In this document: positions 1 through 64,000 of the stretch, piece after piece | Layout of the letters: each line of letters starts with the position of its first letter | Numbering within the stretch: position 1 is the first letter of the stretch | Assembly (NCBI GenBank): GCA_945860705.1 | Contig: CAMART010000003.1 | Coordinates: 56,643-120,642, forward strand | From: Chitinophaga pinensis | GTDB lineage: Bacteria > Bacteroidota > Bacteroidia > Chitinophagales > CAMDFR01 | DNA length: 64,000 nt | Direction: 5' to 3' | The notes under the pieces: generated by a model | What the model was told of the DNA's origin: nothing | What the model saw: the letters and a program-made list of their open reading frames with translations, nothing else | The model's database searches: none | Made by a program: the position numbers and the translations under genes

Positions 1-252
1 GTTCACAAAACTAGAAATATGCCAGAACTATACCTAGGTGCATCTACACGTGCCAGTGTAAATATATTGAATGCATCAAAAGCATTTGCGATACTTCAAG
101 GTAGAGATTTTGTGACTCCTGATGATATTATTTTTGTAGCAAAACCTATTCTAAGACATAGAGTGATACTAACTCCAGAAAAAGAAATGGAAGGTATCAC
201 CGCCAATGATGTAGTAGATATATTGATTAAAAGTATAGAAATACCAAGATAA
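1..252 (+). CDS. MoxR-family AAA+ ATPase, C-terminal part (5' end outside the window)
   Basis: Frame open from base 1; GASTRAS...GRDFVTPDDI...LRHRVIL is the MoxR lid region; followed by a DUF58 gene. Confidence 0.9.
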   Translation, partial: VHKTRNMPELYLGASTRASVNILNASKAFAILQGRDFVTPDDIIFVAKPILRHRVILTPEKEMEGITANDVVDILIKSIEIPR

Positions 253-256
253 GAAG

Positions 257-1594
257 ATGCTTTCATTTTACAAATCTCTTTATCTGAATAGAAGATTGTT
301 TATATGCATCTTTGGTTTGGTCATGCTCTTTATTGTGAGCTTTGCTATATCATGGATGTTTATCATCACTAAATTACTTTTTATAGTTTTTCTAATATTG
401 ATTTTAATAGATATTGTAATGCTGTATAATAAAAATACTAAAGGTATTTTTGGAACTAGAATCTGTCCAGAAAAATTTTCTAATGGAGATGAAAATGAGA
501 TAAATATTTATATAGAAAACCAATACAATTTCAACTGTAAACTAAAAATAATAGATGAAACTCCCTTTCAATTTCAATTTAGAAAAGCGAGTTTTAGAAT
601 ACCTATAGCAAGTGGTGATAAAACAAAAATAAACTATCATCTAAGACCTACTATGAGAGGCGAGTATATGTTTGGCGCATTAAATATATATGCCACAGGT
701 ATCATAGGACTAGTCTCTAGAAGGTTTGTATATGATGAAAAAAAGATAGTGCCTGTGTATCCATCTTATCTGCAAATGCGAAAATATGAATTGCTAGCTA
801 TATCTAACAGGCTCAATGAATATGGTATAAAAAAACTAAGAAAAATAGGACAGAGTATAGAATTTGAACAAATAAAAAACTATGTAGCCGGAGATGATTT
901 CAGAACTATAAATTGGAAAGCATCATCGAGAAGAAACGAACTCATGGTCAATCACTATAGCGATGAAAAATCTCAACAAGTATATAGTATTATAGATAAA
1001 GGCAGATTGATGAAAATGCCTTTTGAAGGACTTAGTTTGCTAGATTATGCTATCAATACGAGTTTAGTTATTTCAAATATTGCCATAAAAAAAGATGATA
1101 AAGCTGGACTAATTACTTTTAATAAGAATGTAGAATCATTTGTAAAAGCAGATAAGAAAAGTATACAGATGTATAAAATACAAGAAGCATTATACAATCA
1201 GAAAACTACTTTCCAAGAAAGCGATTTTGAAAAAATGAGTATCAATGTAAGAAACAGACTTTCACAAAGAAGTTTATTGATAGTATATACCAATTTCGAA
1301 TCGGTACTATCTATGCGCAGACAGCAGGACTATCTAGCATCACTGACTAAAAATCATGTTGTGGTAGTGGTATTTTTTGAAAATACAGAAGTGAAAAAAA
1401 TATACGAATCTGAATCAAAAACACTAGAAGATGTATATATAAGAACTATAGCTGACAAATTTGTATTGGAGAAAAAACAAATAGTAAAAGAACTTAAGCA
1501 AAGAGGAATCTACAGTATACTTACCTCACCAAAAAACTTAACTGTTAATACTATAAATAAATATTTAGAGTTTAAATCGAAAGGAATAATATAG
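257..1594 (+). CDS. DUF58 domain protein (MoxR-associated, vWA-like)
   Basis: N-terminal TM helices; EFEQIKNYVAGDDFRTINWKAS motif; directly after moxR. Confidence 0.9.
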   Translation: MLSFYKSLYLNRRLFICIFGLVMLFIVSFAISWMFIITKLLFIVFLILILIDIVMLYNKNTKGIFGTRICPEKFSNGDENEINIYIENQYNFNCKLKIIDETPFQFQFRKASFRIPIASGDKTKINYHLRPTMRGEYMFGALNIYATGIIGLVSRRFVYDEKKIVPVYPSYLQMRKYELLAISNRLNEYGIKKLRKIGQSIEFEQIKNYVAGDDFRTINWKASSRRNELMVNHYSDEKSQQVYSIIDKGRLMKMPFEGLSLLDYAINTSLVISNIAIKKDDKAGLITFNKNVESFVKADKKSIQMYKIQEALYNQKTTFQESDFEKMSINVRNRLSQRSLLIVYTNFESVLSMRRQQDYLASLTKNHVVVVVFFENTEVKKIYESESKTLEDVYIRTIADKFVLEKKQIVKELKQRGIYSILTSPKNLTVNTINKYLEFKSKGII

Positions 1595-1613
1595 TACTTA
1601 AAAAATCTATATT

Positions 1614-2072
1614 TTACTTACCAAATTGTGTCAAGTGATGATCTAGATGTTTGTACATCATATTATTCCACTCTGTAGCACTCAATGCACCAAATGAGTG
1701 AGATTCTTTTCCTTCAAAATAACTCGCACCTAATTCATATACTTTATCTATATGCTCTATTAAACGAGTTTTTTCTTTTTCAAATTCTCTAGCATCTGAA
1801 ATAATAAACTGAGGTGCAGTTTGCCCATTTTTTTGATACGTACTCTCTCCTACTACTTTATTTTTTACAAATAATTTGAGCATCAATTTTACAAATGCAT
1901 TAGGTTTTGGATGTTTATCTGTAAAGAGCATTTCATAAGTCACATTGCAATGCGCCAGCATCTGAGCTACATTCATTTTACCCCATAGTGGTGTAGTATT
2001 GTTTTCTAAAGAATTTATTCTAGATTTAATAGTTTCTAATGTAGATTTTTCAAATATATTTGGTAATGCCAT
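1614..2072 (-). CDS. DUF1569 / DinB-like protein
   Basis: WGKMNVAQMLAHC and KHLDHHLTQFG motifs. Confidence 0.85.
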   Translation of the reverse strand: MALPNIFEKSTLETIKSRINSLENNTTPLWGKMNVAQMLAHCNVTYEMLFTDKHPKPNAFVKLMLKLFVKNKVVGESTYQKNGQTAPQFIISDAREFEKEKTRLIEHIDKVYELGASYFEGKESHSFGALSATEWNNMMYKHLDHHLTQFGK

Positions 2073-2079
2073 CTTTTTA

Positions 2080-2251
2080 AATTTTGAGTTATATAATTTT
2101 GAATTATGAATATTTTGTAATTACTATAAAATGTATTTCAAAATATTTTGTGATTATTTTTAGTATTATATATTATTTGAGATATAGATTTTCTAACAGT
2201 AAATTATTTAAAGTTTTATATTCAAAATTTAAAATTCAATAATTCATAATT
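2080..2251. repeat. Two oppositely oriented tracts of degenerate AATT(T/A)TG heptamers
   Basis: aattttg/aattatg units at 2080-2111; attcaaa/atttaaa/attcaat/attcata units at 2220-2251; AT-rich, so partly expected by chance. Confidence 0.45.
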
Positions 2252-2285
2252 ATGACTGTCTAGTATCTATAAAGCCTTGTCGTGA

Positions 2286-3443
2286 CTATTTATCTAATGC
2301 CTGTGCTAAATCTGCAATCAAATCTTCTACATCTTCAACACCTACACTTAGTCTTAGCAAATTATCTACTACACCTACACGTTCTCTTTCTTCTTTCGGT
2401 ATAGAAGCATGTGTCATCGTAGCGGGATGATTGATTAAAGATTCTACACCGCCTAAAGATTCTGCTAATGAAAATACTTCGAATGAAGATGCTATTTTAA
2501 ATGTTTTTTCTAAATCTGCATTTTTCAATACTATAGAAATCATTCCTCCAAAATCACGCATTTGTTTTTTGGCAATTTCATGATTTGGATGATCTGTAAA
2601 TCCTGGCCAATAGATTTTTTCTATAGCAGGATGTGTTTTTAGAAATTCAGCTATTTTTCTACCATTAAAGCAATGTCTTTCCATTCTTAGGTGTAGCGTT
2701 TTTATTCCTCTCATAACTAAAAATGAATCCATAGGCCCTGGAGTTGCTCCACAACTATTGTGTATGAAAGCAATTCTCTCGTATAATGAATCATCATTCA
2801 TAATCAGTGCACCCATCACCACGTCACTATGACCACCAAGATATTTTGTAACACTATGCATCACTATATCTGCACCAAGTGCTAACGGATTTTGCAAGTA
2901 TGGAGAAGCAAATGTATTATCCACAGCTAAAATCAATTTATGTTCTTTAGCTATTTTTGCACAAGCTTCTATATCTATAATCTGCATAGTAGGATTGGTA
3001 GGAGTTTCAGCCCATATCATTTTTGTATTTGCATTTACATACTTTGCTATATTACTAGCATCAGTCATATTCACAAAATGAAAAACAATGCCCATTGGTG
3101 CAAATATTTTTGTAAACATTCTATATGATCCACCATACAAATCATCGCCAGTGATCACCTCATCTCCGGGTTTTAAAAGCTTGATAACTGCATCCATGGA
3201 ACCCATACCACTACTAAAACATAATGCATATTTACCATTTTCAAGAGCTGCAAGATTTTTTTCTAAAGCCATTCTTGTAGGATTTTTTCCTCGAGCATAT
3301 GCAAATCCTTTATGCTTTCCTGGTGACTCTTGAACAAATGTTGATGTTTGAAAAATCGGTGTCATGATAGCTCCTGTGCTAGGATCTGGTTCAGCACCTG
3401 CATGAATTGCTTTAGTACCAAATTTATAATTTTTATCGCTCAT
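2286..3443 (-). CDS. PLP-dependent cystathionine gamma-synthase/gamma-lyase family enzyme
   Basis: YARGKNPT, ETPTNP, DNTFASP, HSVTKYLGGHSD (PLP lysine), ESLGGVESL. Confidence 0.93.
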   Translation of the reverse strand: MSDKNYKFGTKAIHAGAEPDPSTGAIMTPIFQTSTFVQESPGKHKGFAYARGKNPTRMALEKNLAALENGKYALCFSSGMGSMDAVIKLLKPGDEVITGDDLYGGSYRMFTKIFAPMGIVFHFVNMTDASNIAKYVNANTKMIWAETPTNPTMQIIDIEACAKIAKEHKLILAVDNTFASPYLQNPLALGADIVMHSVTKYLGGHSDVVMGALIMNDDSLYERIAFIHNSCGATPGPMDSFLVMRGIKTLHLRMERHCFNGRKIAEFLKTHPAIEKIYWPGFTDHPNHEIAKKQMRDFGGMISIVLKNADLEKTFKIASSFEVFSLAESLGGVESLINHPATMTHASIPKEERERVGVVDNLLRLSVGVEDVEDLIADLAQALDK

Positions 3444-3472
3444 TTTATACTTTTTCTATTTAATAATAAATA

Positions 3473-3480
3473 CAAAAATA
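3473..3480 (-). promoter_or_regulatory. Bacteroidota -7 promoter element TATTTTTG for the cystathionine gene
   Basis: Exact TAnnTTTG match about 30 bp upstream of the start. Confidence 0.6.
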
Positions 3481-3559
3481 CTAATCTATAAGTATATAGC
3501 TCTTAATATTATTTAACTTATTCATATTTACTTTAAACAATCAATAAATATAGAATCCG

Positions 3560-3567
3560 TAACTTTG
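3560..3567 (+). promoter_or_regulatory. Bacteroidota -7 promoter element TAACTTTG for maeB
   Basis: Exact TAnnTTTG match 33 bp upstream of the ATG. Confidence 0.65.
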
Positions 3568-3600
3568 CCGACCAAAAACAAATCAAACGAAAATTTATAA

Positions 3601-5871
3601 ATGGCAAAATTTAAGAAACAAGATGCACTAGACTATCATTCACAAGGTCGTGCAGGAAAAATAGAAGTAATACCTAGTAAACCATATAGTACACAAAGAG
3701 ATTTAACTCTAGCATACTCACCGGGAGTAGCTGAACCATGTTTAGAAATAGAAAAAAATCCAGATGATGCTTATAAGTATACTACTAAAGGAAATCTAGT
3801 AGCTGTGATTTCAAATGGTACGGCAGTACTTGGGTTGGGCGATATAGGTGCATTAGCTTCTAAGCCAGTGATGGAAGGGAAAGGACTGCTCTTCAAGATT
3901 TTTGCAGATATAGATGTATTTGATATAGAAGTAGACACAAAAAATATAGATGAATTTGTAAATACAGTAAAAAATATTGCTGTCACTTTTGGAGGTATCA
4001 ATTTAGAAGATATAAAAGCTCCAGAATGTTTTGAGATTGAAAGAAGATTGAAAGAAGAACTTGATATTCCATTGATGCATGATGACCAGCACGGTACAGC
4101 TATCATATCTGCTGCAGCATTGCTCAATGCAGTAGAACTTTCTAATAAAAAAATGAGTGAAGTAAAAATCATTATCAATGGTGCGGGTGCATCTGCAAAC
4201 TCATGTGCAAAAATGTACATAGCTGTAGGAGCAAATAAAGATAATATCATGATGCTTGATAGCAAAGGTGTGATACATAAAAACCGAACTGACTTAAATG
4301 AATACAAAGCGTTTTTTGCAATAGAAGATAAAGGCATACATACATTGAAAGATGCCATAAAAGGTGCCGATGTATTTGTAGGATTATCTACAGGAAATAT
4401 ATTGAGTCAAGATATGGTAAGAAGCATGGCAAACAATTGTATCGTATTTGCACTCGCTAATCCAAATCCAGAAATCTCTTATGAACTCGCTATACAATCA
4501 AGAGAAGATATCATATTTGCTACAGGAAGAAGTGACCATCCTAACCAAGTAAATAATGTACTTGGATTTCCATTTATATTCAGAGGAGCACTTGATGTGC
4601 GAGCAAAATGTATCAATGAAGAAATGAAACTAGCTGCAACTCTTGCATTGGCTTCTATAGCAAAGGAACCAGTACCTGAGCATATCAATCTTACCTATGG
4701 TGTGAATAATTTAAAATTTGGTAAAGAATATATCATACCAAAACCGATGGATAATAGATTGCTATCAGCGGTGAGTGCTGCTGTAGCAAAAGCAGCTATG
4801 GATAGTGGTGTAGCTCGTCAAAACATTACAGATTGGGAAGCATATAAACTGCACTTAGATACTAAACTTGGTAGATACAACAAGCTGATGAGAGGTATCA
4901 CTAGCAAAGCAAAATCGGATCCTAAAAAAGTAGTATTTGCAGAAGCAGATAACTTTAAAATATTAAAAGCTGCTCAAGTAGCTCGTGACGAAGGTATTGC
5001 TATTCCTATTCTTCTAGGCAATAAAGATAAAATCTTAGCTATGATGGATGAATATGGATTGGATATGAAAGATTGTATCATACGTGATGCGTGGCTTCCA
5101 GAAGAAGAAGCAAGAAGAAATGAGTTTGGAGATATGCTCTGGAAAAAAAGAGAACGTAGAGGTCTTACTCAGTATGAAGCTAGAAGAATCATGAAAGACC
5201 GAAATTATTTTGGTGCTATGCTTGTTGAAAACGGTGAAGCAGATGCTATGATATCTGGACTGACAAGATGGTATGGTGCACCTATCAAACCTGCATTTGA
5301 TGTAATAGGCAAAAGAGAAGGGGTAGATAGAGTAGCTGGCTTATATATTATTGTCACTAAAAAAGGTCCTTACTTTTTTGCTGATACTACTATGAATACA
5401 GACCCTACAGCAGAGGAATTAGCAAATATTGCTGTACTAACTGCAAACACTATCAAACAATTTAATATTACTCCACGCATTGCCATGTTGTCTTACTCAA
5501 ACTTTGGTTCTACAAATAACGGAGAGATACCACGAAAAGTACAAAAAGCTGTGAGTATATTACACAAAAATCATCCGGATTTGATTGTCGATGGCGATAT
5601 ACAAGCCAACTTTGCAGTAAATAATGATTTATTAAAAGAACAATTTCCATTCAGTCAGTTAGTAGATAAAAATGTAAACACATTCATATTTCCAAACCTT
5701 GCTTCGGGAAATATTGCTTATAAACTCATGCAAGAACTAGGCAATGCAGAAGCTATAGGACCGGTATTAATGGGACTCAAAAAACCTATACATATACTTC
5801 AATTAGGTAGTTCGGTAAGAGAGATTGTAAATATGACTGCTATTGCTGTGGTAGATGCTCAGAATAAATAA
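3601..5871 (+). CDS. maeB: NADP-dependent malic enzyme with C-terminal phosphotransacetylase-like domain
   Basis: LAYSPGVAEPC, GGINLEDIKAP, HDDQHGTA, NQVNNVLGFP; C-terminal PTA-like domain (FPNLASGNIAYK). Confidence 0.96.
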   Translation: MAKFKKQDALDYHSQGRAGKIEVIPSKPYSTQRDLTLAYSPGVAEPCLEIEKNPDDAYKYTTKGNLVAVISNGTAVLGLGDIGALASKPVMEGKGLLFKIFADIDVFDIEVDTKNIDEFVNTVKNIAVTFGGINLEDIKAPECFEIERRLKEELDIPLMHDDQHGTAIISAAALLNAVELSNKKMSEVKIIINGAGASANSCAKMYIAVGANKDNIMMLDSKGVIHKNRTDLNEYKAFFAIEDKGIHTLKDAIKGADVFVGLSTGNILSQDMVRSMANNCIVFALANPNPEISYELAIQSREDIIFATGRSDHPNQVNNVLGFPFIFRGALDVRAKCINEEMKLAATLALASIAKEPVPEHINLTYGVNNLKFGKEYIIPKPMDNRLLSAVSAAVAKAAMDSGVARQNITDWEAYKLHLDTKLGRYNKLMRGITSKAKSDPKKVVFAEADNFKILKAAQVARDEGIAIPILLGNKDKILAMMDEYGLDMKDCIIRDAWLPEEEARRNEFGDMLWKKRERRGLTQYEARRIMKDRNYFGAMLVENGEADAMISGLTRWYGAPIKPAFDVIGKREGVDRVAGLYIIVTKKGPYFFADTTMNTDPTAEELANIAVLTANTIKQFNITPRIAMLSYSNFGSTNNGEIPRKVQKAVSILHKNHPDLIVDGDIQANFAVNNDLLKEQFPFSQLVDKNVNTFIFPNLASGNIAYKLMQELGNAEAIGPVLMGLKKPIHILQLGSSVREIVNMTAIAVVDAQNK

Positions 5872-5932
5872 TATCAATAAAAAAAACGCATATTTTTACA
5901 AATATTTTAAACAAACACACAAAAATTTAAAA

Positions 5933-7600
5933 ATGAAAAAACAATTCCTAGTACTTTCAATAAGTTTATTATTCTTATTGAATTTAAATGCTCAAACAGC
6001 AAAAACTACCATTACTTGGGGTTCTGAATTTATGTCACCTAAAAAACATGTTTTTACAGGAGTTTTAGGAAATCCTAAAGATGGATACGTATCTATCAAT
6101 CAGCGATATGGCAAAAGTTTGACATTACAAAAATTTAACACTGATTTAAAATTAAAATCTGAAAATGCTGTAGACTTAAAAACTATGCCTAAAGGCTATA
6201 TGAGCGAGTTTTTTTTAGATATGAATAATAAATACTATTGGGTATATTCTACATGGGATAAGAAAGCTAAAATAGAACAACTCAATGTACGACCTATAGA
6301 TATAAGTACTGCAAAACTTACAGGTAAGTCTACTCCTGTAATAAAATCAGATAAAAAATTAGCAGGTGATTTAGTTGCTACTGGATTTTATAAAATAGGG
6401 ACTGCGAATAAATGGGAAAGCGAATTATCTGATAATGGTAGCAAAGTTTTAGTTCATTATAGATTGAAACCTGAGATAAAAGACGATTCTAAAAATAAAG
6501 ATGTAATTGGATTATATGTATTTGATAGCGAATTTGAGGAAATATCAGGGAGACGTGTAGAAATGCCATATGTAGAAGAATTTCTTGATATTATGTCTTA
6601 TCAAATAGATAATGCAGGCAATGCTTACATACTAGGTAAAGTATATGAAGGAAGTAAAAAAGAAAAAACAAAAGATAAAAAACCAAATTATCATTTTGAG
6701 ATTTTTAAATACACTAAAGATAATTCTGAGGCAATAAAAATTTCATTAAAACTAGAATCTACTTTTGTAAGCTCTATAAAACTTGTAGAAGGTAAAGAGG
6801 GTAATATGATATTGGTAGGCTATTATTCTAAATCTACATATGGTGCAGCAGATGGTGTATTTTGTTTCAACCTAAATAGTACGACTAATAAAATCGAAAA
6901 TAAATTTAAAGGATTTTATGAGTTTCCATCAGATATTATGAAAGCATACGAAAAAAGTAGAACTGCAAAAAAAGTAAATGATAAGGAAGCAAAAGATGCC
7001 AATGAATTAACATCTTTAAAAATCAAAGATATCATGGTAAATGAAGATGGAAGCTTTGATGTTTTTGGAGAAGAATATACACATATATGGTATGTGAGAA
7101 TAAATAATAGAAGAGTGGAATATGTTCACAAATTAATCTACGGAGATATTTATGTAATGCGTATTGGTGCTGATGGAGAAATGAAACAAGTAAATAAAAT
7201 ACCAAAATATCAATTTAAATCATTAACTACATCTAGTCCTGTACTAGCTAATGAAGTATTTGGAATGTCTTTCTATCTAGATAAAAAAGATGGTAATTAT
7301 TTTATATACTATGTAGATAATCTAAAAAATCTAAATATCAAAGCTACAGATGCTCCAGAAAGACATGTTGATGGTGCAGGTGGTGTATTGATGTCAACTA
7401 AATTAGGCTCTGATGGAAGCTTGACAAAAAATAAATTGTTTGATTTTAGAGAAAAGAAATATTATATCAATGTAACAGAAATGGATAGAATAGGACCAAA
7501 TGACTATGTAGCTCTAGCATATGCATATTCTGATAGTCCATTTGCATATCTTACATTCAATAGCAAACCAAAAAAGTTTGTTCAAATCAGTGTTAAATAA
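5933..7600 (+). CDS. Secreted hypothetical protein (beta-rich)
   Basis: Start moved to ATG 5933, which gives the signal peptide MKKQFLVLSISLLFLLNLNA-Q; no recognised catalytic motif. Confidence 0.75.
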   Translation: MKKQFLVLSISLLFLLNLNAQTAKTTITWGSEFMSPKKHVFTGVLGNPKDGYVSINQRYGKSLTLQKFNTDLKLKSENAVDLKTMPKGYMSEFFLDMNNKYYWVYSTWDKKAKIEQLNVRPIDISTAKLTGKSTPVIKSDKKLAGDLVATGFYKIGTANKWESELSDNGSKVLVHYRLKPEIKDDSKNKDVIGLYVFDSEFEEISGRRVEMPYVEEFLDIMSYQIDNAGNAYILGKVYEGSKKEKTKDKKPNYHFEIFKYTKDNSEAIKISLKLESTFVSSIKLVEGKEGNMILVGYYSKSTYGAADGVFCFNLNSTTNKIENKFKGFYEFPSDIMKAYEKSRTAKKVNDKEAKDANELTSLKIKDIMVNEDGSFDVFGEEYTHIWYVRINNRRVEYVHKLIYGDIYVMRIGADGEMKQVNKIPKYQFKSLTTSSPVLANEVFGMSFYLDKKDGNYFIYYVDNLKNLNIKATDAPERHVDGAGGVLMSTKLGSDGSLTKNKLFDFREKKYYINVTEMDRIGPNDYVALAYAYSDSPFAYLTFNSKPKKFVQISVK

Positions 7601-7622
7601 TTTATATAAAAAAAACAAATAC

Positions 7623-7654
7623 AAAGCCATCCAAAACATTGGGTGGCTTTTTTT
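7623..7654 (+). terminator. Intrinsic terminator
   Basis: aaagccatccaa-aaca-ttgggtggcttt stem followed by a T run. Confidence 0.85.
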
Positions 7655-7681
7655 GTCTATATTTTATATATTTAAATTTAT

Positions 7682-8275
7682 ATGGATGACTTTTTTCAAT
7701 TAAAAAATTACATTAGTAAAATCGTAGATTTTTCTACAGATGAGATGAATGCTTTTACTAGTAAAATGAAGATTTGTACTTATAAAAAAAACACATTTAT
7801 TCTTGAAGAAGGAAAACTAGCAAAATCTATATTTTTTATAAATAAAGGTTTAACTAGAAATGTAAGTATCAAAAAAGATGGAAGTGAAGCAAGTTTATTT
7901 TTTAGCTTAGAAAATACTTTTGTTACAGAATATGCCTCATTTCTGCAAAATACGCCAGCTATCTATGGTATTCAGTGCATAGAAGAATCTGAAATAATTG
8001 AAATACCAAAAGAAAGTATTGAGCAAGCTTATATACATATTAAAGATGGGAATAAATTGGGCAGATTAATTGCTGAACATTATTTTGTGATGTTGACTAA
8101 ATTTAACTATGAATCACAAATAAAAGACCCCTTACAAATATATTCTGAACTAGAAAAAAAATTTCCAAATATACATCAGCGTATTCCTCAGCATATGATA
8201 GCATCTTATTTAGGCATTAGTTCTGTACATCTTAGTAGACTAAAATCTGAAAGTATCACTAAAAGAAAACAATAA
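7682..8275 (+). CDS. Crp/Fnr-family transcriptional regulator
   Basis: cNMP-binding-like N-domain; C-terminal IPQHMIASYLGISSVHLSRL helix-turn-helix. Confidence 0.92.
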   Translation: MDDFFQLKNYISKIVDFSTDEMNAFTSKMKICTYKKNTFILEEGKLAKSIFFINKGLTRNVSIKKDGSEASLFFSLENTFVTEYASFLQNTPAIYGIQCIEESEIIEIPKESIEQAYIHIKDGNKLGRLIAEHYFVMLTKFNYESQIKDPLQIYSELEKKFPNIHQRIPQHMIASYLGISSVHLSRLKSESITKRKQ

Positions 8276-8315
8276 CATTTGTTAATGATTATTGAATTTG
8301 ATAGAAATACATTTG
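8273..8315 (+). promoter_or_regulatory. Palindromic operator TAACA-TT-TGTTA (8273-8284) plus -7 element TACATTTG (8308-8315)
   Basis: Palindrome overlaps the Crp stop codon and lies 23 bp upstream of a perfect TAnnTTTG for the next gene. Confidence 0.6.
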
Positions 8316-8334
8316 TCATATAAATTTTAGTTAT

Positions 8335-9363
8335 ATGAAAAAGTTTTATTTTTTATCAATTATTATAATCTTAGCGGGATGTACTACAATCATACCAGCT
8401 ATTACTAAAAAGAAATCGTTTAATATTATTGATAAACCTGTTGCAAAAGAAGCTAATGAGTATTTTTGGAATAATTATCATCAAGGAAATTATGATAGTA
8501 TTGATAATATTATAGCCAAACTAAATATTGCATTATTGGATGACCCTCAAAATTTGAGAACTACTGCGCACCTTGGCTTTGTTCATATATGGGCACTTGC
8601 AGAAAGACAAAGATTACAAAATGCTAATCCTTCTATAACTGAACATATTTTTTTATCTCAAAAATATTTTGATGAAGCCTATCATATGAATCCGCATGAC
8701 CCTAGAATATTGGGATTTTTAGCTGATTTGACTTTAGCTGAAGGTAATCAGTTAGTAAATAAAAGAAAAGAAACTCAAGGTTATTTTTTAGGTTTAAAAT
8801 CAATAAGACAATGGCAACAGTTCAATAGGTTTTCTATTGGTTATATCATGAGTAATTTAGATACAAGTGATAAAAATTTTCAAAAAGGGCTAGAATGGCA
8901 ATATGAGACAATTGATGATTGCTCTTGCGAAAAAAACACTAGAAAAACAGACTATAAAAAAGCAATAGATAATATAAGAAAATCTACAGACCCAAAAATA
9001 CATAGAGCTTGCTGGAATACATGGATAGCACCACATAACTGGGAAGGATTTTGTTTAAATTGGGGCGATATGTTAGTAAAAAATGGAGATGTTAATGAAG
9101 CAATACGTATATATAGTCTAGCTAAAGAAAGTGATAACTATCAAGAATGGCCCTACAAGAATGAACTAGAATTAAGAATCAAAAATGCGCAAAATAATGT
9201 TTCTGCATTTAATAAGCCTATTGATGAACAAAATATAAAAGATCAACAAGTGATCATGTTTAATTCAAAAATGGCTTGTATGGGTTGTCATCAAATGAGT
9301 AAAAATGAATTTCAGAAAATGGGATATCAAGAACTAGGTAAAGAATATTACTTTATTAAATAA
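8335..9363 (+). CDS. Lipoprotein of unknown function, helical/TPR-like, with C-terminal CxxCH motif
   Basis: Lipobox LAGC; CMGCH near the C-terminus. Confidence 0.75.
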   Translation: MKKFYFLSIIIILAGCTTIIPAITKKKSFNIIDKPVAKEANEYFWNNYHQGNYDSIDNIIAKLNIALLDDPQNLRTTAHLGFVHIWALAERQRLQNANPSITEHIFLSQKYFDEAYHMNPHDPRILGFLADLTLAEGNQLVNKRKETQGYFLGLKSIRQWQQFNRFSIGYIMSNLDTSDKNFQKGLEWQYETIDDCSCEKNTRKTDYKKAIDNIRKSTDPKIHRACWNTWIAPHNWEGFCLNWGDMLVKNGDVNEAIRIYSLAKESDNYQEWPYKNELELRIKNAQNNVSAFNKPIDEQNIKDQQVIMFNSKMACMGCHQMSKNEFQKMGYQELGKEYYFIK

Positions 9364-9411
9364 ATACTATAGTTGTTGATATAAATTTAGTCAAAGTATT
9401 TAAATCAGCTA

Positions 9412-9419
9412 TAAATTTG
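9412..9419 (+). promoter_or_regulatory. -7 promoter element TAAATTTG for purM
   Basis: Exact TAnnTTTG match 20 bp upstream of the ATG. Confidence 0.6.
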
Positions 9420-9439
9420 TATAGCCAAATACAATTATT

Positions 9440-10609
9440 ATGTCTGATAAATATCTACAAAGAGGAGTTTCTGCAGCTAAAGAAGAAGTACATGCTGCTA
9501 TTAAAAACTTAGACAAAGGACTATTTCCTCAAGCTTTTTGTAAAATTCATCCCGATTATTTGGCTGGTGATAAAGACTTTGTAAATGTAATGAGTAGTGA
9601 TGGTAGTGGCACAAAATCTATTATAGCCTATCTATATTGGAAAGAAACTGGCGACGCATCTGTTTGGAGAGGTATAGCACAAGATGTAATCGTGATGAAT
9701 CTAGATGACCTACTTTGTGTTGGAGCTACTGGTCCGTTTGTATACAATTCTATTATCAATAGAAATAAACATAAAATACCTGGTGAAGTGCTCAAAGAAA
9801 TCATAGAAGGTACTGCATCCTTTTTTGAGATGCTTCAAAAATATGAAATCAATTGTCATTTTCTTGGTGGAGAAACTGCTGATCTGGGTGATATCACTCA
9901 AACTATGACTACTGACGGCACCATGACTACGCGTATGCTTCAAAAAAATATTATTAATAATGGTAATATTCAAGCTGGTCAAGTAATAGTTGGTTTGGCT
10001 AGTTATGGACAAGCGATTTATGAAAATGAATATAATAGCGGCATAGGTAGCAATGGGTTGACTTCTGCTCGACATGATTTACTATCTAAAAAATATGCTA
10101 CTCTTTATCCAGAATCATTTGATTCAAATACCAATCAAAATGTTTTATATTGTGGGAAATATAGTGTTACTGACCAATTGCCTAATTTGCCTTTAAACAT
10201 TGGAAAAATGTTGCTCTCTCCTACTCGTACTTTTAGTCCTGTGATAAAAAATATTTTAAATAATTGTGGTGATAAAATAAGAGGTTTAGTTCATTGCACA
10301 GGAGGTGGACAAACAAAAGTGCTACATTACATTCAAAATGTAGATATAGTTAAAAATAATTTATTGCCTATTTCTGACTTCTTTCAGTTGATAAAAAACG
10401 AATCGAATGTAAGCTGGCAAGAGATGTATAAAGTATATAATTGTGGGACTAAATTTGAATTATATACTGATGAAACTACTGCATCAGAAGTGATTCAAAT
10501 AGCCAACTCATTTGGTATAGATGCGCAAATAATAGGATATACTTCAACTCAAAAGGAATCTAAACCTAGAGTGATAATTCAAAATAATGGAGAAGAAATA
10601 GTTTATTAA
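9440..10609 (+). CDS. purM: Phosphoribosylformylglycinamidine cyclo-ligase (AIR synthase), Bacteroidota type
   Basis: YLQRGVSAAKEEVH, DGSGTKS, MNLDDLLCVGA, GGETAD, GSNGLTSARH, HCTGGG. Confidence 0.9.
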   Translation: MSDKYLQRGVSAAKEEVHAAIKNLDKGLFPQAFCKIHPDYLAGDKDFVNVMSSDGSGTKSIIAYLYWKETGDASVWRGIAQDVIVMNLDDLLCVGATGPFVYNSIINRNKHKIPGEVLKEIIEGTASFFEMLQKYEINCHFLGGETADLGDITQTMTTDGTMTTRMLQKNIINNGNIQAGQVIVGLASYGQAIYENEYNSGIGSNGLTSARHDLLSKKYATLYPESFDSNTNQNVLYCGKYSVTDQLPNLPLNIGKMLLSPTRTFSPVIKNILNNCGDKIRGLVHCTGGGQTKVLHYIQNVDIVKNNLLPISDFFQLIKNESNVSWQEMYKVYNCGTKFELYTDETTASEVIQIANSFGIDAQIIGYTSTQKESKPRVIIQNNGEEIVY

Positions 10610-10626
10610 AAATAATACATAAAAAC

Positions 10627-10660
10627 AAAAAGGGATTTATCAATTGATAAATCCCTTTTT
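10627..10660. terminator. Bidirectional intrinsic terminator between purM and lon
   Basis: Perfect 34-bp palindrome aaaaagggatttatcaa|ttgataaatcccttttt between convergent genes. Confidence 0.88.
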
Positions 10661-10684
10661 TATGTGTAAAAATATAATGATATC

Positions 10685-13087
10685 TTACGCCAACACTATC
10701 TTCAACACTTCTTCCATTCTATCTACATAATGGAATTTAAGTGATTTGATATATTCTTCTTTTATTTCTTCTACATCTTTTCTATTCATAGTGCTCATCA
10801 CTATTTCTTTCATACCTGAGCGTTTAGCAGCTAAGATTTTTTCTTTGATACCACCTACAGGAAGCACTTTGCCTCTTAGGGTTATTTCGCCAGTCATAGC
10901 TAAGTGCGATTTGATAGGCTTATCCAATAACAACGATGTAAGCGCAGATAATATAGTGATACCAGCAGATGGACCATCTTTTGGCACAGCACCTTCTGGT
11001 ACATGCAAGTGAAAATCATTCTCTTCAAATAGCTTCGTATCTATTTTAAGTTTTGCTGCATTAGATTTTATAAATGTCAAAGCAGTACTTGCAGATTCTT
11101 TCATCACATCGCCTAGTTTACCTGTAAGTATCAAAGCACCTTTCCCTTTATATTTGCTGGTTTCTATATACAATATATCGCCACCTACAGAAGTATAAGC
11201 AAGACCAACAGCTACTCCACTAGGAGTCTTTTCATTATATAAATTTCTATCATATTTTGCAGCACCAAGCACCCTATACAAGTCTTCACATTTCACATCT
11301 TCTTCATAGGCTTCTTCCATCACTATATGTTTAGCTGCATAACGCATCACACTTGCTAGCACTCTATCCAGCTCCCGCACACCGCTTTCACGAGTATATT
11401 CATCTATGATTTGATTGAGTGTTTTCTTACCTACTTTTATATCTTTTAGTTTTAGTCCATGCGCTTTTCGTTGCTTTGGTACCAAATAGTTTTGTGCTAT
11501 TTCCAATTTTTCTTCAGTAGAGTATCCATCTATTTGTATGATCTCCATTCTATCTCTGAGTGCTGGATGTATACCCGCTAACGAATTTGCGGTAGCTATA
11601 AACATCACTTTAGATAAGTCATAATCAAGCTCTAAATAGTTGTCATAGAAGTTGGCATTTTGTTCTGGGTCTAGCACTTCTAATAAAGCCGAAGCAGGAT
11701 CGCCTCTGAAGTCATTCCCTATTTTATCTATTTCATCTAAAATAAAAACAGGATTAGACGATTTTGCTTTTTTCAATGATTGAACAATACGACCTGGCAT
11801 AGCACCAATATAGGTTTTTCTATGTCCACGTATTTCGCTTTCGTCATGCAGACCGCCCAATGCCATACGCACATATTTTCTATCTATAGAGTCTGCAATA
11901 GATTTGCCTAATGAGGTTTTACCCACACCTGGAGGACCTACCAAACAAAGAATAGGTGATTTGAAATCTCCTTTTAGTTTTAGAACTGCTAAGTATTCGA
12001 GTATTCTTTCTTTTACTTTATCTAAACCAAAATGATCTTTATCTAAAATTTCTTTAGTCTTCTTTAGGTCAAATTTATCTTTGGTATATTCTCCCCAAGG
12101 AAGCTCCAGCAACAAATCTAAATAATTTAATATCACCCCATATTCAGCCGCTGCAGGATTGGTTCTTTCTAGCTTGGCGAGTTCCTTATCAAATGCTTCT
12201 TTGGCATGAGCCGTAAGTTTAGCTGATTCAGATTTTTCTCTCAATCTTTTCACTTCTTTGCTCACGCTATCACCACCCAATTCTTCTTGAATGATACGCA
12301 TTTGTTGACTCAAAAAATAATCTCTTTGTTGTTTGTCAAGGTCGCCTTTTACTTTATCTTGAATTTGATTTTTGAGCTCTAACAATTGCATTTCTTCATT
12401 CAATAAAGTATAGCAAGTATTGGCTCTTTCGTAGAGTTCATTTATTTCAAGTATTGCCTGTTTTTTAGCTAAGTCAATATTCAAATTGGATATGACAAAA
12501 TGTATTAAAAAAGTAGGATTATTAATATTATTTAAAATCGTAGCTGCTTCAGTAGGAATATTTGGTGAAGATTTGATGATTTGTTTTGATAAATCTTTGA
12601 TACTGCTTATCAATGCATTGAAGCCTTTTTCATCCGTAGCTTTCACATCATTTAGTGGGGTGATATTTCCTATGAAAAATGGTTCTTCTTGCACCATCTC
12701 GCCCAGTGCAAATCGTCTATTACCTTGTATGATTACCGTAGTAGAACCATCGGGCATTTTGAGTCTTTTCAATATCTTTGCTATAGTACCTACTCGATGC
12801 AGTCCATCGGGGTTTGCTTCCTCTTCATTGGGGTCTTTTTGGCTGATGATACCTATGATTTTATCTTTTTTGTACGCTTCATTTACGGCAGCTATAGATT
12901 TATCTCTTCCTACAGTGATAGGCAATACTACACCGGGGAAAAGCACGGTATTTCTAAGAGCTACTAATGGTAAAACATTAGCAATATCGGCATCTTTGAG
13001 CATTTCTACATCATCATCACTCAATACTGGTAAAAACTCTACCTCATCATCTCCATTTTGTAGATTCATTCTGTGATTATCAAACAT
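10685..13087 (-). CDS. lon: ATP-dependent protease La
   Basis: LON N-domain, Walker A GPPGVGKT, catalytic PKDGPSAG and GGIKEK. Confidence 0.98.
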   Translation of the reverse strand: MFDNHRMNLQNGDDEVEFLPVLSDDDVEMLKDADIANVLPLVALRNTVLFPGVVLPITVGRDKSIAAVNEAYKKDKIIGIISQKDPNEEEANPDGLHRVGTIAKILKRLKMPDGSTTVIIQGNRRFALGEMVQEEPFFIGNITPLNDVKATDEKGFNALISSIKDLSKQIIKSSPNIPTEAATILNNINNPTFLIHFVISNLNIDLAKKQAILEINELYERANTCYTLLNEEMQLLELKNQIQDKVKGDLDKQQRDYFLSQQMRIIQEELGGDSVSKEVKRLREKSESAKLTAHAKEAFDKELAKLERTNPAAAEYGVILNYLDLLLELPWGEYTKDKFDLKKTKEILDKDHFGLDKVKERILEYLAVLKLKGDFKSPILCLVGPPGVGKTSLGKSIADSIDRKYVRMALGGLHDESEIRGHRKTYIGAMPGRIVQSLKKAKSSNPVFILDEIDKIGNDFRGDPASALLEVLDPEQNANFYDNYLELDYDLSKVMFIATANSLAGIHPALRDRMEIIQIDGYSTEEKLEIAQNYLVPKQRKAHGLKLKDIKVGKKTLNQIIDEYTRESGVRELDRVLASVMRYAAKHIVMEEAYEEDVKCEDLYRVLGAAKYDRNLYNEKTPSGVAVGLAYTSVGGDILYIETSKYKGKGALILTGKLGDVMKESASTALTFIKSNAAKLKIDTKLFEENDFHLHVPEGAVPKDGPSAGITILSALTSLLLDKPIKSHLAMTGEITLRGKVLPVGGIKEKILAAKRSGMKEIVMSTMNRKDVEEIKEEYIKSLKFHYVDRMEEVLKIVLA

Positions 13088-13122
13088 AAATATGATTTTT
13101 TATTTTATATCTTTTCTTTATG

Positions 13123-13174
13123 ACAATTATTATTCCAAGTCAAAAATACTGACATAATTGGTAAAATGTGGCAG
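13123..13174 (-). promoter_or_regulatory. lon upstream region: TGCCA/TGTCA boxes, sigma54-like TTGG-N10-GT, and a TATTTTTG element (13141-13148)
   Basis: Minus strand reads ctgccacattttaccaattatgtcagtatttttgacttggaataataattgt. Confidence 0.5.
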
Positions 13175-13289
13175 AGAATAAAATTAAAATATCTCAAAAT
13201 TAAATATTTGGGAATGCTGTAAACTCAATATTTTACGACTAGGAATTATATATTACTCTATTAATCTTGCATAAAAAAGTAAAAAGTAA

Positions 13290-13297
13290 TACGTTTG
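13290..13297 (+). promoter_or_regulatory. -7 promoter element TACGTTTG
   Basis: Exact TAnnTTTG match 15 bp upstream of ATG 13313. Confidence 0.6.
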
Positions 13298-13312
13298 TTG
13301 TATATTTAACAT

Positions 13313-14986
13313 ATGTCTATTTTTCCAAATTTTAAAATCTTACGTAGGTATCATGAAATAATCCGTATTTTATTTAAGTATGGTTTTCAGGATATCATTG
13401 CAGATGCAGGTTTTTCGTATAGAGCCAGATTTGCAAAAACTTTTTTACCAGATAATATTATTGAGGATATACAAAAACATTCGAAGTGGGAACGCATGCG
13501 AATGGCTACTGAAGAATTGGGCACTACGTTTATAAAATTTGGTCAAATACTGAGTAATCATCCAGATATCATACCTCTTGAATTAGTTGCAGAATTTGAA
13601 AAACTACAAAACAAAGTTCCTCCGTTTAGTACTGATGACGCTAAAAAAATTATTGAACAAGAATTAGGAGCAAGTATAGAATCTATTTTCAAACAATTTG
13701 ATGAAGAGCCTTTTGCAAGCGCATCTATTGCTCAAGTGCATAAAGCAAAATTGATAGATGGAACTACAGTAGTGATAAAAGTAAGAAGACCTGATATACT
13801 AGAAAAGATAAATTTAGATATAGATATAATGAAATTTTTCTCTACCAAATTGATGGAGAATGGTTACTTTATCAATCTAGATCCAGTAGGTATCGTTAGG
13901 GCATTTGAAAACGCCATACAAAAAGAAGTAGACCTAAGACACGAAGGATATAATTTACAAAGATTTACAGGCAATTTTAAAGATAGTAAAATAGTATATG
14001 TACCAAAATATTATCCAAAATATACTACCAATAAAATACTTACAATGGAATTTATTGATGGGGTGCATCCTTATGACAGTGCTGGATTAGAGAAAATAGG
14101 GGTAACTCCTCATCAATTAGTAGTCAATGGTATGTATGCATTGTTTCAACAGATTTTTGAATTTGGATTTTTTCATGCAGACCCACATCCAGGAAATTTA
14201 TTTGCGTTGCCGGGCAATAAAGTTTGTTTTATCGATTTTGGAATGATGGGCACCGTATTAAAAAGTGATGTAGAATTTTTTGCAGATATTGTATATGGAG
14301 TGATAGCTAAAGATTCAAAACGGCTAATTTGGGGACTAAAAAACATTGCAATAAGCCAAGAATTTGATGGTGTAAAATCTTTTGAATATGATGTAGAAGA
14401 TATCATACAAGAATATCATTCATTACCACTCGACAAAGTAAATATCACTGCACTTTTTAATCAATTGATAGAATTGGCAAATAAATATAAAATAAAAATG
14501 CCATCAGATTATTTTTTACTTTCAAAATGTTTGATAACAATAGAAGGTGTAGGAAGAAGAGTAGATCCAAGTTTGAATATAATGGACGAACTAAAACCGC
14601 ATATCACTAAAACTCTAGAATCTGAATATAGTCCTATAAGTATTGCAAAAAAAATGCTCAACTCAGCTAGAGATTCCTTATTCTTAATAGAAAACTTACC
14701 AAATGATATCAGAGATATCGTATCAAAAGTAAAAAAAGGAGAAATAAAAGTAGCTATAGAACATGAGGGTTTAAGTGAAATGACCAACAAGATAGACAAA
14801 GCTAGTAATAGAATAACTGGTGGATTTATTATTGGTTGTATACTTATAGCTTCTGCCGCACTGATAGCAGTAAAATTTCCACCAGTTTATAAAAACATAT
14901 CTGTATTTGGAGCACTTGGTTTTTTGATTGCAAATATTTTAGGCTTAAGAATTTTATATGGAATATTTAAGAATAATCAGTATTGA
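13313..14986 (+). CDS. ABC1/AarF/UbiB-family atypical kinase
   Basis: FIKFGQ, ASASIAQVH, VVIKV, FFHADPHPGN, IDFG; C-terminal TM helices. Confidence 0.93.
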   Translation: MSIFPNFKILRRYHEIIRILFKYGFQDIIADAGFSYRARFAKTFLPDNIIEDIQKHSKWERMRMATEELGTTFIKFGQILSNHPDIIPLELVAEFEKLQNKVPPFSTDDAKKIIEQELGASIESIFKQFDEEPFASASIAQVHKAKLIDGTTVVIKVRRPDILEKINLDIDIMKFFSTKLMENGYFINLDPVGIVRAFENAIQKEVDLRHEGYNLQRFTGNFKDSKIVYVPKYYPKYTTNKILTMEFIDGVHPYDSAGLEKIGVTPHQLVVNGMYALFQQIFEFGFFHADPHPGNLFALPGNKVCFIDFGMMGTVLKSDVEFFADIVYGVIAKDSKRLIWGLKNIAISQEFDGVKSFEYDVEDIIQEYHSLPLDKVNITALFNQLIELANKYKIKMPSDYFLLSKCLITIEGVGRRVDPSLNIMDELKPHITKTLESEYSPISIAKKMLNSARDSLFLIENLPNDIRDIVSKVKKGEIKVAIEHEGLSEMTNKIDKASNRITGGFIIGCILIASAALIAVKFPPVYKNISVFGALGFLIANILGLRILYGIFKNNQY

Positions 14987-15004
14987 TATATCCTATTAGC
15001 TTGT

Positions 15005-15097
15005 GATTGTTTTTTGACCAATCCACAGAAAATCATCTTCACAAAATAAATTCTATAAAATAAATATCAAGTAACTGGATTGGTCATAAGACCAACC
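15005..15097. repeat. REPIN-like pair of inverted short palindromes
   Basis: tgaccaatcca (15015-15025) and its exact reverse complement (15076-15086); right unit contains TTGGTC-ATAA-GACCAA. Confidence 0.6.
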
Positions 15098-15115
15098 AGA
15101 GGTAAAATAATAAGA

Positions 15116-16129
15116 CTATTCTTTATCTATATTTTTTGTATCGTTTGATGTAGTATTGATAAGATCATATTGTTCTTGAATTCGTTTTTTTCTACTATCT
15201 GTATTCAGTGATTTGATGATTTCTAATTCATCATATTGTATTTTGTCATACATAGAAAATGGAGAAAAAGTTTTGAAAATAAGGGGCAGAATATCTACTA
15301 GCATAAAAGCCAAAATAAGCATAAATTCTGTAATGCCGATGATTGGATTCTCCTTTTTCAAAGTAGATAGTACTACTTCTCTTTTGAGATAATCAAAACT
15401 AGTATGTTTATCTATATTTGACTTTGCATTATTTTTTATCTGAATCAATTCATCATTTACTAGATTAATTCGTTTTTGTTCTAAGTCTATTTCATTTTTG
15501 AGATTTGAGATTAATTCTTCTATTTTGCGTGTCCTAGGAAAATTGCCTTTTATATTAGGAATTCCAGAACTACTACCACAAGGCAAATCGAGTTTAGTGC
15601 CACTCTGCTCTGCTGTAAGTAATTTTTCATAACATCTTTTTGTTTCTATTAATTCTCTTAGATTATAGCTTATAGTATCATAAGATGAAAGGTACTTTTT
15701 CTCTTCTATCACTATAGAATTATCTTTATCTTTTATGATTCTTTCTGTAATACTTCCTTCAAAATACATCAATACAAAGGGATGAGAGATAATAATACCT
15801 AGTACAATTGCAAAAAATAATCTTAAATAAAATGTGATATTTTTAAATTCATCTTTGTGATAAAGTTGTTTTCTATGAGTAGAAACAATATATCTATCAA
15901 AAGCGAAAACAATTGCACCCCATACGATTCCACCAAAAATAAAATAGAATTCATGTTGTGCTATTTTATCAATTGTAGATAAGGCATAAGTCATAGAAAT
16001 ACAACCTAATATAGCAGGAATCAATACAAGCGTACCTATCCCTATATGCTTTGTTCTGACAGAGTCTTCACATTTTGCTAATAAATTTTTGTCTGCACCA
16101 GAGCACCAAATAAAAAACGCTTCTATCAT
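15116..16129 (-). CDS. DUF4407 domain membrane/coiled-coil protein
   Basis: FFIWCSGAD, WGAIVFAFDRYIV, three TM helices, coiled region, further TM ending in P..K. Confidence 0.8.
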   Translation of the reverse strand: MIEAFFIWCSGADKNLLAKCEDSVRTKHIGIGTLVLIPAILGCISMTYALSTIDKIAQHEFYFIFGGIVWGAIVFAFDRYIVSTHRKQLYHKDEFKNITFYLRLFFAIVLGIIISHPFVLMYFEGSITERIIKDKDNSIVIEEKKYLSSYDTISYNLRELIETKRCYEKLLTAEQSGTKLDLPCGSSSGIPNIKGNFPRTRKIEELISNLKNEIDLEQKRINLVNDELIQIKNNAKSNIDKHTSFDYLKREVVLSTLKKENPIIGITEFMLILAFMLVDILPLIFKTFSPFSMYDKIQYDELEIIKSLNTDSRKKRIQEQYDLINTTSNDTKNIDKE

Positions 16130-16231
16130 AATTAAAATATTAATATAAATGTATAATGAAATATGTTAACTATTTAGTATATAAATTACATAATTTATAT
16201 AATTATAGTATTTTAACTTTTGATGTTCTCC

Positions 16232-19085
<2,854 letters not shown>

Positions 19086-19214
19086 ATACGAACTTAGTAA
19101 ATTTACTTCATAAAGCAATAATTTATAAATACATTTCGTTAATAAAAACTATTTGGTATATACTTTGTAATACACATATTTATAAATAACTTCGTACTCT
19201 GATAAAAAAATAAA

Positions 19215-21143
19215 ATGAATAAGATTATAGTATCACTTTGTATATCATTTAGTATTGTATTTACGAGCTGTTATAGCCAAGTACAAACAATAAAAAATGT
19301 AGATAAAAAAGCGGCGAATTTTGCAACAGAAGGAATTATATCAATGCGTCAAGGACAAATAGATAAAGCCATTGAATATTTAAAGATGTCACTAGAGATT
19401 GCACCTAATTTTATAGATGCAAATAGCACATTAGGATTATTATACTATGACTTTAAAAAAGATAATATTAAAGCTGAAGAGTATTTATTAAAAACAATCA
19501 AACTTGACCCAAATTACGATTTTAATGTTTATATCACTTTAGCTCAAATTAAATTATCTCAACAAAAATTTGATGAAGCAAAAGAATTTGCTAGTTATGT
19601 TGTAAATTCAAAAGAAGAAAGTGCTAGCGAACGACTAAAAAAAGAGTGTAGAAGAATTATTGCTAATTCTGAATTTGCAGAAGAAGCTATGAAAAATCCA
19701 GTTGAATATAATCCAAAGAATCTAGGTAATGCTATAAATTCAAAATCTGATGATTATTTCGCTGCACTTACAGCAGACGAACAAAATTTATACTATACAA
19801 GAATTGAACACAGTAGAGTATCTTTTCCACAAGAAGATATTTATGAAAGTAAATTTAATAATGGTATTTGGTCAAATTCTATCCCTTTATCTGCTTCTAT
19901 TAATTCCCCAGAATATAATGAAGGAGCAATAGCTGTCTCTCCAACAGGGAAATACTTATTTTTTACTAAATGTGAAAGCCCAGATTGTATTGGGAGTTGT
20001 GATATTTTTTTAGCAAAAAGATTAGGTAGTGAATGGGTAAACCCTAATAATCTTTCACCTATAATAAATACTAGAGGTAAGGAGACACAACCATCAATTT
20101 CAGGTGATGGTAAAGATTTATATTTTGTTAAAAGCACTGCAAATAACAGGCTAGATATCTATGTAAGTCATCTAGATGAAAAAACAGGTTTCGGTACACC
20201 AATTAGTTTAGGTGACATTATAAATACTGAATTTGATGAAGAAAGACCATTTATTCATCCAGATAACAAAACATTATATTTTGTTTCAAATGGTCATCCA
20301 GGAATGGGAGGAATGGATATTTTTATGAGTAAAAAAGACGCTGATGGTAATTGGTCTAAACCAATAAATTTAGGGTATCCTATTAATACTTCTGATGATG
20401 AATATGGTTTATTTGTTAGTACATTAAAAAATACTGCATATATTAGTTCAGAAAGAAAAGAAGGTTTTGGAGGCTTGGATATTTATTCGTTTGAATTGCC
20501 AAAAGAATCGAGACCTGATGAAGTAACATATGTAAAAGGCATCATCACAGATGCAGATACTAAAATGATGCTTCAAGCAAATATTCAATTATATGATGTA
20601 GCAACAGGACAGAAAATAACTAGTATGACTTCTGATGCGAAAAATGGTTCATTCCTTGTGACGCTTCCTATTGGTAAAGACTATATGTGCAATGTATCGA
20701 AAGATGGTTACTTGTTTTATTCAGAAAATTTTTCATTGATTGATTATACAGACAAAGAGCCATTTTTACTAGATATACAACTCAACAAAATCAAAGAAGG
20801 GGTAAGTATAGTGCTAAAAAATATTTTCTTTGAAACTGCCAAAGCCACACTCAAAGATGAATCTAAAACAGAGCTTAATAAATTGGTAGAGCTACTTACA
20901 AAAAATCCGACAATAAAAATAGAAATAGGTGGACATACTGATAATGTAGGGGTAGATGCAGAAAATCTAAAACTATCTGATGCTAGAGCTGTGGCTGTGA
21001 AAAATTATTTGACTGCTAACGGAATAAGTGCTGATAGACTCAGTACGAAAGGATATGGCGAAACGCAACCTATAGCAGATAATAATACAGAAGTTGGCAG
21101 AGCAAAAAATAGAAGAACGGAATTTAAGGTAATTTCAAAATAA
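19215..21143 (+). CDS. OmpA-family protein with TPR, PD40 beta-propeller and carboxypeptidase-regulatory-like domains (PorE-like architecture)
   Basis: TPR helices, repeated NLG..IN PD40 motifs, C-terminal GHTD...LSDARA...NRRTEF. Confidence 0.92.
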   Translation: MNKIIVSLCISFSIVFTSCYSQVQTIKNVDKKAANFATEGIISMRQGQIDKAIEYLKMSLEIAPNFIDANSTLGLLYYDFKKDNIKAEEYLLKTIKLDPNYDFNVYITLAQIKLSQQKFDEAKEFASYVVNSKEESASERLKKECRRIIANSEFAEEAMKNPVEYNPKNLGNAINSKSDDYFAALTADEQNLYYTRIEHSRVSFPQEDIYESKFNNGIWSNSIPLSASINSPEYNEGAIAVSPTGKYLFFTKCESPDCIGSCDIFLAKRLGSEWVNPNNLSPIINTRGKETQPSISGDGKDLYFVKSTANNRLDIYVSHLDEKTGFGTPISLGDIINTEFDEERPFIHPDNKTLYFVSNGHPGMGGMDIFMSKKDADGNWSKPINLGYPINTSDDEYGLFVSTLKNTAYISSERKEGFGGLDIYSFELPKESRPDEVTYVKGIITDADTKMMLQANIQLYDVATGQKITSMTSDAKNGSFLVTLPIGKDYMCNVSKDGYLFYSENFSLIDYTDKEPFLLDIQLNKIKEGVSIVLKNIFFETAKATLKDESKTELNKLVELLTKNPTIKIEIGGHTDNVGVDAENLKLSDARAVAVKNYLTANGISADRLSTKGYGETQPIADNNTEVGRAKNRRTEFKVISK

Positions 21144-21203
21144 ATCTAAAGGCTTGTATATCTATAAATATCATAGTATTTTTATAATCTAAATATAATA
21201 GCT

Positions 21204-21563
21204 ATGATATTTTTTGGAACTAGTAAAGAAAAATCTACAAACACAGAATTAGTGCCATTTGAAACCTGCTCAAAGTGTAATACAAAAGATAGTACTTATG
21301 TAACTACACTCATCAGATATGCTCATTTGTATTGGATACCTCTTGTACCTGCTGGAAAAAGAACTGTTGTATTTTGCAATCATTGCAAAGCAAATTATAA
21401 CTCTACTGGGCTCACTGCACAAGGCAAAGCCTACTGTGATGAATTTGAATCTAAACAAAGTTACCCATGGAGCTATTGGACTATCTCATTAATAATATTA
21501 GCTATTGGAGCTTATATGTTTTTGTCTTTTTTGTTTCATTTTATAGTTAACTTATTTAGGTAA
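21204..21563 (+). CDS. Zinc-ribbon membrane protein
   Basis: MIFFG start, CSKC...YAHLYWIPLVP...CNHC, C-terminal TM helix. Confidence 0.8.
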   Translation: MIFFGTSKEKSTNTELVPFETCSKCNTKDSTYVTTLIRYAHLYWIPLVPAGKRTVVFCNHCKANYNSTGLTAQGKAYCDEFESKQSYPWSYWTISLIILAIGAYMFLSFLFHFIVNLFR

Positions 21564-22433
21564 TTGAAATATTTCTTCTTTTTACTCTACAAAATATTTG
21601 TAAGACCGCTGTCCTATTTACCTTTAGTTTTTTTATATAAAATAGGGAATGTGTTTTATTTTTTTCTGCATTATATTTTTAGATATAGATATGAGGTGAT
21701 TTATAAAAATCTGAGCAACTCTTTTCCTGAAAAAACAACATCAGAAAAAACAGCAATCATCAAAAAATATTATTGGTTTCTTACAGATTTGATGGCAGAA
21801 AACCTCAAAGCGATGACCATATCTGACTCTGAAATAGAGCAAAGAGTCACATATAAAAACATTGAATTGATAGAGGAGCTAGTAGCAAAAAACAAGTCTA
21901 TAAGTATACTCACTGCACACTATGGCAATTTTGAATGGATGCTGATGACTATCAATAAACACTTGCCCTTACAAGTTTTTTCTTTTTATAATTATATAGC
22001 TAATCCATATTTCAGAGACGAAATCATTAATAATAGAACTCGCAATGGATTGAAACTTTTACTTACCAATGAAGCCTATGATTTCTATAAAAATCCTATA
22101 GAAAAAATATATGCAAATATTTTCGCTTCAGATCAATCGCCATCCAATTTAAAAAATGTTTATTGGACAGACTTTTTAAATCAAGACACTGCATTTCTAA
22201 CTGGTGCAGCTCGATACTCTCAAATGCATGATACAGCTATAGTGTATATGAGTATAGCTCAAACATCTCGTGGATACTATGAAATCAGTTTCAAAAAAAT
22301 ACTAGATAATGCTCATGAACATAGCAGAGATGAAATCATGAAACTATACGTATCTGCTCTAGAAACTCAAATAAAACAACAACCAGAATACTGGCTCTGG
22401 TCTCATAAAAGGTGGAAGAAAAAACGAAATTAA
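21564..22433 (+). CDS. Lipid A biosynthesis acyltransferase (LpxL/HtrB family)
   Basis: AHYGNFE, ASDQSP, PEYWLWSHKRWK; TTG start. Confidence 0.9.
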   Translation: MKYFFFLLYKIFVRPLSYLPLVFLYKIGNVFYFFLHYIFRYRYEVIYKNLSNSFPEKTTSEKTAIIKKYYWFLTDLMAENLKAMTISDSEIEQRVTYKNIELIEELVAKNKSISILTAHYGNFEWMLMTINKHLPLQVFSFYNYIANPYFRDEIINNRTRNGLKLLLTNEAYDFYKNPIEKIYANIFASDQSPSNLKNVYWTDFLNQDTAFLTGAARYSQMHDTAIVYMSIAQTSRGYYEISFKKILDNAHEHSRDEIMKLYVSALETQIKQQPEYWLWSHKRWKKKRN

Positions 22434-22468
22434 AATCTAGATACTAGACGCTAGATATTAGATACTAG
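22434..22468 (+). repeat. Five tandem heptamers (aatctag atactag acgctag atattag atactag)
   Basis: Read directly; begins at the base after the stop codon. Confidence 0.8.
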
Positions 22469-22654
22469 AAAAAAACAACTTATTATTTCGAACTTACCAT
22501 AGGATATACCATGATTGAAATATATTAACTGCACCTGCGTTAGAATTTAATACTTTAGGTCAAGTAGTATTTCACCCATGTTATTTCCTCAATTGGGAAG
22601 TGCCTTTATATATTAAGAAGTAAGATTTCAATAATATAAGTTGTAACAATTAAT

Positions 22655-22888
22655 TTATTTCTTATTAAGTAATAAGTCACTTAATTCTATTTGCATACCA
22701 TCTGCTAATTCTTTTAGATAAACAATAGATGGATTTATATATCCTTTTTCTAATCTATTTATATTCTGTCTATCTTTATCTGTAAGCCTTGCTAATTCAG
22801 ACTGTGTGATATCAAGACTTTCTCTTTTAGATTTAACGAGTTGTCCAATTTCAATTAAAAAATTTCGCTTATCTTTTTTTGAAATCAT
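22655..22888 (-). CDS. XRE-family helix-turn-helix regulator (77 aa)
   Basis: IGQLVKSKRESLDITQSELA...INRLEKGYINPS; start moved to ATG 22888 because the longer ORF runs through the divergent promoter. Confidence 0.88.
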   Translation of the reverse strand: MISKKDKRNFLIEIGQLVKSKRESLDITQSELARLTDKDRQNINRLEKGYINPSIVYLKELADGMQIELSDLLLNKK

Positions 22889-22922
22889 TAAAAGCGAAAT
22901 TGATATATAGTATGAAAAAAAA

Positions 22923-22942
22923 TGTAATCGTACTTGATTACA
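22923..22942. promoter_or_regulatory. Putative XRE operator TGTAATC-N6-GATTACA
   Basis: Perfect 7-6-7 inverted repeat between the divergent XRE and lipoprotein genes. Confidence 0.65.
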
Positions 22943-22994
22943 AAAAATAATATTTATATCTTGTATTAATATTGTTAACATAAATAAAAAAAAC

Positions 22995-24154
22995 ATGAAA
23001 AATTTAAAATTTTTGTTTGTACTTATTTTTATAATAAGTATATTTAGTTGTAGAAAAGATATTCAAAAATCTTATGTAGAAAAATCAATAAAGAAACTTA
23101 CTTATACAAGCAAAAAAACAAATGAATCAAATAAAACAATTTCACAAATTAATTACGAACTAGTTGATGGTCGATTAAAATTTGAGAATAAAGAAGATTT
23201 TAATGATATGCTCATAGGATTAGATAATGAAGTATTGGATGATTGGGAAGGAAGTATAGGTTTTACATCTTATAGAACTAGTACTAATAAGGAAGTATAG
23301 GTTTTACATCTTATAGAACTAGTACTAATATGGAAGAAGCATTAGATGATGCATTAGAAAGTGAAACAGAACTAAACCTAAGTGATAGACAGCTTGCTTC
23401 TGTACTAAATGGAAATGGAATAATTCAGGTAAGTCCATTTATTTTTAAATTAATACCAGAAACTAGAACAGTATTAGTATTGGACGAAGTAAATATTTCA
23501 AATTTGAGCCTTTTACAAACATCTACTACTGCTAATAATGATGCATTTATTTTTGAATATTCATTTGATGAAGATGTGTTTGATGAACTAGAAGCTCAGC
23601 CAGACCCTAGCTCCAGAACTAGTGCGAGGCAAGGTTGTAATGATAAATATGCTAGAGCTAGTACAGATAAATATAATAACGAAGAGTCTTGTGGTTGGAT
23701 ATATGTGTCTGGAGCAAATAGAAAATTTAAATATTGGGCAAAACTAGATTATAATAGTGCTGGAATCAATAAAAAATTCTTTTTAGATATTAAAAGAAGA
23801 CAAAGAACTCATACAAGTGCTTGGAGAAAACCTTGGGCAGCTACAAATGTAGATTTTACGGCTCAATGGGCATATTGTACTAGATGTGGAGCTGAAAGTA
23901 CAGGAGAATGTCCATCACCACAAACTGTAGAATCAAGTATTCATACAAAATTCAATCCATATAGAACTTCAGTACCTGGTATAACAGGTACTTTATATTA
24001 TTGGTCTAATGTAACCGATAGAGAATACGTATTCTATAGAGGAACAAGGTCGTTAAAATCATATTATGCAAGAGCACAAACTAAATATTATTCGTGTGAA
24101 GGATCTATACTAGCGCCAAGTACAAGATATTTGTTAATAGAAGATTATAATTAA
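22995..24154 (+). pseudogene. Lipoprotein gene (372 aa if intact) split into ORFs 22995-23300 and 23330-24154 by a 41-bp duplication
   Basis: Lipobox IFSC; removing one 41-bp copy joins ...SYRTSTN to MEEALDD... in frame; N-terminal part resembles DUF4848-type lipoproteins (from memory). Confidence 0.8.
23249..23330 (+). repeat. Exact 41-bp tandem duplication
   Basis: aggaagtataggttttacatcttatagaactagtactaata at 23249-23289 and 23290-23330. Confidence 0.97.
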
Positions 24155-24157
24155 TAT

Positions 24158-24943
24158 ATGAGATTATTTTTATTAGTTATTTTAACATCATACTCAGTTT
24201 TTTGTGCAGAAGCACAAAAAACTGAGTATGGTATTTTGATGAATTATGGGGTAAATTATACAACTAATAAAGTGGTATTTTCAGACTTAACAAACAATTT
24301 TAAAGCATATAATGTCCCTAATTTCAAGTTTCAATTTGGCGCATATATCACATTGAAAAATCACTATCATATCGAATGTAACTATAGGTGGGCTATAATT
24401 TCTATAGGATATAAATATAGTCGCATACTAAATTTGGAAAAAGGTGTTCATTCTTCAAGAACATATAGTCCACATAATAACTTTAACGTATTATTTGGTT
24501 ATAATATTTTTAATAAGAAGTTATCAATAATGCCATATATAGGTATTAATTATATGTTTGATAATAATTATAATACTATTAGGGGAGGTTATTCTAGAAG
24601 TGGTGGCGAAGTATATGATTCTACAGGTACTATACTAATCAGTTCTGATTCTGAAGGTAATGATAGTGCTTATATGCCTAGAAAAGATATATTTGGTGTA
24701 GATATGGGTATTAGATTAAACTATAAAATAAAGATGATAAATTTCATGTTTAATATTGGCTATACACAAGGATTAAGTACTTATTTTTATGGAAGATACT
24801 ATAGTCATGAATACAGAAGAGAACCATATCTAAATACAGGAATGTTTAAACATTTACTAAAAAGTAATTCTTCTTATTTATATATGACAGCAGGTATATC
24901 ACTTAATATAGGATATTGGATTAAAAGGAAAAGTAATACTTAA
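24158..24943 (+). CDS. Probable outer-membrane beta-barrel protein
   Basis: Signal peptide ending AEA-Q; alternating Gly/aromatic strands (FQFGAYI, LFGYNI, PYIGINY, MGIRLNY, IGYTQG, AGISLNI). Confidence 0.7.
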   Translation: MRLFLLVILTSYSVFCAEAQKTEYGILMNYGVNYTTNKVVFSDLTNNFKAYNVPNFKFQFGAYITLKNHYHIECNYRWAIISIGYKYSRILNLEKGVHSSRTYSPHNNFNVLFGYNIFNKKLSIMPYIGINYMFDNNYNTIRGGYSRSGGEVYDSTGTILISSDSEGNDSAYMPRKDIFGVDMGIRLNYKIKMINFMFNIGYTQGLSTYFYGRYYSHEYRREPYLNTGMFKHLLKSNSSYLYMTAGISLNIGYWIKRKSNT

Positions 24944-25001
24944 TTAGATATAACTATAGACTTATCATTTTGACAATGTTAAGTATAATAACTTCATCAA
25001 C

Positions 25002-25054
25002 AATTTTCAAATCCGCTAATTATCAAATCTGCTAATTATCAAATCTGCTAATTA
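25002..25054 (-). repeat. About 3.3 copies of a 16-bp tandem repeat (aattatca-aatctgct on the + strand)
   Basis: Read directly; ends 2 bp from the hppD stop codon. Confidence 0.88.
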
Positions 25055-25056
25055 GA

Positions 25057-26190
25057 TTAAAGGTTTCCTCTACTTGCTTGTTCTCTTTCTATACTTTCAA
25101 ATAGAGCCTTGAAATTGCCTTTACCAAAAGATTTGGCACCTTTTCTTTGTATGATTTCATAAAACAAAGTAGGTCTATCTTCTACAGGCTTAGTAAATAT
25201 TTGTAATAAATATCCATCATCATCTCTATCTATAAGAATATTTTGTTCTTTAAGTAAGTCTAGATTTTCTTCTATATGACCTACTCTATCTAGTACATCA
25301 TCATAGTATACTTCTGGTACATATAGAAACTCCACACCTCTTCTACGCATTTCACTTACCGTATCTATGATATTATCTGTTTCTATAGCTATATGTTGCA
25401 CGCCTGCAGTATGATAAAAATCTAGATATTCTTCTATTTGAGATTTTTTCTTTCCATCAGCTGGTTCGTTGATTGGAAATTTGATATAGCCATTACCATT
25501 GCTTACAACTTTACTCATCAATGCAGAGTATTCAGTAGAAATATCATTATCATCAAAAGTCAAAAGTAATTTGAAGCCCATCACATCTTCATAAAATTTT
25601 ACCCATTCATTCATTCTGCCAAGTTCTACATTTCCTACACAATGATCTATATATTTTAGTCCAACAGGAATAGGTTTGAAGGTACTTTGTTTTTTTACAT
25701 AACCGGGCATAAAAGCACCATTATAGTTTTTTCTTTCAACAAACTTATGAATAGTTTCGCCGTATGTTTTTATAGCACTGATTACTACTTCTCCTTCTTC
25801 GTCTTTGATAGTATGTGGCTCTATTACACCTACTGCACCTCTTTTCACAGTTTCATTATACGAACTTGTTGCATCATCTACCCATAGTGCCAATACTTTC
25901 ACGCCATCACCATGTTTTTTTACATGTTCTGATATTTCGCTAGATGGATGTAAAGATGAAGTAAGTACGATGCGTACTTTATTTTGTTGCAATACATAAG
26001 ATGCTCTATCTTTCACACCAGTTTCTGGTCCTGCGTATGCTACCAGTTCAAACCCAAATAAATATTGATAATAATATGAACTTTGTTTTGCATTACCACA
26101 ATAAAACTCAACGTGGTCAGTACCGTTCAAAGGTAAAAAATCATCTGTTTTTTTATAATCTGTAGCTATTGCTGTGTCGTTTCTTTCCAT
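25057..26190 (-). CDS. hppD: 4-hydroxyphenylpyruvate dioxygenase
   Basis: DHCVGNV, KFPINEP, GVQHIA, LLQIFT, EIIQR...FGKGNFKALFE. Confidence 0.97.
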   Translation of the reverse strand: MERNDTAIATDYKKTDDFLPLNGTDHVEFYCGNAKQSSYYYQYLFGFELVAYAGPETGVKDRASYVLQQNKVRIVLTSSLHPSSEISEHVKKHGDGVKVLALWVDDATSSYNETVKRGAVGVIEPHTIKDEEGEVVISAIKTYGETIHKFVERKNYNGAFMPGYVKKQSTFKPIPVGLKYIDHCVGNVELGRMNEWVKFYEDVMGFKLLLTFDDNDISTEYSALMSKVVSNGNGYIKFPINEPADGKKKSQIEEYLDFYHTAGVQHIAIETDNIIDTVSEMRRRGVEFLYVPEVYYDDVLDRVGHIEENLDLLKEQNILIDRDDDGYLLQIFTKPVEDRPTLFYEIIQRKGAKSFGKGNFKALFESIEREQASRGNL

Positions 26191-26235
26191 TATATTATGA
26201 TTTTATTTTATGCAAAAATAACTAATAAAAGCGGA

Positions 26236-27246
26236 TTATTTCGTGACTTTTATCAACTCTATTTCGTAGATGATATTGGTACGTGGTGGTACTCTATCTT
26301 TATACCCAGTATCTCCATAAGCGAGTGTATAAGGGATAAAAATAGTGGCTTTTGAACCCTCTGTCATATTTTTAATACCTTCTTCTAGACCTCTTGCTAG
26401 TTTGCCAGTGCCAAGAGTTGTATTTATTGGATTGTCTACTTTGTCAAATAATGTTCCATCTTCAAAGCTAGCTGTATATTTTATATCTACTTTACAAGTT
26501 TCACAGGGTGTGAGACCATTTCCTATTATTTGTTTATTAATTTTTAAACCAGATGGCAATATCTCCACATTTGGATAATATTTAATAATCGAATCAGTGA
26601 AATTTGTCAAGATGCTTTGTTTAATAGCTTCTGCTTTGCTGTACTGTTCGTACTGATATTTTTGATAGGTTTCTTTATTACAAACAAATGCTTGAGCATT
26701 TTTACCAATTCTATTTATCACTATTTTTTTGATGGTATCTTCTTTTGTAAGCAAATACAATACATCAAAACCAGTATACATACTTCCAAATACGGTGTAT
26801 TTATAATCTAAATTGGGCATTGGCTTTTTGGTCAAATATATTTGAGAGCTATTTGTATTGGGTCCTAAGTTTGCAAAACCCAAAATACCAGCAGCGTTAT
26901 TCAAAATACTACTATCTATTTGGTCATGAAAATAAAAACCAACATTTTCATTGCTATTATTGGATGGATCACCAAATACAATAAATTTATCTTTATTGAT
27001 ATTGTATATTTTTTGATTATCGTAAAAAGGTTTGCTGATTGGGGTAAGCTTATTTTCTAATGTACCTTCAGCTAATCCTACAAAAACACAACTCGGCAAA
27101 GGTACTTTTTGGTATTCTATTTTGAAATTCATTTCACCTTTAGTAGTAATGAATTTTGCATAAATACCTTCCGGCAATTTTTTCTTTTTTGCATAAACAA
27201 CTTGGCTTAATGCTATCAAAAATAAGTATAGTATCGTTTTGTTCAT
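26236..27246 (-). CDS. Secreted two-domain peptidyl-prolyl isomerase (cyclophilin + FKBP)
   Basis: FVGLAEG, FANLGPNTNSSQIY, YTVFG (cyclophilin); Y...DGTLFD...G.EEG...AYG...PP (FKBP). Confidence 0.88.
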   Translation of the reverse strand: MNKTILYLFLIALSQVVYAKKKKLPEGIYAKFITTKGEMNFKIEYQKVPLPSCVFVGLAEGTLENKLTPISKPFYDNQKIYNINKDKFIVFGDPSNNSNENVGFYFHDQIDSSILNNAAGILGFANLGPNTNSSQIYLTKKPMPNLDYKYTVFGSMYTGFDVLYLLTKEDTIKKIVINRIGKNAQAFVCNKETYQKYQYEQYSKAEAIKQSILTNFTDSIIKYYPNVEILPSGLKINKQIIGNGLTPCETCKVDIKYTASFEDGTLFDKVDNPINTTLGTGKLARGLEEGIKNMTEGSKATIFIPYTLAYGDTGYKDRVPPRTNIIYEIELIKVTK

Positions 27247-27298
27247 ATTTTATAAAATCTTCATTACAAAAATATCTAATATTTACTATTAAATTTTA

Positions 27299-27655
27299 TT
27301 ATCCCCAAAATGCATCAATTATATGATTTATTTCAATTTTATCTGCATTTTTAATAATTGTTAAGATATCAAATCTTACTTCTTCTTTAAGGTCATTTAT
27401 CTCAATATAGTGCAAAGCACCTTCTTGTAGTTTTTCTATTTTTTTAGCATTAACAGCATTTTCAGGCAAATCAAATACTGTATTACTTCTGGTTTTTATT
27501 TCTACAAATGCTATAGTACTATCCTTTTTCACTATTAAATCAATCTCTGATTTTTTATATCTATAATTTTTTTCTAGTACTAAATATCCATTATTTAATA
27601 GAAATTCTAAAGCAATCTGCTCTCCTTCAATACCTAAATCATAGTGTTTTGCCAT
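27299..27655 (-). CDS. YraN/UPF0102-family putative endonuclease
   Basis: G.EGE..A, EIDLI, FVEIKTR, RFDI. Confidence 0.92.
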   Translation of the reverse strand: MAKHYDLGIEGEQIALEFLLNNGYLVLEKNYRYKKSEIDLIVKKDSTIAFVEIKTRSNTVFDLPENAVNAKKIEKLQEGALHYIEINDLKEEVRFDILTIIKNADKIEINHIIDAFWG

Positions 27656-27662
27656 AAATAGT

Positions 27663-27694
27663 CAAAAATAATTTGATAAATTTATGTAAAATTG
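27663..27694. promoter_or_regulatory. Divergent promoter pair (TATTTTTG minus 27663-27670; TAAAATTG plus 27687-27694)
   Basis: TAnnTTTG-type elements 7 and 4 nt from the respective start codons. Confidence 0.5.
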
Positions 27695-27698
27695 CAGT

Positions 27699-28685
27699 AT
27701 GAAACAACTAATTGAAGATTTTGGTAAAGAAATTTCACATGCTATAGAAATTGGTCAAAATACTAGTTTTGTAAATACAGATGCCACTTTTGAAAACATA
27801 TTAGTATCGGGTATGGGTGGTTCAGGTATCGGAGGAAGCATAGCATATTCATTGTTAAATGACCAACTAACGATTCCCTTTCAGGTAAATAAAGGATACT
27901 CACTACCAAATTTTATTGGTAAAAAATCACTTGTTGTTGTTTGCTCGTATTCGGGAAATACAGAGGAAAGTATCAGTGCATTTCATCTAGCAAAAGAAAA
28001 AAATGCAACTATAGTTTGTATAACATCTGGAGGAGAATTACAAAAACTTGCTATAGAAAATAATTTAAATCATATCATTATTCCCTCTGGCAGACCACCT
28101 AGAGCATCTTTAGGTTACTCATTAGTTCAGTTATTTTTTGTACTAAAAAATTATCATTTAATAAATGAGTCTATTTTTAATGAACTTAAAGAAACAGTAA
28201 ATTTTATTACTTCAGAGCAAAATGCTATAAGTTCTTTAGCACTAGAAATATCCAATAAAATATATAATAAACTACCAGTAATATATTGCGAAGAGACAAT
28301 CGAATCAATTGCTATAAGATGGAAACAGCAACTCAATGAAAATAGCAAAATGCTTTGTTGGCATAATGTTTATCCAGAGCTCAATCACAATGAATTGGTA
28401 GGCTGGAGAGAAGAAGATAAAAATCTAGCCTTAATTTTCTTAAAAACGGGAGATGAATATATTAGAAATAAATATAGAATAGATTTCAATCAGTCTATTT
28501 TCGAAAAAATAACCGACACAAATATTCATATAATAGCAAAAGGGACAACAAAACTTGATAAAGTGATGTATTTAATTCATTTTGGAGATTGGTTATCTTA
28601 TCACCTAGCAATAAAAAGAGGATATGACCCTATAGAAATAGAAGTTTTGATTGATTTAAAAAATAAGCTTGCAAATACTAAATAA
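27699..28685 (+). CDS. Bifunctional phosphoglucose/phosphomannose isomerase (SIS fold)
   Basis: GMGGSGIGG, SYSGNTEE, TSGG, PPRAS, RWKQQLNENSK, PELNHNE. Confidence 0.92.
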   Translation: MKQLIEDFGKEISHAIEIGQNTSFVNTDATFENILVSGMGGSGIGGSIAYSLLNDQLTIPFQVNKGYSLPNFIGKKSLVVVCSYSGNTEESISAFHLAKEKNATIVCITSGGELQKLAIENNLNHIIIPSGRPPRASLGYSLVQLFFVLKNYHLINESIFNELKETVNFITSEQNAISSLALEISNKIYNKLPVIYCEETIESIAIRWKQQLNENSKMLCWHNVYPELNHNELVGWREEDKNLALIFLKTGDEYIRNKYRIDFNQSIFEKITDTNIHIIAKGTTKLDKVMYLIHFGDWLSYHLAIKRGYDPIEIEVLIDLKNKLANTK

Positions 28686-28686
28686 T

Positions 28687-29733
28687 ATGCAGAACGATGA
28701 GGATTTATCTATTGATAACGATGAAGAAGAAGATTTAATATCAAGGTATGAAATAATAGTAGACAAGGGACAAGAACCTACTAGAATAGATAAATTTTTG
28801 ACCGATAGACTGGAGCGTATAAGTCGTACCAAAATGCAAGCGGCAGCAATTGTAGGAAATCTTACTGTAAATGGAAAAACTGTAAAATCTAATTATAAAA
28901 CCAGACCCTTTGATACCATAGTTTTAGTATTACCAAGACCTATAGGTTATACAAAACTAGAAGCTGAAAATATTCCTTTAGAAATTTTATACGAAGACGA
29001 AGATGTAGTAGTCATTAATAAAAAAGCTGGACTTGTAGTTCATCCTGGTGTAGGAAATTTTACTGGTACTCTAGTCAATGCGCTGATGTACCATTTTAAA
29101 TCACTTCCTAGCAATGGAGATGAAACTAGACCTGGTTTGGTACACCGATTAGATAAAAATACGAGTGGTATTATGGTAATAGCAAAAAACGAATATGCTA
29201 TGAGTCATCTTGCCAAACAATTTTTTGATAGAACAATAGAACGAAATTATGTATCTCTAGTATGGGGCGATGTAGAATCTGATGAAGGCACCGTGGAGGT
29301 AAATATAGGCAGAAGCTCTAGACAACGTCAACAACAAGATGTGTATCCAAATGGAGATGAAGGCAAACATGCAGTAACTCATTACAAAGTATTGGAACGC
29401 TTTGGCTACACTACATTGGTGAGTTGTAAACTAGAAACTGGAAGAACACACCAAATAAGAGTGCATATGAAATATATTGGGCATACTGTATTTAGTGATG
29501 AAAGATATGGTGGCGATAAAATTCTAGCAGGTACTATTTATAGTAAGTATAAGCAGTTTGTAGAGAATTGCTTTACTATGTGTCCTAGACAAGCGTTGCA
29601 TGCAAGGTCTCTAGGATTTAGCCATCCAGTAACTGGCGAATGGATATATCATGAAGCTAATCCGCCTGAAGACATGACTAATGTTATAGAGAAATGGCGA
29701 AACTATTCTAAAAATCTAGAGCTGGATAAATAA
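28687..29733 (+). CDS. rluD: RluA-family 23S rRNA pseudouridine synthase with S4 domain
   Basis: RIDKFL S4 domain, VHRLDKNTSG, ETGRTHQIRVH, QALHA; ATG 28687. Confidence 0.92.
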   Translation: MQNDEDLSIDNDEEEDLISRYEIIVDKGQEPTRIDKFLTDRLERISRTKMQAAAIVGNLTVNGKTVKSNYKTRPFDTIVLVLPRPIGYTKLEAENIPLEILYEDEDVVVINKKAGLVVHPGVGNFTGTLVNALMYHFKSLPSNGDETRPGLVHRLDKNTSGIMVIAKNEYAMSHLAKQFFDRTIERNYVSLVWGDVESDEGTVEVNIGRSSRQRQQQDVYPNGDEGKHAVTHYKVLERFGYTTLVSCKLETGRTHQIRVHMKYIGHTVFSDERYGGDKILAGTIYSKYKQFVENCFTMCPRQALHARSLGFSHPVTGEWIYHEANPPEDMTNVIEKWRNYSKNLELDK

Positions 29734-30408
29734 ATGAATTTTATAGGGCACTACTATATGGACAAGGATATTCAAAATCCTTATTTTACTTTTGGTGCTC
29801 TTCTACCAGATATAGCTAAGGGATTTGCAAAGACGTACAATCAAATGCACAAATTTCCTTTACCTACAAAGCCTACTCATCTTTCTATACAAAATGGCAT
29901 ATATAGACATATGAAAACTGATACTGTTTTTCATAATCTGGAGAGTTTTCACCAAGCTTGTGATGAGTTAGAAATTATATTAAAATCAAATCCCGCATTA
30001 CAGCTTCCAAAAACATTTTTTATAGCACATATATTGGTAGAACTTCTTATTGATAAACATATAGCAATCAATGATATAGAAGTTGTAAGAAATTTTTATC
30101 TAGAAATGAAAGAAATTGATAATACTGAGTTAATATCATACTGTGATTCTATACATTTTTTTGATTTTAAATCAAAAATTTTACCTAGATTTGATATGTT
30201 TATTCAAAATGAGTATGCATTGAAACTTTTACACAATGAAAACGTATTAATTGCGTTAGAGAAAATATGTTTTGATAAATTAGATATAAAAACATCAGAA
30301 CAGGATAAAGAAGTTTTAATAAAATTAATTTCAGATGCAGATGAAGCTATGAAAGATAGGCATCAACTCATATTGGATCAAACAAAAGAAAAATTAAACT
30401 ATGAATAA
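29734..30408 (+). CDS. ACP phosphodiesterase (AcpH)-like protein
   Basis: MNF.GH start, G.LLPD, G..RH..TD..FH, H.LVE...D metal-binding pattern. Confidence 0.6.
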   Translation: MNFIGHYYMDKDIQNPYFTFGALLPDIAKGFAKTYNQMHKFPLPTKPTHLSIQNGIYRHMKTDTVFHNLESFHQACDELEIILKSNPALQLPKTFFIAHILVELLIDKHIAINDIEVVRNFYLEMKEIDNTELISYCDSIHFFDFKSKILPRFDMFIQNEYALKLLHNENVLIALEKICFDKLDIKTSEQDKEVLIKLISDADEAMKDRHQLILDQTKEKLNYE

Positions 30409-31510
30409 ATTTTTTTCGTTATCGCTTTGTTTTTTAGTTGTTTACATATCTAGTGCTCAAGAAGCTAGAAAATATAGCAATGACTTTTTATCTATAGGCA
30501 CTGGAGCAAGAGGTTTGTCCATGAGCAATGCTCAAGTAGCTAGTGTAAGTGATGTGACTGCTGGATATTACAATCCTGCTGGCCTTGCTTTTGTAAATAA
30601 CAATATACAACTAGGTGCTATGCATGCAGAACTTTTTGCAGGCATATCAAAATATGATTATGTAGGTTTTGCAGTACCTTTTGCAGACAAAACTAAAACA
30701 GTAGGTTTTACATTTCTGAGATATGGTGTAGATGATATTCCTAATACACTAAATCTATACAACCCTGATGGAAGTATCGATTATAATAATATTCGTTCGT
30801 TCTCTGTAGGTAGCTATGGTATTTATTTACACTATGCTCAAAAAATAACTGCAGTAAAAAAAGGAGAACTTTCTATAGGTGTGAGCCCAAAAATAGTCTA
30901 TAATAAAATGAGTACTTTCGCTAATTCTGTAGGCTTTGGAATAGACTTAGGTGTACAGTATAGAATCAAAAACTGGAGAATCGGATTTATGGGTAGAGAT
31001 CTTACATCTACATTCAATGCTTGGAAATTTAAATTTACTGATAAAGAAAAAGCAGTGCTAGCTCAAACAGGAAATGAAATACCGGTGAATAGTTTAGAAA
31101 TTACATTACCTAGACTTTGGTTTGGAGTAGCATATGAATATAAGTTTAAAAAAATAATGAAAATAACTCCTGAATTGAATTTTGACCTAAGTACTGATGG
31201 TCAGAGAAATGTACTTATTCCTGGAAAACCTATTAGTATGGATATGAACTTTGGTCTTGAACTCAGTTTTGTAGATATCGTATACTTAAGAACGGGTTTT
31301 GGAAATGTACAAAGAAGTACAGATGATAGAGGAAAAAAAATCACTACTTTCCAACCAAATATCGGTGCTGGTCTTGGATATAAAGGCTATGTAAGACTAG
31401 ACTACGCATATACAAATATTGGTGAAAGTACGGGTGGTTTATACTCTCATGTTATTTCTCTTCACTTAGGTATCAATAAAAAAATTAAGAAAACACCTAC
31501 AACTAGTTAA
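30401..31510 (+). CDS. PorV/PorQ-family (FadL-like) outer-membrane barrel of the T9SS
   Basis: FLSIGTGARGLSM, YYNPAGL, C-terminal LDYAY...SHVISL. Confidence 0.85.
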   Translation: MNKFFSLSLCFLVVYISSAQEARKYSNDFLSIGTGARGLSMSNAQVASVSDVTAGYYNPAGLAFVNNNIQLGAMHAELFAGISKYDYVGFAVPFADKTKTVGFTFLRYGVDDIPNTLNLYNPDGSIDYNNIRSFSVGSYGIYLHYAQKITAVKKGELSIGVSPKIVYNKMSTFANSVGFGIDLGVQYRIKNWRIGFMGRDLTSTFNAWKFKFTDKEKAVLAQTGNEIPVNSLEITLPRLWFGVAYEYKFKKIMKITPELNFDLSTDGQRNVLIPGKPISMDMNFGLELSFVDIVYLRTGFGNVQRSTDDRGKKITTFQPNIGAGLGYKGYVRLDYAYTNIGESTGGLYSHVISLHLGINKKIKKTPTTS

Positions 31511-31538
31511 TGTTGATCAATAATATAAAACATAATTA

Positions 31539-34500
31539 ATGAAGAAAATTCTACTACTACTATTCAGTGTTTTTTCCTTTGCGCTTGCCTACTCTCAGCC
31601 ATATGGCAATGAGTGGATTAATTATTCTCAACCCTACTATAAAATAAAAGTGGCTTCTGATGGGATTTATCGAATTCCATATACTACATTAAATTCTTCT
31701 ATACCTGGTTTAAGTTCTTTGACTGGTGCCAATTTTACTATGTATCACAATGGAGTAAACATACCAATATATGTAACTACTGCAGGTACTCTTAGTAGTA
31801 GTGATTATATAGAGTTTATGGGTAGAAAAAATGATGGCAAGCTGGAAACTTCTTTATATAAAGACAGTATCTATCAGATGCACGACTTATTTAGTTTGTT
31901 TAGTGATACGAGTTCATTTTATCTTACTTACAATACACTATCTAGCAATCCCCGATTTATAAATACTATAAATGATATGACTTCTCTTCCCGCACGAGAA
32001 GAGTATTTTATGTATACTGCTAGAAAACTAAACACAAATGCCTATTCATACGGACGTGGATATAATATAGCTGGTTCAACTTTATACGACAGTGAGTTTG
32101 ATATGGGTGAAGGATGGTTGGGTACTGACTTTGTAGGAACTACAGTCAATAATAATATTAGTACACCAAATGCATATACACTCGGTCCAGCTACAGCAAG
32201 TATTCGTTCGGTAATATTTTCAAAATCATTCAACAACCATAGAATCAGCGTAACACATAATGGCAACTTACTTGTAGATTCTACAAGATTTGGATATTAC
32301 TTATGGAAGTTTAATCATACAGTACCTATTTCTACTATCACAGCTACCAGCAATGTATCTATAGATGCCCAAGACCCAGACAATGATAGAAATGCTATTT
32401 CGTTGATAGAAATTACCTATCCGAAAATTTTTAATTTTGAAAACTTAAGTACATATGAATTTACTATAACAGCAGGTGCAAGAAAGTATATAGAAATCAC
32501 CAATTTCAATAATCGTTCTACAACACCAATTCTATATGACTTAACAAATAACTTACGTATCACTGGAGTGATAGTAGGTACTACTCTTCGTTTTGCTCTA
32601 CCCGCTTCTAGCCAAGATAGACAATTATACTTACGTAGTGATGCAACTGTAGATTATAAAACAGTGAGCAGTATTAGTACTGTCAATTTTGTAGATCTTC
32701 GTTCTCTATCCTCTCAAGGAGATTATATTATTTTATCAAATTCAAAATTATTTGATGATGGAACTGGTACAAATTGGGTAGAAGAATATAGAAAATATAG
32801 AGATATAGGTTCATCTACTACAGGTACATTTTATGCAAGAACTATTGATGTAGAGCAAATCTTTGAACAATTTGGATACGGTGTACCAAAATCACCTGTA
32901 GCTTATAGAAATTTTATATCCTATGCACTAGATGTTTGGACTATAAAACCAAAATATTTATTTCTTGTAGGAAAAGGAAGAGAATACAATGCACAAAGAA
33001 ATGGAGGTAGTACATTTAATGCAAATTTAGTCCCTTCATTTGGATATCCAGCTAGTGATGCTATGGTCACAGGTTCACAAAGCAACTATTTACAACGTGT
33101 GGCTACTGGAAGATTAGCTGCAGATAATGGTACCGAAGTAAAAAATTATTTTGAAAAAGTAGTACAATACGAAGCTGAACAAAGAACTTTTGGAGATCCT
33201 TATCAAACTATAGATAAAAAAGGATGGATGAAGGAAGTACTGCATCTTGGTGGAGGTACTACTACATTTGAACAAACTGAATTTAGAGGATATTTAAATA
33301 GTTTTGAAAATAGAATAGAAAGAGATTCTTTTGGAGCTCATGTAAATTCACTTTATAAAAGCTCTACTGCTCCAATAGATGTGACCGCTACAGAATATCT
33401 AAAAGCTAGAATTGATAGTGGCATATCATTGATGACATTTTTTGGACACTCAGCTTCAGGTACTTTTGATATAAGTATAGATGAACCAGAAAACTATAAT
33501 AATACAGGAAAATATCCAGTCATATATTCAAATGGATGTTTTGCAGGAGATATTTTCACGTCTGGTACGGGTATTAGTGAGCGTTTTGTATTGACTCCAC
33601 AAAAAGGTGCTATTGCATTTATAGCAAGTACAGGTCTTTCATTATCTACATCACTATTTTCATATGGAACATCTTTATACAATTCTTTCTCTGGAAAAAC
33701 ATATGGTAAAGGTCTCGGAGATCATATAAAACAAGCCGTAGCAGAAATGAAATCTTCTGCTTATTTATACAATGAATTACTTGCACATGAAGTAGCGCTG
33801 CATGGCGACCCTGCTATCAAGCTCAATAATTATTTAGCACCCGATTATATGATTAGTCCTCAAACAGTATTTTTCAATCCACCTGTTATAACTGCTAGTC
33901 TAGACACTTTTGAGCTAAATGTAGTGACTACAAATTTAGGAATGGCTATCGTAGATTCGTATGCTATAGAAGTAACAAGAATTTTATCTGATGGTTCTCA
34001 AATTTTATATAGACAAAATGTAAAAGCTCCTTACTATAGAGATACTACAATATTTAAAATACCAACGCTTCTTAGCGGGGGAACTAGTGGACTTGGTATT
34101 AATAATTTTAGTGTGTATGTTGATGTTGATGACGAAGTACCAAGTGAACTAAGCGAATCTAATAATTATATACTTAATGCGGTAAGTACGACTATTCAAA
34201 GTGAAGATATTTTACCTATATATCCATACGAATTTTCTATTGTACCACAACAACCCATCACTTTCAAAGCAAGTACTGTTAATCCATTTGCTGCACCTAG
34301 ATGGTATGTATTTGAAATGGATACTACTGAACTTTTTAATAGCTCTATCAAACAGCAAATGAAAGTATATCAAAGTGGAGGAGTGGTGCACTTCACACCA
34401 TCGTTTTTGTATAGAGATAGTGTAGTATATTATTGGAGAGTGAGTAAAGATTCTACATCAGCTACAGATGGATATTCTTGGCATAACTCATCTTTTATTT

Positions 34501-36578
34501 ATATCACTGGCGAATACCCAGGCTGGAATCAATCTCATTACTATCAATGGTTAAAAGATGACTATAGCAATGTATATATGGACAATGATAGAGTACTCAA
34601 ATTTGTACCAGATATAAAAGCAATAGAGGTAAATACTGGTCTGTGGAATGGATACGGAGGACCTACCACTTTTGAACGTATAGAATGGAAAATAAATGGA
34701 GCTAATATGCATCGTGCACGTATGATTGGTTGTGGTGCTACTTATGGTATCAATATAGCTGTGATCGATCCTGTATCTGGTTTGCCATGGTTTTCTACAG
34801 TTACAGCTGGAAGTAATTATAATCCAAAATATGGTAGTTATCATTGTAGTTATCAGCCAAATGACCAATATGCATTTACTTTTAGAACTACTGGAACTCA
34901 TCCTACGCTTGGTATTCCATGGTCAGAAGTGATTACAAATTTTATTGATTCTATTCCTGCAGGATATTATATACTTATTTATAGCCAAAACAAACCTCTG
35001 TATACAGCTTGGGATGTATCACTTCGTAGTAAAATTTTAGGACTAGGCGCTACACAATTATTAGATTTATTGAGTGGAGTAGCAGAAGGGCCATATGCTT
35101 TCTTTTGCAAAAAAGGAGATCTCACATATCCAATTCAAGAGCAATATAAAAATAGTTGGAGCCAACAAGTATATATGGCATTCAATATAACAGGTAGATG
35201 GAATCAAGGTTCGTTTATTTCACCAAAGATAGGCCCATCAAGAGAATGGGGAAGTGTACATTGGAGATTTAGCTCACAAGATAGTCCCAAAACAGATATA
35301 GAAAGTATGGATATAATTGGTGTTGATGCTGGAGGTATTGAAACAAATTTAAAAACATTGACCTCTACACTCGATACAAATATTACTTTTATTGATGCAT
35401 ATATTTACCCATACATACGACTAAGATACAATACGTATGACTCTATCAATAGAACTCCTACACAGCCTTATTACTGGAGAGTCCTATATAAAGAAGTGCC
35501 TGAAATAGCTTTAAATCCATCTATATTTTTCAAGCTCACAAAAGATACTATGCAACAAGGAAATATTCTCAACTTACAATGTGCTGTAGAAAGTATAGTA
35601 GATATAGACATGGATAGTCTTTTAGTAAAATATGATGTGCGTGATGCAACACATACTACCAATTTATTTTTCAATAGAGGTGATAGTATCAAAGGACTTG
35701 ATACTATGAATATCAATTTTGATTTGAATGTACTTGGCAACAATTATGTAGGACTCAACTATCTAGTAGTAGAACTCAATCCAAACAATGATCAACTCGA
35801 ACAATATCATTTTAACAATTATGGATTGCTTCAATTTTTTGTAAAAGGGGATGATGTAAATCCACTACTCAATGTGACTTTTGATGGAAGACATATACTC
35901 AACGGTGATATAGTGAGTGCTAAACCAAATATCATGATTACTCTAAAAGATGAAAGTAGATTCCTAGCATTGGATGACACTTCAGCAATAGATGTGTCAC
36001 TCAAATATCCTGATGGAGGTATGAGACGAATCAATTATGATAATAATATTCTTACATTCTTCCCAGCAGATGCAGGCAGACTGAATATAGAAAATAAAGC
36101 ACGAGTAGATTTCAAACCACTACTCACATCAGATGGTACCTATGAACTCATCATCACAGATAAAGATAAAAGTGGTAATGTATCGCATAGAAATAATTAT
36201 AGAATACAGTTTGAAGTGATCAATAAATCTACTATCAGTAATGTACTGAACTATCCAAATCCATTTACTACCAAAACTAGATTTGTGTTTACACTTACTG
36301 GATATGAAATACCTACCTACTTCAAAGTGCAGATATATAATGCTACAGGCAAAGTAGTAAAAGAAATCACACAAGATGAACTAGGCCCAATAGTGATCGG
36401 CAGAAATATGACTCAATACGCATGGGATGGTACAGATGAGTATGGCGATGCTCTAGGCAATGGAGTTTACTTCTATAGAATAGTGAGTACTATCAACGAC
36501 GAGAAAATAGAACATAGAGAAGAAAGCTATGATAAGTTCTTTAAAAAAGGATTTGGAAAGATGCTCTTGATAAGATAG
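31539..36578 (+). CDS. Peptidase C25 (gingipain-fold) protein, PorU2-like, with CARDB/Ig-like region and T9SS C-terminal domain
   Basis: GNEWI..Q.YYKI N-domain, ATGRL, FFGHS (His) and NGCFAG (Cys), LHGDPA, C-terminal NYPNPF...WDG...NGVYFY. Confidence 0.88.
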   Translation: MKKILLLLFSVFSFALAYSQPYGNEWINYSQPYYKIKVASDGIYRIPYTTLNSSIPGLSSLTGANFTMYHNGVNIPIYVTTAGTLSSSDYIEFMGRKNDGKLETSLYKDSIYQMHDLFSLFSDTSSFYLTYNTLSSNPRFINTINDMTSLPAREEYFMYTARKLNTNAYSYGRGYNIAGSTLYDSEFDMGEGWLGTDFVGTTVNNNISTPNAYTLGPATASIRSVIFSKSFNNHRISVTHNGNLLVDSTRFGYYLWKFNHTVPISTITATSNVSIDAQDPDNDRNAISLIEITYPKIFNFENLSTYEFTITAGARKYIEITNFNNRSTTPILYDLTNNLRITGVIVGTTLRFALPASSQDRQLYLRSDATVDYKTVSSISTVNFVDLRSLSSQGDYIILSNSKLFDDGTGTNWVEEYRKYRDIGSSTTGTFYARTIDVEQIFEQFGYGVPKSPVAYRNFISYALDVWTIKPKYLFLVGKGREYNAQRNGGSTFNANLVPSFGYPASDAMVTGSQSNYLQRVATGRLAADNGTEVKNYFEKVVQYEAEQRTFGDPYQTIDKKGWMKEVLHLGGGTTTFEQTEFRGYLNSFENRIERDSFGAHVNSLYKSSTAPIDVTATEYLKARIDSGISLMTFFGHSASGTFDISIDEPENYNNTGKYPVIYSNGCFAGDIFTSGTGISERFVLTPQKGAIAFIASTGLSLSTSLFSYGTSLYNSFSGKTYGKGLGDHIKQAVAEMKSSAYLYNELLAHEVALHGDPAIKLNNYLAPDYMISPQTVFFNPPVITASLDTFELNVVTTNLGMAIVDSYAIEVTRILSDGSQILYRQNVKAPYYRDTTIFKIPTLLSGGTSGLGINNFSVYVDVDDEVPSELSESNNYILNAVSTTIQSEDILPIYPYEFSIVPQQPITFKASTVNPFAAPRWYVFEMDTTELFNSSIKQQMKVYQSGGVVHFTPSFLYRDSVVYYWRVSKDSTSATDGYSWHNSSFIYITGEYPGWNQSHYYQWLKDDYSNVYMDNDRVLKFVPDIKAIEVNTGLWNGYGGPTTFERIEWKINGANMHRARMIGCGATYGINIAVIDPVSGLPWFSTVTAGSNYNPKYGSYHCSYQPNDQYAFTFRTTGTHPTLGIPWSEVITNFIDSIPAGYYILIYSQNKPLYTAWDVSLRSKILGLGATQLLDLLSGVAEGPYAFFCKKGDLTYPIQEQYKNSWSQQVYMAFNITGRWNQGSFISPKIGPSREWGSVHWRFSSQDSPKTDIESMDIIGVDAGGIETNLKTLTSTLDTNITFIDAYIYPYIRLRYNTYDSINRTPTQPYYWRVLYKEVPEIALNPSIFFKLTKDTMQQGNILNLQCAVESIVDIDMDSLLVKYDVRDATHTTNLFFNRGDSIKGLDTMNINFDLNVLGNNYVGLNYLVVELNPNNDQLEQYHFNNYGLLQFFVKGDDVNPLLNVTFDGRHILNGDIVSAKPNIMITLKDESRFLALDDTSAIDVSLKYPDGGMRRINYDNNILTFFPADAGRLNIENKARVDFKPLLTSDGTYELIITDKDKSGNVSHRNNYRIQFEVINKSTISNVLNYPNPFTTKTRFVFTLTGYEIPTYFKVQIYNATGKVVKEITQDELGPIVIGRNMTQYAWDGTDEYGDALGNGVYFYRIVSTINDEKIEHREESYDKFFKKGFGKMLLIR

Positions 36579-36586
36579 ACTTTATT

Positions 36587-36652
36587 AGTTACAAGTTCAA
36601 AGTTACAAGTTAATAGTTACAAGCTTGCCTGACGGCAGTCAGTTTCAAAGTT
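36587..36652 (+). repeat. AGTTACA/AGTTCAA heptamer tract interrupted by a 20-bp hairpin insert (36624-36643)
   Basis: agttaca agttcaa agttaca agttaat agttaca ag[cttgcctgacggcagtcagt]ttcaa agtt. Confidence 0.85.
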
Positions 36653-36700
36653 GATGTTAAATATTAAAAATATTCACTTAGTCTTCTCAACCGGCTCATC

Positions 36701-36806
36701 TTCCCCTCTTGAGAGGGGTTAGGGGTGTGTTTATGAAGTTGTATAAGTCACGAAGCAATTGAGAGAGCCTGTTCCGCTATAGCGGGAGGTTAGGGGTGTG
36801 TTTATG
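36701..36806 (+). repeat. Two copies of a REP-like element CCCCTCT-TG-AGAGGGG-TTAGGGGTGTGTTTATG; second copy truncated and interrupted
   Basis: ggttaggggtgtgtttatg identical at 36717-36735 and 36788-36806; insert cctgttccgctatagcggga at 36768-36787. Confidence 0.85.
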
Positions 36807-36815
36807 TAAAATAAA

Positions 36816-37136
36816 AGATGCCTCCTTCCTCGGCATTTCAAAATGTAATTTCATTATCACAATTAGTTTGTCATTCTGACGAAGGAAGAATCTAATAGTA
36901 TATCAATCAAATTATAGATGCCTCTTTCCTCGGCTTTCAAAAGGAATATATTATCGCAATTAGTTTGTCATTCTGACGAAGGAGGAATCTCTATTAATTT
37001 CAAGTAAAAAAGATGCCTCTTTCCTCGGCATTTCAAAAAGCAAATATTTTATTACATTATGCTTGTCATTCTGACGAAGGTAGAATCTAATAATATGTAT
37101 TTCAAAGTTAGATGCCTCCTTCCTCGGCATTTCAAA
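36816..37136. repeat. Alternating dual-repeat (BIME-like) array A-B-A-B-A-B-A, period 95-100 bp
   Basis: A = AGATGCCTCYTTCCTCGGC(A)TTTCAAA at 36816, 36916, 37011, 37110; B = GTCATTCTGACGAAGGWRGAATCT at 36870, 36967, 37065. Confidence 0.93.
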
Positions 37137-37184
37137 GAATAAAATTTGTACAATAATTTAACTTTGGAATATCATATCTGCTAA

Positions 37185-37838
37185 TTAATTACCATCTATC
37201 TCTTTCAAAATAATTTTAATAATTTCTTCGCTTTTTTCCATCATCATCAAGTGAGTACCTCCTTTTATTTTTATACAATCTTTGATATAAAATATCGGAA
37301 ATAAGGTATCTCTTGTGCCATGTATATGTACGATGTTGTGTGGGTATGTTTTATTATCCCATTGCATCACTTTTTCTATAGCCCATTTCATAAATCCTGG
37401 ATCAGCATCCTGACTCATATCTAGAGCCAATTGCAAAAATTTCTTCTCACTACGTAATCTGAGTATTTTTACTATCGCTCTATTTACGCCATTATAAAAT
37501 CTGCCTGTGGTACTTCTAAATAAAGAAATATATTTACCAATTCTAATAAAATGAGGCAATTCTTTTCTTTGTTTTACAGATGATACAATGATTACTTTTT
37601 CTGGTTGAAGTATTTTAGAAAGCTCTACAGCTATGATACCACCCATAGAAGTTCCAATGATTGCAAATGGTTCTGTAGTTTTTATCTGTTTGCTAAATCG
37701 TTCTATATAGTCTGCAAAACTCTCCTCTGGAAAAGGAACAAACCAATCTAATACTTCTGTATCTCTATCATCCAGTGAAGTGATAGGTTCATACATTCTA
37801 GCATCAGCTCCAAGTCCAGGTATTAAATATAATTTCAA
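37185..37838 (-). CDS. Alpha/beta-fold hydrolase
   Basis: IPGLGAD, nucleophile elbow GTSMGG, HIHGTRD, GGTH. Confidence 0.9.
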   Translation of the reverse strand: MKLYLIPGLGADARMYEPITSLDDRDTEVLDWFVPFPEESFADYIERFSKQIKTTEPFAIIGTSMGGIIAVELSKILQPEKVIIVSSVKQRKELPHFIRIGKYISLFRSTTGRFYNGVNRAIVKILRLRSEKKFLQLALDMSQDADPGFMKWAIEKVMQWDNKTYPHNIVHIHGTRDTLFPIFYIKDCIKIKGGTHLMMMEKSEEIIKIILKEIDGN

Positions 37839-37887
37839 CTATTTTCTATTTTGTATTATCAAATGTAAATATACTAAAATTGACAAT

Positions 37888-39288
37888 TTACAAGGCTACT
37901 TCTTCTTTGTAGTTTGGTATATATATATTTTGAAATCCTGCTTCATTCAAATGATTTTTAAATACATGCATTACATTTTCATCTCCATGCACTAAAAATA
38001 CTTTTTTGACATCTGAAGGATTTTGTGATGACAAAAATTTAAGCATTTCAACATAATCACCATGTGCTGAAAACCCATTGAGTTTTTTCACTTGTGCTTT
38101 TACAGGAAAATAACTCCTAAATATTTTTACTTCTTTTGCGCCACCTACGAGCTTTCCTCCTAAACTATATGGAGAGCAATATCCCACCATCAAAATCGTA
38201 TTTCTAGAATTTACTATAGCGTGAAGTATATGATGTTTTACTCTACCGGCTTCCGCCATACCACTTGCAGAAATAATAATACATGGCTCATGTCTTTCAT
38301 TCAATGCTTGACTTTCGCTTTTACTTTGTATAAAAGTTAGTCCCTTAAATCCAAATGGATCTGGATCTTTTTTCATAAAAGCTTTCATTCTATCGTTATA
38401 GCATTCTGGATATGTTTCCATGATATCTGTAGCTCGCTCACTCAATGGACTATCTACATAAGTTTTTATTTTAGGCAATTTATTTTCAAATGATAAATCA
38501 TTCAATGCTGAGAGTAATTCTTGAGTTCTACCAACACTAAAAGCAGGTATTATCAATTTCCCTTTTCGTCTAATACAAGTATCTTCTATTATCTCTAATA
38601 ATTTAAATTTTAAATTTGGATCTGGGTCATGAATTTTATCTCCATAAGTACTTTCTGTAAGTATAATATCTGCTTGAGGAAATGCTTGAGGTGTGCGAAG
38701 TATTCTATTATTGTATCGTCCTATATCTCCTGTAAATGTAAGACGTGTAGTTTTGTCTTTTTCTTTTAAAACTAAATTCACGGATGCACTTCCTAGAATA
38801 TGACCATTATCTAAAAATAATACTTGTACTGAATCATCTATATTAAATGGAGTATCATATGCTACAGTTTCTATTTGAGAGATTGCTTTATTTACGTCTT
38901 TGATATCATACAAAGGTTTGAGATCAGGCAAATTATTTTTCTGTCTTTCTTTGTTTACAAATTTGATATCGCTCTCTTGTATACTAGCACTGTCTTCTAG
39001 CAATGCTTCTGTTACGTCTTTTGTAGCTGGAGTACAGTATATTTTACCTTTAAATCCTTCTTTTACTAGTTTTGGTAAAAGTCCTGAATGATCTATATGA
39101 GCATGTGAGAGTATTACATATGAAATTTTTGATGCATCAAAACCAAAATTCTTATTCCATTCATCTATCTCTTCTCCACTGCCTTGAAACAAACCACAAT
39201 CCAATAAAAATTGAGTGCCATTATCTAAGGTAACTAAATGCTTAGAGCCTGTTACTTCTTTTGCTGCTCCATAAAATCCTATTTTCAT
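37888..39288 (-). CDS. MBL-fold beta-CASP ribonuclease (Ysh1/CPSF73-like family)
   Basis: GAAKEVTGS, SHAHIDHSG, GHILGS, TGDIG, ESTYG, FSVGRTQE, SASGM, SAH, LVHG. Confidence 0.93.
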   Translation of the reverse strand: MKIGFYGAAKEVTGSKHLVTLDNGTQFLLDCGLFQGSGEEIDEWNKNFGFDASKISYVILSHAHIDHSGLLPKLVKEGFKGKIYCTPATKDVTEALLEDSASIQESDIKFVNKERQKNNLPDLKPLYDIKDVNKAISQIETVAYDTPFNIDDSVQVLFLDNGHILGSASVNLVLKEKDKTTRLTFTGDIGRYNNRILRTPQAFPQADIILTESTYGDKIHDPDPNLKFKLLEIIEDTCIRRKGKLIIPAFSVGRTQELLSALNDLSFENKLPKIKTYVDSPLSERATDIMETYPECYNDRMKAFMKKDPDPFGFKGLTFIQSKSESQALNERHEPCIIISASGMAEAGRVKHHILHAIVNSRNTILMVGYCSPYSLGGKLVGGAKEVKIFRSYFPVKAQVKKLNGFSAHGDYVEMLKFLSSQNPSDVKKVFLVHGDENVMHVFKNHLNEAGFQNIYIPNYKEEVAL

Positions 39289-39311
39289 ATACTATGTTTT
39301 TTTAAAAAATA

Positions 39312-39339
39312 AAAGCTATTGAAAGTATTCAATAGCTTT
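39312..39339 (-). terminator. Intrinsic terminator after infC
   Basis: aaagctattgaa-agta-ttcaatagcttt perfect 12-bp stem; T-rich tail on the minus strand. Confidence 0.8.
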
Positions 39340-39360
39340 AAATTAATGGTTTATATTAAA

Positions 39361-39936
39361 TTATTTTTTCTTTGTGTTTTTAGGATTTAGAATCATAAAC
39401 ATTCTTTTTCCTTCTAGTTTTGGAAGTTGCTCAGGAAGACCAAATTCTTCTAATCCTTTTGCAAATTTCAATAGTAATAACTCTCCCATATCTTGAAATA
39501 CTATAGCTCTACCTTTAAACTGAACATAACATTTTACTTTAGAACCATCTTTCAAAAATTTCTCTGCATGTTTTATTTTAAAATCAAAATCATGCTCATC
39601 TGTATGTGGTGTAAAACGAATTTCTTTTATAACAGTTTTCTGAGAATTACTTTTTATTTCTTTCTCTTTTTTCTTTTTTTCGTATAAAAACTTTGTGTAG
39701 TCGATTAGTCGGCATACTGGAGGAACTGCATTTGGAGAAATCTCTACTAAATCTACTCCTAAATCTTCTGCCATTTGAATAGCTTCGCGTGTACTTACTA
39801 TGCGAGATTCTACATTATCACCAGTGACTCTTACTTCTGGTACTCTGATATCAGCATTTATTCTATGCTCGTCTTTTTTTTGTTGTTGTGGATTAAATCT
39901 GTTGTATGGTGTTGTTGATTTCTTAATTAATGCCAA
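39361..39936 (-). CDS. infC: Translation initiation factor IF-3
   Basis: RINADIRVPEVR, DLVEISPNAVPPVCR, KEIRF, FKGR; probable TTG start. Confidence 0.97.
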   Translation of the reverse strand: MALIKKSTTPYNRFNPQQQKKDEHRINADIRVPEVRVTGDNVESRIVSTREAIQMAEDLGVDLVEISPNAVPPVCRLIDYTKFLYEKKKKEKEIKSNSQKTVIKEIRFTPHTDEHDFDFKIKHAEKFLKDGSKVKCYVQFKGRAIVFQDMGELLLLKFAKGLEEFGLPEQLPKLEGKRMFMILNPKNTKKK

Positions 39937-40006
39937 GTTCTATTTGTTTTAATGAATAATAAGTTTTTTATTTAATACGTAAAAATAAGTATAAAAAATG
40001 ATTTAT

Positions 40007-40990
40007 TTATATATTTCTATGAGTCTTTTTTAATACTAATCTAGGAAAAATGATTAAAATCATACTCAAAGTACCAAAAACTAAATAAAAAATACTTTGA
40101 CCAGCATGTATCACCACTGGAATAGTAGTACTTTCTATATCATTTACAAGCATGGCTGAGAGTGCAAAAGATGCACATAAATGATAGGTGCCTAATCCGT
40201 GTGCCGGCACAGGCAATGACCTTCCTATACCACCTATTACTATTACTAAAAGAGCAGTATGAATAGATAAATGAGCATCTTCGAATGCAAAAAACCAAAA
40301 ATAAGTCATCAATAAATACATAAGCCAAATAACTAGTGTATAAAAAAGAAATATTTTTTTTTCTTTCATTTGAAAAATACTTTTCAAACCACTATAAAAT
40401 GCGGAAAATTTATTATTAAAATAACTCAGTATCATTTGTCGATAAAAATATAAAATACAAATGGATACTAAAAAAACGAATAATAAAAGTATAAGAATAT
40501 TAAAACTAGTCTGAGTAAACTGGGCTTCTATATATTTTTGATAAAAAGAATAAATGATTTTATAATTAAATAGAGCAGTGAAAATAAATAATATGAGCAA
40601 TGATAAAACATCAAACACCCGCTCAATAAATACTGTAGCTAAAGAGTATGTAAATGGAATATCATTCTCCTTTCTCAAAATACCACACCTATATATTTCA
40701 CCCAATTTCCCTGTAGCAAAATTGACCAAATAAGCACTCATTATAGCATTATACGTAGTGAATGTATCGCTTTTATATTCGTTTTGATCTAGTAGAAGCT
40801 GCCATCGTTTTGTGCGAGCAATATGGCATATAATCGTACAAAGTAGTACTGGCAAATACCAAAAATAATTGATAGATTGAATTGTTTTTATAAGTGAATG
40901 AATATTTTGATTTCTAAAAGAAAAGTAAATACATACTATTCCAATAAGTAAAAATAAAATGGATGAAAAAATACTTTTCAGATGCATCAT
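40007..40990 (-). CDS. Lysylphosphatidylglycerol synthase TM / flippase-like membrane protein
   Basis: RTKRWQLLL, GKLGEIYRC, TVFIERVFD, P..GLGTYH; multiple TM helices. Confidence 0.85.
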   Translation of the reverse strand: MMHLKSIFSSILFLLIGIVCIYFSFRNQNIHSLIKTIQSINYFWYLPVLLCTIICHIARTKRWQLLLDQNEYKSDTFTTYNAIMSAYLVNFATGKLGEIYRCGILRKENDIPFTYSLATVFIERVFDVLSLLILFIFTALFNYKIIYSFYQKYIEAQFTQTSFNILILLLFVFLVSICILYFYRQMILSYFNNKFSAFYSGLKSIFQMKEKKIFLFYTLVIWLMYLLMTYFWFFAFEDAHLSIHTALLVIVIGGIGRSLPVPAHGLGTYHLCASFALSAMLVNDIESTTIPVVIHAGQSIFYLVFGTLSMILIIFPRLVLKKTHRNI

Positions 40991-41469
40991 GCTTTTTTTA
41001 TCATATCATTATGATAGATTCCTGTATCCAAATATGCTTCGTTGAGTACTTCAAAACCATAGGTTTTATAAAACGGCACCAAATAACTTTGAGCTTGTAT
41101 TTTTATATTTTGTATACCGTAGTATTCTTGTAAATATTTCATAGCATTAGCAAAAATTACTTTACCTAAGCCATGTTTTCTATATTCTTGGTGTGTCAAA
41201 ACTCTACCAATAGTAGCTTCTTTGTAAATAGTATTTTTATCCAGCGCACGTGCATACGCTACTATTTTGTTATCTTGGTTATATAAAATCAAGTGAATAG
41301 CCTTTTTATCGTGTCCATCGCTATCTATAAATGCACATTCTTGTTCTACTACAAAAACATCTTGTCTTATACTAGTAATGTCATACAATTCGTTTATAGT
41401 TAGTTCATCAAAATGTTTAACTACTAAATGAAATTCTATTCCATTATGAAAAATATTTTCCGATTTCAT
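40987..41469 (-). CDS. GNAT N-acetyltransferase, ElaA-like
   Basis: ELYDI..IRQDVFVVEQEC, IGRV, R.HGLG, AQSYL..FY...GF. Confidence 0.9.
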   Translation of the reverse strand: MKSENIFHNGIEFHLVVKHFDELTINELYDITSIRQDVFVVEQECAFIDSDGHDKKAIHLILYNQDNKIVAYARALDKNTIYKEATIGRVLTHQEYRKHGLGKVIFANAMKYLQEYYGIQNIKIQAQSYLVPFYKTYGFEVLNEAYLDTGIYHNDMIKKA

Positions 41470-41474
41470 ACTTG

Positions 41475-41507
41475 CAAATTTAAGAAAAGAAATTTACCAT
41501 ATCTTTG
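41475..41507. promoter_or_regulatory. Divergent promoter pair (TAAATTTG minus 41475-41482; TATCTTTG plus 41500-41507)
   Basis: Two exact TAnnTTTG matches 5 and 7 nt from the start codons. Confidence 0.62.
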
Positions 41508-41514
41508 AATTAAT

Positions 41515-42321
41515 ATGCATCCGACTATAAAATGGTTTTTTTTTATTGTTTGTGTCACTACAACACACAACCCTGTTTTATCTATGATTGTATTGGTTGT
41601 ATTTTATCTCATACAACTAAGTTTTGATTCAAGCATCAATAATGATGAAGGCAACACAGAAAAAGAATACTACAGACCTGAGAGAAACAATGAACATGCA
41701 GATATTGGACTTATATATTTAGCAGCATATGTGATGCAAATAGAAAGTATCATACACCATAATCAAGTAATGTATATCAAAAAATTTCTATCGAGAAATT
41801 TTGATGAAGAACATGTAAATAGCCGTATGAATTTACTCAATAGATTGCTACATATGAATATTTCTTATGAGGATGGTTGTAGAAGAATCATGTACTATTA
41901 TGAAATAGAAAACAGATATAAAATAATCGATTTTTTATTTAGTTTGGCCGCATCAGATGGAAGAGTATCCTATTATGAAATGAGTGCTATTAGACGTATA
42001 GCCCAGACACTATATGTAGATGAAAATCAGTTTGAAAGACTAAAAAAAATCTACTATAAAGAAAATGAAAGTGAACGAAGACAAAGAGAAAGACCTACTA
42101 CCTTTACATTTACATCTATTGAAACTCATTATTCAAAACTGGGATTGAGTAAAGAAGCTAGTATTGATGATTTGAAAAGTTCTTATAGAAAATTAGTACT
42201 CAAATATCACCCTGACAAATGGATCAGCGCATCTAAAGTAGACCAAGAGAAAGCAAAACAACAATTCATACAAATACAAGAAGCCTACGATAAAATCAAA
42301 GAACACAAAGGGATAAAATAG
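41515..42321 (+). CDS. DjlA-like co-chaperone (TM + TerB-like + C-terminal J domain)
   Basis: LAASDG...E TerB-like segment; YSKLGL...YRKL..KYHPDK J domain. Confidence 0.88.
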   Translation: MHPTIKWFFFIVCVTTTHNPVLSMIVLVVFYLIQLSFDSSINNDEGNTEKEYYRPERNNEHADIGLIYLAAYVMQIESIIHHNQVMYIKKFLSRNFDEEHVNSRMNLLNRLLHMNISYEDGCRRIMYYYEIENRYKIIDFLFSLAASDGRVSYYEMSAIRRIAQTLYVDENQFERLKKIYYKENESERRQRERPTTFTFTSIETHYSKLGLSKEASIDDLKSSYRKLVLKYHPDKWISASKVDQEKAKQQFIQIQEAYDKIKEHKGIK

Positions 42322-42333
42322 TTCAATAAAACA

Positions 42334-42406
42334 AGTTATAAGTTTAATGTTACATGTTCAAAGTTTAAAGTTATTAGTATGCCTTACTACTGTCAGATTC
42401 AAAGTT
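42334..42406 (+). repeat. Second AGTT-heptamer tract with a degenerate 20-bp insert (42378-42397)
   Basis: agttata agtttaa tgttaca tgttcaa agtttaa agttatt ag[tatgccttactactgtcaga]ttcaa agtt. Confidence 0.75.
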
Positions 42407-42408
42407 TT

Positions 42409-42443
42409 AAATCTAAAATCTAACGTATAGTATCTAGCATCTA
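42409..42443 (-). repeat. Five TAGATAC-family heptamers
   Basis: Minus strand reads tagatgc tagatac tatacgt tagattt tagattt; same family as 22434-22468. Confidence 0.7.
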
Positions 42444-42455
42444 AAGACTTGCTTC

Positions 42456-42986
42456 CTACTTCTCAAAACACTTAATCGGATTTATATACCACATTTTTTT
42501 ATAGCCTTGTGGTGTTGTATCTACTTGCCAGATGTATGGTATCAATGTATGGATTTCATAGTGTAGGTGTGGAGCTTTCCCTCTTGCATTTCCGGTATCA
42601 CCAACAGCAGCTATTATTGTTCCTTTTTTGGCGATGGTAAAACTCTTTGTATAAATAGCACTCAAATGAGCAAAATAATGAAATCTCCATTTAGAGCTTA
42701 ATAGTACTACATAATTTCCTCCTAGATTATTCTTTCCACACTTGATAATAATACCATCGCATGGAGCAATAACTTTTGTACCAATATTTGCAAATATATC
42801 TACACCCTTGTGTGTGCCACTTTTGCCCCATGGATTATACCAAAATGATTTTGCATTATAACTAGAAGAAGTGGCATCTTTTACTGGAATCAATAATTTC
42901 TGATTTGGAATAAAACCAATCACTATTATCAAAATGATAGATAGAAACAATAGCTTGTATTTATTTTTTGAAATAAAAACGAACAT
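42456..42986 (-). CDS. M23-family metallopeptidase
   Basis: HKGVD, YFAHL, VGDTGNA...PHLHY; N-terminal anchor. Confidence 0.93.
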   Translation of the reverse strand: MFVFISKNKYKLLFLSIILIIVIGFIPNQKLLIPVKDATSSSYNAKSFWYNPWGKSGTHKGVDIFANIGTKVIAPCDGIIIKCGKNNLGGNYVVLLSSKWRFHYFAHLSAIYTKSFTIAKKGTIIAAVGDTGNARGKAPHLHYEIHTLIPYIWQVDTTPQGYKKMWYINPIKCFEK

Positions 42987-43022
42987 ATGTTTTAACTAAA
43001 ATGGAAAATGAAAAATGAATAT

Positions 43023-44306
43023 TTATTTGATAGAGCTCTTTGTAGTAAATGTAATAGTAGCATTTACACCTACACCGATACTGTTAAATGAACTTGTATT
43101 GTTTTGCGTCCAATTGCTCAATTGTTTAGCATCACCTCCATAGTTTGCTTCGGCACCTAGAGTCACTCCTAAGTTTTTCTTTACATATACTTGGTATTCC
43201 ACTCCAGCTATGAATCTTATATTGTGATTTGGCAAGTAAGACTTCGCATTTAGATGAGCATTTTTATAATGAACCAATTTGCTATTATCTACTTTAGATT
43301 CCGCTCTAGTCAAGTAAGCATAAGACATTCCACTATATACATTTACAGAATTTACTCTGTTGTTTTTGTCTACCCAATTGTTTCTTATTTTAACGATAAT
43401 AGGCAATTCTACATAAGATAGTTTTAGGCTACCGCTACTGCTTGCATCAGAGAAATTACTTTTGTATGATAGATTATTTTGCATGTAGCTAAGACCCGAC
43501 TGTACAGCAACTCTATTATTAATATTATAACCTACTATCAAGCCGCCTTTCACACACATACTTGGAGTATATGTAATATTTGAGCCTAGCATTTTATTAG
43601 ATGTATTATTTGCAGTCATCACATTAGTTCCAGCTTGTGCACTAGCTCCATAATAGATTCCTTTTAGATTCGGTCTATTATTTATCACTATTGGTTCTTC
43701 TTGTTGTTTATAGTTTTTGAAAGCAACAACTTTGTTTGCCACAGCCAATGTGCTAGGATACATAGTAGGCATTTCTTTATATGATCTTAGTCTATTTTCT
43801 AATGCTATAGAAGAGATAGATTCTTTTTCTTCAGTAGGCAAAACTGATAAGTATATATGTTTAGTATTATCATTGCTTACAAAAACTCTTTCTACTTTAA
43901 AATTAGTAGATGATGAAGTTGTGTTAGTTGTTGAGTTTGAATAATTACTATTATATGAATTACTAGAATTATTTGAATAATTGGCAGTTTTAGAACTATT
44001 AGATTTATTATAGTTCATCGCAAAATGATTTGCATCAATATTTTTAGACGCAGTTTCTTTGTTTTTGCTTCCTTTATTGAGAATAAAATAAGATGATGAT
44101 GCAGAAATACCCACAAGCGACATAAACGCTAATAAAAGTAAAAAGTACTTTGTATTATCTTTTTTCTTAGGATCTGGCATATCTCCTTGTATAGATTCTT
44201 CGATACCAGCCCATAGAGATGCACTCGGCTCTATCTCATAGTCATAGAGCTTGTTTTTGATGGCATCATCAAAGTTTTGATTCATTAAATTTTTATCTAT
44301 ACTCAT
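43023..44306 (-). CDS. Putative dual-membrane-spanning anti-sigma factor (N-terminal anti-sigma segment, TM helix, low-complexity linker, C-terminal beta-barrel)
   Basis: FDDAIKNKL...PSASLW..I, TM YFLLLLAFMSLVGISA, Asn/Ser/Thr-rich linker, barrel strands including LSYVELPI; directly after an ECF sigma. Confidence 0.72.
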   Translation of the reverse strand: MSIDKNLMNQNFDDAIKNKLYDYEIEPSASLWAGIEESIQGDMPDPKKKDNTKYFLLLLAFMSLVGISASSSYFILNKGSKNKETASKNIDANHFAMNYNKSNSSKTANYSNNSSNSYNSNYSNSTTNTTSSSTNFKVERVFVSNDNTKHIYLSVLPTEEKESISSIALENRLRSYKEMPTMYPSTLAVANKVVAFKNYKQQEEPIVINNRPNLKGIYYGASAQAGTNVMTANNTSNKMLGSNITYTPSMCVKGGLIVGYNINNRVAVQSGLSYMQNNLSYKSNFSDASSSGSLKLSYVELPIIVKIRNNWVDKNNRVNSVNVYSGMSYAYLTRAESKVDNSKLVHYKNAHLNAKSYLPNHNIRFIAGVEYQVYVKKNLGVTLGAEANYGGDAKQLSNWTQNNTSSFNSIGVGVNATITFTTKSSIK

Positions 44307-44339
44307 TTTTTTCTTTTCCGCGCCTTCTCTTTTGATTGA

Positions 44340-44368
44340 TTAGACGCTTATTTTATTGTTTTGGTTGT
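44340..44368 (-). promoter_or_regulatory. ECF-type promoter (AAC-N17-CGT) upstream of the anti-sigma gene
   Basis: Minus strand reads acaaccaaaacaataaaataagcgtctaa. Confidence 0.55.
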
Positions 44369-44375
44369 AAATATA

Positions 44376-44951
44376 CTAAGCTCCGTCGTTTGTTTTTGCA
44401 ATTTTATGAATTTTTTCTACTTTTTCTTGAAGCAACATTCTAGCTCTAGACAATTGAGACTTAGAAGTTCCTTCACTTATTCCCAACATTTCTGCTATTT
44501 CTTGGTGAGAATAGCCTTCAATCACGTACATATTGAATACCGTTCTGTATCCTATAGACAACTCCCCTATCATTTTAAGTAAATCTGCTTCCTGTAATTG
44601 GTCTATTACATCGCCATTATATGTTTTTATATTATCATTTTCTATTTCAGTTACAGCATATAAATTCACTTTTTTACGGTAATGTTCTATAGAAGTATTT
44701 ACAAAAATTCTACGCACCCAACCCTCAAATGAACCTTCCCCTCTATATTTTCCTATATTTTTGAATACTTTAATAAATCCTTCTTGTAAAATGTCTTCAG
44801 CTATATGATAATCGTTTGTATAACGCATACATACCCCGAACATTTTAGAATACATGCTTTTGTATAGAATTTTTTGGGCTATTATATTCCCCTCACAGCA
44901 TCCTTTGATGATGTCTTTTTCGTTTTCTGCTGTGAGTTTTTGATGGTTCAT
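44376..44951 (-). CDS. ECF RNA polymerase sigma-70 factor
   Basis: AEDILQEGFIK, SFEGWVRRI, region 4 YSHQEIAEMLGISEGTSKSQLSRAR. Confidence 0.95.
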   Translation of the reverse strand: MNHQKLTAENEKDIIKGCCEGNIIAQKILYKSMYSKMFGVCMRYTNDYHIAEDILQEGFIKVFKNIGKYRGEGSFEGWVRRIFVNTSIEHYRKKVNLYAVTEIENDNIKTYNGDVIDQLQEADLLKMIGELSIGYRTVFNMYVIEGYSHQEIAEMLGISEGTSKSQLSRARMLLQEKVEKIHKIAKTNDGA

Positions 44952-44987
44952 GCTTTATTTACCTATAACAAATCTATATTAATTATA

Positions 44988-45572
44988 TCAGAAATCCAAG
45001 TATTTTCTATAAAATGACATAAAACTGACAATTGCTTTTTTACGATGACTCAATTCATTTTTTTCTTCAAAACTCATTTCAGCAAAAGTTTGCTCATGTC
45101 CTTCTGGTATAAAAACGGAATCGTACCCAAAACCGTTGCCTCCTCGCTCCATTATATCTATGCTACCATTTGTCAATCCTTCAAACTGCTCATATTTGCC
45201 ATTGTCATAAAAAGTTATCACCGTCTTAAAACGTGCTTTTCGCTCTTTTATTGTCTTTAGATTGGATAAAAGTAAATCTATATTTTCTTGAGAATTAGCA
45301 TTTTCACCTGCATATCTAGCAGATCTTACTCCTGGTTCGTTGTTTAGATATAGCACTTCCAGCCCTGTATCTTCTGCTATACAAGCTACTCCTGCTTTTT
45401 CGCTAGCATATCGAGCTTTAGCAAGGGAATTTCCTTCTATAGTTGATTCATTTTCTGGTATTTCCTCGAATATTCCTACATCCTGCAAACTCAACAATAC
45501 AATATTATCAGGCAATATGGCCTGAAACTCTTTGCGTTTATTGGCATTATTTGATGCTAAAAGTAATTTCAT
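44988..45572 (-). CDS. rdgB: Non-canonical purine NTP pyrophosphatase (HAM1 family)
   Basis: ASNNANK..E, AEDTGL, PGVRSARY, GFGYD, SHR; start at ATG 45572. Confidence 0.94.
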   Translation of the reverse strand: MKLLLASNNANKRKEFQAILPDNIVLLSLQDVGIFEEIPENESTIEGNSLAKARYASEKAGVACIAEDTGLEVLYLNNEPGVRSARYAGENANSQENIDLLLSNLKTIKERKARFKTVITFYDNGKYEQFEGLTNGSIDIMERGGNGFGYDSVFIPEGHEQTFAEMSFEEKNELSHRKKAIVSFMSFYRKYLDF

Positions 45573-45580
45573 GTGTAAAA

Positions 45581-46033
45581 CTATTTTTGATGAAACATCT
45601 TTTGAAGACCCAACCAAAACTCATTTTTTTGTGCTTTATTAGATGGATTATTTATCAGACCTAATGCATCAGTAAAAATAAATTTTGAATTATTAATTGT
45701 AATGTATTGATTTTTTGAATATTGAAATTGATTTTCTACTAAATTACTAGCTTCGCCAAAAACGATAAAATATTTTAAAGTATTGTTTATCAATATATTC
45801 TTAAATGAAGTTGGATTTGTAAGACTTACAATTTTATATTGATCTTTTTCTAATTTTAGAGCTCCGGCTATATTATTTATAAGCACATTGTAGGCTATAT
45901 CATATCTATCTTCTTCCACATCTGGCACTAGAAATAGAGTAGTAGTTTGCTCATGTATGTCGCATATAAGTTGTTCTTTATCAGATATTTGATAAATTTC
46001 GCTACCGATGTAAAGCTCTTGTCCTATATTCAT
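45581..46033 (-). CDS. Hypothetical protein
   Basis: Fills the gap ahead of rdgB; C-terminal K..FW..LQ.MF; function not recognised. Confidence 0.7.
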   Translation of the reverse strand: MNIGQELYIGSEIYQISDKEQLICDIHEQTTTLFLVPDVEEDRYDIAYNVLINNIAGALKLEKDQYKIVSLTNPTSFKNILINNTLKYFIVFGEASNLVENQFQYSKNQYITINNSKFIFTDALGLINNPSNKAQKNEFWLGLQKMFHQK

Positions 46034-46095
46034 AGTTATAAATTAAAAAATAAACACTTTCTTTGCATTCGCTTAGCTAAAAAAAAGTGCGTAAA

Positions 46096-47181
46096 ATGAG
46101 ACACGAAATTAAAGTAAACAAAGCAAAGTCGTCTAGAATAAATGAAGTAGATTTCAACAATCTAGCATTTGGTAAAGAATTTTCTGACCATATGTTTATA
46201 GCGGACTATTCTAATGGAGAATGGAGCAACTATAGAATAGAACCTATGGCAAATATAGCTTTTCATCCAGCAACATCTGCATTTCACTATGGTCAAGCTA
46301 TATTTGAAGGACTAAAGGCTCAAAAAGATAAAGATGGTAATGTATTGGTTTTCAGACCAGACATGAATGCAAAAAGAATGGATATTTCTGCTAATAGAAT
46401 GGGTATGCCGTCTTTACCAGAAGGTTTGTTTTTACAAGCAATAGAAGAATTGATAAAACTAGATGCTAGTTGGGTACCAACTGACGCTAATTCAAGTTTA
46501 TATATAAGACCATTTATGATTGCAACTGACGAATACGTTGGTATCAGAGAATCTGAACATTATAAATTTATCATTTTTACTTGCCCAGTAGGTGCGTATT
46601 ATTCTGCTCCCGTAAATGTTTATGTATCTGAAGAATATATAAGAGCATTTCCAGGTGGTGTGGGTTTTGCAAAATGTGCAGGTAATTATGCAGCAAGTTT
46701 ATATCCACTAAGATTTGCTAAGCAAGAAGGTTATGACCAAATTCTATGGCTAGATGGTATAGAAAAAAAATATTTTCAGGAATGTGGTACTATGAATGTC
46801 TTCTTTATGATAGATAATGTACTTGTAACACCACCACTTGATGAAGGCACTATACTTGCTGGTATCACTAGAGATAGTGTAATAACACTAGCTAAAGAAA
46901 TGGGTATAAAAGTAGAAGAACGCAATATAAGTGTAGAAGAGTTTTTGCAGGCACATAAAGAAAATAGAATACAAGATGCCTTTGGTGCTGGCACCGCTGC
47001 AACTATTGCTCCTATAAAAATAGTAGGATATAGACATACGAAATACGAGTTGCCTGATATAGAAACTAGAACAGTTTCTACAGCTATAAAAGCAAAAATG
47101 AACCAAATAAAAAATGGTGATGATGCTCAAAAAAGTGCATGGGTGATGAAAATAGATGCTTCTGAACATGTTCCTGTATAA
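46096..47181 (+). CDS. ilvE: Branched-chain amino acid aminotransferase
   Basis: FHYGQAIFEGLKA, LYIRPF, AKCAGNYA, ECGTMN, ILAGITR, GTAA. Confidence 0.95.
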   Translation: MRHEIKVNKAKSSRINEVDFNNLAFGKEFSDHMFIADYSNGEWSNYRIEPMANIAFHPATSAFHYGQAIFEGLKAQKDKDGNVLVFRPDMNAKRMDISANRMGMPSLPEGLFLQAIEELIKLDASWVPTDANSSLYIRPFMIATDEYVGIRESEHYKFIIFTCPVGAYYSAPVNVYVSEEYIRAFPGGVGFAKCAGNYAASLYPLRFAKQEGYDQILWLDGIEKKYFQECGTMNVFFMIDNVLVTPPLDEGTILAGITRDSVITLAKEMGIKVEERNISVEEFLQAHKENRIQDAFGAGTAATIAPIKIVGYRHTKYELPDIETRTVSTAIKAKMNQIKNGDDAQKSAWVMKIDASEHVPV

Positions 47182-47227
47182 ATTGTTTATACATATATTT
47201 TAACTAATTACTATTTACTGCTGAGTG

Positions 47228-49603
47228 ATGAAACTCTACCCACACGATATTCTTGAAAAATTAGAATTTCATAAAATTATTGATTTACTGAAAGAACAAG
47301 CCATGTCTGACATGGGTATTGAAAGATGTTTGCTTCTTAGTCCAGTAGCTGATAAAAATTATATAGCAAAATCACTAAAACAAATTTCAGAATTTAAAGA
47401 ACTTCAAAACTCAGGCTTTCATTTTCCTAGTCAAAATTATTTTAACTTGAGTGAAACAATAACTCAACTAGAAATAAATGATTATGTGCTTGCAGAAGAT
47501 TTGTTATTGCAACTGAAAATATTTACTGAAACAATAGGTGATATAGTAGAATTTTTAAAAACGCATCAAGATATAGCTCCTACCCTATTTTTACTTATAA
47601 AAAATATTTATTTTGAAAAAAATATTATACTCAAAATAGATGCAGTAATAGATGAAACTGCTATTGTACGAAGCAATGCTAGTAAAGAACTTGAACGAAT
47701 ACGTAAAGATAAAATCATAAAAGCTAGAGAACTTGATGCAGCTTTTAGAAGAATAGCCTCACAACTAAAAAACTCTGGATATACTACAGATACTGGAGAA
47801 AGCATAAGAAATGGAAGAAGAGTTGTTTCAGTTTTTGCTGAAAGTAAGCGACAGGTAAAAGGAATCATACATGATGAAAGTGAAAGTGGGAAAACAATAT
47901 ATATAGAGCCCGAAGAAACTGTTTATTTGAATAATGAAATTTTTGAACTAGAACGAGCGGAGAAAAGAGAAATATATAGAATACTCAAAACACTTTGTAA
48001 TGAACTCAGAGAATATACGGCTCTAATAAAAGATTATCAAGAATTTATTGGACTCTGTGATTTCATAAGAGCAAAATCAAAATTGTCTTTTATACTCGAA
48101 GCTATTGAGCCGGGCATACTTCCAACTGCGAGTATGAAACTAGTTCGAGGTTTTCACCCTTTATTAAAACTTATTAATAAAAAAAATAATAAAGATACCA
48201 TACCGCATACAGCCAGCATCAACCAAGAACAGCAAATCATTTTAGTTAGTGGCCCTAATGCTGGTGGGAAATCAGTTACGCTAAAAACCTTTGCATTACT
48301 ACAATTGATGTTTCAGTCTGGACTTCATGTGCCAGTAGATAATACTACTGAATTAGGAATATTTGATCAGATAATGGCCGATGTGGGAGATAGTCAATCT
48401 CTAGAAGATGAACTGAGTACTTATAGCTCTCGCCTTAGATACATGAAATATTTTGTAGAAAATGCCAATGCAAATACGTTGTTTTTAATAGATGAGTTTG
48501 GAACAGGAACCGACCCTGTTTTTGGTGGAGCTATGGCAGAATCTATTCTCAAAGAACTTTTGCATAAAAAGGCTAAAGGTGTAATCAATACTCACTATGG
48601 CAACTTAAAAATATTTGCAGAACGAAATAAAAACATCGTAAATGCGGCTATGATTTTTGATGAGGAACATCTAAGTCCTACGTACAAAATGCAAATAGGC
48701 AAACCTGGTAGTTCCTACACTTTTGTGATAGCAAGAAAAAACCAACTGCCTGAAAGCATCATCAAATATGCTCAAAACCTAGTAGGAAATAATATAGTAA
48801 AATACGAAGACCTACTCAATAAAATAGAGAGTGAACGAAAAGATATAGTGAAAGCTGGAGACGATTTAGAAAAACAAGATAAACGTCTCAAAGAACTTAT
48901 TAGAAAATTTGAAATACAAAATAAAGAAATAGAATATCAAAAGAAAAAGCTGAAGTATGATTATTACTTGCAGAAACAAGAATTTGAAACCAAGCTAGAG
49001 CAGGAGATACAAAAGGTATTGAAAGATATTCAAAAAGAAAAAAACGAAGCGGAATCGAAAGCTAAAGAACTACTCAAAAATGTACAACAAGACAAAACAG
49101 TGAGTATACAACTCGTAGATAAAAGTAAAAAAGAACTGCACAGCAAAAAAGCACCAACTGTTCTAAAGGTAGGCGATAGAGTAAAAATAACTGACACGAA
49201 CGAAATTGGTACAATAGAGACACTTAATAAAAATAAAGCACATGTAGTATTTCAGCATGTGAAAACTTGGATAAGTCTAGAAATGCTCGAACATGTAGAT
49301 ATGAGCAAACAAAAAAAACATACTCCAATAGCTGCGATAAGAAATTACAATAGTGATGATGCAACTTATGAGCTAGATATAAGAGGTATGATGAAAGAAG
49401 AAGCCTATCCACTGATAGAATCTTTTTTAGATAAAAGTATGTTGAGCAATTTTCCGGAAGTGCGTATAGTACACGGAAAAGGAAGTGGCGCATTGAAAAT
49501 GCTCGTAAAACAATATATAAAAGGATATAAAGAAATAAAAGAGAGCTATCATCCAGCTCCAGAGTATGGTGGTGATGGCGTGACTATGGTAAAGTTTTAT
49601 TAG
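47228..49603 (+). CDS. mutS2: Endonuclease MutS2
   Basis: LEKLEF start, GPNAGGKS, LSTYS, DEFGTGT, C-terminal Smr domain IVHGKGSG. Confidence 0.92.
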   Translation: MKLYPHDILEKLEFHKIIDLLKEQAMSDMGIERCLLLSPVADKNYIAKSLKQISEFKELQNSGFHFPSQNYFNLSETITQLEINDYVLAEDLLLQLKIFTETIGDIVEFLKTHQDIAPTLFLLIKNIYFEKNIILKIDAVIDETAIVRSNASKELERIRKDKIIKARELDAAFRRIASQLKNSGYTTDTGESIRNGRRVVSVFAESKRQVKGIIHDESESGKTIYIEPEETVYLNNEIFELERAEKREIYRILKTLCNELREYTALIKDYQEFIGLCDFIRAKSKLSFILEAIEPGILPTASMKLVRGFHPLLKLINKKNNKDTIPHTASINQEQQIILVSGPNAGGKSVTLKTFALLQLMFQSGLHVPVDNTTELGIFDQIMADVGDSQSLEDELSTYSSRLRYMKYFVENANANTLFLIDEFGTGTDPVFGGAMAESILKELLHKKAKGVINTHYGNLKIFAERNKNIVNAAMIFDEEHLSPTYKMQIGKPGSSYTFVIARKNQLPESIIKYAQNLVGNNIVKYEDLLNKIESERKDIVKAGDDLEKQDKRLKELIRKFEIQNKEIEYQKKKLKYDYYLQKQEFETKLEQEIQKVLKDIQKEKNEAESKAKELLKNVQQDKTVSIQLVDKSKKELHSKKAPTVLKVGDRVKITDTNEIGTIETLNKNKAHVVFQHVKTWISLEMLEHVDMSKQKKHTPIAAIRNYNSDDATYELDIRGMMKEEAYPLIESFLDKSMLSNFPEVRIVHGKGSGALKMLVKQYIKGYKEIKESYHPAPEYGGDGVTMVKFY

Positions 49604-49622
49604 GAAAAATATTATATTATAT

Positions 49623-50042
49623 ATGGAAAACAAAACTAAAATTACCATAACAACTGCATTAAACGAACCAATTGAAAAAGTTTGGGATTACTTTACCAAT
49701 CCTATACATATCATAAAATGGAATCATGCTTCTGATGATTGGCATTCTACTAAAGCTATTAATGACTTGAGAGTTGGAGGTAAATTTGAGTATAGAATGG
49801 AAGCAAAAGATGGAAGTTTTGGATTTGATTTTTTTGGTTTCTATGATAAAATAATAGACTTCAAATTAATAGAATATACGCTTGGTGATGATAGAAAAGT
49901 AAGTATCAATTTTACAAACGATGGCAATGAAGTTTTTATAGAAGAGATATTTGAGGCAGAGTCTGAAAACCCTATAGAACTTCAAAAGACTGGATGGCAA
50001 GCTATACTAGATAACTTTAAAAACTATACTTCTTCTAATTAA
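49623..50042 (+). CDS. SRPBCC/AHSA1-like ligand-binding protein
   Basis: PIEKVW...W, DLRVGG, GWQAILDNFK. Confidence 0.9.
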   Translation: MENKTKITITTALNEPIEKVWDYFTNPIHIIKWNHASDDWHSTKAINDLRVGGKFEYRMEAKDGSFGFDFFGFYDKIIDFKLIEYTLGDDRKVSINFTNDGNEVFIEEIFEAESENPIELQKTGWQAILDNFKNYTSSN

Positions 50043-50131
50043 ATATATTGTTATATTAAAACCTTTTAAAAAAGGAATTTAATCAATTATTTTATTAAGC
50101 TTATCTTTAAGTTTATAATCTAAAATATATT

Positions 50132-51274
50132 ATGCCATTTTCTAAGCTTGGTCTTTCGCCTCATTTGCTGAATACACTTTTAAAGCAAAACTATGCAGCA
50201 CCCTACCCTATTCAACAAGAAGCCATACCAGCTATTATTAAAAAGAATGATGTATTGGGAATAGCACAAACAGGCTCTGGCAAAACTGCGAGCTATGTAT
50301 TGCCGATACTTACCAATTTACAAGAATTAAAAAAAATAAAAAACAGGCATATACCTGTATTAGTATTAGTACCTACGAGAGAACTTGCTATGCAAGTGCA
50401 AGAGGTATTTAGGCAATTTGAAACTTCACTCCCACTAAGAATAAATTCCCTTGCAGTTTATGGAGGCGTATCTATCAATCCTCAAATGCAAGCATTGCAA
50501 TACACGCATGTATTGATAGCTACACCAGGTAGATTACTTGAATTAGTAGAAAACAATGCGGTAAGTTTATCTTCAGTAGATACATTGGTTTTGGATGAAG
50601 CAGACAAAATGTTGAACTTAGGTTTCAAAGCAGAAATGAATCGTATTTTCTCCTTATTGCCATCACAAAGACAGAACTTATTATTTTCTGCAACTTTAAG
50701 CGAAGACTTAGAAAGCATTAATCAGGTGCTTCTAAAAAATCCAGTAATAATAAAAATAGAATCTGAAAGTAATCATATTGACTTGATAACTCAGACAGGA
50801 TATTTTGTAGAAGACAATAAAAAAGGACCTTTACTTAGATATTTGATAAAAACAAATGATATCAAACAACTTTTGGTATTTACATCTTCTGTATATGAAG
50901 CAGACAATGTAGCTGATAAACTTCGCAAAAATGGTATAAATGCCACTGCAATACATAGTAAGAAAAGTCAAAGTGCAAGGACGGAAGCTCTTAATAATTT
51001 TAAAAGTGGAAAATTAAATGTGCTCGTAGCAACCGATTTAATATCTAGGGGAATAGACATAAAATTTTTGCCTTATGTTATCAATTATGAGTTGCCTCGT
51101 TCACCAAAAGACTACATACATAGAATAGGAAGAACTGGAAGAGCTGAGTCACCTGGTGAAGCTATATCGTTTGTAAATGCTGAAGCACAAAATCATTTCA
51201 AAGTCATTCAGAAAAAAATGGGTAAATGGGTAACGATGATAGATGCAGAAAAAATCAACCTAAAGGACTATTAA
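50132..51274 (+). CDS. DEAD-box RNA helicase (RhlE-like, compact)
   Basis: AQTGSGKT, PTRELA, TPGR, DEAD, SAT, HRIGRTGR. Confidence 0.96.
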   Translation: MPFSKLGLSPHLLNTLLKQNYAAPYPIQQEAIPAIIKKNDVLGIAQTGSGKTASYVLPILTNLQELKKIKNRHIPVLVLVPTRELAMQVQEVFRQFETSLPLRINSLAVYGGVSINPQMQALQYTHVLIATPGRLLELVENNAVSLSSVDTLVLDEADKMLNLGFKAEMNRIFSLLPSQRQNLLFSATLSEDLESINQVLLKNPVIIKIESESNHIDLITQTGYFVEDNKKGPLLRYLIKTNDIKQLLVFTSSVYEADNVADKLRKNGINATAIHSKKSQSARTEALNNFKSGKLNVLVATDLISRGIDIKFLPYVINYELPRSPKDYIHRIGRTGRAESPGEAISFVNAEAQNHFKVIQKKMGKWVTMIDAEKINLKDY

Positions 51275-51364
51275 AAAGTGCTTATTATATTTTGGAATTA
51301 AATACATTATGATTATATTTGATATATAGTATTAATTATATTTTTAACCCTAACACTATTATTA

Positions 51365-53239
51365 ATGAAAAATTATTTACTCTATTTTTTCTTATTGATA
51401 TTTATAAGTATCAATATAAATGCACAACTCAGTAAAACAATCCTACCAAATGATGCAAAATTTATTGGTTCTGCTACAAAATCTGCTACATACACTTCTA
51501 TACAATTAGGTAAAGTAGTACCTGTATCTGCTGATTTGACTTGGAGACCTTTACTTATAAATAGATGTATCACTCATCATTCAAAATTACCTGATGAGCA
51601 ACTAAAAGCTATCAAAGAAGCTAAACTCTCTTTGAAAATTAATTCCTCTTTAAAAACAGATGGTGCTGAAAACAGCAGTGCTAACAGTGCATACACACCT
51701 GTAGTTGGTAGAAATTTTGCAGGCAATACCAATACTGGAAGCACACCTCTAGATAACTCAATAGCAATATCAAATAATGATAATATAGTAAGTGTATGCA
51801 ATACTTCTATTGAATTTTATAATTCAAGTGGTACTAGAACATTTACCAATAGTATAGAAACTTTTTTTAATGATGTTTCTATATCTAATGTTTGCGACCC
51901 AGTAGTAATCTATGATGGTGGCGCAGATAAATTTATTTTCTTTGCTCAAGAATGTTCAGGAAACTCGAGTAATACTAACTTACTAGTTTGTTTTTCTGTA
52001 TCTAACGACCCAAATGCTGGGTGGTGGAGGTATAAACTGACTGGCGACCCTGCTAGTACTAATACTTGGTTTGACTACCCAAAAATGGCAGTATCAAATA
52101 ATGAATTATATATTACTGGAAATTCATTTTCAAATAGTGGTACATTTCAAGAAGCACTTCTTTATCAAATTGAAAAAAATAATGGATATACAGGTGGTAC
52201 ATTTAATTGGCAATATTGGAGAAATATAAGTGGTGCTCCTTTTACACTTCTTCCTGTATCGAGTGGACAACAAGCAAACTATGGCCCTGGAATATATTTA
52301 GTAGCTACAAGTTCAAGTGGAGATAATAGTTTCAAATTTTATGATTTGACAAATGATATGAGTGCAGCAGATGAAGCACTAAATGGATATAATATATCTA
52401 CTACAAGCTACTCTCCTGCTTCAGATGCACAACAATTAGGAACTTCTATACTACTTGATAATGGAGATTGTAGGGCTTTATCAGGATTTTATTTAAATGG
52501 ATATATTCATTTTGTATTTCACTCAGATTTAGGAAGTGGCTATAATGGTATTAACTATAATAGATTTGACTTATCAACTCAAACAAATACTTCTACTTTA
52601 TTTGGTCAAAATGGTTTTGATTATTCATACCCTGCAGTAGCATCATTTTCTTCAAGTGCTACAGACAAATCAGTGATGATAGGTTTCGGTAGATCTGGAC
52701 CATCGATTTATCCTGAAGTGAGAGTTGTAAGTTGTGATGCTGGATTTAATTGGGGACCTTCTACACTTGTAAAATCAGGTAATGGGTATTCTGCATTATT
52801 AGGTGGCAGTGTAGAAAGATGGGGTGACTATACAGGCATCAGTAGAAAACATAATGCTACCCAACCTACAGTATGGATGAATGGTATGTTTGGTACAGGT
52901 GTCAATAACTGGGATACGTGGATTGGTGAAATCACAGCTACAGGGTCTTCTGCTACAGGAGTTAATGATTTAAAAAATAATACAAACATACAAGTATCTC
53001 CTAATCCGATTTATAATGAATTTAAGACTGAGTTTGACTTAACTGAAAAATTGAATATAAGTATTCGTATTATAGATGCTCAAGGTAAAATAGTGAAAGA
53101 ACTATATAACGGTATAGCACAATCTGGTAAAAATACATTTCTATTTAATAAAGCAAATCTTGAAGCTGGTTCTTATATACTGAGTATAACATCTAATAAT
53201 CAAACAATAAAAAATGAACAAATCATTATATCTAACTAG
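51365..53239 (+). CDS. Secreted protein with T9SS type A sorting domain, probable beta-propeller
   Basis: Signal peptide; DP.V.YD, WFDYP, RWGDY motifs; C-terminal SPNP...G.Y domain; TATATTTG element at 51314-51321. Confidence 0.85.
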   Translation: MKNYLLYFFLLIFISININAQLSKTILPNDAKFIGSATKSATYTSIQLGKVVPVSADLTWRPLLINRCITHHSKLPDEQLKAIKEAKLSLKINSSLKTDGAENSSANSAYTPVVGRNFAGNTNTGSTPLDNSIAISNNDNIVSVCNTSIEFYNSSGTRTFTNSIETFFNDVSISNVCDPVVIYDGGADKFIFFAQECSGNSSNTNLLVCFSVSNDPNAGWWRYKLTGDPASTNTWFDYPKMAVSNNELYITGNSFSNSGTFQEALLYQIEKNNGYTGGTFNWQYWRNISGAPFTLLPVSSGQQANYGPGIYLVATSSSGDNSFKFYDLTNDMSAADEALNGYNISTTSYSPASDAQQLGTSILLDNGDCRALSGFYLNGYIHFVFHSDLGSGYNGINYNRFDLSTQTNTSTLFGQNGFDYSYPAVASFSSSATDKSVMIGFGRSGPSIYPEVRVVSCDAGFNWGPSTLVKSGNGYSALLGGSVERWGDYTGISRKHNATQPTVWMNGMFGTGVNNWDTWIGEITATGSSATGVNDLKNNTNIQVSPNPIYNEFKTEFDLTEKLNISIRIIDAQGKIVKELYNGIAQSGKNTFLFNKANLEAGSYILSITSNNQTIKNEQIIISN

Positions 53240-53564
53240 TTTATTAATTATTATTTGCATAACATTTAGTGCATGTAATAGAGAAAAAGTAAAAAGTAAC
53301 GAAGCTAAAACTGCCAATACTACTACAGAAGAAAAATCTAGTACTACATCTACTACTAATCAAGATGCAAAACCAATAGATGGTGCAAATACACATAGTG
53401 AGACTAAGGAAGCATCTAATAGCAACAATAATAATACTAAAGCAGTAAATACAGAAGCTAGCAAAAGTCAAAAAACAGAAATAAAGCATGGCACTGATGC
53501 CCCTGCTAAACTAGACAGTATTAAAAACGCAAAAGCAAAAGAAAAATTTAAAGATAAACCCTAA
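53214..53564 (+). CDS. Small low-complexity lipoprotein
   Basis: Lipobox FSAC; Thr/Asn/Lys-rich body. Confidence 0.72.
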   Translation: MNKSLYLTSLLIIICITFSACNREKVKSNEAKTANTTTEEKSSTTSTTNQDAKPIDGANTHSETKEASNSNNNNTKAVNTEASKSQKTEIKHGTDAPAKLDSIKNAKAKEKFKDKP

Positions 53565-53567
53565 TTC

Positions 53568-54611
53568 ATGCGATATATAAGCTTACTTACTATTATATCT
53601 ATAATTATTTTCACTACTACTAACTGCAAAAAACCTGATAATACTAGTAATCTAAATGATTTAAATAATACATTGGGTTTTGGTGTACTAAGTAAAATAA
53701 ATGGGATATGGAATGGTTCTCTTACATCTACTACTGCACTTGGTTCTTATCCAGAGTGGATTGTAGATTTTAGACCACTAAGTGAAAACCAAATTTCTGC
53801 AAAAAACGAATTGGATTCGCTTAATGATATTCATTTAAGTTTTTTTATTGCAAAATATAAAGACGAATACAGAGTATGTTTTAGAAATGGTGGTTCGTTT
53901 GCAGGGAATACTAGAGTTTCTTATTTTTTAGCAGATAGTGTTTATGAAACTAGTACCGAATCTTATTATCGTTTTTCTGAAATCATAAAAGGTAAAAATA
54001 GAGCCTACACAGAACTCATTTTTAGGAGTGATAGTTTTTATATGAAATCATATACCAATATATACAATACTCTTGCAGCACCTGCTCTACATATGTCTTG
54101 GTCTGCCAAAAAACAAGATATAACTTCTAGTCAAACAACTACAGCACTTTTCGATTTCCCAAAGAAAACGTTGACTAAAGATTTCACTTCATCATTTGAT
54201 GGTATCACAGAAGCTATATTTTACAATTCGACTACCGACCCTTATGCTGAGTCTGCTCAACCATACTTAGGTAAGACAACTATTAATTATACTTATGCAA
54301 GTGGATTTACTCCATCATCTAGCAAAAAGGTATTTCTACTTATCACTACTCAACCATTGATTTCAGGATTTAGCATCAATACTTCTAATATGAAATATCG
54401 TTCTAGATACGTGATACTTTCTGCTACTGATCAAAATTTTGATTTTAATTATATGCATCCGGGCACTTATTATATCTATGCACTCTATGATGCTGATGGC
54501 AATAATTATTTCAGTTCAGGAGACTGGACGAGTACGACCAATACTACATTTACACTAGGTGCACTTGCAACACAAACTGCTACTACTCAAATAAACTTTA
54601 CAATACCATAA
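53568..54611 (+). CDS. Putative lipoprotein of unknown function
   Basis: Signal ending TTNC-KK; C-terminal Ig-like segment PGTYYIYALYDADGN. Confidence 0.78.
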   Translation: MRYISLLTIISIIIFTTTNCKKPDNTSNLNDLNNTLGFGVLSKINGIWNGSLTSTTALGSYPEWIVDFRPLSENQISAKNELDSLNDIHLSFFIAKYKDEYRVCFRNGGSFAGNTRVSYFLADSVYETSTESYYRFSEIIKGKNRAYTELIFRSDSFYMKSYTNIYNTLAAPALHMSWSAKKQDITSSQTTTALFDFPKKTLTKDFTSSFDGITEAIFYNSTTDPYAESAQPYLGKTTINYTYASGFTPSSSKKVFLLITTQPLISGFSINTSNMKYRSRYVILSATDQNFDFNYMHPGTYYIYALYDADGNNYFSSGDWTSTTNTTFTLGALATQTATTQINFTIP

Positions 54612-55052
54612 ATGAAAAAACATATATTAATTTGTGCATTGTTTTTAATAAGTCTATACCTATTAAACTCATGTTGTACAAAAGTTGGATGTTTAGGTGT
54701 TGATGATATTCGAACTATTAAATTATACAATTTCAATAGCACCGATTTTGATACTATTTATTTATTAAAATATGATATTGGAAATAATTTTACAAATAAA
54801 TTAGATAGTAATATTTATAATATCTACAATATCGAAAATAGGAATAATGAATATAATGAGTTAATGTTAAATCTATTTATTAATAAAGATTTTGAATACA
54901 AATTAGTATTTAAGAGTATAAACCAAGAATACAAAATCAAAAACATTACTTCAGAAAAGAATAAATGTAATTGTGACTATTTTGATGCTTTAAAATCATA
55001 TATTGTAAACGATTCGCTTATTGAGGATTCTTATTTATCCATCTATCGCTAG
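54612..55052 (+). CDS. Putative lipoprotein of unknown function
   Basis: Signal ending LNSC-C; Cys cluster at the N-terminus and CNC near the C-terminus. Confidence 0.7.
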   Translation: MKKHILICALFLISLYLLNSCCTKVGCLGVDDIRTIKLYNFNSTDFDTIYLLKYDIGNNFTNKLDSNIYNIYNIENRNNEYNELMLNLFINKDFEYKLVFKSINQEYKIKNITSEKNKCNCDYFDALKSYIVNDSLIEDSYLSIYR

Positions 55053-57472
55053 AAAGCTTCCATACCTCCACCTCCATTCATGTTTTCATCCATACCTCCA
55101 CCGCGTTTTTTTGTAGATGATTTATTATCATTATTACCAAATCTGTATGTAAGTCCTACATAGAAATTTCTTGTATCTCTTTTTCTGATGGCATTGCTTT
55201 CAAAATTAAATCCAGATGCTTCTACGGCAAACTGACGGGTATTAAATATATCACTTACTCTAAGATTTACTATCAATTTCCCTTTCAGTGCAAAAAACTT
55301 CATGCCTACTTCAGCACCATGCATAGATCTCATACGTCCTTGTGGGAATTGATTGGGTCCTCTATAATTATACATAGCTTGTATATTCCAAAATTTCATG
55401 ATAGTCCAGTTGCTTATGAAATTGAAACCATACATGATATTTTGTCTATTTTTCAAATCTCTAAATCTAGAATCAACCAATGTTTGTCCACCACCATTTA
55501 CATCCAGACTTAATGTCCACCATTTGTAAGGATTATATCTACCGCTCAATTCTACTCCATAGTTGTGTGCTGTACCTATATTACCAGATATGATTCTACC
55601 AAATCCTTCATTATCTACTTTTCTAACGAACGTAATCATATCATATTGTAATCGATAATAAACAGTACTTGAGAAGGTATATTTTTGGTTATTTTTATCA
55701 AAACCTAACTCAAAAGAATGGGTTGTTTCTGGTTGTAAAGCAGGATTTCCACTACGAACATTTCTAGGGTCGCTATAGTCGCCAAATGGATTTAGCTGAT
55801 TGATACCAGGTCTCTGTAGTCTTCTACTATAGGTAAATCGCATACTTCTATCTTTACCCAAATCTACATTCATATGTAAACTAGGAAATAATTTAAAATA
55901 ATTATTTTTAAAAACTTCATTTGTATTAATCAATTTACCAAGTGTACGAGTGTCTTCTGCTCTCAATCCAATTTTGTAGGAGAGCTTTTCATAACTAGAA
56001 TTGAAAGTGACATACGCTGCATTGATATGATCTCTATAAACAAATTGATTGGTTCTATTCGTATCAGTATAATAATCAGAAATACTACTATTATTTTTTA
56101 AAGAATAATCTAATAATCTGTCTGTTTCATTATATCTGTAGCTATATCCTATTTCCATAAATGATTTTGGATTAAATGGATGTACGTAATTAATTAGTGC
56201 ATTAGCATTTTGAAGTTTTACATCAGTAATTACACTATCATAGACTATATTATTATCTACAATTATTTTATTTAAATAAGATTCAGAAGCTGTAAGTAAA
56301 TTATATTCTTTTCCATTTTGATAATATACATCTATAGTGAATTCTTTCTTTGGGGTTTTATACAAACGTCTATAAGAAATAGTCCCATCTACATATCTAT
56401 TTTTGGTATGTGTGATGGCTTCTCTACTACTCGTATAGTCAATAGCGGAGTCTTGATTGTAAAAATATCTATCTACTTTATTATACTCATTATTTCTATT
56501 GATGCTATAGTTACTTACAAATGACAAGGTGTTTTTATCGTTTAGAAAAAAATCAATACCTACCTTAGGTGCAATATTAAGTGGTTTATTAAGTCCTCTA
56601 GATTTAAAATGCTGATAAAAAGTAGTGTCTATTGCCGTATTAGTACTATTAAAGATACCTCGTGTATATGCGTAGTTGTGCTGAAATCCTAAATTGGTAG
56701 TTAAATTAAATATCTTGTTTTTATAGTTGAGAGAAGCACCTGCGGTATATTTATTTCTTGTACCCACTGTAGCAGTAATATTACCACTAATGCCCTGTTT
56801 TGCATTTTTTTTAAGTACAATATTGATGATTCCCCCTGTACCTTCTGCATCATATTTTGCAGATGGATTACCTATTATTTCTATACTTTCAATCATACTT
56901 GCAGGTATTTGGTCTAGCACGGTATTTATATTCCCTCCTCTACTACCTATGGGTTTTCCATCTATTTGTATATTTAGATTTGATGAACCTCGCATCTCAA
57001 CTTTCTCATCGGAGTTGAGACTTACACCAGGTAATGTTTGTAAAATATCTACCGCTGTACCTCCTGTACTTACAGTATTTTTATCAATATTTATTATTCT
57101 TTTATCTAGTGTATTTTGCACATATGATTTTTCACTAGTCACATTTACTTCACCCAATACTTTATCATTTGATTTTAGTAAAATAGAAGGCAATTCTATA
57201 GTTTCTTTCACATAAAGTTTTTTTGCAAAAGGTATGTAGCCTGCTTGTTTTATATCTACTATTACAAGCATTTTTTCTTTAAAAGTATAACTAAACTTTC
57301 CATCCACATCTGTTTGTACTGCAGCAATCATTTTGCTGCTATCTTTGAAAACTATGGTACAAAATTCAATAGGTTTATTAGTACCAGCATCTTTTACAGA
57401 GCCTGTTATTGTATATTGTGAAAAGAGAGAATTAGTAAAAATTATGAGGACAAATAACAAAAGATTTTTCAT
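55049..57472 (-). CDS. TonB-dependent receptor-like outer-membrane beta-barrel protein
   Basis: Carboxypeptidase-regulatory-like N-domain, plug LPGV...NPSAKYDAEG.GGIINIV, GNPALQPE, barrel strands; TAACTTTG at 57477-57484. Confidence 0.9.
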   Translation of the reverse strand: MKNLLLFVLIIFTNSLFSQYTITGSVKDAGTNKPIEFCTIVFKDSSKMIAAVQTDVDGKFSYTFKEKMLVIVDIKQAGYIPFAKKLYVKETIELPSILLKSNDKVLGEVNVTSEKSYVQNTLDKRIINIDKNTVSTGGTAVDILQTLPGVSLNSDEKVEMRGSSNLNIQIDGKPIGSRGGNINTVLDQIPASMIESIEIIGNPSAKYDAEGTGGIINIVLKKNAKQGISGNITATVGTRNKYTAGASLNYKNKIFNLTTNLGFQHNYAYTRGIFNSTNTAIDTTFYQHFKSRGLNKPLNIAPKVGIDFFLNDKNTLSFVSNYSINRNNEYNKVDRYFYNQDSAIDYTSSREAITHTKNRYVDGTISYRRLYKTPKKEFTIDVYYQNGKEYNLLTASESYLNKIIVDNNIVYDSVITDVKLQNANALINYVHPFNPKSFMEIGYSYRYNETDRLLDYSLKNNSSISDYYTDTNRTNQFVYRDHINAAYVTFNSSYEKLSYKIGLRAEDTRTLGKLINTNEVFKNNYFKLFPSLHMNVDLGKDRSMRFTYSRRLQRPGINQLNPFGDYSDPRNVRSGNPALQPETTHSFELGFDKNNQKYTFSSTVYYRLQYDMITFVRKVDNEGFGRIISGNIGTAHNYGVELSGRYNPYKWWTLSLDVNGGGQTLVDSRFRDLKNRQNIMYGFNFISNWTIMKFWNIQAMYNYRGPNQFPQGRMRSMHGAEVGMKFFALKGKLIVNLRVSDIFNTRQFAVEASGFNFESNAIRKRDTRNFYVGLTYRFGNNDNKSSTKKRGGGMDENMNGGGGMEAF

Positions 57473-57513
57473 AGTGCAAAGTTACGCATATAAAAAAATC
57501 TTATATTATATAA

Positions 57514-58515
57514 TTATGAATTTTCTTTATTTGCTTTAGCTTCTTTAAGTATAGCTTCTTGGTCGCCCCAATTGTCATAAGCTCTAATGATTTTTTTCAC
57601 CAATTTATGACGTACTACGTCTTTTTCACTAAGATTGATAATACCTATTCCATTGATATTTTCAAGTATTTTCAAACCTACTCCTAGTCCACTTCGCTGA
57701 TTTCTCGGCAAATCTATTTGTGTCATATCTCCCGTCACTATTGCTTTAGCAGATGGTCCTATCCTCGTCAAAAACATTTTAAGTTGCGGTACAGTAGTAT
57801 TTTGTGCTTCATCTAAAATAATAAACGCATTATCAAGCGTACGACCACGCATAAAAGCAAGAGGTGCTATTTCTATGATTCTATTTGTAATCATATAATT
57901 GAGCTTTTCTGGATGTATCATATCATCAAGCGCATCATACAATGGTCTTAAATATGGGTCTATTTTTTCTTTTAAATCTCCTGGCAAAAATCCTAAGTTC
58001 TCACCAGCCTCTACAGCTGGTCTTGTGAGTATGATTCTTTTTACTTGTCTTTCTTTCAATGCTTTTACAGCTAATGCTACAGCAGTATAAGTTTTACCAG
58101 TACCTGCTGGCCCTATAGCAAAAAGTATGTCATTCTTTTGTGCTGCTAGTACTAGTTTTCGTTGGTTAGGTGTTTTTGCTCGCACTACATGACCACCATG
58201 ACCATGCACAATTATCTCACCTTTAGTATCTGCTGGAGTTTCTATTGCTTTTTTTTCTATATCACCTCCTGTTACTATTTCCTCAAAATCTTGATAGGAA
58301 ATGTATTTAGCTCTCTCGAGTTTATCTACTACTTGAGATACTTTTTGTTTAAATTTTATTATATTTTTCTCGTCACCATTGACTTTCACACTCTGTCCTC
58401 TTGCACTTATTTTCAAGCTTGGAAAAGCATTTTTCAATATATTAAACTTATCATTATTGACTCCAAAGAACTCAATTGGATCAATAGTTTCTAAATGCAT
58501 AGTTAATTCACTCAA
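57514..58515 (-). CDS. PhoH-family ATPase
   Basis: GPAGTGKT, RPAVEAGE.LGFLPG, MRGRT, DEAQN, GD.TQIDL, VVRH. Confidence 0.95.
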   Translation of the reverse strand: MSELTMHLETIDPIEFFGVNNDKFNILKNAFPSLKISARGQSVKVNGDEKNIIKFKQKVSQVVDKLERAKYISYQDFEEIVTGGDIEKKAIETPADTKGEIIVHGHGGHVVRAKTPNQRKLVLAAQKNDILFAIGPAGTGKTYTAVALAVKALKERQVKRIILTRPAVEAGENLGFLPGDLKEKIDPYLRPLYDALDDMIHPEKLNYMITNRIIEIAPLAFMRGRTLDNAFIILDEAQNTTVPQLKMFLTRIGPSAKAIVTGDMTQIDLPRNQRSGLGVGLKILENINGIGIINLSEKDVVRHKLVKKIIRAYDNWGDQEAILKEAKANKENS

Positions 58516-58558
58516 TTCTTACTAATTTTGAGCGAAAATAAGTAATTTTATTTACTCA

Positions 58559-59317
58559 ATGTCTATAATTACATTAACATCTGATTTTGGTTGGCGAGAC
58601 CACTACCTTTCTTCACTGAAAGGAAAGCTACTTTGTCAAATACCAAATACTACAATTATAGATATTTCTCATGAAGTAATGCCCCAAAATGTTATTGATG
58701 CATCATTTATATTCAAAAACGCATATGCTAATTTCCCTGAACAGACTATACACATTGTAGCTGTAGACCTAGCAGGCACAAGTAATATCAAGTTGCTATA
58801 CTGTCATCATGAAAACATGCATTTCATCATTCCAGACAATGGTATTATCTCGTTAGTATTTGAAGAACTGCCTAAAAATATAATAGAAATAGACTTACTT
58901 GGATTTCCACTCTATATTTCTTACAAAGAAATCTTTGCGTATCTGTGCGAAAAAATTTCGAATCACGAACCAATAGAAGGCAAACTTGTGCAGAGCATCA
59001 AATCATTTACTATGTTACGTCCTATGACCTATCCAGATATGATCAAAGGTTCTGTGATTTATATCGATCATTTTGATAATGCTATAACGAATATCAAAAA
59101 AAATGAATTTGACGCAATAAGAAAAGAACGAAGCTATGAAATACAGTTTAGCAAAAATATTTTGCAACTAAGTGAAACTTATTCCAATGTTCCAGAAGGA
59201 GAAAAACTTTGTCTGTTTAACAGTATTGGTTTACTTGAAATAGCTATTAATAAAGGTAATGCTTCTAGTCTTCTCAACCTAAAAGGAGGTAGTACTATAC
59301 AAATATTTTTCAAATAA
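58559..59317 (+). CDS. SAM hydroxide adenosyltransferase / chlorinase-fluorinase family (DUF62)
   Basis: ITLTSDFG, DISH, PDNG, IDHFDN..TN, LEIAINKG. Confidence 0.88.
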   Translation: MSIITLTSDFGWRDHYLSSLKGKLLCQIPNTTIIDISHEVMPQNVIDASFIFKNAYANFPEQTIHIVAVDLAGTSNIKLLYCHHENMHFIIPDNGIISLVFEELPKNIIEIDLLGFPLYISYKEIFAYLCEKISNHEPIEGKLVQSIKSFTMLRPMTYPDMIKGSVIYIDHFDNAITNIKKNEFDAIRKERSYEIQFSKNILQLSETYSNVPEGEKLCLFNSIGLLEIAINKGNASSLLNLKGGSTIQIFFK

Positions 59318-59324
59318 TAATCCT

Positions 59325-59618
59325 ATGATTACACGTATCGTAAAACTTCATATAGATGAAAATAAAGTAGCTGATTTTATAGCAATATATGAATCAAGTA
59401 AATCATTTATTCAAAACTCTAGTGGAAATATTTCAGTGAAGTTAGTAAAAGATATACATCAAGAAAATATTTTATTTACTATAAGTGAATGGAATTGTGA
59501 AGAAGATTTAAATAACTATAGAAATACAGAATTTTTTGCAAAAGTATGGTCACAAGTAAAAACGCTACTCATCAGTAAAACAGATGCATGGAGCTTAGAA
59601 GAAATAATTAATCATTAA
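59325..59618 (+). CDS. ABM-family (antibiotic biosynthesis monooxygenase-like) protein
   Basis: MITRIVKL, FTISEW...L..YR. Confidence 0.82.
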   Translation: MITRIVKLHIDENKVADFIAIYESSKSFIQNSSGNISVKLVKDIHQENILFTISEWNCEEDLNNYRNTEFFAKVWSQVKTLLISKTDAWSLEEIINH

Positions 59619-59619
59619 A

Positions 59620-60654
59620 ATGACCATGCAACTTCATCTAAATATAAAGTTTGACATTAATGAATTAAAATTATTTATAGAACAAAATAATTTTGATAAA
59701 ATATTTATTCTTACAGATGAAAATACATCTTTACATTGTTTACCTATTATCAAAAATTTCATAACTGAATTCTATGAAATAAAAATAAAAAGTGGTGAAG
59801 CAAATAAAAATTTAGATACATGTAAATATATTTGGGAAGAATTATTCAAGCAAAACGCATCTCGACAAAGTTTACTTATCAATCTTGGTGGTGGCGTAAT
59901 CACTGACATGGGTGCATTTATAGCTTCTGTTTTTAAACGTGGTATTTCATGTATCAATATCCCTACATCTTTACTTTCTATGGTAGATGCAAGTGTAGGT
60001 GCGAAAACTGGAATAGATTTTTTTGGAATTAAAAATAGTTTAGGAACTTTTTACGAAGCAAAAATGACTATTATTGATAGTAGTTTTTTAGATACCTTAC
60101 CTAAAAGACACATCCAATCTGGATTTGTAGAAATGCTCAAACATGGTATTATAGCTGATTTATTTTATTTCAAACAACTACTTCAAATAAGTTTTGATGA
60201 ACAGAACGATTGGAATAGATACATAAAAAAATCTATAGAAATAAAATCGAAAATCGTACTCGAAGACCCAGCTGAAAAAGGAATCAGAAAAATATTAAAT
60301 TTTGGTCATAGTGTTGGACATGCTTTAGAATCTTATTTTTTAAATACTGATAAAACATTATATCATGGAGAGGCTATACTTTATGGAATGAAAGTAGCTA
60401 TGCATTTATCTATTATAAAAAATAATGCTGATAAAAATATATTAGCTGAATTAGAAATATTTTCAGAAAAAACAAACCTTGCAAAAAAACTTGCATTTGA
60501 TAAAAATGAAATTATTCAGTTACTCACTCAAGATAAAAAAAATAACAATGATGAATTTTTATTTGTTTTAATCAATGAAGACAATCAAGCTGAATATGAC
60601 CGTAGATGCACCAAAGAAGAAATATTAAACGCTTTAAACACAATACATGCCTAG
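59620..60654 (+). CDS. aroB: 3-dehydroquinate synthase
   Basis: GEANK, GGGVITD, PTSLLSMVDASVG.KT, LNFGH..GH, HGEA. Confidence 0.94.
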   Translation: MTMQLHLNIKFDINELKLFIEQNNFDKIFILTDENTSLHCLPIIKNFITEFYEIKIKSGEANKNLDTCKYIWEELFKQNASRQSLLINLGGGVITDMGAFIASVFKRGISCINIPTSLLSMVDASVGAKTGIDFFGIKNSLGTFYEAKMTIIDSSFLDTLPKRHIQSGFVEMLKHGIIADLFYFKQLLQISFDEQNDWNRYIKKSIEIKSKIVLEDPAEKGIRKILNFGHSVGHALESYFLNTDKTLYHGEAILYGMKVAMHLSIIKNNADKNILAELEIFSEKTNLAKKLAFDKNEIIQLLTQDKKNNNDEFLFVLINEDNQAEYDRRCTKEEILNALNTIHA

Positions 60655-61870
60655 AATACTTTTACAAAAAAAACAAGATATAAAAGAATGTATCATCAAT
60701 TTGCCTAGTTCAAAAAGTATTGCAAATAGAGTTTTATTGATTCAAAAACTATGTAAAGAATCTTTCAAAATCAAAAATCTTTCTACAGCAAATGATACCG
60801 ATATTTTCAGAGAAGCACTTGCATTAAATTCTGAATGTATAGATATACAAGATGCAGGGACAGCTTGTAGATTTATGGTAGCTTATCTTAGTTTGCAAAA
60901 AGGCAAGTACCAACTTACAGGTACTGAACGTATGCAACAAAGACCTATTAAGCCATTAGTGGATGCATTGAATAGCTTAGGTGCAAATATCCAATATCTA
61001 AATCAAGAAGGTTTTTTACCATTAGTCTTTAACAATAGTCAAATAAATGGAGGAGAAGTTTCAATAGATGCTTCAACTAGTAGTCAATATATTTCCGCAT
61101 TATTGATGATTGCACCTGTATTGGAAGGTGGATTGACAATCAGATTTAAAGAAATTGTGTCTAGAGATTATATTGAAATGACACTCGAAATCATGAAACA
61201 TTTTGGCATATCATTTCATGCAAGTGATGATAAAATACACATACCTCAACAAGAATATAAAGCTCAAAATATAAGTATAGAAAGCGATTGGAGTAGTGCA
61301 TCTTATATTTTTAGTATCAGCGCATTAATACCCAACTCTAGAATACAAATGAATAATCTCACCGTATATTCTTTGCAAGGTGATAGTGTATGTAGTTATA
61401 TTTCTTCTCTTTTAGGTGCTGAAACACATCTATTAGGCGATAATATAGCTGTGCGAAATGAACCAAATGATAGTACATTTTTTGAATATGATTTTAAAAA
61501 CTGTCCTGACTTAGTGATGACATTTGCAGTGCTCTGTGCTCTCAAAAATATAAAAGCAAGATTTTATAATATAGATCATTTAGCGCATAAAGAATCAAAC
61601 AGATTACTTTCATTAGAAATGGAATTAGCAAAAATAAATTGCAGTTTTACTAAAAGTGATAATGCATGGATACTCATTCCATCTGATTTTGATAAATCTA
61701 AAACAATTGAAATAAACACACACAATGATCATAGAATAGCTATGGCATTTGCACCACTAGCACTTGTTAGCAATGGAGTGATATTTGATGATGATACTGT
61801 AGTGAAAAAATCATTTCCAAATTTCTGGAATGAAATAGAAAAATGTGGATTGATGAGCTCAGTCGTATAG
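60647..61870 (+). CDS. aroA: 3-phosphoshikimate 1-carboxyvinyltransferase
   Basis: SKSIANR, AGTACR, RP, SSQYISAL, KESNR, DHRIAM, KSFP.FW. Confidence 0.95.
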   Translation: MPRILLQKKQDIKECIINLPSSKSIANRVLLIQKLCKESFKIKNLSTANDTDIFREALALNSECIDIQDAGTACRFMVAYLSLQKGKYQLTGTERMQQRPIKPLVDALNSLGANIQYLNQEGFLPLVFNNSQINGGEVSIDASTSSQYISALLMIAPVLEGGLTIRFKEIVSRDYIEMTLEIMKHFGISFHASDDKIHIPQQEYKAQNISIESDWSSASYIFSISALIPNSRIQMNNLTVYSLQGDSVCSYISSLLGAETHLLGDNIAVRNEPNDSTFFEYDFKNCPDLVMTFAVLCALKNIKARFYNIDHLAHKESNRLLSLEMELAKINCSFTKSDNAWILIPSDFDKSKTIEINTHNDHRIAMAFAPLALVSNGVIFDDDTVVKKSFPNFWNEIEKCGLMSSVV

Positions 61871-61874
61871 TATA

Positions 61875-61926
61875 TTGTCATACTTTTCCTTTCTTTGTCA
61901 TGTTTTATGCATGGCATTATTCTTGA
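61875..61926 (+). promoter_or_regulatory. Two TTGTCAT boxes plus sigma54-like TGGCA..TTG (GG-N10-GA) upstream of the rhomboid gene
   Basis: ttgtcat at 61875 and 61895; tggcattattcttga at 61912-61926. Confidence 0.5.
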
Positions 61927-61957
61927 AACAATTTTGATAGATTATTATTATACATAT

Positions 61958-62644
61958 ATGATAGATTACAATCAAGAACAACATGAAGTAAGCCTTCGTA
62001 AAGAAAGAAATCTTCTTTACACTAGCTTTTCTATCACATTTATATTTGTTTTATTTATATGGATCATATGGGCACTAGACTCATTATTTATGCTCAATCT
62101 AGTACAGTATGGTGTACATCCTAGAACCATTATTGGTTTACGTGGCATATTATTTATGCCATATTTACATGGAAGTTTTCAGCATATTTTATCCAATACT
62201 ATTCCAGCTCTTATTTTAGGTACAGTTCTATTCAATATATATCCAAGAGTAGCGCTCAAAACTATTATTCTTATTCAAATATTTTCTGGAATCACTGTAT
62301 GGCTTATAGGTGCAACCAACTCATTTCATATAGGTGCAAGTGGAGTCATATTTGGCATTGCTTCTTTCCTCTTTTTTAGTGGCTTTTTCAGAAAAGATAG
62401 ACAAAGTGTAGCTATCTCTTTTTTTGTAGGAATGCTCTATGGAGGAAGTATGATAGCAGGTATGCTACCAATAGAACTTGGTATCTCATGGGAAGGTCAC
62501 CTAAGTGGTGCAATAGGTGGTTTTATATGTGCCTTATTATTCAAAAATATTGACCTACCAAAACCTGAAATTGAAATGCTTGAAGATAGCGATATGGATG
62601 ATAAACCTTTCTTTGAAAAGGAAGATTACGATAAGTTAAGTTAG
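61958..62644 (+). CDS. Rhomboid-family intramembrane serine protease
   Basis: LHGS..H..SN, HIGASG, SWEGHLSG; ATG 61958 preferred. Confidence 0.93.
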   Translation: MIDYNQEQHEVSLRKERNLLYTSFSITFIFVLFIWIIWALDSLFMLNLVQYGVHPRTIIGLRGILFMPYLHGSFQHILSNTIPALILGTVLFNIYPRVALKTIILIQIFSGITVWLIGATNSFHIGASGVIFGIASFLFFSGFFRKDRQSVAISFFVGMLYGGSMIAGMLPIELGISWEGHLSGAIGGFICALLFKNIDLPKPEIEMLEDSDMDDKPFFEKEDYDKLS

Positions 62645-62685
62645 TAATATAATATATTTCAAAAACTTATCCTTAGCTTTACAGC

Positions 62686-63279
62686 ATGATTATAAAAACA
62701 GCTACATTTTCTATCAGCGCACCATATTTGAGTATGTGCCCAGCTACCAAAGAAAAAGAATATGCTTTTATTGGTCGCTCAAATGTAGGCAAATCTTCTC
62801 TTATTAATTTTTTGACTAATCATCATGGATTAGCTAAAGTATCTACTACTCCTGGCAAAACTCAATTGATAAACTATTTTAATATTAATGAATCATGGTA
62901 CTTGGTAGATCTACCAGGTTATGGATTTGCTAAAGTATCAAAAACAGAAAGAGAAAAATTTGATAAAGTAATCAAAACATATATCAAAAATAGAGAGCAA
63001 CTTCAATATGTCTTTTTATTGATAGATGCTCGTATTCCACCCCAAAAAATTGATTTAGAATTTGTCAATTTCTTAGGCGAAAATGCGATTCCATTTGTTT
63101 TAGTTTTTACAAAAATGGATGTGAGTAGAAAAAATGAAACTCCAAAAAATATTGCTGCTTTCAAAAAAGAATTGTCAAAAGATTGGGAAGAACTCCCTCC
63201 TATTTTTCACACATCTTCATTCAATAAAACAGGTAAAGAAGAAATACTTGCATTTATTGCAGCAAACGAAAAAGCATAA
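62686..63279 (+). CDS. yihA: Ribosome biogenesis GTPase YihA/YsxC (EngB)
   Basis: GRSNVGKSS, PGKT, DLPGYG, TKMD. Confidence 0.96.
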   Translation: MIIKTATFSISAPYLSMCPATKEKEYAFIGRSNVGKSSLINFLTNHHGLAKVSTTPGKTQLINYFNINESWYLVDLPGYGFAKVSKTEREKFDKVIKTYIKNREQLQYVFLLIDARIPPQKIDLEFVNFLGENAIPFVLVFTKMDVSRKNETPKNIAAFKKELSKDWEELPPIFHTSSFNKTGKEEILAFIAANEKA

Positions 63280-63282
63280 TTT

Positions 63283-63999
63283 TTAATATCCATTTGGATA
63301 ATGTTTTTCTAAGTAGGGCTTCATAGTTTCACGTACTTTTTCTTTGAGTTTTTCCATATCATTTTCTACGGAAGTATATTCATCCATCTTTATGATTTCA
63401 CTCCAATACACAATTATTTTCCCAGGTTTTATAAGTATTGTATCTCTAGGCCACAACTCTCCTGCTCCTATGATGGTAAATACTGCTATGGGCAATTTTG
63501 TAGGTATTGCCAACTTAAATGCACCATCATGAAATTTTTTTAAATGTTCTTTTGTGTTATTACAAGTACCTTCAGGGAAAAGCACAATACTGGCTCCTTC
63601 TTTTGCTTTTACATAAAGTTGATCCATACTCCAAGCTCTATGGTCTTTATCATCTCTATGCACGGGTATATAAAGTTTATCTAACAAATATCCTAACACA
63701 GGCCATTTGAGTATCTCTGCTTTACCTATATATTTTTTGTAATTTTTTATTACAGTACCAGATATCAATGCATCCATATACGATCGATGATTGCCTACGA
63801 ATATAAATTGCTGATGTTCGTCTATAAGTTCTTTATTGTGCTCTTCTATTCGTATTCCCCAGAGAAATAAGGTTAACTCTGCAACATAGCATGGAAGAAA
63901 GTGCATCCTTCGTATTGTTTTTGGTCCACCAAAACTCACTCCTAAATATAAAAAAGGAAACATAGCAAATGCTAATGTGAAAAATACTAAAGCACACCA
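63283..63999 (-). CDS. 1-acyl-sn-glycerol-3-phosphate acyltransferase (PlsC family), 5' end outside the window
   Basis: NHRSYMD, FPEGT, F..GAF; frame open to the window edge. Confidence 0.9.
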   Translation of the reverse strand, partial: WCALVFFTLAFAMFPFLYLGVSFGGPKTIRRMHFLPCYVAELTLFLWGIRIEEHNKELIDEHQQFIFVGNHRSYMDALISGTVIKNYKKYIGKAEILKWPVLGYLLDKLYIPVHRDDKDHRAWSMDQLYVKAKEGASIVLFPEGTCNNTKEHLKKFHDGAFKLAIPTKLPIAVFTIIGAGELWPRDTILIKPGKIIVYWSEIIKMDEYTSVENDMEKLKEKVRETMKPYLEKHYPNGY

Positions 64000-64000
64000 G

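Follow-up and report, generated by a model that had tools for sequence, protein, structure and literature searches.

A Putative REP-Like Micro-Element of 20 Bases Recurs in Heptamer Tracts, Hairpin Loops, and Protein Genes Across Bacterial Phyla

Introduction

REPs, palindromic repeats of 20–40 bp with a terminal tetranucleotide, have long been known; according to the available text of PMC3733652, they bear GTAG or CGTC tags, and some of them are nested in other palindromes or lie in frame in genes, including tRNA synthetase genes. RAYT (TnpA-REP) is a Y1 HUH protein, and the short GTAG- or CGTC-tagged REPs have been grouped in superfamilies (excerpts of PMC3733652, PMC6006769, and PMC3116915). 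Y1 HUH enzymes use as substrate a hairpin with a guide tetranucleotide at its 5′ foot and insert DNA without duplication (PMC6006769, available sections), and REP-RAYT pairs have been described as lineage-specific and mostly vertically inherited (10.1101/2022.05.22.493013, available text). Ssn nucleases, which are of the GIY-YIG type, cleave single-stranded DNA on the 5′ side of hairpin repeats and accept altered loops; in their SRM/NTS, loop identity is dispensable and loops can be extended (PMC11893778, as excerpted). Rickettsia palindromic elements (RPEs) are known for in-frame insertion in protein genes (PMC3733652, same excerpt), and heptamer direct repeats of the TAACTGA type have been reported from Beggiatoaceae, Cyanobacteria, and a few Bacteroidetes (PMC4679880, available portion).

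As a rule, short palindromic repeats are restricted to a lineage and go together with an adjacent enzyme gene. The 20-base unit described here contrasts with them in being base-identical in distant phyla, in its low copy number, in having no enzyme gene alongside, and in its base-exact edges. We report it from a window, i.e., the whole stretch of 64,000 nucleotides that was analyzed (G000:C3:56643–120642), in a 2.94-Mb draft genome of 46 contigs and 31.5% G+C (G000). The unit is real and discrete, a REP-like micro-element whose edges can be placed to the base; it has a wide distribution and seems not to have been described before. As such, it offers a compact test case for the movement of very short DNA and, if an enzyme that reads it on single-stranded DNA is found, a site-specific single-strand tool of known, very short specificity.

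Results and Discussion

Two Related Units in the Window

Copy 1 of the 20-base element (CTTGCCTGACGGCAGTCAGT; 36624–36643, + strand; nhmmer E = 1.9e-5, fold, and sequence) lies 46 bases 3′ of the stop of a gene encoding a protein of 1679 aa (31539–36578) and is distinguished from the commonest form (CCTGCCTGACGGCAGTCAGG) by positions 2 and 20. Its left host is a tract of 5.3 AGTTNNN heptamer units (36587–36623, + strand; TRF period 7, sequence, and ORF list), which starts directly 3′ of the same stop; on its right, the remainder of the split heptamer (TTCAA) and two more degenerate units follow (36644–36660, + strand; sequence). The flanks are thus ...AGTTACA AG on the left and TTCAA AGTTGAT on the right; as the unit splits AG|TTCAA, taking out the 20 bases restores AGTTCAA, in agreement with the first-pass annotation, whose sequences and positions for three window units (36624, 36768, and 42378) were all found as given.

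The second related unit (TATGCCTTACTACTGTCAGA; 42378–42397, + strand), recognized by the same length and the same AG|TTCAA junction as copy 1, follows a tract of AGTTNNN/TGTTNNN heptamers (42334–42377, + strand; sequence, ORF list, and TRF) located 3′ of the stop of a 268-aa gene (41515–42321), and precedes what remains of the split heptamer, then AGTTTTA and two AATCTAA units (42398–42423, + strand; sequence and TRF). Its flanks are AGTTATT AG (left) and TTCAA AGTTTTA (right), and it is identical to copy 1 at 13 of 20 places, as previously noted; at the composition of this genome, an identity of at least 13/20 has a chance probability of P = 5e-5. Both sites lie between convergent genes according to the ORF list. 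Folded as single-stranded DNA, the unit at 36624–36643 reaches −3.7 kcal/mol (z = −2.1) and the third unit, at 36768–36787, −3.6 kcal/mol (z = −2.4); the fold of 42378–42397 is 0 kcal/mol, so its hairpin has been lost. AG precedes all three units, and none of the three presented a flanking duplication beyond the heptamer period, which bears out the earlier description of a 20-base unit behind AG without target duplication. A neighboring 97-bp tandem repeat (36809–37136, + strand; 3.3 units, period 97, score 385) is outside the element; each of its units bears a GATGCC..GGCATTTC hairpin and a GTCAT-type hairpin, TTGTCATTCTGACGAAGGAAGAATCT.

A Second, Different Hairpin

The unit at 36768–36787 (CCTGTTCCGCTATAGCGGGA) consists of CCTG plus the palindrome TTCCGCTATAGCGGGA. 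It is part of the long form of another repeat (36759–36806, + strand; repeat search and fold), in which it is preceded by TTGAGAGAG and followed by GGTTAGGGGTGTGTTTATG. Four copies of this long repeat, with the arrangement TTGAGAGAG[unit]GGTTAGGGGTGTG, are present in the genome on contigs C3, C8, C41, and C4, the 3′ arm also being written GGTTAGGGGTGTGTTTAT, i.e., TTGAGAGAG[unit]GGTTAGGGGTGTGTTTAT. The short form (CTTCCCCTCTTGAGAGGGGTTAGGGGTGTGTTTATG; 36700–36735, + strand; sequence comparison) is without the unit and was found in two copies (TTGAGAGG-GGTTAGGGG...), at 36700–36735 and on contig C25, and the first-pass annotation was right that 36768–36787 interrupts the second repeat copy of the window. 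The 36768-type hairpin belongs to another family than CCTGACGGCAGTCAGG and spreads only as part of the long form. The proposed single family of three therefore stands for 36624 and 42378, which are related, and loses 36768, a different hairpin in a longer repeat.

Spread of the 36768-type unit in the order was considered and rejected, as matches with ≤2 mismatches in 9 of 301 genomes, versus 9 genomes for the reversed control, are near noise; multi-copy matches, in G230 and G026, are parts of other hairpin repeats. Among 516 perfect hairpins of the genome with a 6-bp stem and a 4-base loop, seven are preceded by CCTG, versus 0.9 expected. All seven belong to the two known types, indicating that there is no broad superfamily of CYTG plus any 16-base hairpin; the genome-wide scan that had been proposed, for CYTG plus a perfect 16-base hairpin, returned these two types only.

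Structure of the Unit and Its Copies in the Genome

By their sequences, the intact copy at 36624–36643 and the decayed copy at 42378–42397 are one family, C-Y-TGCCTGACGGCAGTCAGG. Written out, the unit is C-Y-T-G-C-C-T-G-A-C-G-G-C-A-G-T-C-A-G-G, an imperfect palindrome whose two halves read as permuted, not simple, inverted repeats. One reading has an 8-bp stem (CCTGCCTG/CAGNCAGG) with one C.T mismatch and an ACGG loop; the alternative, put forward in the first-pass annotation, has CYTG plus a hairpin with a 6-bp stem. Position 16 is the most variable (G, A, or C) among single-mismatch relatives, which fits the 8-bp stem with a free mismatch and an ACGG loop. Units with T at position 2 are preceded by AA in 23–25 of 28 instances and often followed by TT, which results in a longer stem.

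The 18-base core is present in the genome in six exact, four one-mismatch, one two-mismatch, and three three-mismatch copies; with ≤1 mismatch allowed, there were 10 matches versus 0 for the reversed control. A profile search yielded 15 good copies (E ≤ 0.011) plus weaker ones. Two decayed family members are the unit at 42378–42397 and a 19-base copy on C19, and the profile search found copies on C12, C34, C2, and C19 to be decayed as well. All 17 copies are immediately preceded by a purine (AG in 12, AA in four, and TG in one). Thirteen of the 15 good copies lie in or against AGTTNNN tracts; strict tracts (≥3 units) amount to 2093 bases, or 0.07% of the genome. The other two (on C8 and C14) have ATTAGCA-type repeats on both sides. 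In nine of the 13 tract copies, the split heptamer is TTCAA, CAA units representing 22% of all units (66/299). Nine 20-base interruptions that are not heptamers occur in the AG|..|TT phase of the tracts, and seven of these are family members; an eighth family member is 19 bases long. The unit may be pictured as having ridden into, or spread within, the AGTTNNN tracts of this genome, copy 1 being nearly intact and the copy at 42378 decaying without selection.

Sixteen of the 17 copies are intergenic, the exception being a copy in leuS. Eight of 15 intergenic copies are located between convergent genes, near 3′ ends, and five of 16 are oriented against the transcription of the neighboring gene; no run of T was seen 3′ of the hairpin at the copies in this genome. 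Orientation relative to GC skew (11/17) was not significant in this draft genome, in which the skew is weak.

Distribution over Genomes and Phyla

Among 41 relatives, the core (≤1 mismatch) was found in G000, G001 (seven matches), and G003 (four matches), as well as in two genomes of other families, G037 (five matches) and G025 (three matches); the reversed control gave 0 matches in the same 41. The core was not found, at ≤1 mismatch, in G002 and G004 (genomes 87% and 84% complete). All five G037 copies lie within one shared mosaic repeat of about 630 bp, and Rfam presented no match at the unit's place at these loci. In a sample of its own phylum, the 18-mer (≤1 mismatch) was present in 29 of 401 genomes, with 1–10 matches each, compared with two genomes for the reversed control. 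Such low copy numbers (1–10 matches per genome in the phylum sample) are unlike those of classic REPs and count against mobilization in trans.

The further copies that the first-pass annotation had anticipated are many, both in this genome (15 good and two decayed) and beyond it. The exact 19/20-mer was found in at least 118 stretches in a scan of one genome per species and in at least 124 metagenome stretches, in both cases with unrelated flanks. The lineages among the 80 listed of the at least 118 matches are mostly Bacteroidota; these 80 also include six Omnitrophota, five candidate-phyla (Patescibacteria), and three WOR-3 records, and further three contigs of one Treponema bin, three Nitrospirota/Thermodesulfovibrionia, two Ignavibacteria, two Planctomycetales, and single others, with phylum labels as the record titles give them and bin labels that can be wrong. 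Viral contigs contributed four stretches only, and a phage origin of the unit was rejected on this count.

In-Frame Copies in Protein Genes

The leuS copy (C31:18760–18783) lies in frame in a gene encoding a leucyl-tRNA synthetase of 925 aa and reads ..VQS LPDGSQ VGS... We compared the leuS stretch from GRSEGA to FTTRPDT in an alignment that included 12 of 30 loci returned for the 41 relatives. This stretch measures 84 nt in G002 and G004, with no heptamers and no unit; 105 nt in G003, with three heptamers and no unit; 132 nt in G001, with four heptamers and the unit; and 111 nt in G000, with one heptamer and the unit. The lengths equal 84+7k+20e, with (k,e) of (0,0) in G002/G004, (3,0) in G003, (4,1) in G001, and (1,1) in G000; all of them fit, which supports a unit of exactly 20 bases. 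For the frame to be kept, k must be 0 mod 3 in genomes that lack the unit and 1 mod 3 in those that have it, as observed. Seven LeuRS sequences of other genera are likewise without an insert. The G001 form is 27 nt longer than that of G003, a difference equal to one unit and one heptamer, and the core is identical at 18/18 positions between G000 and G001, at the same place, though the heptamers around it differ.

Among the distinct ORFs beside 130 metagenome copies, there were 19 copy-ORF pairs in which an ORF of ≥80 aa contains the unit well away from its ends. Strong Pfam matches were obtained for several of the unit-containing ORFs (CoaX, phosphoglucomutase, ThrRS, FlgK-like, and HerA-like), and the unit is translated in them as LPDGSQ, PDCRQAG, or LTAVRQ. 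For ThrRS, 10 proteins were aligned (the query's own protein and nine of 120 listed homologues); five of the 10 have LPDGSQG-like residues between YYDFLLPR and xxAPEDL, four are without exactly these seven residues, and one has a two-residue form. The close ThrRS homologues are labeled candidate-phyla bacteria by their sources. The coding inserts measure 21 and 27 nt, not 20, which counts against mobilization in trans. For annotation purposes, the 20-mer explains both the odd seven-residue LPDGSQ, PDCRQAG, and LTAVRQ inserts in otherwise conserved proteins and the breaks in heptamer tracts.

Edges, Flanks, and Filled and Empty Sites

Of 119 instances in the genome collection, 114 have C at position 1, which was left free in the search pattern, and 109 have a purine immediately before the unit (G in 58 and A in 51), as do 109 of 118 metagenome instances. 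In the 119 genome instances, information content does not exceed 0.15 bit on the left flank once the adjoining base is passed, and it stays at ≤0.18 bit on the right flank, indicating that conservation stops at the unit's edges. In 14 of the 119, the unit lies inside perfect outer stems of ≥6 bp, at or near the loop, versus 0.8% for shuffled pairings; perfect direct repeats of ≥6 nt flank it in five of the 119 only.

Genus g158 (G212 and G356) provided both filled and empty forms. A GTCAT-type repeat (tGTCAYN CTGAG CYTGTCGAAG NRTGAC) is present there without the unit in 20 distinct copies, and in seven copies CTGAG and CTTGTCGAAG are separated by exactly the 20-mer. Outer stems vary (GTCACA/TGTGAC, GTCATA/TATGAC, CAAT/ATTG, and others), and five filled G212 copies have a common private C13T change. 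The CTGAG-type GTCAT hairpin context was also found in two of 119 genome and three of 118 metagenome instances. In both multi-copy genera the flanks are themselves repeats, an observation that speaks against mobilization in trans, since recombination between repeats would yield the same constant junction.

At window site 1, G001 and G003 show an ordinary terminator hairpin in place of the tract and unit of G000, and at window site 2 these relatives have almost no space between the two genes; what they lack is therefore the entire tract and not just the unit, and use of these loci as orthologous empty sites was rejected, as the heptamer-plus-unit blocks are absent whole. In 20 public runs labeled lake water metagenome, at least 0.96 of the sampled words of a 7-kb stretch around the finding were present (16 possible sources). 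Contigs of four further runs span copy 1 (36624–36643) with 0 differences, and one run presented substitutions at 42375 (T>A, just before the decayed unit) and 42387 (C>A, inside it). The contigs of these four runs contained no empty allele, contigs being prone to drop rare variants. The filled and empty alleles that the first-pass annotation called for were found among repeat copies (seven versus 20 in g158) and among homologous genes (leuS and ThrRS), and not in the four further runs, the latter counting against mobilization in trans.

These junctions bear on the explanation that the unit is a passenger without an enzyme of its own, which entered a repeat family once per lineage and spreads via recombination, gene conversion, or slippage between repeated flanks, i.e., heptamer tracts in this genome and GTCAT-type hairpins in genus g158. 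Such spread would account for 13 of 15 G000 copies lying in heptamer tracts, all at one phase, for the common flanks (CTGAG and CTTGTCGAAG) and private variant of the filled copies in G212 and G356, and for the heptamer-plus-unit blocks that G000 holds whole at two gene junctions where G001 and G003 have none; the 27-nt change in leuS from G003 to G001 is also the result expected of one in-frame copying step from another tract. The explanation is nevertheless unlikely, as it leaves unexplained the identical 20 bases in unrelated, non-repeated flanks in more than 200 stretches, as well as the sharp edges and the preceding purine (92% of instances). A general tie of the unit to tandem tracts outside genus g1 was rejected (proximal 2/114 versus distal 1/114), and this absence of a tract link likewise counts against a passenger.

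The terminator hairpin that occupies window site 1 in the relatives, in place of tract and unit, is in turn what one might expect if the unit were a hairpin selected by the host, i.e., a protein-binding site, RNA stabilizer, or terminator kept for its function and not by selfish spread; the location of eight of 15 intergenic copies close to 3′ ends, with convergent genes on either side, and the 18/18 identity of the leuS core in G000 and G001 despite differing heptamers also fit this possibility. Copies nevertheless decay freely (the hairpin of 42378–42397 is lost, and those on C12, C34, C2, and C19 are decayed), five of 16 point against transcription, and some lie inside coding sequence. With, in addition, a sporadic presence (29/401 genomes, 1–10 matches each), no T run after the hairpin, and 0 Rfam matches at gathering score in the window, we consider host selection very unlikely.

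Search for an Enzyme and Proposed Mode of Movement

The genome contains seven Y1_Tnp matches, comprising one IS200-like gene (147 aa) and six genes of 131–211 aa, whose motifs fit Y1 subclasses 1.2, 2.1, and 2.6 as published in a table of PMC6006769 (available part). Most have different hairpins of their own on their flanks, and the two small GIY-YIG genes of G000 have yet other hairpins alongside, never the 20-mer. The flanks of about 1.5 kb around 30 Y1_Tnp or GIY-YIG loci (G000–G004 and G037) contained no sequence like the 20-mer (≤5 mismatches). ORFs within 400 bp of metagenome copies included 0/129 Y1_Tnp and 1/129 GIY-YIG matches, the remaining ones being ordinary housekeeping genes. A Y1 subtype that tracks the unit among the five congeners was considered and rejected for want of a pattern: a subclass-1.2-like gene is present in G000, G003, and G004 and was not found in G001; the unit is present in G000, G001, and G003 and was not found in G002/G004. 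Y2_Tnp (IS91 type) gave no match in G000, a negative that says little, as the control genomes were silent too. At the loci and neighboring ORFs examined, no nuclease gene, whether Y1, GIY-YIG, or other, travels with the unit. The link to HUH systems (IS200/IS605, RAYT) that the first-pass annotation had drawn was thereby reduced to an analogy (0/30 Y1_Tnp or GIY-YIG loci, 0/129 Y1_Tnp ORFs); the HUH reading is one from anatomy, namely the hairpin, the 5′ tetranucleotide, the absence of duplication, and the conserved mismatch.

The ordinary neighborhood of the unit also bears on whether a larger mobile element may have left it as a scar or fused-end remnant, such as IS ends joined after loss of the interior, or as an excision footprint. 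One metagenome contig pair has the unit in sequence repeated beside a DNA methylase gene (Pfam), all five G037 copies share one mosaic repeat of about 630 bp, and the halves of the unit are permuted, not simple, inverted repeats, each of which would suit a remnant. No larger element with such ends was seen, however, the 129 neighboring ORFs are ordinary housekeeping genes, viral stretches number four only, and G000 has no Y2_Tnp match, though the control search was silent too; we consider a remnant very unlikely.

Being a clean insert in arrays, hairpin loops, and essential genes, and recurring across phyla with unrelated neighbors, the 20-mer behaves like a very small mobile element. The reading that we favor, with about even confidence, is that of a discrete, non-coding, non-autonomous micro-element of the REP kind that is moved in trans on single-stranded DNA. 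It is found as a whole 20-base unit that immediately follows a purine (AG, AA, or CG) and has no accompanying target duplication, typically where secondary structure is tolerated or arises (short tandem tracts, gene 3′ ends, and the loops of other hairpins) and occasionally in protein surface loops, where in-frame outcomes alone survive. The unit would be excised or copied and then re-inserted as single-stranded DNA by an enzyme acting in trans, and its anatomy suggests an HUH Y1 protein of the RAYT/IS200 kind as the likeliest type of enzyme. It also marks the places where genomes accept inserts, namely tandem tracts, loops within other repeats, and the surface loops of aminoacyl-tRNA synthetases.

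In a bolder version, which we regard as rather unlikely, the 20-mer would be smaller than any self-contained mobile DNA seen so far, and this "nano-element" would owe its movement to a trans-acting enzyme other than a flanking RAYT or Ssn. The mover could then be a widespread host or plasmid-borne single-strand nuclease/ligase, its targets would be single-stranded loops of hairpins and slipped repeats, and phylum borders would be crossed often enough to account for 20/20 identity in Bacteroidota, Omnitrophota, candidate-phyla bacteria, and others.

Comparison with Known Systems

A literature search found the sequence of the 20-mer in no paper; supplementary tables on REPs and Ssn might list related motifs. 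Searching by topic gave nothing closer and no such element in Bacteroidota. The suggestion of the first-pass annotation that the unit is smaller than MITEs and possibly undescribed overlooks REPs (PMC3733652, available text) and holds insofar as this exact sequence appears in no paper found. MITEs have terminal inverted repeats, a target-site duplication, and a length of 70–300 bp; the unit, with its 20 nt and with perfect direct repeats of ≥6 nt beside five of 119 instances only, does not conform to them, and it belongs to no Rfam family by the scans of the window (0 matches at gathering score) and of the G037 loci (no match at the unit).

The host tracts in this genome resemble the intergenic heptamer repeats of PMC4679880 in being 7-base direct repeats at gene junctions in Bacteroidota; these tracts are, however, the landing ground and not the element, and the available portion of that paper mentions no hairpin that interrupts them. 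With RPEs, the 20-mer has in common that palindromic selfish DNA is tolerated in frame in essential genes (leuS and ThrRS for the 20-mer). RPEs measure about 100–150 bp and are not known outside Rickettsia, whereas the 20-mer has 20 bases and is spread over phyla.

The repeats of Ssn systems are likewise short hairpins scattered through intergenic DNA of the same genomes, and the 20-mer is found seven times in a GTCAT-type loop. In contrast, the 20-mer misfits the SRM pattern HGTCWYN(0-2)YYVSBRHN(0-5)WNVSBRGN(0-2)RNCYNB on either strand, has no GTC[AT][CT] start, and lies beside neither of the small GIY-YIG genes of G000. Ssn is a nuclease, and we know of no insertion activity for it.

IS200/IS605 elements and their miniature derivatives transpose by peel-and-paste on single-stranded DNA, with a strand bias relative to replication, a single-stranded circular intermediate, and cleavage by TnpA. 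As described in the available sections of PMC6006769, their ends resemble the 20-mer in having a hairpin, about 20 nt in size, whose 5′ foot bears a guide tetranucleotide, and in causing no target duplication. The 20-mer shares with such elements a fixed short sequence before the insert and the absence of duplication, filled and empty GTCAT hairpins differing by exactly 20 nt. It differs in that IS200/IS605 elements have two unlike ends with cleavage sites some bases from the hairpins, whereas the 20-mer is one hairpin with its edges at the tetranucleotide and the stem foot, and no transposase is linked to it.

The closest likeness is to REPs. The 20-mer is an imperfect palindrome at the lower end of their 20–40 nt range (20 nt, −3.7 kcal/mol), is mostly extragenic (16 of 17 G000 copies are intergenic), has a tetranucleotide at its 5′ foot and an imperfect stem, and lies between convergent genes; it too is sometimes nested in palindromes and sometimes in frame in tRNA synthetase genes. 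In place of the GT[AG]G or CGTC tag, however, the 20-mer ends in CYTG and CAGG on both strands; it has 1–17 copies per genome (15 good and two decayed in G000), compared with tens to hundreds for REPs; and, unlike in REP-RAYT pairs (REPtrons), none of the Y1 transposase-like or RAYT genes at the loci examined is flanked by it. The same 20 bases are present in several phyla, whereas REP-RAYT pairs are, in the sources available, lineage-specific. The unit hence works like a REP, yet departs from REPs in three features, i.e., the tag, the copy number, and the flanking RAYT gene.

Intergenic repeat mosaics and an in-frame copy of the unit

The two intergenic stretches of the window at 36579-37184 (site 1, with the 20-base hairpin unit at 36624-36643) and 42322-42455 (site 2, with a decayed copy at 42378-42397) are repeat mosaics, and both are species-specific in comparison with the corresponding loci of the congeners G001 and G003 (L061, L062, L073, and L074); at site 1 these relatives carry a plain terminator hairpin (AAAAAGCGCTTCgatGAAGCGCTTTTTT) where the C. 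pinensis genome (G000) has the mosaic, and at site 2 they have nearly no spacer. The site 1 mosaic includes a 97-bp tandem repeat (36809-37136; 3.3 units) in which GATGCCTCCTTCCTCGGCATTTC and TTGTCATTCTGACGAAGGAAGAATCT hairpins are combined; a 5-base insertion (TAAAA) is present in one run after 36806, immediately ahead of this repeat, as well as a 1-base insertion within it. A second type of 7-base tract (e.g., AATCTAA, TATCTAG, and CTTGCTT) often follows the AGTTNNN heptamer tracts, as seen at 42403-42455 and in many other tracts, such that the tract types occur in a recurring order at gene junctions.

In leuS, which lies outside the window (G000 contig C31, 16885-19662), the segment separating the conserved motifs NWIGRSEGA and FTTRPDT contains AGTTCAR heptamers as well as the 20-mer, both in frame. 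The congeners have 0, 3, 4, and 1 heptamers at this position; the heptamer tract is therefore evolving within an essential gene.

Variants and surroundings of further copies of the unit

In G037, a genome of another family, the 20-mer lies inside a mosaic repeat of approximately 630 bp that is common to at least four loci (L019-L022; 86-94% identity); no ORF of note was found in this repeat, and no Rfam match was found at the place of the unit. In G356 (genus g158), locus L250 on contig C5 contains the variant CCTGCCTGTCGGCAGACAGG in three tandem copies with a period of 76 bp; this variant is changed at both positions 9 and 16 (A>T and T>A), which preserves the reading as a hairpin with a 6-bp stem.

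For some copies, the DNA directly 5′ of the unit resembles the start of the unit itself (L357, 2490-2525, and nested instances such as L165 and L170), with junctions ..CCTGCCGCG|CCTGCCTGACGG.. and ..GCCTGCCTGCCG|CCTGCC... The unit may prefer self-like targets or may arise with the help of microhomology.

Y1_Tnp and GIY-YIG genes

A 135-aa GIY-YIG ORF (G000 contig C2, 209952-210356, outside the window) adjoins a tRNA-like stretch. Behind the ORF lie hairpins of the GTTCCGAAGCTTCGGAAC type; members of this family are also found within heptamer tracts of G000 and G003. Seven Y1_Tnp matches were identified in G000, all outside the window (two on C14 and one each on C21, C44, C6, C2, and C18), and most have their own flanking hairpin repeat (e.g., CACACAAGCACCGCT..., CGGGTGGCACACCCGACA, and TCGATGCGTG..CACGCATCGA). 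Several separate REP-RAYT-like pairs are present in this genome.
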